Assembly: GCF_004010195.1 (NCBI RefSeq)
Contig: NC_057749.1
Coordinates: forward strand, 15,078,583-15,142,582
DNA length: 64,000 nucleotides
Direction: 5' to 3'
Source of the DNA: Chiloscyllium plagiosum
Taxonomy: Eukaryota
Below are positions 1 through 64,000 of this stretch, in pieces; positions within the stretch are counted from its first letter, which is position 1; every line of letters starts with the position of its first letter. The notes below the pieces were generated by a model. The model saw nothing but the letters and a program-made list of their open reading frames with translations. It searched no databases and was not told the DNA's origin. The translations under genes and the position numbers were made by a program.

Positions 1-639
1 CGGGGGTAGAGAGAAGGGAAGGGGAGAGGGACTAAAGGAGAAGGGGAGAGGGTGACGGGAAAGTGAGAGAGACAGAAAGAGAACGAGGGAGAAACAAAAC
101 AGAGGGAGGGAGAAAGAAAGCAGGAGAGCGCTTGCTGAGGAATGCATTCCTTTCATTTTATTTTAATTAGCAATCTTCAAATAACCAATTAAATAATGGC
201 AAGCACACTGCACCCACTTGGACTGGCCTGTCAAACTGATTAGTTGAACATTTAATTTTATGCTGATTAAAATGAGCAATTTACTGACACACAGCTTTTC
301 AGTTTAGGTTCAGTGCAGATAAAAGTTAACAATGTCACATTGAGAAAATGATCAGTAAAGACAAGCTCTTGTTAATCTCAGGAATGTGAGCTCCCCTGAG
401 TATTTAACTTGCTTAATATCTCTTATTGAAGCTTCTTATGAATATGTAGCTTCATCAGAATAAAGGATGACAATGCAGGAAAAGATTTCTGCATTTGGAG
501 ACACAGTTTGAGATCCAGTAAGCTCTCCTTCCAACAAGCACAAAATAAAATGACTTTGGGAGTTATTGACAGAGACTGATTGCAGCGGTTAGTCAGTGAG
601 TTGAAAACAGGGCCAGATATGATGGGAGGAAAGCCCCAT

Positions 640-946
640 AGAATCACTCAGCTCATGAGTCCATACCAACCCTTCAAATGTCATCTCACACAGACACCCC
701 CCCCCCACCCTATCCTTGTAACCCCACATTTCCCATGGCTAGCCCAAGTAGCCTGTCCATCCCTGAACATTTTGGGCAAGTTAGCTTGGTCAATCCACCT
801 TAGCCTGCACAGTTTTGGACTGTGGGAGGAAATCCACGCAGACACAGGGAGAATGTGCAAACTCCACACAGACAGCCGCCCGAGGGTGGAAGCGATCTCT
901 GGCGATGTGAGGCAGCGGCGCTAAGCACCGAGCCACTGTGCTGCCC
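640..946 (-). mobile_element. HE1-type tRNA-derived SINE (V-SINE)
   Basis: Reverse complement has the tRNA-like head ggcagcacagtggctcggtgcttagc and the core gtgtggagtttgcacattctccctgtgtctgcgtgg. Confidence 0.85.
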
Positions 947-1511
947 AGTAGCAGGCAACTTCATAGATCAGAAGTCACAAACTCTTCCTGAAAATATTAC
1001 ACTTTCCACACCTCACTATCAGGTTCCTCACTTACTGGATCCAAAAACACTATGTTCTGAGCAAAATCCAATTTGCATTCACATCAATCAACACTATCTG
1101 TTTCAAACTGGCTCTCCCTGGGGAGGGTTTATGTTGCACCAAATGACAAACTTGCCTGAATGCCTGTTAATTAGGCATGAAATTGAGCCACCCAACTCTG
1201 TGCCTGAATGACTCAATAATCAAAACACAAAGGGGGCTGGAGAAACTCAGCAGGTCAGACAGCATCTATAAAGACAGAAACAGAGCTCAGAAGGGCTGAA
1301 AGGGATATGGGCCAACTGCTGGCAAATGGTACTAGAACAGTTTAGGATATCTGGTCAACATGGACCAGTTGGACTGAAGGGTCTGTTTCTGTGCTGTACA
1401 TCTCTGTGACTCACCATGCCTCTGAAATGGTCAAGCAAGCCACTCCATTCAAGGGCAGCCAGGGACAGACAATAAATGCTGGCCAGCCAGAGACAGCCAC
1501 ATCACACAAGG

Positions 1512-2027
1512 CATAGAGATGTACAGCATGGAAACAGACGCTTCGGCCCAACACATCCATGCTGATCAGATATCCTAAATTAATCTACTCCTATTTACCA
1601 GCACTTGGTCCACATCCCTCTCAACCCTCTCTATTCATATAGCCATCCAGATGCATTTAAATGTTGCAACTGTACCAGCCTCCACCACTTCCTCTGGCAG
1701 CTCATTCTATAACGCACCACCCTCTGTGTGAAAAAGTTATCCCTTAGGTCCCTTTTATATCTTTCCCCTCTCACCCTAAACCTGTGCCCTCAAGTTTTGG
1801 ACTCTCCTTCAGGATTATATAAACCTCAATAAGGTCACCCCTTAGCCTCCAATACTCCAGGGAAAACAGCCCCAGCCTATTCAGCTCTATAGCTCAAATC
1901 CTCCAACCCTGGCAACATCCTTGTAAATCTTTTCTGAACCCTTTCAAGTTTCACAACATCCTTCCGATAGCAGGGAGAGCAGAATCACATGCGGCTTTCC
2001 AAAAGTGGCCTAACCAATGTTCTGTAC
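1512..2027 (-). mobile_element. HER1/CR1-type LINE 3' fragment
   Basis: Starts with the reverse-complement 3' tail catagagatgtacagcatggaaacagac and matches the other copies in the window. Confidence 0.85.
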
Positions 2028-3420
2028 GAGTCATAGAGATGTACAGCATGGAAACAGACCCTTCGGTCCAACCTGTCCATGCCGACCAGATATCCCAGCC
2101 CAATCTAGCCCCACCTGCCAGCACCCAACCCATATCCCTCCAAACCCTTCCTATTCATATACCCATCCANNNNNNNNNNNNNNNNNNNNNNNNNNNNNNN
2201 NNNNNNNNNNNNNNNNNNNNNNNNNNNNNNNNNNNNNNNNNNNNNNNNNNNNNNNNNNNNNNNNNNNNNNNNNNNNNNNNNNNNNNNNNNNNNNNNNNNN
2301 NNNNNNNNNNNNNNNNNNNNNNNNNNNNNNNNNNNNNNNNNNNNNNNNNNNNNNNNNNNNNNNNNNNNNNNNNNNNNNNNNNNNNNNNNNNNNNNNNNNN
2401 NNNNNNNNNNNNNNNNNNNNNNNNNNNNNNNNNNNNNNNNNNNNNNNNNNNNNNNNNNNNNNNNNNNNNNNNNNNNNNNNNNNNNNNNNNNNNNNNNNNN
2501 NNNNNNNNNNNNNNNNNNNNNNNNNNNNNNNNNNNNNNNNNNNNNNNNNNNNNNNNNNNNNNNNNNNNNNNNNNNNNNNNNNNNNNNNNNNNNNNNNNNN
2601 NNNNNNNNNNNNNNNNNNNNNNNNNNNNNNNNNNNNNNNNNNNNNNNNNNNNNNNNNNNNNNNNNNNNNNNNNNNNNNNNNNNNNNNNNNNNNNNNNNNN
2701 NNNNNNNNNNNNNNNNNNNNNNNNNNNNNNNNNNNNNNNNNNNNNNNNNNNNNNNNNNNNNNNNNNNNNNNNNNNNNNNNNNNNNNNNNNNNNNNNNNNN
2801 NNNNNNNNNNNNNNNNNNNNNNNNNNNNNNNNNNNNNNNNNNNNNNNNNNNNNNAGATTAGATTAGATTAGATTACTTACAGTGTGGAAACAGGCCCTTC
2901 GGCCCAAGTCCACACCGACCCGCCGAAGCGCAACCCACCCAGGCCCATTCCCCTATTTCTTCAAAAAACTCAATCAAGTTTGTGGGACATGATTTCCCAT
3001 GCACAAAGCCATGTTGACTATCCCGAATCAGTCCCTGTCTTTCCAAATACATGTACATCCTGTCCGTCAGGATTCCCTCCAACAACTTGCCCACCACTGA
3101 GGTCAGGCTCACTGGTCTATAGTTCCCAGGTTTGTCTTTACCACCCTTTTTCTTAAACAGTGGCACGTTTGCCAACCTCCAGTCTTCCGGCACCTCACCT
3201 GTGACTATCGATGATACAAATATCTCAGCAAGAGGCCCAGCAATCACTTCTCTAGCTTCCCACAGAGTTCTCGGGTACACCTGATCAGGTCCTGGGGATT
3301 TATCCACTTTTAACCATTTCAAGACATCCAGCACTTTCTCCTCTGTAATCTGGACATTTTGCAAGGTGTCACCATCTATTTCCCTACAATCTATATCTTC
3401 CATATTCTTTTCGTGAATAA
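2028..3420 (-). mobile_element. HER1/CR1-type LINE fragment(s) spanning an N gap; RT-region remnant
   Basis: ORF 2873..3514 contains [42 protein letters not shown] and SQHGF, which are CR1 RT motifs. An HE1 3' tail with (AATCT)n sits at about 2855-2953. Confidence 0.85.
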
Positions 3421-3784
3421 AAATTTTCAAAAAAGGACTGAGATTGAGGGAGGCTGAGGAGCTCTGATCATGCAAATGCCAAGAAATTATTGCATATGCA
3501 GAGGCCCTCCACACCCAGGAGCTACATTAGTGGGTGACCAGAATGGTTGGAGAGTTAAACAATTAGTTTTCAATCTCCTAATTAAAAAGGGATGTGCCTT
3601 GTTTTAACTGGGTCAGTTACATCGTCACTGTCACCATTAAATCAGCTGGAGTCCCCATTAAGAGGTGGAAATGGAAGAATTCCCAGTAACCTGAAAGGTA
3701 CACCATGAGAACAAATGATAAACACTTAAGCATCGCTCACATTGATAAACAAGACAGCAACAATGAAAATACAGGACAATTACC

Positions 3785-4095
3785 ACCGGTCCATATACAC
3801 TCCATCACCACCCCGGTCCGTACACTCTCCATCACCACCCCGGTCCGTACACTCTCCATCACCGCCCCGGTCCGTACACTCTCCATCACCGCCCCGGTCC
3901 GTATACTCTCCATCACCGCCCCGGTCCGTATACTCTCCATCACCGCCCCAGTCTGTATACTCTCAATCACCACCCTGGTCTGTATACTCTCAATCACCAC
4001 CCTGGTCCATATACTCTCAATCACCGCCCCGGTCCGTATACTCTCCATCACCGCCCCGGTCCGTATACTCTCCATCACCCGGTCCGTATATTCTC
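3785..4095. repeat. 27-bp minisatellite, about 11 copies
   Basis: Unit atcaccgccccggtccgtatactctcc; gives the 9-aa periodicity in the overlapping ORFs. Confidence 0.95.
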
Positions 4096-4149
4096 AATTA
4101 TCAGTAAAGTCACATCAGGTGTCATCAGCAGTGCTACCCAGTGGCACTT

Positions 4150-4845
4150 ACTCAACAATAACTGCTCGCTGATGCCCAGTTTGAATTCTGCCGGGGCCAC
4201 TCAGCACATGTTCTCATTACAGCCTCAGTGCAAACACAGCCAGAAGAGCTGGATCCCAGAGGTGAGGTGGCAGTGGCAGTGGCTGTCCTTGACACCAAGG
4301 CTGTATCTGACCTAGTACAGCATCAAGGAACCCTAGCAAAACTGAACTCAATGGAAAATAGAGAAAACTCTCCGCTGGTGGGAGCTACATTCCTCAAGAA
4401 GACTGTTGTGATGGCTCAGTCATCTCTGCAGAAGTTCCTGAGGATAAGTGCAGATGTTCATCGATGATTGCACAAAATTAAACACCATTCGCAACTTCTC
4501 AGGTTCTGAAGCAGTCCACTTCCAAATGCAGCGAGACCTGGACAACATCCAGGTTTGACTAACAACTGACAAATAACATGTGGACCACACAAATACCAGG
4601 CAATGGCCATCTCGAACAAGGCAGAAGCTAAATACTGTGGCTACAAGAACAGGTCAGAGGCGAGGAAACTGGTAACTCCCCTCCTGACTCCCCAAAGCCT
4701 GTCCACTATCTACAAGGCACAGGTCAGGAAAGTGATGGAATATTCCTCACTTGTCTGGATAACTGCAGCTCCAATAATATTCAGGACTCTAGACACCATC
4801 CAGGCCAACGCAACCCACCTGACTAGCACTCCATCCACAAGCATC
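4150..4845 (+). mobile_element. Degenerate CR1/L2-group LINE, 5' part of the outer nested element
   Basis: RT-like remnants (VAVLDTKAVSDLV; LSTIYKAQVRKVMEYSSLVW). The element resumes at about 7100. Confidence 0.7.
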
Positions 4846-4859
4846 AGGCTGCCTTCATC

Positions 4860-4960
4860 CTTTGCAATTCAATTACCGGCACAACAGGTCCACAGCAGAC
4901 ACCATCTCCCTTGCCCTAGACTCAGCCCTCGAACATCTGGATAACAAGGACACCTACATA
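4860..4960 (+). mobile_element. Rex1/Babar-like LINE RT fragment, 5' part
   Basis: [31 protein letters not shown]. Continues after the CR1 insert at about 6097 (IDYSSTFNTIIP). Confidence 0.75.
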
Positions 4961-6096
4961 TGGATACGGATTTCAGTAAGATATTTGATAAGGTTTGCCA
5001 CAGTGGGCTATTGCACAAAACACGGAGGCATGGGATTGAGGGTGATTTAGCGGTTTCGATCAAAAATTGGCTAGCTGTAAGACGACAGAGGGTGGTGGTT
5101 GATGGGAAATGTTCATCCTGGAGTTCAGTTACTAGTGGTGTAACTCAAGGATCTGGTTTGGGGTCACTGCTGTTTGTCATTTTTATAAATGACCTGGATG
5201 AGGGTGTAGAAGGATGGGTTAGTAAATTTGTGGATGACACTAAGGTTGGTGGAGTTGTGGACAGTGCTGAAGGATGTTGCAGGTTACAGAGGGACATAGA
5301 TAAGCTGCAGAGCTGAGCTGAGAGGTGGCAAGTGGAGTTTAATGCGGACAAATGTGAGGTGATTCACTTTGGAAGGAGTAACAAGAATGTAAAGTACTGG
5401 GTTAATGCTAAGATTCTTGTAGATGAACAGAGAGATCTTGGTGTACATGTACATAGATCCCTGAAAGTTGGCACCCAGGTTGACAGGGTTGTTAAGAAGG
5501 CATACAGCGCATTAGTTTTTATTGATAGACGGATTGAGTTTCAAAGCCAAAAGGTCATGCTGCAGCTGTACAAAAGTCTGGTGCAGCCACATTTGGAGTA
5601 TTGCATACAGTTCTGGTCACTGCATTATAGGAAGGATGTGGAAGCTTTGGAAAGAGATCAGAAGAGATTTACCAGGATGTTGCCTGGTATGGAGGAAAGG
5701 CTGAGGGACTTGAGGCTGTTTTCGTTAGAGAGAAGAAGTTTGAGAGGTGACTTAATTGAGACATATCAGATAATCAGAGGGTTAGATAGGGTGGACAGTG
5801 AGAGCCTTTTTCCTCATACGGTGATGGCTAGCACGAGGGAACAGAGCTTTAAATTGAGGGGTGATAGTTATAGGACAGATGGCAGAGGTAATTTCTTTAC
5901 TCGGAGAGTAGTAGGGGTGCACTGCCTGCAACAGTAGTAGACTCGCCAACTTTAAGGGGATCTAAATGGGCATTGGATAAACACATGGATGAGAATGGAA
6001 TGGTGCAGGTTGGATAGGCTTCAGATTGGTTACACAGGTCGGCACATCATTGAGGGCCGAAGGGCCTGCACTGAGCTGTAAAGTTCTATGTTCTAG
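4961..6096 (+). mobile_element. 5'-truncated CR1 (HER1-related) LINE
   Basis: [52 protein letters not shown] and LFSLERRSLRGDLIE. Ends in a (ttctatg)-type tail. Confidence 0.92.
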
Positions 6097-7100
6097 GTCA
6101 GTCTCCAAACTATTGACTACAGCTCCACCTTCAACACCATAATTCCAAACAAACTAAACTCCGAGGCCTAGATCTCAGCTCCCCGACCCACAAACTGTAA
6201 TCAATCAGTAAGGACAGGCGACAACACCTCCTCCACAATAATCCTCAACAGCGGTGGCCTGCAAGCCTGTGTACTCAGTCCCCTACCATACTCCTTCTAC
6301 ACTCATGACTGTGTGGCCTAATTCCACATCAACTCCATTTACAAGTTTGCTGACAAAACGACTGCTGTAGATCAAATCTCAAACAACAATGTAACAGAGT
6401 ACAGGAAAGAAACAGAGTGCATGGTGTAGAAACTACAATCTCAGCATCAACGTCAGCGAAACGAAGGAGCTGGTCAGTGACGTCAGGCTTGATCAATGGT
6501 GCTGAGGTGGAGATGGTCAAGATCACCAAGTTCCTGGGAGTGGCAACCACCAACAATCTGTCCTGGTCCACCCACAGTGACACTATGGTCAAGAAATCAC
6601 AACAATGTCTCCACTTCTTCAAGAGGCTAAGGAAATTCAGCATGTCCACAGGGCTCTTACCAACTTTTATGGGTGCAACATAGAAAGCATTGTATCCAGA
6701 TGCATCACAGTTGTGCTGGGGCAACTGCTCTGCCCAAGACTATGAGAAACTACAGAGTTGTGAACACAGGCTGGTCCATCAACACAAACCAGCCTCCCAT
6801 CCGCTGACACTTCCCGCTGCATTGAGAAAGCAATCAACATGATCAAACACAGTCTTCTGTCAGGCAGAAGATATATCAACAGATTCAAGAACAGCTCCTT
6901 CCCCGCTGTTATCAGACTTGTGAATGGACCTCTCCAACGTTAATTCTGATCTCAATCTCTCTCTCTCTCTGCGCCTTCTCAGTGACTGTAACACTGTGTT
7001 TTGCACTCTGTTCTGTACTATCTCCCTGTACAGCACGTAATTCACCATTGTTCACAGTATCTTGGCATATGGAACAACCATAAATCAAACCAAATCAAAT
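6097..7100 (+). mobile_element. Rex1/Babar-like LINE, 3' part
   Basis: Degenerate RT remnants (SPLPYSFYTHDC, KFADK, KFLGV). The 3' UTR is shared with the copy at 60720-61120, and it ends in an aaatca-type tail. Confidence 0.75.
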
Positions 7101-7470
7101 CGTCCCATCACTGATACAACAGTGTGTACCATCTATAAGACACACTGCTGCAATGCACCATGGCTGCTTAGACAACTTCATACAAACTTGCAACTTGATA
7201 GGAAAGAGAGAGCAGATACAGGGAACCCCACCTCCTACAAATTCCCCTCTGAGCAACCTCACCATTCTTCCTAGGAAATATACTGTTGTTCCCTCGGTGT
7301 CACTTGGTCAATATTCTATAATTCTCTCCCTATGGGCATTGTGGGTCTATCTACAGCACATGGACTGCGGCGGTTCACCCCCACCTTCTCAGGGGGCAAC
7401 TAGGGACGGGGCAATAAATGCCAGTAAAGCCAATGATACTCACATCCTGGGAATGAATTTAAAAAAAAAA
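7101..7470 (+). mobile_element. 3' end of the outer CR1/L2-group LINE
   Basis: agtgtgtaccatctataaga...gggcaataaatgcc...cacatcctgggaatgaatttaaaaaaaaaa tail. Confidence 0.7.
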
Positions 7471-8710
7471 GGAATGTTATTCATTCCCCAAATGTCACCC
7501 AGGGCAGGGTACTGGGTTTGGGAGGGAGCGACACTGATCCCCAGAGATCCAGCTTTTCACTGGTCACCATGTGCATGCCAATAGTTCAGCCTCCTGTTTG
7601 CTCTCATAATCAGGAGGCCATTCAGCCCCTCCAGCTCTACCGTCACTCAGTCAGGTCATGGCTGATCTATGCCACGAATCTTTTTACTTGGCTTTATTGC
7701 ACAGGCCTCAGGCCTCGTCCCCAGTGCACAATTAACTTCTCAGTCCGAACTCAGTTTAGGCATCAACGCGCCTGAGTATCGCTTGGCAACCAGATTGGGA
7801 ATGGAAGCAACAAGTAAAAGGCAGATGCAACACACAAGTGTTCTTAACACGAAAACTTTAGGAATCCAAATTGGTCACATTCCATCCAGGCAGCAGAAGA
7901 ACACATTCGCCCCCGAGGAAGGCATCTGGAGCTGATTCACTCAAATGCTTCCAGGCATTGAAGGGTCAGTTTCTAGGTTGCATGATATTGGCTTGTATCC
8001 ACTTGAGTTTAAAAGTTTAACGGATGAAATAATTGGTTTTTAAACATGATCAAGGAAGTGGATACAGAGAAATTAATTCTGCTCCCTTGTTTCAGAGAGG
8101 GGTTTTACAGTTACACCTCATCCACTTAGGAACGAAATGAAGACAGACCTTTTTAACATGGGGTCTCCGTTAAAGACCAAAGGGAGGACTCTGTTTCTCT
8201 GCCAGAGGATTGAGTGTCGTTGGAACTCTCCTCCCCAGAGAGAAGTGCAGGTAGGGATAATTGAATAAAGACAGCTTCTTGCACAAGTCTAAGTAAACCA
8301 CCCAAAGGTTCCCTGTAAAGTCACAGCGCACCTAGTTCTCTCCTGCAAACTGATGGAGCCCAGACTGAACCCCCTCAAAACATAGCAGGGAGATCGCCAA
8401 ATGCTTTTGTACTTCAAAAGGCAAGGGCCAGGCATTGCATTCCAGATGCAATTCAATTGGACAAGCTGCCAGGCTTGAAGCCAAACATATTTTATTCCTA
8501 CAACATAGAATTCGTAGAATCTGCTACAGGCCATTCAGCCCATTGAATCCACACTTATCCTCTGAAGGGTCACTCTCCCCACCCCACCCAAAACTGGGAA
8601 CACACTCTCCCCCCACAAACATACTCCCCTCCCCACTCCCCAACCAGGAACACACTCTTCTCCACCCCCCGCCTCCTCCCACCGGGAACATACTCACCTC
8701 CCCCCTTCCC

Positions 8711-9654
8711 GGGGGGAGGCTGTAATCGCTGCTTACTCTCCCCTGAAGCAGCATTCGGGGGGAGGCTGTAATCGCTGCTTACTCTCCCCTGAAGCAGCAT
8801 TCGGGGGGAGGCTGTAATCGCTGCTTACTCTCCCCTGAAGCAGCATTCGGGGGGAGGCTGTAATCGCTGCTTACTCTCCCCTGAAGCAGCATTCGGGGGG
8901 AGGCTGTAATCGCTGCTTACTCTCCCCTGAAGCAGCATTCGGGGGGAGGCTGTAATCGCTGCTTACTCTCCCCTGAAGCAGCATTCGGGGGGAGGCTGTA
9001 ATCGCTGCTTACTCTCCCCTGAAGCAGCATTCGGGGGGAGGCTGTAATCGCTGCTTACTCTCCCCTGAAGCAGCATTCGGGGGGAGGCTGTAATCGCTGC
9101 TTACTCTCCCCTGAAGCAGCATTCGGGGGGAGGCTGTAATCGCTGCTTACTCTCCCCTGAAGCAGCATTCGGGGGGAGGCTGTAATCGCTGCTTACTCTC
9201 CCCTGAAGCAGCATTCGGGGGGAGGCTGTAATCGCTGCTTACTCTCCCCTGAAGCAGCATTCGGGGGGAGGCTGTAATCGCTGCTTACTCTCCCCTGAAG
9301 CAGCATTCGGGGGGAGGCTGTAATCGCTGCTTACTCTCCCCTGAAGCAGCATTCGGGGGGAGGCTGTAATCGCTGCTTACTCTCCCCTGAAGCAGCATTC
9401 GGGGGGAGGCTGTAATCGCTGCTTACTCTCCCCTGAAGCAGCATTCGGGGGGAGGCTGTAATCGCTGCTTACTCTCCCCTGAAGCAGCATTCGGGGGGAG
9501 GCTGTAATCGCTGCTTACTCTCCCCTGAAGCAGCATTCGGGGGGAGGCTGTAATCGCTCTTACTCTCCCCTGAAGCAGCATTCGGGGGGAGGCTGTAATC
9601 ACTGCTTACTCTCCCCTGAAGCAGCATTCGGGGGGAGGCTGTAATCGCTGCTTA
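8711..9654. repeat. 46-bp minisatellite, about 20.5 near-identical copies
   Basis: Unit ggggggaggctgtaatcgctgcttactctcccctgaagcagcattc. Variants seen only near the right end. Confidence 0.97.
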
Positions 9655-9891
9655 AACACAAGGCGCGCCTTCTCCCTCACACAGACTCCAAGCCCCTGTT
9701 TCGCTCAACAGCACATTGCTCAGATTTTAGTCACATTTGGAAAATGTCAGGGGACTATGAACTGGCACCAAACACTAACATGTTTTTTTCAGATAGGTAA
9801 ATTAAAGGGAGGAGCTGCTACAGGTCGCATTGCTCTGCTGTGTGATTGTTGACCCAGTGCAGGATATGAATGTATTCCAACACTGTCTAAC

Positions 9892-9930
9892 TTGACTAAG
9901 GACTTCAATCCCTCTCTCAGCACGGACATC
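9892..9930 (-). CDS. Candidate 39-bp mini-exon (exon 11 equivalent)
   Basis: Good acceptor gtgtgttttctgccaatacag, phase 2-2, open frame (R)MSVLREGLKSLV(K/N), weak donor AA|gttaga. No recognisable protein similarity. Confidence 0.3.
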
Positions 9931-10039
9931 CTGTATTGGCAGAAAACACACAGGAGTCATTGGCACAAGCAGCGTCTCAGTCAAGTGCTTTAAATCCTTC
10001 TAGCAAGTCCGCAACCCAAGAACACACTTAACTGAAATA

Positions 10040-10262
10040 AAAGCAAAAGGCTGCAGATGCTCAAGTTCTGAAATACAAATGACAAGTGCTGGAGAAACTC
10101 AGCAGGTCTGGTCACGTCTGTGCAGGGAGAAATAGATGTGATGTCCGAACTTTTCGTCAGAACTGAAGAGTCAGACTGAACATGAAACGTTGACTCTGTT
10201 TCTCCCTCCACAGTGCTGCCAGACCTGCTGAGTTCCACCAGCAACATTCGCTTTTGTTTCAC
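10040..10262. mobile_element. Palindromic short element, Penelope-like-derived, with hammerhead-like motif
   Basis: Inverted arms ctcagcaggtctgg / ccagacctgctgag; CTGAAGA at 10163 followed by GAAACGTT at 10184. Confidence 0.65.
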
Positions 10263-10829
10263 ACTGAACTACACAGCCAGGGTAACAAAAATACTGTCAG
10301 TGTTGCCCCTGTAGCTAATGTCAAGCCCCTCACAATCACTAGTCCCCACCGTTAATGACAAAAGTGCACATCCTCTCAACTGGGGATAATTGTATTAAAT
10401 GGAGAAGTCTTGTCAGGACCCATTGACCCCAGGCCACACAAAAGATGCAAACTTCAGTGAGACTCCTTTGAGTAAACTTGCTTGGCCGCTGAACCGACCT
10501 GGGCCTTGTTTGATCCATGGGAGGGAGGGGTGGGTGGGGGAATTTGAGAAAAATGTGCTCCAAAGCAAACTGCTGGAGGGAACTGAGCCATGATTCCAGC
10601 CATGCACGGGATTGGTTACTCTCACACACTGGATCCGTGCCCCGCGCTCTCCAAGCACACAGACACACACACACGATTCATCTTTCTTTCACAAGGATCC
10701 GTCACACACCCAGGATTCATCAGTCTGTCAGTCTCTCTCTTACACACCTCCCCCCCACACACACCCACACACACACACACACCCACACACAGAAGATCGG
10801 TCCGTCTTGCTCTCTTACACAAGATCTGA

Positions 10830-12030
10830 CCCCCTCTCTCTCTGTCACACAGGATCTGTCCGCCTGTCTCTCTCTCTACCTGTCTCACACAGCATCTGTC
10901 CNNNNNNNNNNNNNNNNNNNNNNNNNNNNNNNNNNNNNNNNNNNNNNNNNNNNNNNNNNNNNNNNNNNNNNNNNNNNNNNNNNNNNNNNNNNNNNNNNNN
11001 NNNNNNNNNNNNNNNNNNNNNNNNNNNNNNNNNNNNNNNNNNNNNNNNNNNNNNNNNNNNNNNNNNNNNNNNNNNNNNNNNNNNNNNNNNNNNNNNNNNN
11101 NNNNNNNNNNNNNNNNNNNNNNNNNNNNNNNNNNNNNNNNNNNNNNNNNNNNNNNNNNNNNNNNNNNNNNNNNNNNNNNNNNNNNNNNNNNNNNNNNNNN
11201 NNNNNNNNNNNNNNNNNNNNNNNNNNNNNNNNNNNNNNNNNNNNNNNNNNNNNNNNNNNNNNNNNNNNNNNNNNNNNNNNNNNNNNNNNNNNNNNNNNNN
11301 NNNNNNNNNNNNNNNNNNNNNNNNNNNNNNNNNNNNNNNNNNNNNNNNNNNNNNNNNNNNNNNNNNNNNNNNNNNNNNNNNNNNNNNNNNNNNNNNNNNN
11401 NNNNNNNNNNNNNNNNNNNNNNNNNNNNNNNNNNNNNNNNNNNNNNNNNNNNNNNNNNNNNNNNNNNNNNNNNNNNNNNNNNNNNNNNNNNNNNNNNNNN
11501 NNNNNNNNNNNNNNNNNNNNNNNNNNNNNNNNNNNNNNNNNNNNNNNNNNNNNNNNNNNNNNNNNNNNNNNNNNNNNNNNNNNNNNNNNNNNNNNNNNNN
11601 NNNNNNNNNNNNNNNNNNNNNNNNNNNNNNNNNNNNNNNNNNNNNNNNNNNNNNNNNNNNNNNNNNNNNNNNNNNNNNNNNNNNNNNNNNNNNNNNNNNN
11701 NNNNNNNNNNNNNNNNNNNNNNNNNNNNNNNNNNNNNNNNNNNNNNNNNNNNNNNNNNNNNNNNNNTCTCTCTCTCCCTCTCACACAGGATCTGTCCGTC
11801 TCTCTCTCTCCCTCTCACACAGGATCTGTCCGTCTCTCTCTCTCCCTCTCACACAGGATCTGTCCGTCTCTCTCTCTCCCTCTCACACAGGATCTGTCCG
11901 TCTCTCTCTCTCCCTCTCACACAGGATCTGTCCGTCTCTCTCTCTCCCTCTCACACAGGATCTGTCTCTCTCTCTCTCTCCCTCTCACACAGGATCTGTC
12001 CGTCTCTCTCTCTCCCTCTCACACAGGATC
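10830..12030. repeat. About 34-bp CT-rich minisatellite spanning an N gap
   Basis: Unit cacacaggatctgtccgtctctctctctccctct on both sides of the gap at 10902-11766. Confidence 0.9.
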
Positions 12031-12369
12031 TCTCTGTCACATCCTGCTTCTGAAAAGCTCAGCTTTAACTCGTCTGTTAAGTTTCCAGGATTGAGCCAGC
12101 GCGAAGTAGCCTCAGCGCCAACAGGTTCAGGAGCTGCTGAGCAGTCACTCACTCAACCGTGAACACTTGTGAGTCATTAAGGTGAAGGTTTGCGCTGCCT
12201 GGTACCTAATATCCTTGGGTAAGACAGAGGTGAGAGTCTGTGTCAATGTTAGCAGCAAGATACAGGAGCAGAGAGCAGTCGGAGAACAAACTGAGAATTG
12301 TCATAAAGACGAGACTTAACATGTCCCTAGATCCCAAATCATCAACTTGGGCATTATAAACAACAACAA

Positions 12370-12595
12370 CAAAGACAGAAGCTGCTGGAAAAGCTCAGCA
12401 GGTCTGGCAGCATCTGTGAAGAGAAATCAGAGTTAACCTTTTGGGTTGAGTGACCCTTCATCAGAGCTCTGTGTTCCGAGGAAGGGTCACTGGACCAAAA
12501 ATGTTAACTCTGATTTCTCTCCACAGATGTTGCCAGACCTGCTGAGCTTCTCCAGCAAATTCTACTTTTGTTTCTGATTGACAGCATCTGCAGTT
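12370..12595. mobile_element. Palindromic short element, Penelope-like-derived, decayed hammerhead motifs
   Basis: About 95-bp inverted arms (gctggaaaagctcagcaggtctggcagcatctgtgaagagaaatcagagttaac and its reverse complement). Minus-strand CTGATGA at 12458-12464. Confidence 0.75.
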
Positions 12596-13034
12596 AAGTC
12601 GGTTTTTGCCTTGGTCAGTACGTTGCAGTGAGTGCATTCTTTTCCTGAGAGACGCTCATCCACATTTCCTTAAAGGTCAGCCCCGAATAAATGCACACAG
12701 GTCTCAAACCTGACAACCAGGACTGAGCTCCCACAACCCACTGCACAGCAACCTGTGGGACTCTGTGCTCAGGTGACATGACCAGGCTAGCCGCAGGAAA
12801 ACAGCTTCAGAAACACATGTACTCTAGACTACTCCCCGACATCACCACCACCCCATCCCCACCAGCCCTCTCAGGGATAGGGTCTTTACTTCCCAACTTG
12901 CCACGTCAAGCTCCCGATGTGAGCTACTTCTTCCACCCACAGAGCTGACACATCTTGACCAAACATCCTCTGGCACAACGGGGAGACATTCTGCGAAATT
13001 CTCTCATTTCCTTGCACTGAAACCTCAGGATATT

Positions 13035-13700
13035 TTTCCTTCTTTATTCATTCACAGCATGAGGGCATCACTGTCTAAGCCAGCATTTATTGCCCATCCC
13101 TAATTGCCCATTGCTGTGGGTCTGCAGTCACATGTAGGCCAGACCAGGTAAGGATGGCTGTTTCCTTCCCTAAAGGGCATTAGTGAAACAGATGGGTTTT
13201 CCCAACCATCGACAATGGTTTCATGGTTATCATTAGATGGTGGCTCAGTTGTTAGCACTGCTGCCTCACAGCGCCAGGGACCCAGGTTCGATTCCACCCT
13301 TGGGCAACTGTCTGTGTGGAGTTTGCACATTCTCCCAGTGTCTGCGTGGGTTTCCTCCGGGTGCTCCGGTTTCCTCCCACAATCCAAAGATGTGCAGGTC
13401 AGGTGAACTGGTCATACTAAATTGTCCATAGTGTTCAGAGATGTGTAGTTTAGGTGCATTAGTCAGGGGTAAATATAGAGTAATAGGGCAGGGGAATGAA
13501 TCTTTGGAGGGTCAGTGTGGACTTGTTGGGCCAAAGGGCCTATTTCCACACTGTAGGGATTCTATGATTAGACTGCTAATTCCAGATTTTTCAAATTGAA
13601 TTCAAACTCCACCATCTGACATGGCGGTATTCGAACCTGGGTCCCCAGAGAGTGTCTGGGTTAACAGTCCAGCAATAACACCACTAAGCCATCTGCCTCC
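13035..13700 (-). mobile_element. tRNA-derived SINE (family B, name not assigned) interrupted by an HE1 insertion
   Basis: Reverse complement of the element at 63781-64000 and 56480-56680; split at 13237/13567. Confidence 0.8.
13238..13566 (+). mobile_element. HE1-type SINE with ATTAGA target-site duplication
   Basis: tggtggctcagttgttagcactgctgcctcacagcgccagggacccaggttcgattcc head, V-core and gggattctatg tail. ATTAGA at 13232-13237 and 13567-13572. Confidence 0.9.
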
Positions 13701-13803
13701 CCTCTTCCCCAAATCCTGTACTGGAACTGTTTACCGCGACGTGGGAAAGGAGACTGAAGGATCGCTGTACACATGGCTTGTTACCCAGGCGCGGGCAACT
13801 TAC

Positions 13804-14011
13804 CTCGGCATGAAGATGGAGTTGTGCAGGAAGTTCTCAAACGACTTCTGAAACATGACTTCCTCTGCCTCTGCCTTCAGCTCGTCTGGGGATTTCGGAC
13901 AGGTACAGCACTGCCCGTGCTCCGTTTTCCCAGACTGCTTGGAGTCGGCATCGCCCTCCCCCTCCAAATCGATGGCCCCAGTTGCTGAGATTCTGGTGGG
14001 CAGCTTCATAC
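13804..14011 (-). CDS. INSRR: Exon 10 equivalent (insert domain with CCxC motif and alphaCT helix), 208 bp
   Basis: (G)MKLPTRISATG...GQCCTCPKSPDELKAEAEEVMFQKSFENFLHNSIFMP(R). Acceptor ttttcttccag, donor AG|gtaagt. Confidence 0.93.
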
Positions 14012-14494
14012 CTGGAAGAAAATGGCAGGTGTAGAGAGAGCGCCGTTCACACTATGCTGAGACATCAGACACTTCAAGCAAACAAACTTCACCGCCCTCC
14101 TTTAACTTTCCTTCTGCCGGACTCTGGGGTCTTTCAATGCCTTTCCCGTGGAAACCCATACCCTTCCTAATGGGTCTACCTACACCAGCTCAAGGAGATG
14201 GCTCCCATCACCTTCTCCAGGGCTATTAGGGACAGGCAATCAATGCTAGACCAGCCAGTGATGCCCACCCCCTCCACAAATGAGCAAAAGCAAAATCAGA
14301 ATTTTTTAAAACTTCTTTCACAGGATGTGGGCATCACTGGCAAGGGGCAGCCCTAACTGCCCTCAAACTGAGTGACTTGCAGTTAAAGGTCAACCTCATC
14401 GCTGGAGTCACCTTTGGCCAGATCCAGTAAGGATGGCAGATTCCCCTGCCATCAAGGACTTTAGTGAACAATCGATGATAGCTTCACGGTCACC

Positions 14495-14710
14495 ACAGGG
14501 GGGTTGGTTTGCTCAGTTGTTTGGTCAGCTGGTTTGTTTGAGAGGGTCCAACAGCGAGCACTCAATTCCCGCTCCAGCTGAGGTTTATCATGAAGGACTC
14601 TTCTTCTCAATCTTCCCCCTTGCCCGAGGTGCAGTGACCTTCAGGTTAAACTACCACCAGTTGTCTCTCACGAATAAGAGTAGCCCCATGGTGTGGTAGG
14701 TCTATGGGCA
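14495..14710 (+). mobile_element. Further tRNA-derived SINE-like element (family C) inside a decayed family-B SINE
   Basis: A-box-like gctcagttg and B-box-like ctcaattccc; flanked by family-B sequence at about 14310-14490 and 14730-14830. Confidence 0.5.
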
Positions 14711-15267
14711 CCATTGATGAAACTACCTTTAGGTTTCAGATTTATTCATTGAGGCCTGGTTCCCAGGACATGAACCTGGCTCTCTGGGTTACCTGTCCAG
14801 TGACACTCCCACTGCCGCACTGGCTCTCTGTTCCTCAGCAAAAAAAAAAGTCACGAGAAAATCGAGGATCAAAAAAACCTCTCAAGATTCTGATTGAGCA
14901 AACAGAACAGAAACCAACTGCACTGGTCACTGAGTCACTATCAGAAGACAGAGATTCCAAATTGGTATTGAAGGAGCACAGACTGAGGTTGGGAGAAATC
15001 TCACTACATATTCTAGCAGAGAAGCAGATCCAATATGTTAAAACGGAAACTGTTAATGATGTTAAAAAGAAAAAGATCTGGAAAATGGCACTGGGGTTAG
15101 ATAGCACTATCAGAGAGTCAGTACAGACCTGAGGAATGAATGGTCCCCAGCAACGTTGTGAAACGTTCCCTGACTTTCTCCCTGACTCAGTATCCTTTGC
15201 AATGTGAAGCTGCCACCAGCGAGCCCAGTGTGTCCCTCCTGCCCTCCCTCCCCTTGGGCTCAGTTAC

Positions 15268-15435
15268 CTTTGTGGCAGTAGTCATGCTTATAGAGCTCGG
15301 TGTCCTCTGGCTGCTGCTGCCAACGCACCAGGTAGTAGGTGATGTTACCGTTTGAAAAGGCAGGGGGCTTCCACCTTACGACCAGCTGAGATGAGGAGTT
15401 AGACATAGACAGCACATCGAGGGGGACTGAAGGCA
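15268..15435 (-). CDS. INSRR: Exon 9 equivalent (FnIII-2a), 168 bp
   Basis: (V)[55 protein letters not shown]. Acceptor ttctgtcaccccag, donor G|gtaact. Confidence 0.93.
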
Positions 15436-16120
15436 CTGGGGTGACAGAAAAGAAAACCATTAGAATACCATTAGACACCGTCACCACTGCCTGGTGGTAC
15501 TAGGCCAGAGGTGATTGAGGTACATTATTGCCACCCAGTTCTCCTTTCTGGATTGTCTTTTTTCAAATCAACAGTTCAGAGATGTTATGACACCGCTCCA
15601 GAGAGGTCGGTCTGGAACCCAACTCTATGATTTCCCTGGGAGCTGCGTGGCGTTCTACATATCGCCCACCCTGAAGCCTTACTGACCTTCTCACAATCTG
15701 AGGGAGCTGTGCCCCTGTCACACTACGCTGTGCAAACAAGGGGCACCCGTAAGTCAGCCATGGTGTGGGTGATAGGGTTCACTTCCCTGAAGGACATCGC
15801 AGAACCACTGAGGCCCACATGGTGCATGAAGACCAGCACAGCCCAGTTGGGCTGAAGGGCCTGTCTTTGTAATTTGGAACTAATGCAACCCACTGGGCTC
15901 CGTTACAAAATTCAGACCCTGCCTTTTCTCGGAGTGTGGTCCACAGGTTCCTAACTTCATTGAATTCAATTCAACAATTTCCAACATGGCGAGATAGCCA
16001 TTTCTGCTGCCAGTCTTCTGGAACCACAACCTGTCTACAACGACAACCAGGACTCTCAGAGGGGTAAATGGTGAAGCTTATTTGGAGGAGATTGCAGGTA
16101 TATGACCCAAAGACTGGTAC

Positions 16121-16359
16121 CTGAGGCATTTGTCTTCATGTAGATGATCTCACTCTTTGCCCCATGGTTGCGGCCATCTTCTGAGGTGGCGAGTGTGATT
16201 GCCTTCACAAAAATGGCGTACTGTGTCCAGGGCTTCAGATTTGTCAAATACACCCCAGGCTCTTGGGTCTTGCTCTGGGGAAGGTCAACGTCAACCATGC
16301 TCCAGCTGTTGGAGCCACATGCGTCTTGGCCATCATACTCTGTCAAATTTTGAAAGGGT
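16121..16359 (-). CDS. INSRR: Exon 8 equivalent (FnIII-1), 239 bp
   Basis: [56 protein letters not shown]...[14 protein letters not shown]. Acceptor ttcctttcccctcaag, donor G|gtacca. Confidence 0.93.
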
Positions 16360-17152
16360 CTTGAGGGGAAAGGAAACATAAATGGAATTATCACACAGAG
16401 AACATGCATTAATGAAACACAGCCAAGATCCCAACATATCTTTGTTGCTTTTTCCTTCCTGAATTCCATTAGCAGGTCCAAGGTTACAGGGTAAGTCTCC
16501 TCTGTCACACATTACAAGTGCCCTGTAGATAGACAGTCTGCTGCTCTAAATGTCGGCGCCCTTGACTCTCCAGGACAGGGACATAGCAAGCACCAAGATG
16601 TCTCATTTCTGTTCATCTTCCATTGACTTCGACTGGAAGTCAGTACATCGTACAGGTCACTGGTGAAGCCAGTTTTGGAATACTGCATTCAATTCTGGTC
16701 TCCCTGCTATAGGAAAGATGTTGTTAAACTTGAAAGTGGAATGGCCACTGTCACATAAGTTACGACCACTTGCCTGAGCTGGGGAAGGGATATTGGCTTA
16801 ATGGAGAGGGAATGGTTCACAACGGCTGGGAACTGATTTTATTTTTTCACGGGATGGAAGAGTCATTGACTAGGCCACCGCTTACTGCCGATCCCTAACT
16901 GTCTTCATCAAGCCACCTTCTTGAACCGCTGTCCTCCATGCAGTGTTGATCAAGTCAATGCTGTTAAGAAAGGAGCTCCTGTTTCAGGAAGGGTCAATAT
17001 ATTTCCAAGTCAGCGTGGCGAGTGGCTCACACGACAGGAAGGATGTGGTGTTCCCCTGTATCTGCTGCCCTTGTCCTTGGAGTGCTGCATACAATTGTGG
17101 TTGCCCTGCTGTAGCAAGGTTGTTATTAAACTAGAAAAGGTGCAAAACAGAT

Positions 17153-17566
17153 TTACAGAGGAACCTCGATTATCCGAATGAGATGGGTGGGCACTATTTC
17201 GATCGGATAACTCATTATTCGGTTAATTGATTTCCTTTGGGGCTTGGAGTTTTCTATGAAGTCTGCTCCCAGTTCAGGAGACTAGTCAGCAGCACACTGT
17301 GCACGGGCCCCTGACCCCCCAACCCCGTGTGTGTGTGTGTGTGTCTGTGTGTGTGTGTGTGTGTGTCTGTGTGTGTGTCTGTCTGTCTGTCTGTCTGTCT
17401 GTGTGTGTGTGTGTCTGTGTCTGTGTGTGTGTGTCTGTCTCTGTCTGTGTGTGTGTGTGCCAGGAGGGCAGGAGGTCAGTCATTTAGACACGGTGCTTGG
17501 ACTGTCCAGGACTGTTCTCGGCAGCATCTCAGTGAGCCGAGTTTGTTTTTAATCATTGTACCTGTA
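17153..17566 (+). mobile_element. Possible Tigger/pogo-like MITE containing a (GT)n/(GTCT)n microsatellite (17327-17460), inserted in a CR1 fragment
   Basis: Begins TA-cagaggaacctcgattatccgaa, which resembles a Tigger-type terminal repeat. The right terminal repeat is poor. Confidence 0.35.
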
Positions 17567-17980
17567 GGCTGGGATCTTTTTTCCCTGGAGCGTTGGCGGC
17601 TGAGGGGTGACCTTATCGAGGTTTATAAAATCATGAGGGGCATAGATAGGGTAAATAGACAAGGTCTTGTCCCCAGGGGAGAACAGTCCAAAACTAGAGG
17701 GCACAAGTTTAAAGTGAGAGGGGAAAGATATAAAAGGGACCTAAGGGGCACCTTTTTCACAAAGAGGGTGGTACGTGTATGAAATGAGCTGCTGGAGGAA
17801 GTAGTAGAGGTGAGTAAAGTTACAATATCTAACAGACATTTGGACAGGTACATAGATAGGAAAGGTTTAGAGGGATATGGGCCAAACACAAGCAAGTGGG
17901 ACTAGTTTGGCTCAGAAAACCTGGCAGGCATGGATGAGTCGGGCCAAAGGGCGTGTATCTGTGCTGTGTACCTCTATGAC
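17566..17980 (+). mobile_element. HER1/CR1 LINE 3' end
   Basis: LFSLERWRLRGDLIEVYKIMRG...TRGHKFKV and the tail gtgctgtgtacctctatgac. Confidence 0.9.
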
Positions 17981-18558
17981 CCGAAGTCTCAGGGTTGGTG
18001 AAGACAGCACAATGTGTAGCTGCAGTGCATCATGCTGCACCCCGCTGTGGGGTAGGGGTGGGGGTGGGGTGCTGATGGGATCAGTGGGCTGCTTTACCAG
18101 TGGGCTGGATGGTGACCAGTTTTCTGTTCGTGAGTGTTGCTGGAGTTGCACCCATTCAGGCCATTGGGGAGGAATCCAACGCTACCCCCATCTCCCCGGT
18201 TCTCCCCCCCCCCGCCCACAACACAGCATCTCCACCCTCTCAGAAGCTCAAATGTGACAACACTTATCAAACACAATATGGGAATTACCCCTCAATTTTC
18301 TTCCAAACTTTGTGTCTGGACAGTAGAAGACCAGAGCCGTGCACATTTAAGATGCCAAGGCTACAGGCTAAATTCCAGAAAATGGGATTGGAATAGTTGC
18401 GGGGTTGTTTCCGACCAGCACAGACTCAATGAGCTGAAGGGCTTTTTTCTGTGTTTAAAGACCTGTCTGACTGAATGACTAAGCACTGCATCACCTGCCA
18501 AGCCCAGCTTTGACATCAAACACATACATGCAGCCGCAGCCAATCACCAGAGACTTAC

Positions 18559-18685
18559 GCCTCCTTGTAGTAGACAATAAAGCTGATGAGGTCCCTGTAA
18601 TCTGGAGGCCGATATCGCTCCCATTTCAGTAGTATCCTGTTTTTTGCTGTGGAATTGGCCGTGAACTTCAAGATGTGACTTTCAC
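18559..18685 (-). CDS. INSRR: Exon 7 equivalent (FnIII-1), 127 bp
   Basis: [41 protein letters not shown](A). Acceptor ttttgttacctag, donor GC|gtaagt. Confidence 0.93.
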
Positions 18686-19234
18686 CTAGGTAACAAAAAC
18701 AAAACAAAGATAAGTTTGTAAATGACAATTTGCACAGACCTCCGGGGCTCTGGCACCAATGTCCTGCAATCGTATAGAAATTTCTAGAATCCACTGCCAA
18801 TAAGGCTGGCAGAAGTAGTTTCACTAACTAGGTCCAAAGCGGAACCGAACTAAACTAATTGCATGTGCAGGAGCGAGAACAAGACTAACTGAATTGCTTC
18901 ATCAAGAATGGATATGGCTATGATAGGCTGAATGGCCTCTTCCTGCTTGCTATAGTTTAGTGTCGGTAAATATGGAATTGCACTGTCACTTGCATTTTTC
19001 ATAATGAAAAGACCTCTCCTCCTCACGGAAACAGTTTCCTGAACCCGCCACACGTTTGGGGGGGTGGGTGGGAGCTGGGTTAGAGGCAAATGAATCAGGG
19101 GATCGTGGATCAGAGGAAAACTTTGACCTCTGATCCAGCTCTCCGACATCGCGTCATTATTATGGACCAATACCATCTGGAATAACAAGGAGTTCTGTTC
19201 CTCGGCGAAATTATATTTTCTTTTTAAACATTCA

Positions 19235-19560
19235 AGCATTTATGGGCATCGTTAGCTCGGCCCACATTTATTGCCCATCCCCAACTGACCAGAGAGAACT
19301 TCAGAGTCAACCACATTGCTGTGGGTCTGGAGTCACATGTAGGCCAGACTGGGTATACACGGGCAGCTTCCTTCCCTAAAGGGGATGAGTGAACCAGATG
19401 GTCTTATCTGACAATGGTTTCAAGGTCATCACCGGACTTGTAATTCAAGAAACTTTTATTGAATTCAAATTCCATCATCTACTGTGGTGGGATTTGAACC
19501 CAGGTCCCCACATTATCTGGGTCTCTGAATTAATAATCTAGAGACGATAATACCATGAGA
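19235..19560 (-). mobile_element. Family-B SINE
   Basis: catttattgcccatccc...ccacattgctgtgggtctggagtcacatgtaggccagac...gaattcaaattccatcatc. Confidence 0.8.
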
Positions 19561-20030
19561 TCATCAACTTGGCGAAACTTGGTCCAAGCAACTGAAATAA
19601 TCTCTCAAACAGACCTCACTCTACCAACATAATCTTCTAGTGTTCCCTCTCTCAGGCACAGAAAAACGAAGAGGAGGTTACAGACACAAAACTTTGGGGC
19701 AGTATCTTTGATTCTCGTTGTGGAATTGAAGCAGATTAACCAGAAGACCAGTCCACACCATCCACTAGCCCACAACGGGGCTCAGTATCCCTTGTTCTGG
19801 GGGTGGGAGGGGGTCTCTGCCCACACTTACAGTCTAGTGATCAGGATCTCCTAACATTTGCCACTGGGCTTACAGACAAAAGAAAGGCGTAGACTCAAAT
19901 AAGGAGGATAACTGAGAGCAACACCTTCACATAAGGTGGGAGAAGGGAGTTTGACCATAACAGCCCCCAACCCGCCCAGCAACCACCTCACCGCACCCTT
20001 CGAGTCAGTAGCCAGCTCCAGTGAACTCAC

Positions 20031-20245
20031 AGGACGCTCTGTCTCCATTAGTCCTCTGCTCCATATCTGCATTGCCCTGTCGCCCTTTCACACCAGCCAC
20101 CTCCACCATGCGGTAAATCTCAGATACGCAGAGCTTGGGGTTGAAGGCGAAGTAGATTTTCCCCTGTTTGATGGTGAGGTTGTGACGGCTCCAGTCCCAC
20201 AGCTGCTGAAGGTTCTGGTTGTCCAACACGTAGAAAGAATAGTTC
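20031..20245 (-). CDS. INSRR: Exon 6 equivalent (L2 domain), 215 bp
   Basis: [46 protein letters not shown]...RTNGDRAS(C). Acceptor gaaatgagcag, donor T|gtgagt. Confidence 0.93.
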
Positions 20246-20559
20246 CTGCTCATTTCAACAAGACAAAGCTGGTGAGTAAAACACATGTCCATTTGGAAAG
20301 GGAGCTGCGTTAAAGAGTGCAGCAAAGGTGCAGTAATATTTAGACACAGAAGTGTTCTCTCTGCACTCAACAATGTATTGTAAAGGAGTCACCTTCTAGG
20401 CAGCAGTGTCTATATACCAGCCACTTACCAATCAGCATGATGGTAACATTTTGGGAGCTCTGTACCATGTCGTGCTACATTGGGGATGAAGATAGTCCTG
20501 AATCAGCAGCCTCCAACAGTGTTCAGCTATGGGGTCATCTAGGGTTCAGCAAGGTAACA

Positions 20560-20672
20560 CTCCCGCCCTGGGGGGTCGAGAGCTCACTCCAGAGACTTGA
20601 GCACAAAGTCCAGGCTGACGCTCCAGAGTCAGAACCACGGGAGCACCATACTGTCGGAGGGTCAGCGCTGAG
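20560..20672 (+). mobile_element. DeuSINE-like (SacSINE1-like) 5' fragment
   Basis: cactccagagacttgagcacaaagtccaggctgac...ctgtcggagg resembles the recalled head of this family. Confidence 0.5.
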
Positions 20673-20674
20673 GG

Positions 20675-20900
20675 TGGGGCAACTTTTTCCACACAGGGGG
20701 TGGTGCATGTATGGAATGAGCTGCCAGAGAAAGTGGAGGAGGCTGGTACAGTTACAACATTTAGAAGGCATTTGGACAGGTACATGAATAGGAAAGGTTT
20801 AGCTGGCTATGGGCCAAACCCAAGCAAGCGGCACTAGTTTAGTTTGGGAAACTTGGATGAGTTGGACCGAAGGGCCTGTTCCCTTCCTCTATAACTCTAT
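20675..20900 (+). mobile_element. HER1/CR1 LINE 3' end
   Basis: gggcaactttttccacacagggggtgg...ggaccgaagggcctgtt. Confidence 0.85.
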
Positions 20901-23031
20901 AAAAGAGGGGAAGACTCCAAAGCTGGTTGGAAACACACCTGAGAGCACGTCCACCACGTTTATTGCAAACACATCGGGTCTCCAAGAAATAGAGTGGAAG
21001 GGCCGGTGTGGCTTTGGGGTGGGGATCACTCTATACAGCCCTGCGGGAACACCTTTGAATGGACTGTGGTCTCTTATCACATACTCAAACAAACTCTAAC
21101 AAGGCTTTCTCGAAGAGCTATTCCCAGCACATGTTTTGTTTCCTCGCCCAGACCAGTATAGCTCTGTGACCACTGGGCTGTGTCAGTAAGACACATGATA
21201 CCAAGCAATTCACAACAAACTGGATGGATAGTCAGGCCAACGTGACCTTTCCCATGACCCCACTGCTTGAAGTCAAAGGCCTCCCTGTACGAAGTTCCTC
21301 GTCTGCTTCCGAGTTTAAAGAACTACCCCTTCAGCAATTAGTGCTTTCACCATCTAAAACCGTGCGTTAATTTTGGACACAGGTTAGTTTTAGGGAGGAA
21401 AGAAAGGGAGACATTTAATTACCCTGCTTTGTGAAGTTACAGAAATATTTGTACTTCTCCGTATTTAACCTATTCCCAGCTCTGGATTTGCTTATCCATG
21501 CCTGTCCTTTACTAGGCAATTTTATTTGTGTTTTCTGAATGTTATCTTGAACTTATATCGTACCAGATCCAGCTCTGTAAGACACAGCAGCAGGGGGAGA
21601 ACATTCAGCCCATGAGTCTGCTCCGCCATTCAAAGAGAACAGAGCTGATCTAATAACGATCAAAACTTCTCTTGAAATCTTTTACAATCAATAGATTACT
21701 TTTGAACGAGACAGACAGAAGGCGGCCATTCAGCCCCTCATAAACCTGTTCTGCTATTCAGTTAGACTGTAGTTGCTTTGTACCCTAATGCCATCTATTC
21801 CATGCTATTCCTGGTGGGAGAGACTGGAACGAGGGGAGAGTTCAAAGGCAAGGTGTCTTGTACTTCAGGTGAAGATGAGGGGAATTCTATTCTCTCCAGA
21901 GGTTCAGGGCCCTCAGAAATCTCTTCTGCTGACAGCAGTGGAGGGAGAGTCACTGAACGAGTATAAGGCTGAGGTAGATCGTCTCCTGAGAAACAATGGA
22001 GTCAGAGTGTTTCCGAGGGGAGGCGAGAACTTGGGAGTTGATCAGCCATGATATTACGGAGGGCCAGAACAGGTTCAGAGGGCGGAATGGCCTGCTCCTA
22101 ATTTGCATCTACCTTCAAGAACCTTAGTACCTTTGCCAAAAAATAAAACATTATTTTCGGATCGAGAAATATTCAATTTCTTTTCTTGAACAGCAGAGCC
22201 TTTTGGATGGAAGTGTTCCGGGCTTCTGCAGTGTGTGGAAAACTGCTCCGTGCCATCACCCCTGACTGCCCCAGCTCCGGACTGGGACATGACTCGCACT
22301 TTCCAGCCTCCCTCACCCCACACCGTGTCCTTATAGAGAAGCCAGTTTCTCTCTCCATTGCCAAAACCCTTCGATGGATCAGAAACACCTCAATCAGACT
22401 GCTCCTTAATTTGCAACACTCAGTGCGTATCAGGTGTCCGGCAATGGGGCGGATTGCTAAAGATTAAACCCCACCAATGCGGGAAAATGGTTTTGAGGTG
22501 ACAGTTCAGCCGCAAACCTGCTCGAATGGCAGGGCAGGCTAGAGGGGCCGAGTGGCGTACTCCTGATCCTCTTCCCTACCCTCCTCATAATAATAACCCC
22601 TGCATTATTCTGAAGGTATACAGACAAACAGAGTCACCAAGCTGCAGAGAGGAAAGGTCTGCACACAGCGGTGTGATAAAATGACCAAACCACCAAGCAT
22701 TGGGTGAGATGTTTGAGGGATACATGATGACTACAAGGTGAATACTGAAAGGGCAGAGGAACTACTGGCCGGGGGCTTTGGAGAATGGTTCATGCTTTAC
22801 CTTAGGGACCCAGTCAAGGTCACTGCAGCAGGTAGTGCTATGCTAAGACTACAATGGTGGTTATTAAAATTCACTGCTAAATGAGCTGAAAACATTCAGG
22901 TGCCAAACAGGTTGAGCACTGGACAGCTCTATTTGCATTACAATGGCACGCAAGGTGATAGTCTGATCAAATCACGTTAGTTTCGGTCACATTGCTAGAG
23001 GGATACATGTTGACTAAGACTTAAAAGTTAA

Positions 23032-23540
23032 AGTGTCACACAGCACTGAAACAGACCCTTCGGCCCAACCCGTCCATGCTGACCAGATATCCCAACCCAA
23101 TCTAGTCCCACCTTCCAGCACCCGGCCCATATCCTTCCAAACCCTTCTTATTCATATACCCATCCAGATGCCTTTTAACTGCTGTAATTGTACCAGCCTC
23201 CACCACTTCCATACATGTACCACCCTCTGCATGAAAATGTTACCCCTTAGGTCATTTTTAAATCTTTCCCCTCTCATCTTAAACCTATGCCCTCTAGTTT
23301 TGGACTCCCCCACCCTAGAGAAAAGACTTTGTCTATTTATCCTATCCATATCCCTAATGATTTTATAAACCTCTGTAAGGTCACCCCTCAGCCTCCGACG
23401 CTCCAGGGAAAACAGCCCCAGCCTATTCAGCCTCTCCCTACAGCTCAAACCCTCTAGCCCAGGCAACAGCCTTGTAAATCTTTGCCGAACCCTTTCGCGT
23501 TTCACAACATCTTGCCTACAGGAAGGAGGCCAGAATTCCT
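23032..23540 (-). mobile_element. HER1/CR1 LINE 3' fragment
   Basis: ORF 23152..23562: [35 protein letters not shown]. Confidence 0.9.
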
Positions 23541-23727
23541 CAAACTGTGGGGCGAATTTCAAGAGGGAGCTCAGGGCTGAGGAATGGGCGACGTGGAGAG
23601 GAGTTGTTGCTGTATGTTTTAAGGGGTCTCGTCAGAGTCAGTGCAGCTGAGACTGAGCGAGGGCAGGCATCTCTCCCACCCCCCCCCCGCCCACCCCGCA
23701 CCCCCCTCCCCCCAGTAAGGCACTCAC

Positions 23728-23872
23728 CCTTCCAGCTGATCCTCGCCATTGATGTAGCGCAGACTCTTGAAGAAGGAAAGCGAGACCAGGGCATACGAAT
23801 GGCGGATTTTCACGTACCCCGAAATGGTTTCTATCAGCCCCAGGTTTGCCTCCAACTCTGCTGCGATATTGT
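23728..23872 (-). CDS. INSRR: Exon 5 equivalent (L2 domain), 145 bp; its frame is not shown in the ORF track
   Basis: Manual translation: (N)[47 protein letters not shown](G). Acceptor ttcctgttccaccag, donor GG|gtgagt. Confidence 0.93.
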
Positions 23873-24184
23873 CTGGTGGAACAGGAAGCAGAGACTGAAG
23901 TTAAGAGTCCTGGCCTTCAGCCACAAAACCGACGGCGAGCTACGTTTCTGTACATTTGGAGTGTCTGGCAGACTATCGCGGCTGAGTAACAGATTGCTTC
24001 TGTCAGGGGAAGAACTCTCCTGGTTCAAAAGGGTCCCAAATTAACCCGATTCGGAGCACCCCCACGCAGCAGTGAAATCGCTCCTGCAAACTGTGGAGGT
24101 TAGTTTAGAAACAGAATGAGTTGGCAGTTGGGGATCAGACTTCTCATCGCTCGTCCAGCTGTCTCAGGCTCACACCATGGCCAC

Positions 24185-24585
24185 GGCGATTGGTGGAGGG
24201 GGGGGGGGGGCAGTATAATGGTCAAACACTCCACTGGTCACCCAGAGGCTTAGGACAGCGCCATTAGAGCATGGGTTCAAGCCTAACCACATCAGCTAAT
24301 GGAATTTAAACTCAACAAACTAAATGCAGAATAAAGAACTTGTCTCTGTAACAGTGGCTGTGCTAACTACCCACTGCAGTGAAATCCCATTGAGATCCCA
24401 CATGTTTGCAAGGGAAGGAAATCTGCCACCCTTACCTGGTCTGGCCTACACGTGACTCCAGACCCACAACAATGTGGTTGACTCTTAACTGCCCTCTGAA
24501 ATGGCTGAGGACCCCTCTCCGTTCAAGGGTAATGAGGGTCAGGTAAGGTATCCTGGCCTTGCCACCCACATCACATGAACGGATA
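24185..24585 (+). mobile_element. Decayed family-B SINE
   Basis: agggaaggaaatctgccacccttacctggtctggcctacacgtgactccagacccacaacaatgtggttgactc core. Confidence 0.7.
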
Positions 24586-24980
24586 CACCTTTAAAGAGAG
24601 ATGCAGGGGCCCAAATCCAAGCAGGTGTGCACTGGGCCGGCTGGGGGAGGTGGTCTCTGTGTGCGTGGTGTGATTCTCAGGCGTTAACACTCCAGAAGTG
24701 ACCGTAACTCAGCAACAAACTAACCAATACAGCCAGAGGTCAGCCTGGACCTGGGATGCTGGAACGCTGGGTCCAGAGACAGTCTGATCCGGGCTCAGCT
24801 GCCAAGGCTTTCTGATGGTCAGTGTGGGACAGATGGACAACACAGCCACTCGGACGATGAGCAAGAGCCCAAATTGAAAGTGAGACTTTCCAAGAAGGAA
24901 CCAAGGGAAGAGAAGGGGGCGGGATGCAGTGAGTGTGCCTCAGGAACCGAACTCCTCGGAGCGTGTCGGTGTGTACTTAC

Positions 24981-25123
24981 TCCCCCTGCGGATTGTGATG
25001 ATCAAGTTGCCGTCGATGACCGTGCATCCTTGCAGGTTCTGGGCCGCGGTGACAGAGTCGATGGTCTTCGTCTTCACTGAGCAGACACTGGGACAGGGGC
25101 CATCACAAGGAGTGCAGTACATG
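24981..25123 (-). CDS. INSRR: Exon 4 equivalent (end of CR, start of L2), 143 bp
   Basis: [47 protein letters not shown]. Acceptor tctttctgcag, donor A|gtaagt. Confidence 0.93.
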
Positions 25124-25367
25124 CTGCAGAAAGAGGACACCGGGTTACCCACTCCCACAACAGCAGCCAAACAGGGTTCGGTCACACCTTGGAGATAGAC
25201 CAGCCCTTTCATTACCAACCTCTGGGAGGACCATCACTTACCACCCATTAAAGGGGGGGAACGGCAGTGTTTAGTTCAAGCTTCTCTTTGGTTGGGAAGA
25301 GTTGGGAGATGGTGGGGAGAGGGGAGTTGGTGAAGGGAAAGAGACAGAAAGGGGTGGAGAGAGGGTC

Positions 25368-28300
25368 AGAGAGAGAGAGGGGATGGAGGGAGGGTCAGAG
25401 AGAGAGAGGGGATGGAGGGAGGGTCAGAGAGAGAGAGGGGATGGAGGGAGGGTCAGAGAGAGAGAGGGGATGGAGGGAGGGTCAGAGAGAGAGAGGGGAT
25501 GGAGGGAGGGTCAGAGAGAGAGAGGGGATGGAGGGAGGGTCAGAGAGAGAGAGGGGATGGAGGGAGGGTCAGAGAGAGAGAGGGGATGGAGGGAGGGTCA
25601 GAGAGAGAGAGGGGATGGAGGGAGGGTCAGAGAGAGAGAGGGGATGGAGGGAGGGTCAGAGAGAGAGAGGGGATGGAGGGAGGGTCAGAGAGAGAGAGGG
25701 GATGGAGGGAGGGTCAGAGAGAGAGAGGGGATGGAGGGAGGGTCAGAGAGAGAGAGGGGATGGAGGGAGGGTCAGAGAGAGAGAGGGGATGGAGGGAGGG
25801 TCAGAGAGAGAGAGGGGATGGAGGGAGGGTCAGAGAGAGAGAGGGGATGGAGGGAGGGTCAGAGAGAGAGAGGGGATGGAGGGAGGGTCAGAGAGAGAGG
25901 GAGGGGATGGAGGGAGGGTCAGAGAGAGAGAGGGGATGGAGGGAGGGTCAGAGAGAGAGGGAGGGGATGGAGGGAGGGTCAGAGAGAGAGAGGGGATGGA
26001 GGGAGGGTCAGAGAGAGAGGGAGGGGATGGAGGGAGGGTCAGAGAGAGAGAGGGGATGGAGGGAGGGTCAGAGAGAGAGGGAGGGGATGGAGGGAGGGTC
26101 AGAGAGAGAGAGGGGATGGAGGGAGGGTCAGAGAGAGAGGGAGGGGATGGAGGGAGGGTCAGAGAGAGAGAGGGGATGGAGGGAGGGTCAGAGAGAGAGG
26201 GAGGGGATGGAGGGAGGGTCAGAGAGAGAGAGGGGATGGAGGGAGGGTCAGAGAGAGAGGGAGGGGATGGAGGGAGGGTCAGAGAGAGAGAGGGGATGGA
26301 GGGAGGGTCAGAGAGAGAGGGAGGGGATGGAGGGAGGGTCAGAGAGAGAGAGGGGATGGAGGGAGGGTCAGAGAGAGAGGGAGGGGATGGAGGGAGGGTC
26401 AGAGAGAGAGAGGGGATGGAGGGAGGGTCAGAGAGAGAGGGAGGGGATGGAGGGAGGGTCAGAGAGAGAGAGGGGATGGAGGGAGGGTCAGAGAGAGAGG
26501 GAGGGGATGGAGGGAGGGTCAGAGAGAGAGAGGGGATGGAGGGAGGGTCAGAGAGAGAGGGAGGGGATGGAGGGAGGGTCAGAGAGAGAGAGGGGATGGA
26601 GGGAGGGTCAGAGAGAGAGGGAGGGGATGGAGGGAGGGTCAGAGAGAGAGAGGGGATGGAGGGAGGGTCAGAGAGAGAGGGAGGGGATGGAGGGAGGGTC
26701 AGAGAGAGAGAGGGGATGGAGGGAGGGTCAGAGAGAGAGGGAGGGGATGGAGGGAGGGTCAGAGAGAGAGAGGGGATGGAGGGAGGGTCAGAGAGAGAGG
26801 GAGGGGATGGAGGGAGGGTCAGAGAGAGAGAGGGGATGGAGGGAGGGTCAGAGAGAGAGGGAGGGGATGGAGGGAGGGTCAGAGAGAGAGAGGGGATGGA
26901 GGGAGGGTCAGAGAGAGAGGGAGGGGATGGAGGGAGGGTCAGAGAGAGAGAGGGGATGGAGGGAGGGTCAGAGAGAGAGGGAGGGGATGGAGGGAGGGTC
27001 AGAGAGAGAGAGGGGATGGAGGGAGGGTCAGAGAGAGAGGGAGGGGATGGAGGGAGGGTCAGAGAGAGAGAGGGGATGGAGGGAGGGTCAGAGAGAGAGG
27101 GAGGGGATGGAGGGAGGGTCAGAGAGAGAGAGGGGATGGAGGGAGGGTCAGAGAGAGAGGGAGGGGATGGAGGGAGGGTCAGAGAGAGAGAGGGGATGGA
27201 GGGAGGGTCAGAGAGAGAGGGAGGGGATGGAGGGAGGGTCAGAGAGAGAGAGGGGATGGAGGGAGGGTCAGAGAGAGAGGGAGGGGATGGAGGGAGGGTC
27301 AGAGAGAGAGAGGGGATGGAGGGAGGGTCAGAGAGAGAGGGAGGGGATGGAGGGAGGGTCAGAGAGAGAGAGGGGATGGAGGGAGGGTCAGAGAGAGAGG
27401 GAGGGGATGGAGGGAGGGTCAGAGAGAGAGAGGGGATGGAGGGAGGGTCAGAGAGAGAGGGAGGGGATGGAGGGAGGGTCAGAGAGAGAGAGGGGATGGA
27501 GGGAGGGTCAGAGAGAGAGGGAGGGGATGGAGGGAGGGTCAGAGAGAGAGAGGGGATGGAGGGAGGGTCAGAGAGAGAGGGAGGGGATGGAGGGAGGGTC
27601 AGAGAGAGAGAGGGGATGGAGGGAGGGTCAGAGAGAGAGGGAGGGGATGGAGGGAGGGTCAGAGAGAGAGAGGGGATGGAGGGAGGGTCAGAGAGAGAGG
27701 GAGGGGATGGAGGGAGGGTCAGAGAGAGAGAGGGGATGGAGGGAGGGTCAGAGAGAGAGGGAGGGGATGGAGGGAGGGTCAGAGAGAGAGAGGGGATGGA
27801 GGGAGGGTCAGAGAGAGAGGGAGGGGATGGAGGGAGGGTCAGAGAGAGAGAGGGGATGGAGGGAGGGTCAGAGAGAGAGGGAGGGGATGGAGGGAGGGTC
27901 AGAGAGAGAGAGGGGATGGAGGGAGGGTCAGAGAGAGAGGGAGGGGATGGAGGGAGGGTCAGAGAGAGAGAGGGGATGGAGGGAGGGTCAGAGAGAGAGG
28001 GAGGGGATGGAGGGAGGGTCAGAGAGAGAGAGGGGATGGAGGGAGGGTCAGAGAGAGAGGGAGGGGATGGAGGGAGGGTCAGAGAGAGAGAGGGGATGGA
28101 GGGAGGGTCAGAGAGAGAGGGAGGGGATGGAGGGAGGGTCAGAGAGAGAGAGGGGATGGAGGGAGGGTCAGAGAGAGAGGGAGGGGATGGAGGGAGGGTC
28201 AGAGAGAGAGAGGGGATGGAGGGAGGGTCAGAGAGAGAGGGAGGGGATGGAGGGAGGGTCAGAGAGAGAGAGGGGATGGAGGGAGGGTCAGAGAGAGAGG

Positions 28301-31300
28301 GAGGGGATGGAGGGAGGGTCAGAGAGAGAGAGGGGATGGAGGGAGGGTCAGAGAGAGAGGGAGGGGATGGAGGGAGGGTCAGAGAGAGAGAGGGGATGGA
28401 GGGAGGGTCAGAGAGAGAGGGAGGGGATGGAGGGAGGGTCAGAGAGAGAGAGGGGATGGAGGGAGGGTCAGAGAGAGAGGGAGGGGATGGAGGGAGGGTC
28501 AGAGAGAGAGAGGGGATGGAGGGAGGGTCAGAGAGAGAGGGAGGGGATGGAGGGAGGGTCAGAGAGAGAGAGGGGATGGAGGGAGGGTCAGAGAGAGAGG
28601 GAGGGGATGGAGGGAGGGTCAGAGAGAGAGAGGGGATGGAGGGAGGGTCAGAGAGAGAGGGAGGGGATGGAGGGAGGGTCAGAGAGAGAGAGGGGATGGA
28701 GGGAGGGTCAGAGAGAGAGGGAGGGGATGGAGGGAGGGTCAGAGAGAGAGAGGGGATGGAGGGAGGGTCAGAGAGAGAGGGAGGGGATGGAGGGAGGGTC
28801 AGAGAGAGAGAGGGGATGGAGGGAGGGTCAGAGAGAGAGGGAGGGGATGGAGGGAGGGTCAGAGAGAGAGAGGGGATGGAGGGAGGGTCAGAGAGAGAGG
28901 GAGGGGATGGAGGGAGGGTCAGAGAGAGAGAGGGGATGGAGGGAGGGTCAGAGAGAGAGGGAGGGGATGGAGGGAGGGTCAGAGAGAGAGAGGGGATGGA
29001 GGGAGGGTCAGAGAGAGAGGGAGGGGATGGAGGGAGGGTCAGAGAGAGAGAGGGGATGGAGGGAGGGTCAGAGAGAGAGGGAGGGGATGGAGGGAGGGTC
29101 AGAGAGAGAGAGGGGATGGAGGGAGGGTCAGAGAGAGAGGGAGGGGATGGAGGGAGGGTCAGAGAGAGAGAGGGGATGGAGGGAGGGTCAGAGAGAGAGG
29201 GAGGGGATGGAGGGAGGGTCAGAGAGAGAGAGGGGATGGAGGGAGGGTCAGAGAGAGAGGGAGGGGATGGAGGGAGGGTCAGAGAGAGAGAGGGGATGGA
29301 GGGAGGGTCAGAGAGAGAGGGAGGGGATGGAGGGAGGGTCAGAGAGAGAGAGGGGATGGAGGGAGGGTCAGAGAGAGAGGGAGGGGATGGAGGGAGGGTC
29401 AGAGAGAGAGAGGGGATGGAGGGAGGGTCAGAGAGAGAGGGAGGGGATGGAGGGAGGGTCAGAGAGAGAGAGGGGATGGAGGGAGGGTCAGAGAGAGAGG
29501 GAGGGGATGGAGGGAGGGTCAGAGAGAGAGAGGGGATGGAGGGAGGGTCAGAGAGAGAGGGAGGGGATGGAGGGAGGGTCAGAGAGAGAGAGGGGATGGA
29601 GGGAGGGTCAGAGAGAGAGGGAGGGGATGGAGGGAGGGTCAGAGAGAGAGAGGGGATGGAGGGAGGGTCAGAGAGAGAGGGAGGGGATGGAGGGAGGGTC
29701 AGAGAGAGAGAGGGGATGGAGGGAGGGTCAGAGAGAGAGGGAGGGGATGGAGGGAGGGTCAGAGAGAGAGAGGGGATGGAGGGAGGGTCAGAGAGAGAGG
29801 GAGGGGATGGAGGGAGGGTCAGAGAGAGAGAGGGGATGGAGGGAGGGTCAGAGAGAGAGGGAGGGGATGGAGGGAGGGTCAGAGAGAGAGAGGGGATGGA
29901 GGGAGGGTCAGAGAGAGAGGGAGGGGATGGAGGGAGGGTCAGAGAGAGAGAGGGGATGGAGGGAGGGTCAGAGAGAGAGGGAGGGGATGGAGGGAGGGTC
30001 AGAGAGAGAGAGGGGATGGAGGGAGGGTCAGAGAGAGAGGGAGGGGATGGAGGGAGGGTCAGAGAGAGAGAGGGGATGGAGGGAGGGTCAGAGAGAGAGG
30101 GAGGGGATGGAGGGAGGGTCAGAGAGAGAGAGGGGATGGAGGGAGGGTCAGAGAGAGAGGGAGGGGATGGAGGGAGGGTCAGAGAGAGAGAGGGGATGGA
30201 GGGAGGGTCAGAGAGAGAGGGAGGGGATGGAGGGAGGGTCAGAGAGAGAGAGGGGATGGAGGGAGGGTCAGAGAGAGAGGGAGGGGATGGAGGGAGGGTC
30301 AGAGAGAGAGAGGGGATGGAGGGAGGGTCAGAGAGAGAGGGAGGGGATGGAGGGAGGGTCAGAGAGAGAGAGGGGATGGAGGGAGGGTCAGAGAGAGAGG
30401 GAGGGGATGGAGGGAGGGTCAGAGAGAGAGAGGGGATGGAGGGAGGGTCAGAGAGAGAGGGAGGGGATGGAGGGAGGGTCAGAGAGAGAGAGGGGATGGA
30501 GGGAGGGTCAGAGAGAGAGGGAGGGGATGGAGGGAGGGTCAGAGAGAGAGAGGGGATGGAGGGAGGGTCAGAGAGAGAGGGAGGGGATGGAGGGAGGGTC
30601 AGAGAGAGAGAGGGGATGGAGGGAGGGTCAGAGAGAGAGGGAGGGGATGGAGGGAGGGTCAGAGAGAGAGAGGGGATGGAGGGAGGGTCAGAGAGAGAGG
30701 GAGGGGATGGAGGGAGGGTCAGAGAGAGAGAGGGGATGGAGGGAGGGTCAGAGAGAGAGGGAGGGGATGGAGGGAGGGTCAGAGAGAGAGAGGGGATGGA
30801 GGGAGGGTCAGAGAGAGAGGGAGGGGATGGAGGGAGGGTCAGAGAGAGAGAGGGGATGGAGGGAGGGTCAGAGAGAGAGGGAGGGGATGGAGGGAGGGTC
30901 AGAGAGAGAGAGGGGATGGAGGGAGGGTCAGAGAGAGAGGGAGGGGATGGAGGGAGGGTCAGAGAGAGAGAGGGGATGGAGGGAGGGTCAGAGAGAGAGG
31001 GAGGGGATGGAGGGAGGGTCAGAGAGAGAGAGGGGATGGAGGGAGGGTCAGAGAGAGAGGGAGGGGATGGAGGGAGGGTCAGAGAGAGAGAGGGGATGGA
31101 GGGAGGGTCAGAGAGAGAGGGAGGGGATGGAGGGAGGGTCAGAGAGAGAGAGGGGATGGAGGGAGGGTCAGAGAGAGAGGGAGGGGATGGAGGGAGGGTC
31201 AGAGAGAGAGAGGGGATGGAGGGAGGGTCAGAGAGAGAGGGAGGGGATGGAGGGAGGGTCAGAGAGAGAGAGGGGATGGAGGGAGGGTCAGAGAGAGAGG

Positions 31301-31712
31301 GAGGGGATGGAGGGAGGGTCAGAGAGAGAGAGGGGATGGAGGGAGGGTCAGAGAGAGAGGGAGGGGATGGAGGGAGGGTCAGAGAGAGAGAGGGGATGGA
31401 GGGAGGGTCAGAGAGAGAGGGAGGGGATGGAGGGAGGGTCAGAGAGAGAGAGGGGATGGAGGGAGGGTCAGAGAGAGAGGGAGGGGATGGAGGGAGGGTC
31501 AGAGAGAGAGAGGGGATGGAGGGAGGGTCAGAGAGAGAGGGAGGGGATGGAGGGAGGGTCAGAGAGAGAGAGGGGATGGAGGGAGGGTCAGAGAGAGAGG
31601 GAGGGGATGGAGGGAGGGTCAGAGAGAGAGAGGGGATGGAGGGAGGGTCAGAGAGAGAGGGAGGGGATGGAGGGAGGGTCAGAGAGAGAGAGGGGATGGA
31701 GGGAGGGTCAGA
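25368..31712. repeat. Purine-rich satellite: about 17 x 29-bp monomers, then 97 perfect 60-bp (29+31) dimers
   Basis: Monomer agagagagagaggggatggagggagggtc; lines 25861-31680 are identical with period 60. Confidence 0.98.
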
Positions 31713-32777
31713 GAATGAGTATGAAACAGATAGTGAGAGAGAGGACAGCAGGGCAGAGAGAGAGAGAGAGAATGGGAGAGTGATAGAAAGGGGAGTGCAA
31801 AATCATGGGAGAAGAAATCTCAGAGAGATGGGACTTCCCAGGATCTGAGGGAGTATGGGAAAGAGGCAAAACATAGAGGCAGGTAAATTGCTGATGATTA
31901 ATGGAAAGGGGATTGGTGTAATTGCAGAGAAGTGACTTGGGGAGTAGACATTGTTGGCTTAATTTTAAAAGCTGACACCACCATGAAGTTATGTAGACAC
32001 TGCCTGAAGTGCTGATCCTATGGGTCTATTGTTTTTGCACTGATCTGAGGTGAGAACCTATTGTTTAAATAGATCCAAATCAGACAATTCCTGTCTTGCC
32101 CTCAAGCAGATCACCAGGAAGGTGACAGCAACATCAATCACATGACATAAACGTCTCGGCAAACTGATGCAACTCCAAGGTTCAAATCAAATTTACAAAT
32201 GTCACCCAACATAGAGCTAAAGTCCCCTCGGAATAACTAAACTTACTCAAATCAAATTCCTTGCCACAGTATAATTACCAACGGTTCACCTAATAACTAG
32301 CAACCAAAACAAAACAAAACATGTGCTTTGTGTTAGAATCACATTGTCATCATTCTCTGGGAACCAGACAAACAGAGAGAAAGAAATATCTCGGGATCTC
32401 GGCTGGGCAGGGGGTAATGAAGGCAAAGGGTTAGAAACAGGAACAGAGAGAGGCCATTCAACCATTTCAGCACGTTCCAGTCGTCAGGTCCATAGCCTGC
32501 TCTATAATTCAATACAGGTTAGAGACAAAAAAAACTGCAGATGTGGAATCCAAAGCCCGTCTACCGTAACTCAGTCTACACAGTTTTCCAGAACACACAC
32601 TCATCTTAAAAATCTCAAATTCAAACCATGAACATTGTAATCAACTCCTCAACCTCTGGAGGTAATGGGTCTTAAAGTGCTTGTGAGAGAGAAGAATTTT
32701 GAGTAAGGTTTCGCATTTCTAACCTTTGCCACTTCTGATCAAAGATTGTCAGTTTGAAACATTAATTCTGTTTCAGT

Positions 32778-33020
32778 AATTAGCACTGCTGCCTTACGGG
32801 CAACTGTCTGTGTGGAGTTTGCACATTCTCCCAGTGTCTGCGCGAGTTTCCTCCGGGTGCTCCGGTTTCCTCCCACAGTCCAAAGATGTGCAGGTTAGGG
32901 TGGATCAGCCATGGGAAATTGGTTGCAGTGTCTAGGGATGCACAGGTCAAGGGGTTAAGGGAATTGGGTGGGTGTTGGGTCTGGGTGGGATGCTCTTCGG
33001 AGGGTCAGGGCAGACTTAAT
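32778..33020 (+). mobile_element. HE1-type SINE, partially deleted
   Basis: ttagcactgctgcc...gtgtggagtttgcacattctcccagtgtctgcg...ccaaagatgtgcaggttagg. Confidence 0.85.
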
Positions 33021-33417
33021 GGGGGGCCGTGCCAACAACACCCATGTACAGATCTAAAGCAAGATGGATGCTTGCTTTTCAGCCCTGACACTGTCTCTGT
33101 CGTTAGTTATGCTGCTTTTGTGCAAAAATAGCTTAAATGTCATCGAAACTCATCAACATGTAATTGACTTTCTCCAATCCACATATCAGCCTCAGCTGAG
33201 CAGAGAGCAGCACACCTCTCGGTCACAAGGTTTATCCCAGGTAACAGTAAGCAAATTGATTCAGGCTGAGATTTCTGTGCAGGGCCTAAGGGAATGCTGG
33301 AGATGTCCAGCTAATGAAGGAGACAGCTAGCCCCCACACCTATTTTACCTATTTACACCTATTTAAAATCTCTATCACTCCTTTAATATCATAGAGCACC
33401 TTTCTATGTTGGCTACC

Positions 33418-33565
33418 TAGTCAGGTGGATGTGAAAATAAAAAATTCCCACCATGCGGTTTTCAAAGAACGGCAAAGAAATCTCCCAGAGCCTCACCCAA
33501 CACTTATCCCTCAGTGATTAACTGGCCCTTCTTTTCATTGCTGGTGGGATCATTCTGTGCACTAA
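33418..33565 (+). mobile_element. DeuSINE-like core fragment
   Basis: tcaggtggatgtgaaa...cacttatccctca...cattgctggtgggatc resembles the Deu domain. Confidence 0.45.
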
Positions 33566-34093
33566 GCCCTTCCAACGTTTATCAATGTAAGACTGACCAT
33601 ATTGCTGGGAAAAAAAAAGACAGGCTCCTTTATGCTTCGAGAAGCAACCTTCTGTGGGCAAAACAAACATATCCAGGAATTGCATTTATTTTCCAAATTA
33701 AAGACAATAGCTCCCTGGTGCATTCTCCATGGTAATGCTTCAACCAATCAATCAGCACCCTTTTATCATGTGGTATAAACTGTCGCACCCTTTGGAAATT
33801 TGGCATTCACATATATGTCCTGACAACTGCAAGCCAAAAATCTTCGACGGCTTGTCTCTTTATTCCAGCAATACTCACGTTCTGTATGACCGAGCAACTC
33901 CGACAACCAACAAATTGGCAGTGGGATGCTTCAGGACATCCTCAAAAACAGATGTTCACTCCATTTTAATTGCCAGAGGAATTATTAAACTAAACTCAAC
34001 GCACTCCCAACACCAGTGAAAGCCAGGATGGGAGAATGGAGAGCAGCAGGAAAGTTCTGACATTAAAAACAAGAGCAAGACACTTTCTCCAAC

Positions 34094-34397
34094 CTGCTGC
34101 CATTGCGGATGTAGCCTGCTGGACATTCGAGGATACACTCTCCTTGGTGGAGGACAAACGGTTCCTTGGGACTGTTGCCTTGGAGCTTGGAGCAGAAATC
34201 CTTGGTCACACACCGCCATCCGCCATATTTGTAAGTGCCTGGCGGGCAGTTGGGCAGGCACTGGCCCTCGTGGTAGTAGTTCTGACATGCCATGCAGGCC
34301 CTGTTACTGTTCAGGGCGGTGCAACCCCCCAGACACTCCTCATGGCAGCACCCATCCTTGTTGTTACAAGCTCGCTTTCCACAGGACTTTGGGCACA
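34094..34397 (-). CDS. INSRR: Insulin-receptor-family RTK (INSRR-like/IGF1R-like), exon 3 equivalent: cysteine-rich (furin-like) domain, 304 bp
   Basis: Translates VCPKSCGKRACNNKDGCCHEECLGGC...CPPGTYKYGGWRCVT...HQGECILECPAGYIRNGS(S). Acceptor ttgtgttttgcag, donor AG|gttgga. Phase 1 to 2 joins exon 4 in frame. Family call is secure; the paralog call is an inference. Confidence 0.9.
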
Positions 34398-35398
34398 CTG
34401 CAAAACACAAACATAAATAATACTGAGATGGTTAGGCGACACTGACTGCAATTCAGAGAGATCAGGGGGAGAAGGTCTCACAGAAACTTATCAGACCCAA
34501 CATTCACTTTGTACACCACTTGTACACAGACACCATGTTGTGTGCCATCCAAATTCACTGCAACAACTCACCCAGACTCCCACATCTGCATCACGTGATC
34601 TCGCCAACGCTATCCTGGTCCTGAGGGCAAGGGGTTTGGGAACGCCACCCCATGCAAGCTCCCCTCCAACCCACTCGCCATCCGGACTTGGAAATATATC
34701 TTTGCTCCTTGACTGTCGCTGGGACAGAATCCTGGAATTCCCTTCCTAACAGCACTGAGGACAAAGACTGTAGCTCCTCAAAAGGAGATTAGGAATGGAC
34801 ACAAATTTCTGGCATTATCAGCGAAGTCTCTGACCCAAAAGCGAAAGGAAAAGCAGTAGGGTTAGCAGACAAGCTGAAAGCGAGATGGATGTTTGCTCAA
34901 CAGGTCACGGGGCACTGTGGGCTCTGTGCGCCTGTATTTGGACATGCAACCCTCTGGTGAGGCAGATCCAGTGATGTTATCCCAACATCTCCTCTCCCCT
35001 CATCAGCCAGAACCTCAGTTTGAAAGCTGCTAGGAAAGAAAGGCTTGGGGGAAATAAAGTCGAGCTTTGTTTCCCTGTAAGCGATTCTACAACGTTCCAA
35101 CACTTGTCAATCTAAAGCAGCACTGAAGTTGAAATTAAGTTTGCCATGCACTGCGTTTTATACAGTATGTACAGTTCTTCAAGTATGCAATTTAGTTAAA
35201 TGAAAGCATAATTGCAGGGAGTGAATAAACACAGTCGTACACTCTGGGACACACTGTACCTTGTCCTGCACCTGTGACACCCTGTAACTACGCGATAAAA
35301 ATCTGACTGTTTCCATGACACCCTGGGAGCACCGAGAATTGAATCATTCCATGCTTTTGGGCAAAACCTGAGGAGGCAGGTTCTTTCTCATCATATGG

Positions 35399-35706
35399 GA
35401 TGGCACGGTGGCTCAGTGGTTAGCACTGCTGCCTCACAGTACCAGGGTCCAAGGTTCAGTTCCAGACTCGGGCATCTGTCCATATGGAGTTTGCACATTC
35501 TCCCGTGTGTGCGTGAGTTTCCTCCTGGTGCTCCCGTTTCCTCTCACAGTCTAAAGATGTGCAGGTCAGGTGAATTGGCCATACTAAATTGCCCACAGTG
35601 TTAGGTGCATTAGTCAGAGGGGAATGAATCTGCGTGGGTTATTCTTTGGAGGGTCGGTGTGGACTGGTTGGGCTGAAGGGCCTATTTCCACACTGTAGGG
35701 AGTCTA
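35399..35706 (+). mobile_element. HE1-type SINE, near full length
   Basis: ggcacggtggctcagtggttagcactgctgcctcacag head; tail ccacactgtagggagtcta. Confidence 0.9.
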
Positions 35707-35909
35707 AAAAAAAATCTTTCCTGTCCACCACCAACCATCACAATCCTCAGAGTTGGCATTTTTTTGGGAAGGCAGTTCTATACCATCAGCAATCCTTCTA
35801 TAGCAAAATCGGAACAGGAAGAGGCAGTTCAGAATTTATACTAAACAACAACAAGGGCATTGATTGATAGATAAGTGGACTTTGATTGGCCAGAGTGTTG
35901 ACATAGACC

Positions 35910-36075
35910 ATAGTCATACAGCATAGAAACAGACCCTTCAGCCTAACCAGTTCACGCTGACCCTAATCCCAAACTAAACTAGTCCCACCTGCCTGGTCCT
36001 GGCCCATATACCTCCTATTCATGAACTTATCCAAATGTCTTTTAAACGTTGTAACTGTACCTGCACCACCACTTC
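35910..36075 (-). mobile_element. HER1/CR1 3' end
   Basis: catacagcatagaaacagacccttc...ccaaatgtcttttaaacgttgtaactgtacc. Confidence 0.8.
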
Positions 36076-37095
36076 TGAGGGGTCTCCTACTTAAAGTGGG
36101 AAGAAGGAGGAATTTCTCTTCCCTGGTGAGCAGTGGAGGCTGAGTTGATGAATACAAGTTGAACAGAATTTGGATCTGCGGGAGACAGAGTTTGGATGGT
36201 AGCGAAAGAGCTGAATTAAGATTAAAATCAGATCAGCCATCATTACAGAGAACGAGTCAGTCACAATGTCTTGCCCGCTAATCCTGGGGTCACCGTGCCC
36301 TGACAAATTTGGCCTCTTCAATAATCTTACTTACACTCCCTCACTCGAATTCCTGCCATGCCTTCAGCCACCTGTACCCTATGTTTAATGATCTTTCTCT
36401 ATCTCTCCCTCTTTCCTTAAGATCACCTTAAAACGGAAGGTTTTTAGTCATTTGTTCCAGCGCTAGTTTGCAGTTGTATGAACTATGAGCCAAGTGAAGA
36501 GTTTATTTAGTTTACACACAGACTGCCAGTTTTCTTCCGATAAATCAAGGAATTCCAACAAGTTCCAAGCAACTACGAACTAATTTTATCATCTTCTACT
36601 GCACCTCCCCCCTCACAATAACAAATCAGCTATAAATGACTAGCTAAATAAAAGTGAACATTTATCAGTGTTGGCACCAATAAATCATCTGCTAATTTCA
36701 CAGTAACAAGCATGATTAACAAAGCAATTTAGCAAGTGTTGCTGAGTACATTACCGATCAAGACCGCAAGGGGAATTCAACCACAAGCCTCCCCAGGGAG
36801 GCACTAGAATGATACTTGTCTAGTTTCAGATCCTAGTCAGGTATGACACATTAGAGTGACAGGACTCAGTAGGACATGGGACTTTATTTTGCATTTTGTA
36901 TCTTGATATGGTTGAACACCTTTGATTGTTTGCCTTCATCATCCCACACCAGTGAGCACACGCAAAGCCCCAAAACAAAACATTGCTTGCTCAAGGTGAA
37001 TTCTGTGATAAGATTGTCCTGCAAGTGCTGTCCAGAATGATCCAATTTTAAAAAACACATTTAAGATGATCCATTGCACTTACTGTGCAGCTATT

Positions 37096-37320
37096 TAGAG
37101 TCATTGAGATGTACAGACAGAAACAGACCCTTTGGTCCACCTCATCCATGCCGACCCAATATCCTAAATTAATCTAGTCCCATTTTCCAGCATTTGCACT
37201 ATATCCCTCTGAACCAGTCTTATTCATATATCCATCCAGATGCCTTTTAAATGTTGTAATTGTACCAGCCTCCACCACTTCCTCTGACAGCTCATTCCAT
37301 ACACATACCACCCTGTGTGA
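37096..37320 (-). mobile_element. HER1/CR1 3' end
   Basis: agagtcattgagatgtacagacagaaacagaccc... matches the other copies. Confidence 0.85.
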
Positions 37321-38641
37321 CTTCCTCATCTAACAGTCCCTGCCCTGACAACCCCACCCTCTCCCACCTGCCCCCGTGTCTCTATGGCCCCCAACTACCC
37401 TGCTCCCCCCATCGCTTCTCTCTACCTAGCCCTCCCCATTCCACTCTCTCTCTCTCACCAAAGGGCATCAAACTGGGAGTGCAGTGGGAAAACAGTCTGA
37501 AAGAACACCTTTAGGAAGAAGGGGACAGAGAGAGCTGGAAGCTTCAGCCAAGGAATGTAATTCGGCACAGGAACAAACTACTGCAGATGCTGGAATCTGA
37601 CGTTAGCTCGCTCTCGCTCCATGGATGCTGTGGGACCCGCTGTAGTCACCAGCATTTGTTCTTTACAATGTAATTGGACCTGCATCCATGAGATTATCAG
37701 CACAGGCTTTTGTTAGCGAGCTTCGAGAGGATTTGTAGCTCAGGCTGAGGCTCTGGATGTAGGTATGTTCGCTGAACTGAAGGTCCGTTCCTGCCCCAGT
37801 AACACACACTGCCAATGCCCAGCTCACTACCTGAACAGTTAAATGTTTGACTGAATGAAACTGAAAGCTTCTGGAACTGGACACTGCTCAGGAGGTTCTG
37901 GCTTTTCAACCGTGAGCTCCTGTTAAACGGTGTGGAACTTTACACCAGCACCCACAGACTCCAGCACGGCCCATGGCAGGGGAGTGGTGGTTGCCAATCT
38001 GTTTCGGAGGCTATGCCCTGGAGATGGAGGAGTGTTTCAGCATTCACAGGCTAAGCCCTGCACAGGAAGCTGGCTTCAAGGCACTGCTGATGATCAACTA
38101 AATCCTAAAATCCTCTTGTAGGGTTTGCAGAACTTTTTAAAATACATCCATCTGTCTGTCTATAGACAAGACAAAGTGTTCCAATGAAGAGTCTTATCAG
38201 ACTCCAACTGTTAACTCTACATGTCTCTCTCTATCTCTGCAGATGCTGCCAGACCTGCTGAGTTTCTCCAGCATTCTCTGTTTCTATTTCAGATAAAGTG
38301 CCACCTCCTGTAAAGACAACTTTAAACATGACCAGGATTAATGTTTCACTACAAATATTCCTGGCTAGACCCACTCCCTGCAATACTCTCGAGTCCACAT
38401 CAGCCTCCACATTCCTAGGTCCAGCCTCCCACCATCCCCTCCACTCAGGTCACTCCCCTTCCCCCCCCAACTCCCAAGCTGCTCACACGTGTTACCTCTC
38501 CCTGCGCTCTCAAACACCAAGCCTGAGAACTCGCAGCAATGGCCACACTCTGTTCACTCCTTCCATTTTTTACCCCCACCTCTGTCATGGTGAACTCACA
38601 TGCAATTTGTTGTTGCAAAGTGAGGACACACCCTTCCTTAG

Positions 38642-38965
38642 AAGCGTGGTGGAACGTAGGTCTGGAGGATATGGCCAAGAGAGAGTGGTGGAACGTGGGA
38701 GTGGAGGATGCGCCCAAGGGAGTGTGGTGGAACGTGGGACTGTAGGCTGTGCCCTAGGGAGCGTGGTGAAATGTGGGGCTGGAGGATGCGCCCACGAGAG
38801 TGTAGTGAAATGTGGGACTGTAGGCTGTGCCCAAGGGAGCGTGGTGAAATGTGGGGCTGGAGGATGCGCCCACGAGAGTGTGGTGGAACGTGGGGCTGGA
38901 GGATATGCCCAAGGGAGCGTGGTGGAATGCAGGACGAGGGGATATGGCCAAGGGAGTGTTTTGAA
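38642..38965. repeat. 39-bp diverged minisatellite, about 8 copies
   Basis: Unit approximately agcgtggtggaacgtggggctggaggatatgcccaaggg; 13-aa periodicity in ORF 38298..39008. Confidence 0.9.
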
Positions 38966-40044
38966 ATGCCTGAGACAGTATTACACATGGTCCTGCAACA
39001 GTTTGTAAATTCCCAGCCACAAACTAACGACCTGGGTTCATTTGATGAACATTGGCCCTTGACTCTAAGGTCACGGAAACACTATGGGCAGCTCATCACA
39101 GAATAAGGTAACACAGGAGGATGCCATTCTGCCCACTGTCTCTCTGTCAGCTCTTTGGCTGAGCTGCCCAAATAGTCACCCAGTCACCCCACCTTGCCCC
39201 TTGGCTATTTATCTGATTCTGTTTTGGATATTAGCACAGAGACGGTGCTCCCAGCAGCCTTTCAGGTGTTGCATTCCAGACCACATCCGCCTGCAATCTC
39301 ACAATGCCTCCTGCTCCTTTGCCAAGCACCTCTGGCACAGAGAGCCAGACCTTTCCCTGGGTTATTTTTATAAAACAAACTCATCATGATTTGTAAAACC
39401 TCTATCAAATCGGCTCTTAGATGTCCCTGCATCACTGAAATGCCACATAACATCCCTGGTCATAAAATCTCATGCCATCCTCTCCCAGGAACCTCTCCCT
39501 GAACTGAAGGCTGGACTGGAGCCAGGGACTGACCAGCACTTCCAAAAATTTCCTACAACCACGCTGCATTTCAACTCCACCAATAAAGCAAAACATCATC
39601 TCATGTGTGTTTTTTGTCTTAAAGAAAGCCTTCGTTATATAATGCATACCTGACAGCAATTAGAAACCAGTCATGTAATCACAGGAACTAAGCAAACATT
39701 TTTTCAAAATTCATTCATCGAATGTGGGCGTTGCTGGCAACGCTCTCAGCCCATCCCTAACCGCCTGGGAGAACATGGTGGTTAGCCACCACTGCCAAGT
39801 GCAGCTGCCCATATGGGTGAAGGTTCACTCTCAGTGCAGGCAGCAAAGGGGACTCCAGGCATTTAGCCCGGCAATGTGACAGGAGTAACAGTGACGTTTC
39901 CGATTCGGAGCGGCTGTGCAACTTCGGAGGGAAACTTCAGAGTGGAGGTGCTCCCATTGCCACCCGCTGCCACCCCTGGTCCTGCCAAGGGGCAACCATC
40001 ATTGGAAGGTGCAGTGGAGGGGGGCCAGAGCAAATTGGGCCTAT

Positions 40045-40182
40045 ACGGTTGCTCAGTGGTTAGCACTGCTGCTTCACGGCACCAGGGACCCAGGTTCGAT
40101 TCCCACCTCAGGCGATTCTCTGTGCAGAGTTTGCACATTCTCCCTGTGTCTGCGGGGGTTTCCTCCCACAATCCAAAGATGA
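40045..40182 (+). mobile_element. HE1-type SINE 5' half, abutting a Penelope-like palindromic fragment (about 40183-40330)
   Basis: gctcagtggttagcactgctgc...ggttcgattccc...tttgcacattctccctgtgtctgcg. Confidence 0.8.
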
Positions 40183-41331
40183 TGTGGAGGTGCCAGTGTT
40201 GGACTGCGGTGGACAAGGTCAGAAGTCACACAACGCCAGGTCATAGTCTGACAGGTTTATTTGAAATCACAAGCTTTTACAGCCTAGCGCTCCAAAGACC
40301 TGCCGGAATATAATCCCTGGCGTTGTGTGGTGATTGACTCTGGAGCTCTGATCAGCAAGAACACATTTTAACCCCATCTGCTGAGTGGACCATGCGATTA
40401 AATTTGTAACCCCCGCACCCCCCTCCAGTTATAAACTCTGACAGAATGTTCAGCAAACCCAATCACACATAATAAAGAGCTCTGTCCAAATGGCATTGCT
40501 CTGCATAATTGGGAGCTCATTAACAGCAGATGGATTTTGAGATTCCCAACTTGCGGACCCTGAGAACAAGACCTGAACAGCGTGGCTCCAAAGCAGTTAT
40601 ACCGCACATGCTTCATTCACCGTTACTGGACAGCATTTCCAAGTCAATATCCAAGCCTGCCACAGCATCGCTAACAGAGTTCAAACGCTCAGTGACACTT
40701 CCCAGGGAGTAGTAGACACTAAGCTAAGAGTTAGAAGAGCCAGTTGCTTAAAAACATTGGACTGGAGGTGTCTTTGGAAGGGAGGGGCTGCAAGAAACCT
40801 AGCTACTTAACACCGAGCCTGCTCGGATTCCTTTTCTGTCTTCTTTCATGGGATGAGGGCATTGCTGGCCTGGTCAGCATTTTTTACCCATCCCTAATTG
40901 CCCAGAGGGTAGTTAAGAATTGACCACATGGCTATGTAGGTCAGACCAGGTAAGGACTGTATCTCAGATCCACACTTCCGCCAACATCAGATAACTTTTC
41001 ACCCTTTGCTTAACAAAAATCTATCAACGTGTTCAAGGTGGGGGTGCAAGGGCTCTGCTTCCATTCCCTTTCCAGTGAGGGAATTCCAAAAGCTCGGAGT
41101 CATACAGTACGGTCGCAGAGCCTCCGGCCTAACTCGCCCATGTTCACCAGGTCTGGTCACTCACAAACCTCAGAGAAAGTTTCCCCTTGGCTGTGTCCTA
41201 CAGGACAACCCTTCACTTTACAACTGGTTTGGAATTCTCCCGGGGGAGGATGAAATCTTCCCCAATTGAGCCGTCAAGCCTCAACAGGAGCGGACACCTC
41301 AACCATTGCTTTTATAATGCCGTGGTTTGGC

Positions 41332-41510
41332 AAAGTACAGCAGATGCTGGAGATGCGAGTGAAAACAGAAAGTGCTGGTGAAACTCGGCGGGTCTGGCAG
41401 TGTCTGTGAAGAAAGTTCAGACCAAGAGTCATATTGGACTTAAAAAGGTGACTGTTTCTCTCTCCACAGATGCTGGCAAAGCTATCGAGTATTTCCAGAA
41501 TTGCTGGTTT
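41332..41510. mobile_element. Palindromic Penelope-like-derived element, decayed
   Basis: gcagatgctggagat...tgctggtgaaactcggcgggtctggcagtgtctgtg / ccacagatgctggcaaagc inverted arms. Confidence 0.6.
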
Positions 41511-42892
41511 GATCATTGCTAAACCACAGTCCTGGGCAAAGCAGGGTGATCTGAAGTGAATTAATGCGAGGTTTTAATGCTGAAGGCTATATTATGGTCT
41601 GGTACACTCCCTACCCTCTGCTCCCAAACCTCCCTGCTGTACAGGGTCCCATGAACTTTGACAAGGGAGCAGAGGATCCCAGAAAATGAGGATATTGTGC
41701 TGCTGATTGCAGGAGAAGCACACGTCACTCTGTCGCTGAGGACTGCTGCTCTAACAATGACCATGAAACATTTGTGACTCTTTACCCTCAACGTTCTGTA
41801 CTTGGTGCCCTCAGGTAGCTGGATGTTAAAGTCAATTCAAACAGACCAACTTGTTTCAGAGATACTGCCAACTACTTTCCCGGCGCAGTGGCAGTGTCCC
41901 CACCTCTGGAATAGGAAGTGCTGGTTCAAGACTCACCTGCTTCAGAGGGATCAAACAGTCATACAACATAGAAACCATCTTCCCCCAGTCCGAGTGGAGC
42001 TTTTGTGGCCTGGAGGAAGACGGATTTTCACATACATGTAGAATACCTCAGTTTGCAGCTTGTTCAAGGGGCTGCTCCTCACGTGTTGGTTGTACATCAG
42101 TCCCACGTCCCTGATCGATAAGCACCCGCGGCTCGATTCAATTCCACATCATATATTTTTGAGAGTGGGGGCGGATTGTGGGGAGAGAGGGAGGGGGCAC
42201 GGGGGGGGGAAAGGAGGGGGAGAGAGAGAGAGAGAGAGAGAGAGATGGGCNNNNNNNNNNNNNNNNNNNNNNNNNNNNNNNNNNNNNNNNNNNNNNNNNN
42301 NNNNNNNNNNNNNNNNNNNNNNNNNNNNNNNNNNNNNNNNNNNNNNNNNNNNNNNNNNNNNNNNNNNNNNNNNNNNNNNNNNNNNNNNNNNNNNNNNNNN
42401 NNNNNNNNNNNNNNNNNNNNNNNNNNNNNNNNNNNNNNNNNNNNNNNNNNNNNNNNNNNNNNNNNNNNNNNNNNNNNNNNNNNNNNNNNNNNNNNNNNNN
42501 NNNNNNNNNNNNNNNNNNNNNNNNNNNNNNNNNNNNNNNNNNNNNNNNNNNNNNNNNNNNNNNNNNNNNNNNNNNNNNNNNNNNNNNNNNNNNNNNNNNN
42601 NNNNNNNNNNNNNNNNNNNNNNNNNNNNNNNNNNNNNNNNNNNNNNNNNNNNNNNNNNNNNNNNNNNNNNNNNNNNNNNNNNNNNNNNNNNNNNNNNNNN
42701 NNNNNNNNNNNNNNNNNNNNNNNNNNNNNNNNNNNNNNNNNNNNNNNNNNNNNNNNNNNNNNNNNNNNNNNNNNNNNNNNNNNNNNNNNNNNNNNNNNNN
42801 NNNNNNNNNNNNNNNNNNNNNNNNNNNNNNNNNNNNNNNNNNNNNNNNNNNNNNNNNNNNNNNNNNNNNNNNNNNNNNNNNNNNNNNNNNNA

Positions 42893-42976
42893 TGGGGATG
42901 GCACAGGATGGGGAGTGGGACAGGATGGGGAGTGGGACAGGATGGGGAGTGGGACAGGATGGGGAGTGGGACAGGG
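42893..42976. repeat. 17-bp G-rich tandem repeat at a gap edge
   Basis: Unit gggacaggatggggagt, about 4-5 copies. Confidence 0.85.
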
Positions 42977-43806
42977 TTGGGAGAAGGGGGAGTTGGGAGA
43001 CCAAGTGGGTGAGTTGCTGTAGTTTGGCCTTGAAGGTGGCTGAGAATAAGCCATGTTGGTGAGCCACCAGTCAGATCATGTGGAGCCCCGGGGCGCGGGG
43101 AGCTGGGGTGAGCTGGAAGAAGCTCACCAATACAGTAAGAGGAAATCAATGGAGAAGCTGTCACTCAAGATGCAAACTACACTACACCAACAAATATCAC
43201 CCACCTCCTTCTAACAGCAGGCAGCAGAGCCCAGTCAGTGCATTCTTCCTACTCAGATATATCAAGAAAAAAAAAATGATCTACTAGTAGACTTTTATTA
43301 CAGATGAGTCTTCCAGAAAACAGGCACAGCTTCTAATCTAGAAATTATTTATTGTTCCAAACTGTACTCTCGCTGGAGTGTGATAATGGAGCGAAGAGAT
43401 AGATTCCTTATAAGTGTATAAACTGATGGCTGATCAACTGTACAGTCTATTCCTCCTCCTTGTACAACTGTACATATTTATAGATGATCTATTTACATTC
43501 AGAGTCACTGGATGAAGGAATGATAGGCATTGCAGTGCTCCCACTTCATTGAATTTCCTAACAAGGAATCTCTCTCCCATAGGAACAATCCACTCCTGTT
43601 TCATCATGGCTTTTGCCAAATTCAGGCGGGATATGCCATCACGTTGAAATGTTGTGGTTTTGGCACTGACCCGTCCATCGAGGCTCACTCGCTGCTCATC
43701 AACCAAAGACAGCAGCTCACACTCTGTTCTATAAAAAAAATACATTCCTGGCAAGTCCAAAGCTGAAGCTGCTCAGTCTCCTTTGTTATTCTGGTCTCCT
43801 GGAAGT

Positions 43807-43839
<33 letters not shown>

Positions 43840-43989
43840 CCAGCCAGCACCTTTACCGATACAACCGAAATGCCATTAAAAACTCATTCGCCACTCTTAC
43901 ATATCCTGAGGGCCTTAATGAAGCCCAGCGTAAAACTATTTCTCATGCCCTCCTCCCAGGGTCTCATAGGTAAAGGCTCTGTCTGTGAG

Positions 43990-44232
43990 ACACTGAGGAG
44001 CAGGAAAAATATCGTTTTGGGCAAAAGCCCTTCACCAGGAATAGAGACAGGCAGCCTCCAGGGTGGATTTATCTCTCCACCCTGGGGCCTTCCTGCCTCC
44101 TTCCTGATGAAGGGCTTTTGCCCAAAACGTTGTTTTTCCTGCTCCATGGATGTTGCCTGACCTGCTGTGCTTTTCCAGCACCAGTCTAATCTAAACTCTG
44201 GTTTCCAGCATCTGCAGTCCTCACTTTTGCCT
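43990..44232. mobile_element. Palindromic Penelope-like-derived element with two mutated hammerhead motifs
   Basis: Plus strand cctgatgaagggcttttgcccaaaacgttg at 44103-44132; inverted copy at about 44010-44040. Confidence 0.75.
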
Positions 44233-44944
44233 GTGTAACACGGAGTCCCATAAGACCAGGCGACTGTGTGTGCTGGATTGGTAACATTCCTCTCTCTCCC
44301 ATTCATGGTGCTCTAGTCAATCCCAACAAGTTGCATTTAGAAAGCACCTTAACAGTCCTCCAGCTATTAATCAGATAAAGCAAACTTTGCCACAAGTACA
44401 AAGCAGCGGGTATCAGGATAGACGGAGCTTTCTAAAGCTGGGTCAGAGGTAAGTTTGCAAGGAGCCCCTCAGAGAGAGAGAGGGGAGAGGGGAGAGGGGT
44501 ACAGGGACTGAGACAGGGAAGCAGACCCATCAGAGGCTGAATGCAGGATGGGACCATACCTTTACCTGGCATGTCTTTTTACTCCCAGTAGAGGTCACTG
44601 TAAGGCAATCAGGAGAAGGCTCTCTGGCTGCTCTCTATTGAGCGGACTTACTGTCTGTGTCCTCATCCCAGACTGAGACAGGACAACGCTCTGACAGAGA
44701 GGTCAGCCATTGTAACGAGTCAAACCGTTCATACATTCCCAGCAAAAGAAAACACACAATGGCATCAAATGTAAGACAAGGACAGTTACACTTGCAATCC
44801 TCTCGCTGGTACCTTTCATTGTCTTAAAAGGTACATTGATACAAATCGTCATCGGATGCTCAGCACGGATTAGCCTCAGAGACTTCAGGCCGTGCTGCTT
44901 GGTGCAGGGTCGCTATCACTAACTCCCAAAAACAAAAAGAAATG

Positions 44945-45258
44945 TTCATTTCCGTAGCACCTGCCATAAACAACTGACATCCCAAACTGTTTGACCACCA
45001 CTGAAGATCTTCTGAGCTGAGATCACTGCTTTAATGCAGGAAACCCAGGAGCAATTTGCACCCAGCAAGCTTCCACAAACAGCAATGTGATGATGACCAG
45101 AGAATCTGTGTTTACGATGATGACTGAGGGATAAACATGGGCCGGTGCTGCAAGGGGAACCTCCCCCTGCTGCTCTTCCACATACTGCCATGGGTCCCTT
45201 TGGCCTTGTTCAAACATCTCGACTGAAAGTAGATATCTCCAGCAGTACAGTACTCCAA
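44945..45258 (-). mobile_element. DeuSINE-like element
   Basis: Reverse complement contains tttatccctcagtcatc...tctggtcatcatcacattgctgtttgtggaagcttgctgggtgcaaattg, a Deu-domain-like sequence. Confidence 0.65.
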
Positions 45259-45319
45259 GACCAGCTTATTTTAAAATTGCACAACACCAGCCTATAGTCC
45301 AACAGGTTTATTTGGAAGC

Positions 45320-45352
45320 ACTAACTTTCAGAGTGCTGCTCCTTCATCAGGT
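45320..45352 (-). ncRNA. Minimal hammerhead-ribozyme motif (Penelope type) in a palindromic element
   Basis: Minus strand reads CUGAUGA-A-GGAG-CAGCA-CUCU-GAAA-GUUA: intact core, pairable stem II and a very short stem III. Sense to the receptor pre-mRNA. Confidence 0.55.
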
Positions 45353-45690
45353 CATAGAGTCAGAGATGTACAGCACGGAAACAGACCCTTCGGTCTAACC
45401 CGTCCATGCCGACCAGACATTCCAACTCAATCTAGTCCCACCTGCCAGCACCCGGCCCATGTCCCTCCAAACCTTCCTATTCATATACCCATCCAGATAC
45501 CTTTTAAATGTTGCAATTGTACCAGCCTCCACCACATCCTCTGGCAGCTCATTCCATACACGTACCACCCTCTGTGTGAAAAAGTTGCCCTGTAGGTCTC
45601 TTTTATACCTTTCCCCTCTCACCCTAAACCTATGCCCTCTAGTTCTGGGGGCAAGGATAGGGTAAATAGGCAAAGTCTTTTCCCTGGGGT
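45352..45690 (-). mobile_element. HER1/CR1 3' end with an inverted 5' segment
   Basis: 45352-45646 is in minus orientation; about 45655-45690 (ggatagggtaaataggcaaagtcttttccctgggg) is in plus orientation. Confidence 0.85.
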
Positions 45691-46109
45691 GTCTGTGACC
45701 AATGCTCCGAAAGCTAGTGCTTCCAAATAAACCTGTTGGACTGTAACGTGGTGCTGTGTGATTTTTGCCTTTGCCCCCTCCAGTCCAACACCAGCTCTTG
45801 TACATCATCACTTTCTTATGGTCACTCCTTGGAGTGGGTGTTGAACCCAGAACCTAGTGACTCAGGGACGAGTGTGCAATCTCAGAGGGGGAACTGAAGC
45901 TAAATCTGGAGTTGGTTTTGTTTTGGGAAGTTTCAGCACGTGGTGGTCTTCCCCTTCTCGCCTCAGTTTGATGCTTATCAAAAACACTGAAACACGGTTT
46001 GACAATTCAGCCAAATTGGAGACAGTAGCATCTACGAGATTCCACCGCACTGCTTGCTGAGTCAAGCACGCCATCGGTGATATTTCGAGACAGGAAGAGT
46101 CTTCTGGGA

Positions 46110-46320
46110 ATCACAGTGTAGAACGCCATTCAGCCCATCAAGTCCACACCGACCCTCCAGAGAGCATCTCATCCAGACCCACTCCTATCTCTATAACCCT
46201 GCATTTCCCATGGCTAATCCAGCCCAACCTGCACATCTTTGGACAGTGGGAGGAAACCAGAGCACCTGAACTCATGCAGACATAGGGAGAACATGAAAAC
46301 TCCACACAGTCACTTGTCAA
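46110..46320 (-). mobile_element. HE1-type SINE 3' part
   Basis: caagtccacaccgaccctcc...aacctgcacatctttggacagtgggaggaaacc. Confidence 0.8.
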
Positions 46321-47800
46321 GATCCCAGGATATCCGCAAACTCTAATTTCCAGCAGACATACACCCCACAGCAATACTTACAACCCCAAGTCTGGCTTGC
46401 CACTAAAGCTAGATTTCAAAAGCTCCCGCACTGTTTCTGTCAAACATCTGTAATGTCCAGTATTTTGACAATGTAATTTATGAAGTGCGTTGGGCAGTAC
46501 ACCATTAGGTGCCACACAAATGCAAGCTGCTGCTCTCCAAACTTTCCAGTGAGTTCGCTTCAAACCTGTCCCAGGAAAGTCCAAAAGTCAACGCATCACT
46601 TTCTCTTGTTATTCCTCGATGGTTTATAGCCATCTCTGGTTGGGCCCGCATTTGCTGCCTACACGGAGCTGCAGTAACCACATTTACAGGCCATTCCGAC
46701 AGATATGTGGATAGGAAAGGCTGATATGGGCTAAACACAGGCAAACGGGACTGGTTTAGTTTGGGAAACGTGGCCAGCATGGACAAGCATGAGCAAGAGG
46801 TCTGTTTGCGGGCTGTATCACTCCCTGAGAGTGTGGTGTTGGGGAGTTGCCTTCTTGAACTGCTGCAGTACATATGCCATAGGCATTCTCTCAGGGTTGG
46901 CAGGGAGGGAATTCCACAATTTTGACCTAACGTCACTGAAGGCACAGCGATATATTCCCAAGTCAAGATGGTGTGTGGCTTGGAGGGGAATTTGAAAGGG
47001 AAAGGGGATGGGAGATCTCCCCTGCCCCCTTGTCCTTCTCACGTCACAGACTTGGGAGATGCTGACAGTTTCCTCCCACTGTCCAAAGATCTCTCTCAAG
47101 ATCTTTTATCGATTCGTTCGAAACTGCCTGAAGGGAAAGGAGGACCCGAGACGTGCTCACATTAAATCAGCTAATCATTGTGCTTTTGCGAGATTAAAAC
47201 GGAGGGGTGGTGGGGGGGGGGGGGCACAATCCCTTTGTTCTTCAAGCTCTGCCCAAGGCTCAAGGACAAATTATTCCTTATTCTTGCTGCTCGCCCTAAC
47301 TGCCCAGAAAGGAATTCCGACAATGCGGGTCGGGTTAGAATTTAAGTTGGCGAGTTGGGAGTACAAAGAGCAATCGTGAAATATGGCATTCCACAACATC
47401 GACCCTTTGAAGCTGTAATCCCAGGCGTGACCTGAAGTGGTCACCAAATCCTACCCCTCAGACAGAGAAAGGTGGCGGGGGGAAGGGGGAGAGGAGAGAG
47501 AGAGAGATGGCTGAAAATGGAGAAACATGCACAGTTCAAAAGCAAACAGTGCCTGTAAAATGGAAGCAAGACAGATTTTTTTTTAAAAAAGAAGCAAACA
47601 CGTGCTCACAGACAGAGGTGGAATGAGGAGACCATTCAGGTGGAAATTACAGGAAGAGAAAGGAAATGGGTGTAACAGAAAGAGGTTGGAATAGAGTAGA
47701 AGAAGAAAAAAAGGACACTAAGAAATAAGGAAAGAGAGAGAGAGAGAGGAGGAATAGAAGAATAAACAAACAAATAAGATGATAATATCAGAAAGAGAAC

Positions 47801-48508
47801 TAGAGTCATAGAAATGTACAGCACAGAAACAGACCCTTCGGTCCAACTAGTCCATGCCGACCAAGCATTCCAACGCAATCTAGTTCCATTTGCCAGGACC
47901 TGGCCCCTATCCCTCCAAACCCTTCCTATTCATTTACCTGGGAAAAAGTGAGGACTGCAGATGCTGGAGATCAGAGCTGAAAAATGTTTTGTTGGAAAAG
48001 CGCAGCAGGTCAAGCAGCATCCTGCTGCGCTTTTCCAGCAACACATTTTTCAGCGCTATTCATTCACCCGTCCAGATGCCTTTTAAATGCTATAATTGTA
48101 CCCCCCTCCACCACTTCCTCTGGCAGCTCATTCCATACACGTACCACCCTGTGTGTGAAAAAGTTGCTCTTTAGGTCCCTTTTATAACTTTCCCCTCTCA
48201 CCCTAAACCTAGTTTTGGACACCCCTACCCCAGGGAGAAGACTTGGCTATTCACCCTATCCGTGCCCCTCATGAGCTTATAAACCTCTATAAGGTCACCC
48301 CTCAGCCTCCGACGCTTCAGGGAAAACAGTCCCAGCCTGTTCAGCCTCTCCCTGGGCTCAAACCCTCCAACCCTGGCAACATCCTTGTAAATCTTTTCTG
48401 AACCCTTTCAAGTTTCACAACATCCTTCCAATAGCAAAGAGACCAGAATCGCACGCAATATTCCAAACGTGGCCTAACCAATGTCCTGTACAGCTGCAAC
48501 ATGACCTA
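47801..48508 (-). mobile_element. HER1/CR1 3' fragment interrupted by a palindromic element (about 47940-48055)
   Basis: LINE sequence on both sides; ctattcatt is duplicated at 47926-47934 and 48056-48064. Confidence 0.85.
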
Positions 48509-48577
48509 ATGGATAGAATCTCTTCCAATGTCTAAACTGTTGTTGTCACTATTCCATTGTTACTTACTATTTGTACA

Positions 48578-49930
48578 AGTCAGGGATGTACAGCATGGAA
48601 ACAGATCCTTCGGTTCAACTCGTCCCTGCTGACCAGATATCCCAAACCAACCTAGCGCCAACACCTGGCCCATATCCCTCCAAACCCTTTATGTTCATGT
48701 ATCCATCCAGATGCCTTTTAAATGTTGTAATTGTACCAGCTCCATCACTTCCTCTGGCAGCTCATTCCAAACACACACCACCCTCTGCATTAAAGAGTTG
48801 CACCTTAGGTCTTTTTTAAATCTTTCCCCTCTCACCCTTAAACCTATGCCCCCTAATTTTGGACTCCCCCACCCCAGGGAAAAGACTTTGTCTATTTATC
48901 CTATCCATGCCCTTCATGATTTTGTAAATCTCTATAAGGTCACCCCTCAGCCTCTGACGCTCCAGGGAAAACAGCCCCAGTCTATTCAGCCTCTCCCTAT
49001 AGCTCAAATCCTCCAACCCTGGCAACATCCTTGTAAATCTTTTTCGAACCCCTTTCGGTTTCACAACATCTTTCCGATAGGAACGAGACCAGAATTGCAT
49101 GTAATATGCCAAAAGTGGCCTAACCAATGTACTGTACAGTCACAACATGACCTCCCAACTCCTGTACTCTGACCACTAAAGCAAAGCATACCAAGTGCCT
49201 TCTTCACTATCCTATCTAACTGCAACCCCACTTTCAAGGAGCTATGAACCTGCACTCCAAGGTTTCTTTGTTTAGCAACACTCCCTAGGACCTTACCATT
49301 AAGGTATAAATCCTGCTAAGATTTGCTTTCCCAAAATGTAGCACCTCGCATTTATCTAAATTAAACTCCATCTGCCACACCTCTGCCCATTGGCCCATCT
49401 GGTCAAGATCCTGTTGTAATCTGAGGTAACCCTCTTTGCTGTCCACTACACCTCCAATTTGGTGTCATCTGCAAACTTACTAACTGTACCTCTTATGCTC
49501 ACATCCAAATCATTTATATAAATGACGGAAAGTAGTGGACCCAGCACCGATCCTTGTGGCACTCCACTGGTCACAGGCCTCCAGTCCGAAAAACAGCCCT
49601 CCATCACCACCCTCTGTCTTCTACCTTTGAGCCAGTTCTGTATCCAAATGGCTAGTTCTCCCTGTATTCCGTGAGATCTAACCTTGCTAATCAGTCTCCC
49701 ATGGGGAACCTTGTCGAACGCCTTAGTGAAGTCCATATAGATCACATCTACTGCTCTGCCCTCATCAATCTTCTTTGTTACTTCTTCAAAAAATTCAATC
49801 AAGTTTGTGAGACATGATTTCCCATGCATAAAGCCATGTTGACTATCCTGGATCAGTCCTTGCCTTTCCAAATGCATGTACATCCTGTCCCTCAGGATTC
49901 CCTCCAACAACTTGCCCACCACCGATGTCA
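48578..49930 (-). mobile_element. HER1/CR1 LINE, about 1.35-kb 3' fragment
   Basis: ORF 49446..49946: SQHGF...[17 protein letters not shown]...[12 protein letters not shown]...SKFADDTK. Confidence 0.95.
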
Positions 49931-50317
49931 GGGAACTAAATAACATGCTGCAGAGAGTGAACTGGACATGCTGAGCTGAACAGGACAGCTAACATTCCAG
50001 CACTTACTACAGATCTGCTCAGGCCAGAGGTGAGCTACCTAAAACGTCACACCTTCTCTCTCTCAATATAGATATTTCCTGGCTTCTGGCATTTTCTATC
50101 TTTCTCTCCAGAAGGGTCCAGTAAATCCAGGAGTGTAGCGACTCGGAGTTGAAAGGTCATGGTGGAACATTAAAAACATACTTCCAAATCTCACAAGTGA
50201 ATGCGTGTTTATCCAATATGACCTCAATTGGCAACCACTTCTCTTGCTGTAAAATTTGGCGTTCCCTTTCCAAAGTCTGGTTTTTTGCATCCCAGTCCTG
50301 ACGAGTACAAGGTACAT

Positions 50318-50427
50318 AGCAGAAAGTGAGGACAGCAGATGCTGATGAAGAGTTTATGCCCGAAACGTTGATCCTCCTGCTCCTCGGATGCTGCCTGACC
50401 TGCTGTGCTGTTCCAGTGCTACACTCT
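50318..50427 (+). mobile_element. Short Penelope-like-derived element with hammerhead motif and 16-bp flanking direct repeat
   Basis: ctgatgaagagtttatgcccgaaacgttg at 50342-50370; cgagtacaaggtacat at 50302-50317 and 50428-50443. Confidence 0.7.
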
Positions 50428-51474
50428 CGAGTACAAGGTACATGAAAGAGTACAATAGCTTCAACTGCTTAGCGCTATATCAGAGGTTGCGGACCAGGAG
50501 AGCGCATTGTCAGACAGCAAGGCTGGCAACAAACTGACAGTGCGAACCAAGATAATTATAAAACAGTACAATCTAAAAGCACGACGCTATTTCATGTTCT
50601 GGAAAATTGTGCAGTTTCTTATAGAGTTAAATAACAGAATTGCTCGAGAGAAGAACAGTACAGAACGCAGAGCATAATCTTCATTTCCCCACCAGATCAA
50701 GGTCAATGACGATGTGCGAGAGATTTACTAAACTGATTCCAGGGATGACAAGCTTTACTTAAGAGGGGTCAGGGAAGCCAGGGCTCATTTCATTACATCC
50801 ACGGTTAAGGAGTTCTGGTGTAATGGTATTGTCATTGAACTAGTAATCTAGAACTGCAGGCTGCTGTCCTGGGAAAATGGATTCGAATCTGACTCAGGCA
50901 GGTGTTGAAAACTGAATTCAATAGGAAAAACCTGGAACTAAAAGCTAGCCTCAGAGACCTGTTGTTGATTGCAAAATAAAACCACCTGGTTCACTAATAG
51001 AAGTTAACTGCCCTGATTTAATGCCCTGGGCAGCTTGGGATGGGCAATAAATGCTGACCTGACCAGCAACACCCATGTCCTGTGAACAAATCAGTAAAAC
51101 AAAAGAGATCTGATCAAGAGTTTTAAAGAGATAATTGACTACAATGAGGTAATCTGAGGAAACCTGTTCTCTCCCACCCCACCACCCCCCCACCCCCATT
51201 AGAGCAGCAGTAGTGTAGCGATAGCAAGTGGAATTTAAATTCAATTATAATCCAACTCGTCTTGGTGAGGGCGGTCCATATATGGAATGGGTGGGAAAGG
51301 TTTAGAGGGATGTGGGCCAAACACAGGCAAGTGGGACTGGTTTTATTTGGAAACCTGGTCTGCAGGGATGACTTGGGCCGAAGGGTCTGTTTGGTGTGAC
51401 TCTATTCTGGTGACCTTGAAAATGCTGTAAAAACAGTTGTTGTAAAAACCCATCTGGTCACTAATGGCCTTTAG

Positions 51475-51833
51475 AATCACAATCCTCACAGTGTAGAAGC
51501 AGGCCATTCGGCTCATCAGGCAAACACCAAACCTCCAAAAAGCATGTCACACAGACTCCCCCCTCCCCCCATTCCATTCCTGTAAACTCGCCTTTCCCAT
51601 GGCTAACCTTCCTAGCCCTGCGCACAACGGGGCAATTTCCCATGACCAAGTCACCATAACCTGCACATCCTTGGATCGTGGGGAGGAAACTGGAGCACCT
51701 GGAGGAAAACAGAGCACAGAAACGGGGAGAATGTCTGTCTGTGAGGAGTTTGCATAATCACCTGAGGGTGTAACCGAACCCGGGTCCCTGGCACTGTGAG
51801 GCAGCAGTGCTAACCACTGAGCCACCGTGCTGC
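51475..51833 (-). mobile_element. HE1-type SINE nested in family-B SINE remnants
   Basis: Ends in gcagcagtgctaaccactgagccaccgtgctgcc; family-B sequence lies on both sides (about 51440-51472 and 51838-51950). Confidence 0.8.
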
Positions 51834-51974
51834 CTCTAGAGAAGGAAACCTGCCATTATTACCTGGTCTGGCCGACATGTGGCTCCACACCCACAGCAAT
51901 GTGGGTAACTCCGAAATGGCTTCAGTGCTTAAGGGATGGGCAAAAAATGCAGGGAGTCAGCAAACTTGGGTTGT

Positions 51975-52749
51975 TTTTCAGACTGGAGGCCTGTGACCAG
52001 TGGGTGCCACAAGGATCGGTGCTGGGTCCTCTACTTTTTGTCATTTACATAAATGATTTGGATACGAGCATAAGAGGTACAGTTAGTAAGTTTGCAGATG
52101 ACACCAAAATTGGAGGTGTAGTGGACAGCGAAGAGGGTTACCTCAGATTACAAAAGGATCTGGACCAGATGGGCTGAGAAGTGGCAGATGGAGTTTAATT
52201 CAGATAAATGCGAGGTGCTGCATTTTGGGAAAGCAAATCTTAGCAGGACTTATACACTTAATGGTAAGGTCCTNNNNNNNNNNNNNNNNNNNNNNNNNNN
52301 NNNNNNNNNNNNNNNNNNNNNNNNNNNNNNNNNNNNNNNNNNNNNNNNNNNNNNNNNNNNNNNNGGAGGCTGAGGGGTGACCTTATAGAGGTTTACAAAA
52401 TTATGAGGGGCATGGATAGAATAAATAGACAAAGTCTTTTCCCTGGGATCGGGGAGTCCAGAATGAGAGGGCATAGGTTTAGGGTGAGAGGGGAAAGATA
52501 TAAAAGAGACCTAAGGGACAACATTTTCACGCAGAGGGTGGTACGTGTATGGAATGAGCTGCCAGAGGATGTGGTGGAGGCTGTTACAAATGCAACATTT
52601 CAGAGGCATTTGGATGGGTATATCAATAGGAAGGGTTTGGAGGGACATGGGCCGGGTGGGACTAGATTGGGTTGGGATATCTGGTCGGTGTGGACGGGTT
52701 GGACCGAAGGGTCTGTTTCCATGCTGTACATCTCTATGACTCTATGACT
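51975..52749 (+). mobile_element. HER1/CR1 LINE 3' fragment with N gap
   Basis: [19 protein letters not shown]...[11 protein letters not shown]; tail ctctatgactctatgac. Confidence 0.93.
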
Positions 52750-52934
52750 GGACACTGGCCCCAAACTGGATGGGGTGGGGGCTAGGGGGGAGTCAAGAGG
52801 AGGAGAAGAAACCTTTGAGAAGAATTTGTTTTCAAATCTCTTTTGCCACGGAATGGGGAGTCACCGGCAAGGTCAGAGTTTGATTTGAATTAACTTGTCA
52901 TTTCAAAACCAGCGACTCTCAGTGGCTCAAGGGG

Positions 52935-53231
52935 TGGCACTCTGGCTCAGTGGTTAGCACTGCTGCTTCACAGTGCCAGGGATATGGGTTTGATTCCAGC
53001 CTCGGGGTGACTGTATGGAGTTTGCACATTCTCCCCCTGTCTGCGCGGGTTTCCTCCGGGTGCACCGGTTTCCTTCCCCCAGTCCAAAGATCTGCAGGTC
53101 AGGGTGGATTGGCCAGGGGAAATAAGCAGTTATAGGGTAGGGAGCTGGATCTGGGTGGAAGGTGCTTAGGATGGCTGGTTTGGACTCGATGGGCCAAATG
53201 GCCTATTTCGACACTGTAGGGACTCTATGAC
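52935..53231 (+). mobile_element. HE1-type SINE
   Basis: ggctcagtggttagcactgctgc head, V-core and tail acactgtagggactctatga. Confidence 0.88.
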
Positions 53232-54447
53232 TTGATGTGAATGGGTTGAGAAATGTAGCTATGGGGATGCACACAATTACAAATCTGAGCTTCATTTCCC
53301 GACTTGGGGGCTTTGAATCAAAGTGCAAATTTAAAAAAAACAGACAGACAATTTCACAGGACAGGACTTAACTCCGGTTGGAGCAAAGACGCAGAAACGA
53401 ATGAGTGGGGAATGGCTGGCGGGGGGAGAAAGGAAGTGAAACCTGACAGGGAGGCTAGCGTTCCAATCTGTATGGTTTGTCCTTCCAGCAAGGAGCATTA
53501 TTGGGGGGACGGGGGGGGGCACTACAGCCCCCTTCCTTCCTCTTCAAAGGGGCAAAACCCAGGCTCATTTGCACCTGCCAGGACCATTGGCCCCTTCAGT
53601 TCGAGGTCTCCCACTCACCTCTCCAAACGTTTGCAGGCTGAGTCACTCAATTACCTTCCACTCAGCTCCTGCAGACACCCAGTTACATCTTCCACTCATC
53701 CACTCCAACAATGCCCACCCAACCCCTTCCTGTAAATCAAAGCAGCTCAGCTTCCCTTCCCTTCCATANNNNNNNNNNNNNNNNNNNNNNNNNNNNNNNN
53801 NNNNNNNNNNNNNNNNNNNNNNNNNNNNNNNNNNNNNNNNNNNNNNNNNNNNNNNNNNNNNNNNNNNNNNNNNNNNNNNNNNNNNNNNNNNNNNNNNNNN
53901 NNNNNNNNNNNNNNNNNNNNNNNNNNNNNNNNNNNNNNNNNNNNNNNNNNNNNNNNNNNNNNNNNNNNNNNNNNNNNNNNNNNNNNNNNNNNNNNNNNNN
54001 NNNNNNNNNNNNNNNNNNNNNNNNNNNNNNNNNNNNNNNNNNNNNNNNNNNNNNNNNNNNNNNNNNNNNNNNNNNNNNNNNNNNNNNNNNNNNNNNNNNN
54101 NNNNNNNNNNNNNNNNNNNNNNNNNNNNNNNNNNNNNNNNNNNNNNNNNNNNNNNNNNNNNNNNNNNNNNNNNNNNNNNNNNNNNNNNNNNNNNNNNNNN
54201 NNNNNNNNNNNNNNNNNNNNNNNNNNNNNNNNNNNNNNNNNNNNNNNNNNNNNNNNNNNNNNNNNNNNGGACCCTGGCCCATAATATAGATAACGCGAGG
54301 TGACAAAGCTGCAACTCTGTAGACTGGCCAGCCCCTCTGTTTACCCCCAGGGTCCAGGCAATGTGGTACTCACTGGACACAGTGACAGGGTGGCTTGAAA
54401 CACTGCTTGTCTCTGCTAGCACTGACACTGCACTGCCCACCCCATAC

Positions 54448-54782
54448 GGAGTCACAGACATAAACCATGGAAAACAGACCCTTCGGTCCAAGCCGTCCAT
54501 GCCAACCAGATATCCCAACCCAATCTAGTCCCACTTGCCAGCACCCAGCCCATATCCCTCCAAACCCTTCCTATTCATATCCCCATCCAGATGCTATAAG
54601 GTCACCCCTCAGCCTCCGACGCTCCAGGGAAAACAGCCCCAGCCTGTTCAGCCTCAAACCCTCCAATCCCGACAATAGTCTTGTATATGTTTTCTGAACT
54701 CTTTCCAGTTTGATAACATTTTTTCCAATAGCAGGGAGACCAGAACTGAACGCAGCATTCCAAAACTGTCCTCACCAATGTC
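54448..54782 (-). mobile_element. HER1/CR1 3' fragment with an internal deletion
   Basis: Matches the other copies but jumps from ccagatg to ctataaggtcacccctc. Confidence 0.85.
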
Positions 54783-56482
54783 CACCTACACTGTGATGAG
54801 GTACCTCTATCCCTCTGGTCACTGCTGGTGGTTTGGATGTGCTGGCCATACTCTCGCCAGCGTTTACACAACCTGCCTGGTGTAGCACTTGGTCACAGTG
54901 GGAACCAAAACGACCAGCCTTGCTGAGATCACCCAAGCAGCTGTCTAGCAATTACTCTCTGCACCGCATTAGTGAATGCTGAAGGTTATTCACCTACAGT
55001 AGGCATCACATCCAAACTGAATTCCACCGCCCCCCAACACACAAACACACACACTTCCAGTAAGAACCACTGGGGGTGGGGCGAGGGGGTTAGATAATGA
55101 TCTGGATCGTGAAGGTTTCTGATCCCCAAAGCTGTAGGACAGTGGAATTAACGAGCACAGCCTGAGTGTCAGTGCAGACTGGGTGTTGGGTTTAAAATGT
55201 TTCACCAAGGGAGTAACCAACCTGCAGCTATGTGGGGGGGGGGGAGGGGGGCAACCTCCCCCGTTCAGTGGGATGTGCACTGGCCAAACCAAACAAGGCT
55301 TTGAAAATCGGAATTAGACTACAGTCACTGCTGACATAACGCGATCATTCTTTTCTTGCACGCTCTTACATTTTGAGAGATTACCACAATAACTGCGCCA
55401 TTTAAACTAATGTGGCCAGAATCGAGTTATAGCCAATACAGCTACGGAGAGTTTGTCTTCCACTAATAATGATCTACACTCTTCAATCGCATTAAAGCCT
55501 ATTCACGTTGAAGAAACACACGTTACAGCAGAACTAACTGTAGTTTGGTACTTGTTGATTGACTGGCACAGAGTTGACGGGCTGAAGGCCCTTTTTCTCT
55601 GTGCTGTATGACTCACAAAAAGAGTTAGCCTTCAGGGAACCCCCAAGGAATGCAGCTTTGCTCTGGTTGAGGGACCTGTAATACCAGCCTGCCCTCAGCT
55701 CACATAGAAAGCTGAATTATCATCTTAAAAATAAAACCACTTTGTTCTTTAATTGTAAGCCTCAGGGTCAGGCTGGGTGATAGGTGCCTGAATGAGCTGG
55801 ATGGCACAGTAAATGGAATCGTGTTGATGTTGGACACATTTCAAGGTGCGGGCTGTCTCCTCCCAGTTCCCCCGAAAATGTCCGAGAAACCGGAGAGACA
55901 TCCACTGCACTGGAAATGTCCAAATCTCTGTTCCAAACAGTCACCGCCCGCTGCTCCATTCCCGAACCAATTAGCTCTGGAGGAACTTCAGATACAAATG
56001 TGGACGGCCTCCCTGATGAATCTGGATTTGGAAGGTCCCTGGTTCCAGGACCACGCTGGTGTTGCTAGCATTCCCTTTGAGGAGTCATGTCTTCCCAATC
56101 TGGGTCTCTCAATTAAAGCCAAAAGCTGGGGGTACTCTTCCCAGGCTGCTGTGAGACAAAATCTGGTTTCTGACTTTGCTTTTTTGCCAGAGGCGGTATT
56201 TATGGGATGTCACTATATAACAGTTAATTAGTAATAGTCATTATATCTATTATTCTGTTAAGTTTTCCAATAGAGTTAAGTTTTCTAAGTGTTTCTTTCA
56301 TTTGTGGTATTTTAACTACACAGAATCTGAATAAATTGTGTTTTCTTTAATGTCGAGTAATTTGACCAACCGAATGGCACCTGGGACACAGCACCTGACA
56401 TTTACCTTTAAAATGAGAAAGTGTTTGGATCCAGGCCACCTTCTTGATATAATTTGAGGTGGGGTCCAGTTAGGTCCATAAC

Positions 56483-56678
56483 ACTGTCAATTGTCAGAAA
56501 ACCCATCTGGTTCATTACTTTAGCGATGGAAATCAGCCATCCTTACCCAGTCTGGCCTACATGTGACTCCAGACCCACTGCAATGTGGTTGACTCTTAAC
56601 TGCCCTCTGGGCAATTAGGGATGGCCAATAAATGCTGGCCTGGCTGGTGATACCCACAGCTCATGAGTCAATTTTAAA
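56483..56678 (+). mobile_element. Family-B SINE 3' half
   Basis: aaaacccatctggttca...ggcctacatgtgactccagacccactgcaatgtggttgactcttaactgccctctgggcaattagggatggccaataaatgctggcc. Confidence 0.85.
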
Positions 56679-59600
56679 GAGTGTGGATCTGAAGGTTGGT
56701 TTGTTTCCAGGTAAAGAAGAAGCCCTCTCTGTAATTCTCCCGCCAGTTTGAGAGAGGTAGACAGGATGTTACTGAGAACAATATTAACAAGAAGCCAATC
56801 CCTTCAGAACCAACTGGAAGAGACAGTGCAACACTGCGCAATATTGTACAGATCTATAATGCACTGCAAGTTAGCGTCCAACACCCACCCTCCCCTATGG
56901 ATCACCCCCAATGCACACACACAATGAAACAATGGCTGTGATTCCATCACTAGCGTTCAGAAAGTTCATTAAAAGGCAGAGACAACATCAGACTACAGCC
57001 ATGAAACTCTCCAGCACCACGGTTATCTCTAACTTCCTGGTCAGCTGTCTCCCCGTGTTAACATGCTCTGATAACAAGGAATCTTTGTTAACAGTTAACT
57101 AGCTATATGATTCCCTTTCTCACCAACAGATAAGCCACAGTGAGGGATAAAAGAATCTCTAAAGAGATTGTGTGAAGAGCAGGAAGCAACAGATACAAAA
57201 TATTCAAGGAATAGATAGAGAGGATAAACACATACGGTAATCAAATAATTTTAAGAGATATCGAGGGGTATTCTGCTTTCTAGTTTTCTTCAAATGTTGT
57301 GTTGGTAACCTGCTACAACGGCTTCTAAAAGATCCGACACACCAACAGCATGAAACGGGGCACAATGGGCTCAGAGTGAAGAGTGGGATTGGGCTCAGAG
57401 TGAAGAGTGGGATTGGGCCATTTGGCCCCTTGGCTGTTCAGTAATGTCTCAGCAGCTCTCGTAACTCCACCCCCACTTTCATCTCCTGATTCTCTTGGCT
57501 GCCAAAACAATCTATTGAGCTCTGACTTGATTATACTCGACGAATGAGCAGCCATCTTCTGTGAAAGGTCTTATGATAATTTGGTGAAAGGAACCTTGAT
57601 TTCTTTCAGTAGCAAGAGATGAGTGCAGCATTGACTGCTTTATAAATACAACTGAAAGCCCATGTGACCCTCATGACTGACAACTGTGAGGAATAATTGA
57701 ATGTCATGTTACCTGTTGGTTGAATTATTCAGATTTTAGAACTGCATTAGATTTTGTGAACTTGGCAAGATTAAATTCATACATTATATAAAATGACGCA
57801 AGGATTCAGCACTTTCTGAATGGGGACATTTTTCCTTCTTCTAAATGGCCAATCCCTTATTCAAAGACCATGAACCCTCAATGAAGACGCCAAGCCAAGG
57901 GGAAACATTCCCTCTGCTCCAATCCAGACAAACCCTCTCAACAAAATCACCTCTTATTGGAAACATCAAAGGATAGAAACCTCGGGTTTTCAATCTCTCC
58001 TTCAAGATCAGCTCAGATATAAATCTAGTAAGTCTTCTCTGTACCCCCTCTAAGGCAAGTATATCCTTCCTCAGGTAGAGGCCAAACTGTGCTCAGTATT
58101 CTGCTAAGTTTTCATAACAACCCTATTCAAACAGAGCATAACTTCCTAGTTGGCCTGTCACTATAGAATAAAAGGCAATGCCCAATTCACGCTCAGTCAG
58201 GCTCCTTGAATGATACCCATGGGTATTGCAGTCTGAGGGGAAAGGTGTGGGGGGTTCATCTGAACATAATGCCTCTGACATCTAAGGCCTTTCCAATGCA
58301 CTGCACCCGAGTGTGAGCCACAATCCCCACTTCCACACGCACGAGTGCAAAATCAACTGAGCGCAGGCCATCCTGTTTCAAATTAACCAATCCCACTGCA
58401 ACACAGCTCTGCACGCATCAGCCGATTGGCTGCCTGCAGGCAATTTGGAACAGGAGGGGCATCGCGGCTGATCTCCTGCTCGCACATCTGCGGACTTCAC
58501 TGCCGGATGCCCAGTTGATCTGTCGCTCCCAAATCCGTCCGGGGTCAAGCCACACTGCAGCATCCCAGTGGACAATGGTTACTTCAGTTAGCACAGCCTC
58601 CATGTGTCCCCACACCAGGTAAATGATAGTCATCTGGGTATAGGGAAGCTGGGCAAGTTCGATAGGACAAGTGAGAGAGCTGGAGAGCGCGCACAGCATT
58701 TAAAGCGGGCTGCTGACTTCGGGAGACCATTACAGAAAAGCTAAACAAAAAAAAACAAACGCTTCACTCCCAGCTGGACAAGCAGCACCATGATGTGTTA
58801 CACATTAAACCTGATGAATAAACACAGTCATGTTGGCAGGTACTGAAATCTGCTTCTACCTGGAGGCTATCACCAGCTCCCGCAGTTATTTAAATTTGCA
58901 TCTGGTCACAGCCTTATTTACAGTCAATCATACATTAGCCACAAAATCAAAATTCACTTCAGAGTAAATAGTGAAACACAGTCAAGTTATTGACGCCCAT
59001 GCTTCCCCACCCCTGTGCTTCAGCATTTGGTTGCAAGATGGTATGGGAAGGGGCAGCAAGAGGAAAGAGGGGGTGGAAATGGAGACATGGGGGCAGAAAG
59101 GCTGCTATGTGGATTCCAGGCACAAAAGACAACTCATGCATACAACTGTGTGCACGTGTGACAGTGTGTCTGCATGTGATTAGGTGTGAAAAACACAAGT
59201 ATGAGAGGATGCAGGCAAAGGTACATGTGCAAATAAGTATGTGGGAGTGGGTATGTTTGAGTGCATGAGAGTTTGGGAGAGTGTGACAGTGAGTGAGGGT
59301 GAGTGTGCAAACATGAGATTGTTCACGCACGAGAGAGTGTGTGCGCGCATGCCTGCCTGATTGCATGTGCACACGTGTAGAGGGATGGAATTAGCATTAC
59401 AATTCAGATTCACCAGTTGAAGGGCTGGAAGGAGGCAGATAGAGGACAAAGGAGGCTATTGTCCAGCCCACTAACATTATAGAGGGTCAGTGCACTGTTC
59501 AATGCTCTTGGGATCCCTAGAGACTAGGAGGTTTACCTGTTTACTGTGACAGACTGTGGTCAATGTGCTCAGTTCCTGTCTGAGGTGGGGTGAATGGGCA

Positions 59601-60454
59601 GGGGGACAGAGGGGACCTGCTGGGTTTGGGGGTTACACACGCTGATAACCTTCCAGTGAAGCCAACCACCAACTGCGAGTCTGCAACAAGAATGCGGATC
59701 ACCCAGAATCAATACGCACAGAACCACATCCCAACCAGAATGCTGCACAGGCAGGCAACAGCGAGATAACACAGAACAAACAGAAAGACCAGGTTCATTA
59801 GAACAAACAGAAAGACCAGGTTCATTTGAACAAGCTCATCGCAGCAGTAGGGGTTATGGTTACCACCAACGCCCCCCCACTCTCCCCCCACAACCTTGCA
59901 CTGCTTGCCCCCGGCCCATCGTGCTCTGTTCCCTGAAGTCGGCATATCATTGAACCTCTCACAATCCAGATTTCAGTGAGAATCAGGAACGAGCCAAGCT
60001 TTCCTTCCTTCTCTTGCTCGCTCTCGCTCTCTCTCTCTCTCACACACACACACACAAACACACACAGCGTCATGTGGGCACTATTCCTGGCAGCCTCTTG
60101 AGAAAGAATCTTCAGAAGCACCTTGCTAAAAATAGCTATCTACGATTTGTAGGAGAGAAGAGAGAGAGGCTGTGCAGAATGTAAACAGCTCAACTTGCAG
60201 CATCAACTGGGAGAACAGAATCTGCCTCTCGATACCCTCTCTACATTCCCCTCCCATCCCAGGGTCTGTGTCCCCACTCCCCCCAGAGGGCTCAGGTGAC
60301 CTCAGTGAGGATTACAGGGGCTGCCACCAGGGCACTGGCCCACACAGAGACAGGATTTACACCTATTTTTCCCATTCCCTTCAGCTTTGGGTATTCCACC
60401 CAAGTTGGGTCACACATCTGCAAGTTGGGCACACAGTCAGAGCCTGGTTTTGAC

Positions 60455-60715
60455 CTTTATTCTTTCACGTGATGTTGGCTTCCCTGACAACACCAGCAAT
60501 GAGTCAACCACATCGCTGTGGGTCTGGAGTTACACGTACACCAGACCAGACCAGGATGGCAGATTCCCCTCCCTGTGAAGGGGGTCACTAAACCCGATGA
60601 CTATGGTTATAATTCCATAGTCATCATTACTGTGATTAGATTTTAATTTCAAATTTATTTATTTATCGAGCTTAAACTCCATCATCTGCCCCGATGGGAT
60701 TTGAACCTGCAGCCC
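60455..60715 (-). mobile_element. Decayed family-B SINE
   Basis: gagtcaaccacatcgctgtgggtctggagttacacg...ccatcatctgccccgatgggatttgaacc. Confidence 0.7.
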
Positions 60716-60719
60716 CACA

Positions 60720-61120
60720 ACATAACCCAGGCCATCACACAAACCAGCCTTCCTTTCATTGACTCCATCTATACTGCTGGCTGCATCAGGAAAGCAAGCA
60801 ACAACATCAAAGACCCCTCCCACACTGGTTAGACTCTCTTCCACCCTCTTCTGTCGGGCAGAAGGTATGAAAGTTTGAATACACGTACAAACACATTCAA
60901 AAACAACTCCTTCCCGCTGTTATCAGACTTTTGAATGGACCTCTTCAATATTAACTACTGATCTCTTTCTGCACTCTCTCTGGGGCTGTAACACTGTATT
61001 CCGCACTCTGTTCTGCTACCCTGATGCACTTTGTATGGGACAATCTGCCTGTAGCGCACACAAAACAACACTTTGCACTGTATCTCGACACACGTGACAA
61101 GAAATCAAATTCAAACTCAA
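60720..61120 (+). mobile_element. Rex1/Babar-like LINE 3' end
   Basis: Shares cccgctgttatcagact...gtaacactgt...ctctgttctg with 6900-7020 and has an aaatca-type tail. Confidence 0.7.
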
Positions 61121-61197
61121 AGCTGTGTCTCTGGAATACTAGCCCCACTGACATTACCAAAACACCCGGAATCTCTATTGAGTCATGGGAATCAGCT

Positions 61198-62565
61198 CAG
61201 TCATAGAGATGTACAGCATGGAAACAGACCCTTCGATCCAACCCGTCCATGCCGACCAGATATCCCAACTCAATCTAGTCCCACCTGCCAGCACCCGACC
61301 CATATCCCCCCAAACCCTTCCTATCCACATACTCATCCAAATGCCTCTGAAATGTTGCAATTGTACCAGCCTCCACCACATCCTCTGGCAGCTCATTCCA
61401 TACACGTACCATCCTCTGCGTGAAGAAGTTGCCCCTTAGGTCTCTTTTANNNNNNNNNNNNNNNNNNNNNNNNNNNNNNNNNNNNNNNNNNNNNNNNNNN
61501 NNNNNNNNNNNNNNNNNNNNNNNNNNNNNNNNNNNNNNNNNNNNNNNNNNNNNNNNNNNNNNNNNNNNNNNNNNNNNNNNNNNNNNNNNNNNNNNNNNNN
61601 NNNNNNNNNNNNNNNNNNNNNNNNNNNNNNNNNNNNNNNNNNNNNNNNNNNNNNNNNNNNNNNNNNNNNNNNNNNNNNNNNNNNNNNNNNNNNNNNNNNN
61701 NNNNNNNNNNNNNNNNNNNNNNNNNNNNNNNNNNNNNNNNNNNNNNNNNNNNNNNNNNNNNNNNNNNNNNNNNNNNNNNNNNNNNNNNNNNNNNNNNNNN
61801 NNNNNNNNNNNNNNNNNNNNNNNNNNNNNNNNNNNNNNNNNNNNNNNNNNNNNNNNNNNNNNNNNNNNNNNNNNNNNNNNNNNNNNNNNNNNNNNNNNNN
61901 NNNNNNNNNNNNNNNNNNNNNNNNNNNNNNNNNNNNNNNNNNNNNNNNNNNNNNNNNNNNNNNNNNNNNNNNNNNNNNNNNNNNNNNNNNNNNNNNNNNN
62001 NNNNNNNNNNNNNNNNNNNNNNNNNNNNNNNNNNNNNNNNNNNNNNNNNNNNNNNNNNNNNNNNNNNNNNNNNNNNNNNNNNNNNNNNNNNNNNNNNNNN
62101 NNNNNNNNNNNNNNNNNNNNNNNNNNNNNNNNNNNNNNNNNNNNNNNNNNNNNNNNNNNNNNNNNNNNNNNNNNNNNNNNNNNNNNNNNNNNNNNNNNNN
62201 NNNNNNNNNNNNNNNNNNNNNNNNNNNNNNNNNNNNNNNNNNNNNNNNNNNNNNNNNNNNNNNNNNNNNNNNNNNNNNNNNNNNNNNNNNNNNNNNNNNN
62301 NNNNNNNNNNNNNNNNNNNNNNNNNNNNNNNNNNNNNNNNNNNNNNNNNNNNNNNNNNNNNNNNNNNNNNNNNNNNNNNNNNNNNNNNNNNNNNNNNNNN
62401 NNNNNNNNNNNNNNNACGTTTGCCAACCTCCAGTCTTCCGGCACCTCACCTGTGACTATCGATGACACAAATATCTCAGCAAGAGGCCCTGCAATCACTT
62501 CTCTAGCTTCCCACAGAGTTCTCGGGTACACCCGATCAGGTCCTGGGGATTTATCCACCTTTAAG
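61198..62565 (-). mobile_element. HER1/CR1 LINE spanning an N gap
   Basis: KSPGPDRVYPRTLWEAREVIAGPLAEIF right of the gap and the 3' tail left of it; nearly identical to 3165-3315. Confidence 0.9.
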
Positions 62566-63780
62566 TCCTGGGCCATCCTCTGTCAATTTCCAAATGCTGT
62601 GTAATTCCCCCAGTTAGGAGACAGAAGGGCTGAGTGTGTCTGCGTGTGCACGTTTTTGTGTGTGGGTGTGAGACAGAGTGAGAAAGAGAGAGAGAAAGTG
62701 AGACTATGAGAGAGATAATTTGAGACAAAGACTGCAGGTGAGTGCCCTGGTACATTCTTTCCCAAATCCTCGGGCTTTGACACTCATATGACACTGACAC
62801 CATCAGCCAGTCTCTGCACGGTCAGGGGTAGCTGTAATGGTCATCTCACAGATGTTACAGCTTTTTATTTTGGAGGAAGGGAGAGGATCAAGGTTAGGTC
62901 TTGGAATAACTCATGCTCCCTAAACCTATGAGCCCCTCACACTGCAAATGCTGGTGACCTGAAATAGAAACTGCTGGAAATACTCTACAGGTCTGACCAA
63001 CTTTCTGCTTCAAGTTGATGAATGGTTACAATGGAAATGCTAACTCTTTTTCTCTCCACAAACGCTGCATGACCAGCTGAGAATTTACAGCACAGCTCTG
63101 TCACTGGTCTCTTGCCTCAGGAAGCAGCTGACAAGAAATCAGCCTGGCTCATCCCTCAGTTCCTAACCAGTTCCGTGTGTAATGTTGTAAGACAGCCATG
63201 GCCCACTCGCTCAGTCCTTCCTTATCAACACTGAGTACTCAGAATTTACAGCACATAAGGAGGCCACTTGTCCCATCGTGTCTGTACCAGCTTTTGAAAA
63301 AGCTACCCAACGAGTCCCAGTCTCTAGCCCTATCTCTATAGCCCTCTAAGTTCATCACTTTCACATACAAATCTCTTTTGAAACCTCAGATGGATTCCAC
63401 CTCCCCCATCTTCCCAGGCAGTACAGTCCAAATCCTAACAACACTCTGTGTAAAGGAGTTCCTCATCTCACTCCCTTCATTCTGCATAACTCATCAGTTT
63501 CCCACATCAAACCTCGCTCACAAACAGGTCAATGTGCAGACAACAGCTCATTCCCAAAATCCAAACAAACAATCTCCTGCACAGCCTCGCAATCACTTCC
63601 TCTAAGCGGCCTGCCCAGTTCTTCGAGGTTAGGGAACAGCCAGTGTGGCCTGTCAGGTTTGCTCTGCGATTCTCTATCAGATCATGGCTGGTCTGTTCTC
63701 CCTTTAAGTCACATAACTCTCTCTAGTTTATGTACATCAGTCTTGAGAGCTCCAATTGACCCCAATATCTCCAGGCTTTA

Positions 63781-64000
63781 GGGAGGCGATGGCCTAGTGG
63801 TGTCATCGCTGGACTGTTAATCCAGAGATCCGGATAATGTTCTGAGGATCCGGTTTAAATCCTGCCACAGCAGATGGTGGAATCTGAATTCGATAAATCT
63901 CTGAAATTAAGAATCTAACGATGACCAAGAATTCATTGCCAATTGTCAGAAAAACCCATCTGATTCATTAATGTCGTTTAGGAAAGCAAACTATCATCTT
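63781..64000 (+). mobile_element. Family-B tRNA-derived SINE, 5' part, running off the window
   Basis: gggaggcgatggcctagtgg A-box and ggtttaaatcc B-box-like head, then gatggtggaatctgaattc...aaaacccatctg. Confidence 0.85.

Follow-up and report, generated by a model that had tools for sequence, protein, structure and literature searches.

Results

Eight exons of a receptor gene in the window

The window (the whole stretch of 64,000 nucleotides of bamboo shark, Chiloscyllium plagiosum, DNA that was analysed) contains eight exons of one receptor gene on the minus strand. It is almost certain that these are exons 3-10 of bamboo shark IGF1R and that the stretch flagged in the preliminary description is the alphaCT helix of this receptor. 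The features are the following.

13804..14011, minus strand: exon 10, insert domain with CCxC cysteines and alphaCT (AG/GT ends, frame, E=1.2e-13 to human IGF1R)
13804..13841, minus strand: alphaCT motif FENFLHNSIFMPR (translation, IGF1R alignment; roles from the accessible parts of PMC8513149 and PMC2577065)
15268..15435, minus strand: IGF1R exon 9, start of FnIII-2 (splice ends, Pfam fn3)
16121..16359, minus strand: IGF1R exon 8, FnIII-1 (splice ends, frame)
18559..18685, minus strand: IGF1R exon 7, start of FnIII-1 (splice ends, frame)
20031..20245, minus strand: IGF1R exon 6, L2 (splice ends, Pfam Recep_L_domain)
23728..23872, minus strand: IGF1R exon 5, L2, with QLE in place of the MVD alkali motif of INSRR (splice ends, frame)
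24981..25123, minus strand: IGF1R exon 4, end of CR and start of L2 (splice ends, frame)
34094..34397, minus strand: IGF1R exon 3, cysteine-rich region (splice ends, frame)

All eight exons have AG/GT ends, and they join as one open frame of 515 amino acids. The window corresponds to C40:15078583-15142582. Outside it, exon 2 lies ~109 kb upstream on the same contig (C40, 15221749-15222318), and 23.9 kb separate exon 10 from the following coding exon downstream; exon 2 and the last exon bound a span of ~194 kb, and exon 1 was not located. Introns 3 and 10 carry tandem arrays (window 25252-31845 and ~8570-9650), one purine-rich and ~6 kb long and the other built of a 46-bp unit, and both arrays produce long false open frames. 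Broken pieces of LINE-type reverse transcriptase, which we take to be of a CR1-like family, are also present in the introns (window ~2900-5900, 23000-23600 and 48000-50000).

The flagged exon (window 14011-13804) is 208 nt long, runs in frame on the minus strand between an AG acceptor and a GT donor, and encodes the insert domain with the inter-chain cysteines (CCxC) and the alphaCT helix. As had been noticed from the letters, this exon closes in the alphaCT motif FENFLHNSIFMPR; its translated end is ...EEVMFQKSFENFLHNSIFMPR, the final Arg codon being interrupted by the intron. The 21 residues quoted in the preliminary description occupy 13865-13804 and the 13-residue motif 13841-13804, with the His codon at 13826-13824 and the Phe codon at 13814-13812. 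In a search against the PDB, exon 10 matched residues 637-704 of human IGF1R, aligned to FENFLHNSIFVPR, with E=1.2e-13, and the motif is therefore not a chance one; the matches to INSR (E ~1e-9) and to human IRR (only E=6e-5) were weaker. The motif His is equivalent to IGF1R His697 and IR His710, and the motif Phe to IGF1R Phe701 and IR Phe714. The motif was rejected as a marker of gene identity, the same 13 residues being found in shark IGF1R and shark INSRR.

The window gene groups with IGF1R

Names are unsafe in this receptor family (four of the five records of one shark INSRR cluster are labelled IGF1R by NCBI), and orthology was therefore tested directly. Best-hit scores were set aside together with the names: a white shark INSRR is named IGF1R, with human IGF1R at 1638.9 bits above human IRR at 1621.8. 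The translated exons 3-10 are identical at 515/515 amino acids to the C. plagiosum RefSeq protein 'insulin-like growth factor 1a receptor isoform X2' (P0288; igf1ra, XP_043536356.1). In unrooted trees, which were built with no outgroup and without ray-finned IGF1R and in which bony-vertebrate IGF1R means tetrapods only, the window gene fell inside the IGF1R clade with 97/92 support on exons 3-10 (39 rows) and outside the INSRR clade (100/100), the INSR clade also receiving 100/100; near full length (22 rows, 1350 columns, P0288 as the window gene), support for the IGF1R clade was 100/100. Identity to tetrapod IGF1R is 65-68% (6 rows), slightly above the 53-60% to INSRR. The last exon encodes a C-terminal tail of the IGF1R type ending in MNGGRKNE, and two of the nine alkali-sensing residues of IRR are present. 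Directly after the motif, 21 of 23 chondrichthyan IGF1R records continue with PxRKRR and have no exon-11 insert, the other two being aberrant Callorhinchus models, and a profile scan of part of intron 10 gave no convincing candidate for an exon-11 mini-exon. The accessible part of PMC2577065 likewise describes IGF1R without exon 11.

Neighbouring genes

A type VI filament exon lies on C40, 119 kb beyond exon 2, 5' of IGF1R and on the opposite strand. Its 97% match clusters with records named synemin, one of which has an accession adjacent to that of P0288, and by these cluster names, which separate it from nestin, this neighbour is synemin. IGF1R and SYNM are presumably adjacent in human too, in an order and orientation that differ from those in the shark, and we take SYNM, PGPEP1L, ARRDC4 and MEF2A to be the human neighbours of IGF1R. 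The PGPEP1L family gave 0 matches when searched as a synteny marker, and no gene was recognised by eye in the 20 kb downstream of the last IGF1R exon. Matches to NTRK, MEF2, arrestin and the SMAD family (MH2 pair), all of which we assume to be human 15q neighbours, were found on C36, with MEF2 and arrestin ~0.6 Mb apart; arrestin and MEF2 matches occur on further contigs too, and none of the four on C40. Only two NTRK matches were obtained genome-wide (C2 and C36), and because the assembly is incomplete, the lack of one on C40 counts as weak negative evidence. NTRK1 presumably stands directly beside INSRR, and the fused bird gene model P0108 fits this adjacency. Two further filament genes, each with one large exon at the start, were seen at C40:24254797-24255429 and on contig C65979, the latter belonging to a tanabin-type cluster and, as we would name it, nestin-like.

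INSR and INSRR in the same genome

A second receptor gene, on C31, has the alphaCT FENYLHNEVF and falls in the INSR clade. A third is broken up on the unplaced contigs C83364 and C93532; C83364 falls in the INSRR clade, and exon 6 on this contig matches a partial INSRR-like record of NCBI with 100% identity. Between them, these two contigs carry exons 4-7 plus two exons of the kinase domain; exons 4 and 5 are also present as partial second copies, possibly through misassembly. INSRR exon 10 of C. plagiosum was not found in the assembly, two genome searches returning only the copies on C40 and C31.

At the position of exon 11, the INSR gene contains a 36-nt mini-exon flanked by AG and GT (C31:37945537-37945572, plus strand); its peptide is identical to the insert of basking shark INSR and near that of a skate, and gar also has a 12-residue insert. 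The insert is mostly not a new result, as PMC12796670 already notes such inserts in two chondrichthyan proteins, a separate exon not being described in the accessible text.

Alternative identities of the window gene

The preliminary description raised the possibility that the window gene is a shark INSRR with a working hormone site, which would make it a third hormone receptor. The true shark INSRR has the identical motif, so the motif does not speak against this, and an AU test on the window exons (20 of the 39 rows) left the placements as sister to all INSRR (p=0.09) and with INSR (p=0.053) unrejected. However, joining bony-vertebrate INSRR alone was rejected on the same exons (p=1.7e-5), and the near-full-length alignment rejected the window gene with INSRR (p=3.3e-5) and with INSR (p=4.3e-6), the rejection of the INSRR-sister and INSR placements coming only from this longer alignment. 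The genome has a separate INSRR gene, and the window gene has a tail of the IGF1R type and lacks both the exon-11 insert and the MVD motif; the missing NTRK match on C40 points weakly in the same direction. Refuted by the tree and the separate paralog, the INSRR identity retains practically no chance of being correct, and trees, RefSeq identity and the synemin neighbour all name IGF1R instead. INSR was likewise rejected, as the gene lies outside the INSR clade and its alphaCT is not of the FENYLHNEVF type.

The gene could also be a fourth ohnolog, similar to IGF1R, that arose in the vertebrate genome duplications and took the place of true IGF1R in cartilaginous fish. The window gene is on C40 and the MH2-pair, NTRK, MEF2 and arrestin matches are on C36, where no receptor exon was found (such counts being a floor); this split of putative 15q neighbours is the sole opening for hidden paralogy, although the short stem between the window gene and tetrapod IGF1R (0.07 on the window exons) would fit it as well. 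On the other hand, synemin adjoins the window gene, the IGF1R tail is conserved and the IGF1R clade is fully supported near full length, and a translocation or an ancestral microchromosome pair would explain the split between C36 and C40 more simply. We consider such a replacement very improbable.

In an IGF1R gene such as this, the His and Phe of the alphaCT are what one would expect. That the observation would then be trivial had been pointed out in the preliminary description itself, and so it has turned out: the flagged motif is predicted to be the ordinary hormone-binding alphaCT helix of bamboo shark IGF1R, and the feature is already known. In itself it is of little import, an annotated IGF1R keeping residues that are conserved throughout vertebrate IGF1Rs; residues 695-698 and 701 are fully conserved across them according to the accessible part of a 2025 survey (PMC12796670).

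The alphaCT motif of true INSRR

The motif is of more interest in true INSRR. The INSRR of four other shark species has the exact 13-mer FENFLHNSIFMPR, and that of a fifth differs at one position. Of 321 proteins, 46 were set aside and 275, of adequate length and fitting the motif pattern, were kept; by alignment score these records, which are not species, comprise 35 IGF1R, 132 INSRR and 108 INSR. The alphaCT Phe is present in 40 of the 132 INSRR records (35 named non-amniotes and 5 unnamed, 4 of the latter clustering with rays) and in none of the 92 amniote INSRR records, two of which are aberrant. The mammalian IRR form given in the preliminary description was borne out, with FENFLHNAITI in 19 placental records and HHAITI in 6 rodent records. 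The sequence is FENFLHNSIFM in bichirs, sturgeon and paddlefish and FENFLHNSIFV in coelacanth; in rays the His is replaced by Tyr, and amphibians keep Phe with His changed to Arg in all but the caecilian. From this distribution, the intact alphaCT is the ancestral condition of INSRR. The idea of an ancestral state thus fails for the window gene, which is IGF1R, and holds at the sequence level for another gene, the INSRR of four other sharks.

INSRR is found in sharks, rays, bichirs and sturgeons, and therefore goes back to the jawed-vertebrate ancestor; several of these records are already labelled INSRR-like by NCBI. PMC4898815 (2016), in which Insrr was confined to lobe-finned fish and tetrapods, proposed that it arose later by local duplication, and, in their accessible parts, PMC4898815 and PMC2577065 report no INSRR in the fishes that those studies examined. 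Among the papers searched, which included few subscription ones, none dealt with shark INSRR or with the binding site of that receptor. The accessible text of the survey PMC12796670 does not mention IRR.

Some INSRR models of sharks and rays include an 11-residue exon-11 insert and others lack it. The alkali-sensing residues of IRR, given in the accessible text of PMC5713427 as L135, G188, R244, H318, K319, M406-V407-D408 and T582 (MVD is one residue off this numbering in the gibbon reference that we used), are present at 6-7 of 9 in the seven shark and ray INSRR rows that cover every position. In L1, Asn15 is changed to His in all nine chondrichthyan INSRR records that include the position (16 examined). 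In the portion of PMC2577065 available, N15A costs 134-fold in IR and N11A 7.5-fold in IGF1R, and the alphaCT region is said to contribute little to selectivity. Because L1 Asn15 is His and 6-7 of the 9 alkali-sensing residues are present, physiological hormone binding by shark INSRR appears doubtful. Also against it, the frog IRR is reported to be alkali-activated (PMC9409083, accessible text), and the frog INSRR records analysed here retain the alphaCT Phe.

Discussion

Predicted hormone binding by shark IGF1R

The binding and activation of shark IGF1R are taken here from the known family, by analogy with which the window gene would be a normal IGF receptor in function. The precursor would be cleaved, like those of human IGF1R and INSR, at the RKRR site that directly follows the alphaCT helix; the helix would rest on the partner half-receptor's L1 sheet, with the His and the second Phe of the helix packed into the core of the bound IGF or insulin, and hormone binding would bring the kinases together. 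The preliminary description held the His and Phe of the INSR/IGF1R alphaCT to be key contacts of site 1, in agreement with the accessible parts of PMC8513149, where His710 and Phe714 of the alphaCT pack into the hormone core with the helix on L1, and of PMC2577065, where H710A and F714A cost IR >500-fold and 182-fold, respectively, and IGF1R F701A shows no detectable binding.

The L1 residues of site 1, encoded by exon 2, match INSR at 20 of 22 positions, the exceptions being position 40 and Phe64, which is Tyr. Because the shark L1 keeps Gln34, Phe39 and Phe89, which are absent from the bat and bird IGF1R rows, shark IGF1R may be less selective against insulin than mammalian IGF1R.

A possible history of IRR

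The INSRR of sharks, bichirs, sturgeons and coelacanth, which retains the His and Phe of the alphaCT and the greater part of the L1 face, would on one reading be an insulin/IGF receptor or a dual receptor for hormone and alkali, with a site that decayed stepwise. We regard this as unlikely, and within it the decay could have run from His to Tyr in rays and from His to Arg in most amphibians, with Phe lost in amniotes. Hormone binding by shark or bichir INSRR, if it occurs, would reveal the route from hormone receptor to pH sensor and would bear directly on whether IRR ever had a peptide ligand.

Comparison with known receptors

Compared with human IRR (PDB 7TYJ), an alkali-activated orphan receptor, the window gene shares the family architecture and belongs to a separate clade and locus. 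INSRR is distinguished by the MVD motif, a short tail of another type and, in most cases, an exon-11 insert, none of which is seen in the window IGF1R; of the 28 INSRR rows that cover IR position 704, 26 have Lys there (Arg in gecko and Glu in echidna). With INSR, the window gene has in common the His and Phe of site 1 and most of the L1 contact positions, whereas the INSR alphaCT reads FENYLHNEVF, as in the shark INSR copy on C31. In contrast to the bat and bird IGF1R, the shark IGF1R has a more INSR-like L1 face with Tyr for Phe64; this Tyr at IR position 64 is found in all four chondrichthyan IGF1R rows, in which the L1 face is otherwise INSR-like. The closest likeness is to vertebrate IGF1R such as the human receptor (PDB 6VWG), with which the window gene shares the same alphaCT except Met for Val, the exon layout, the tail, synemin nearby and the lack of exon 11.
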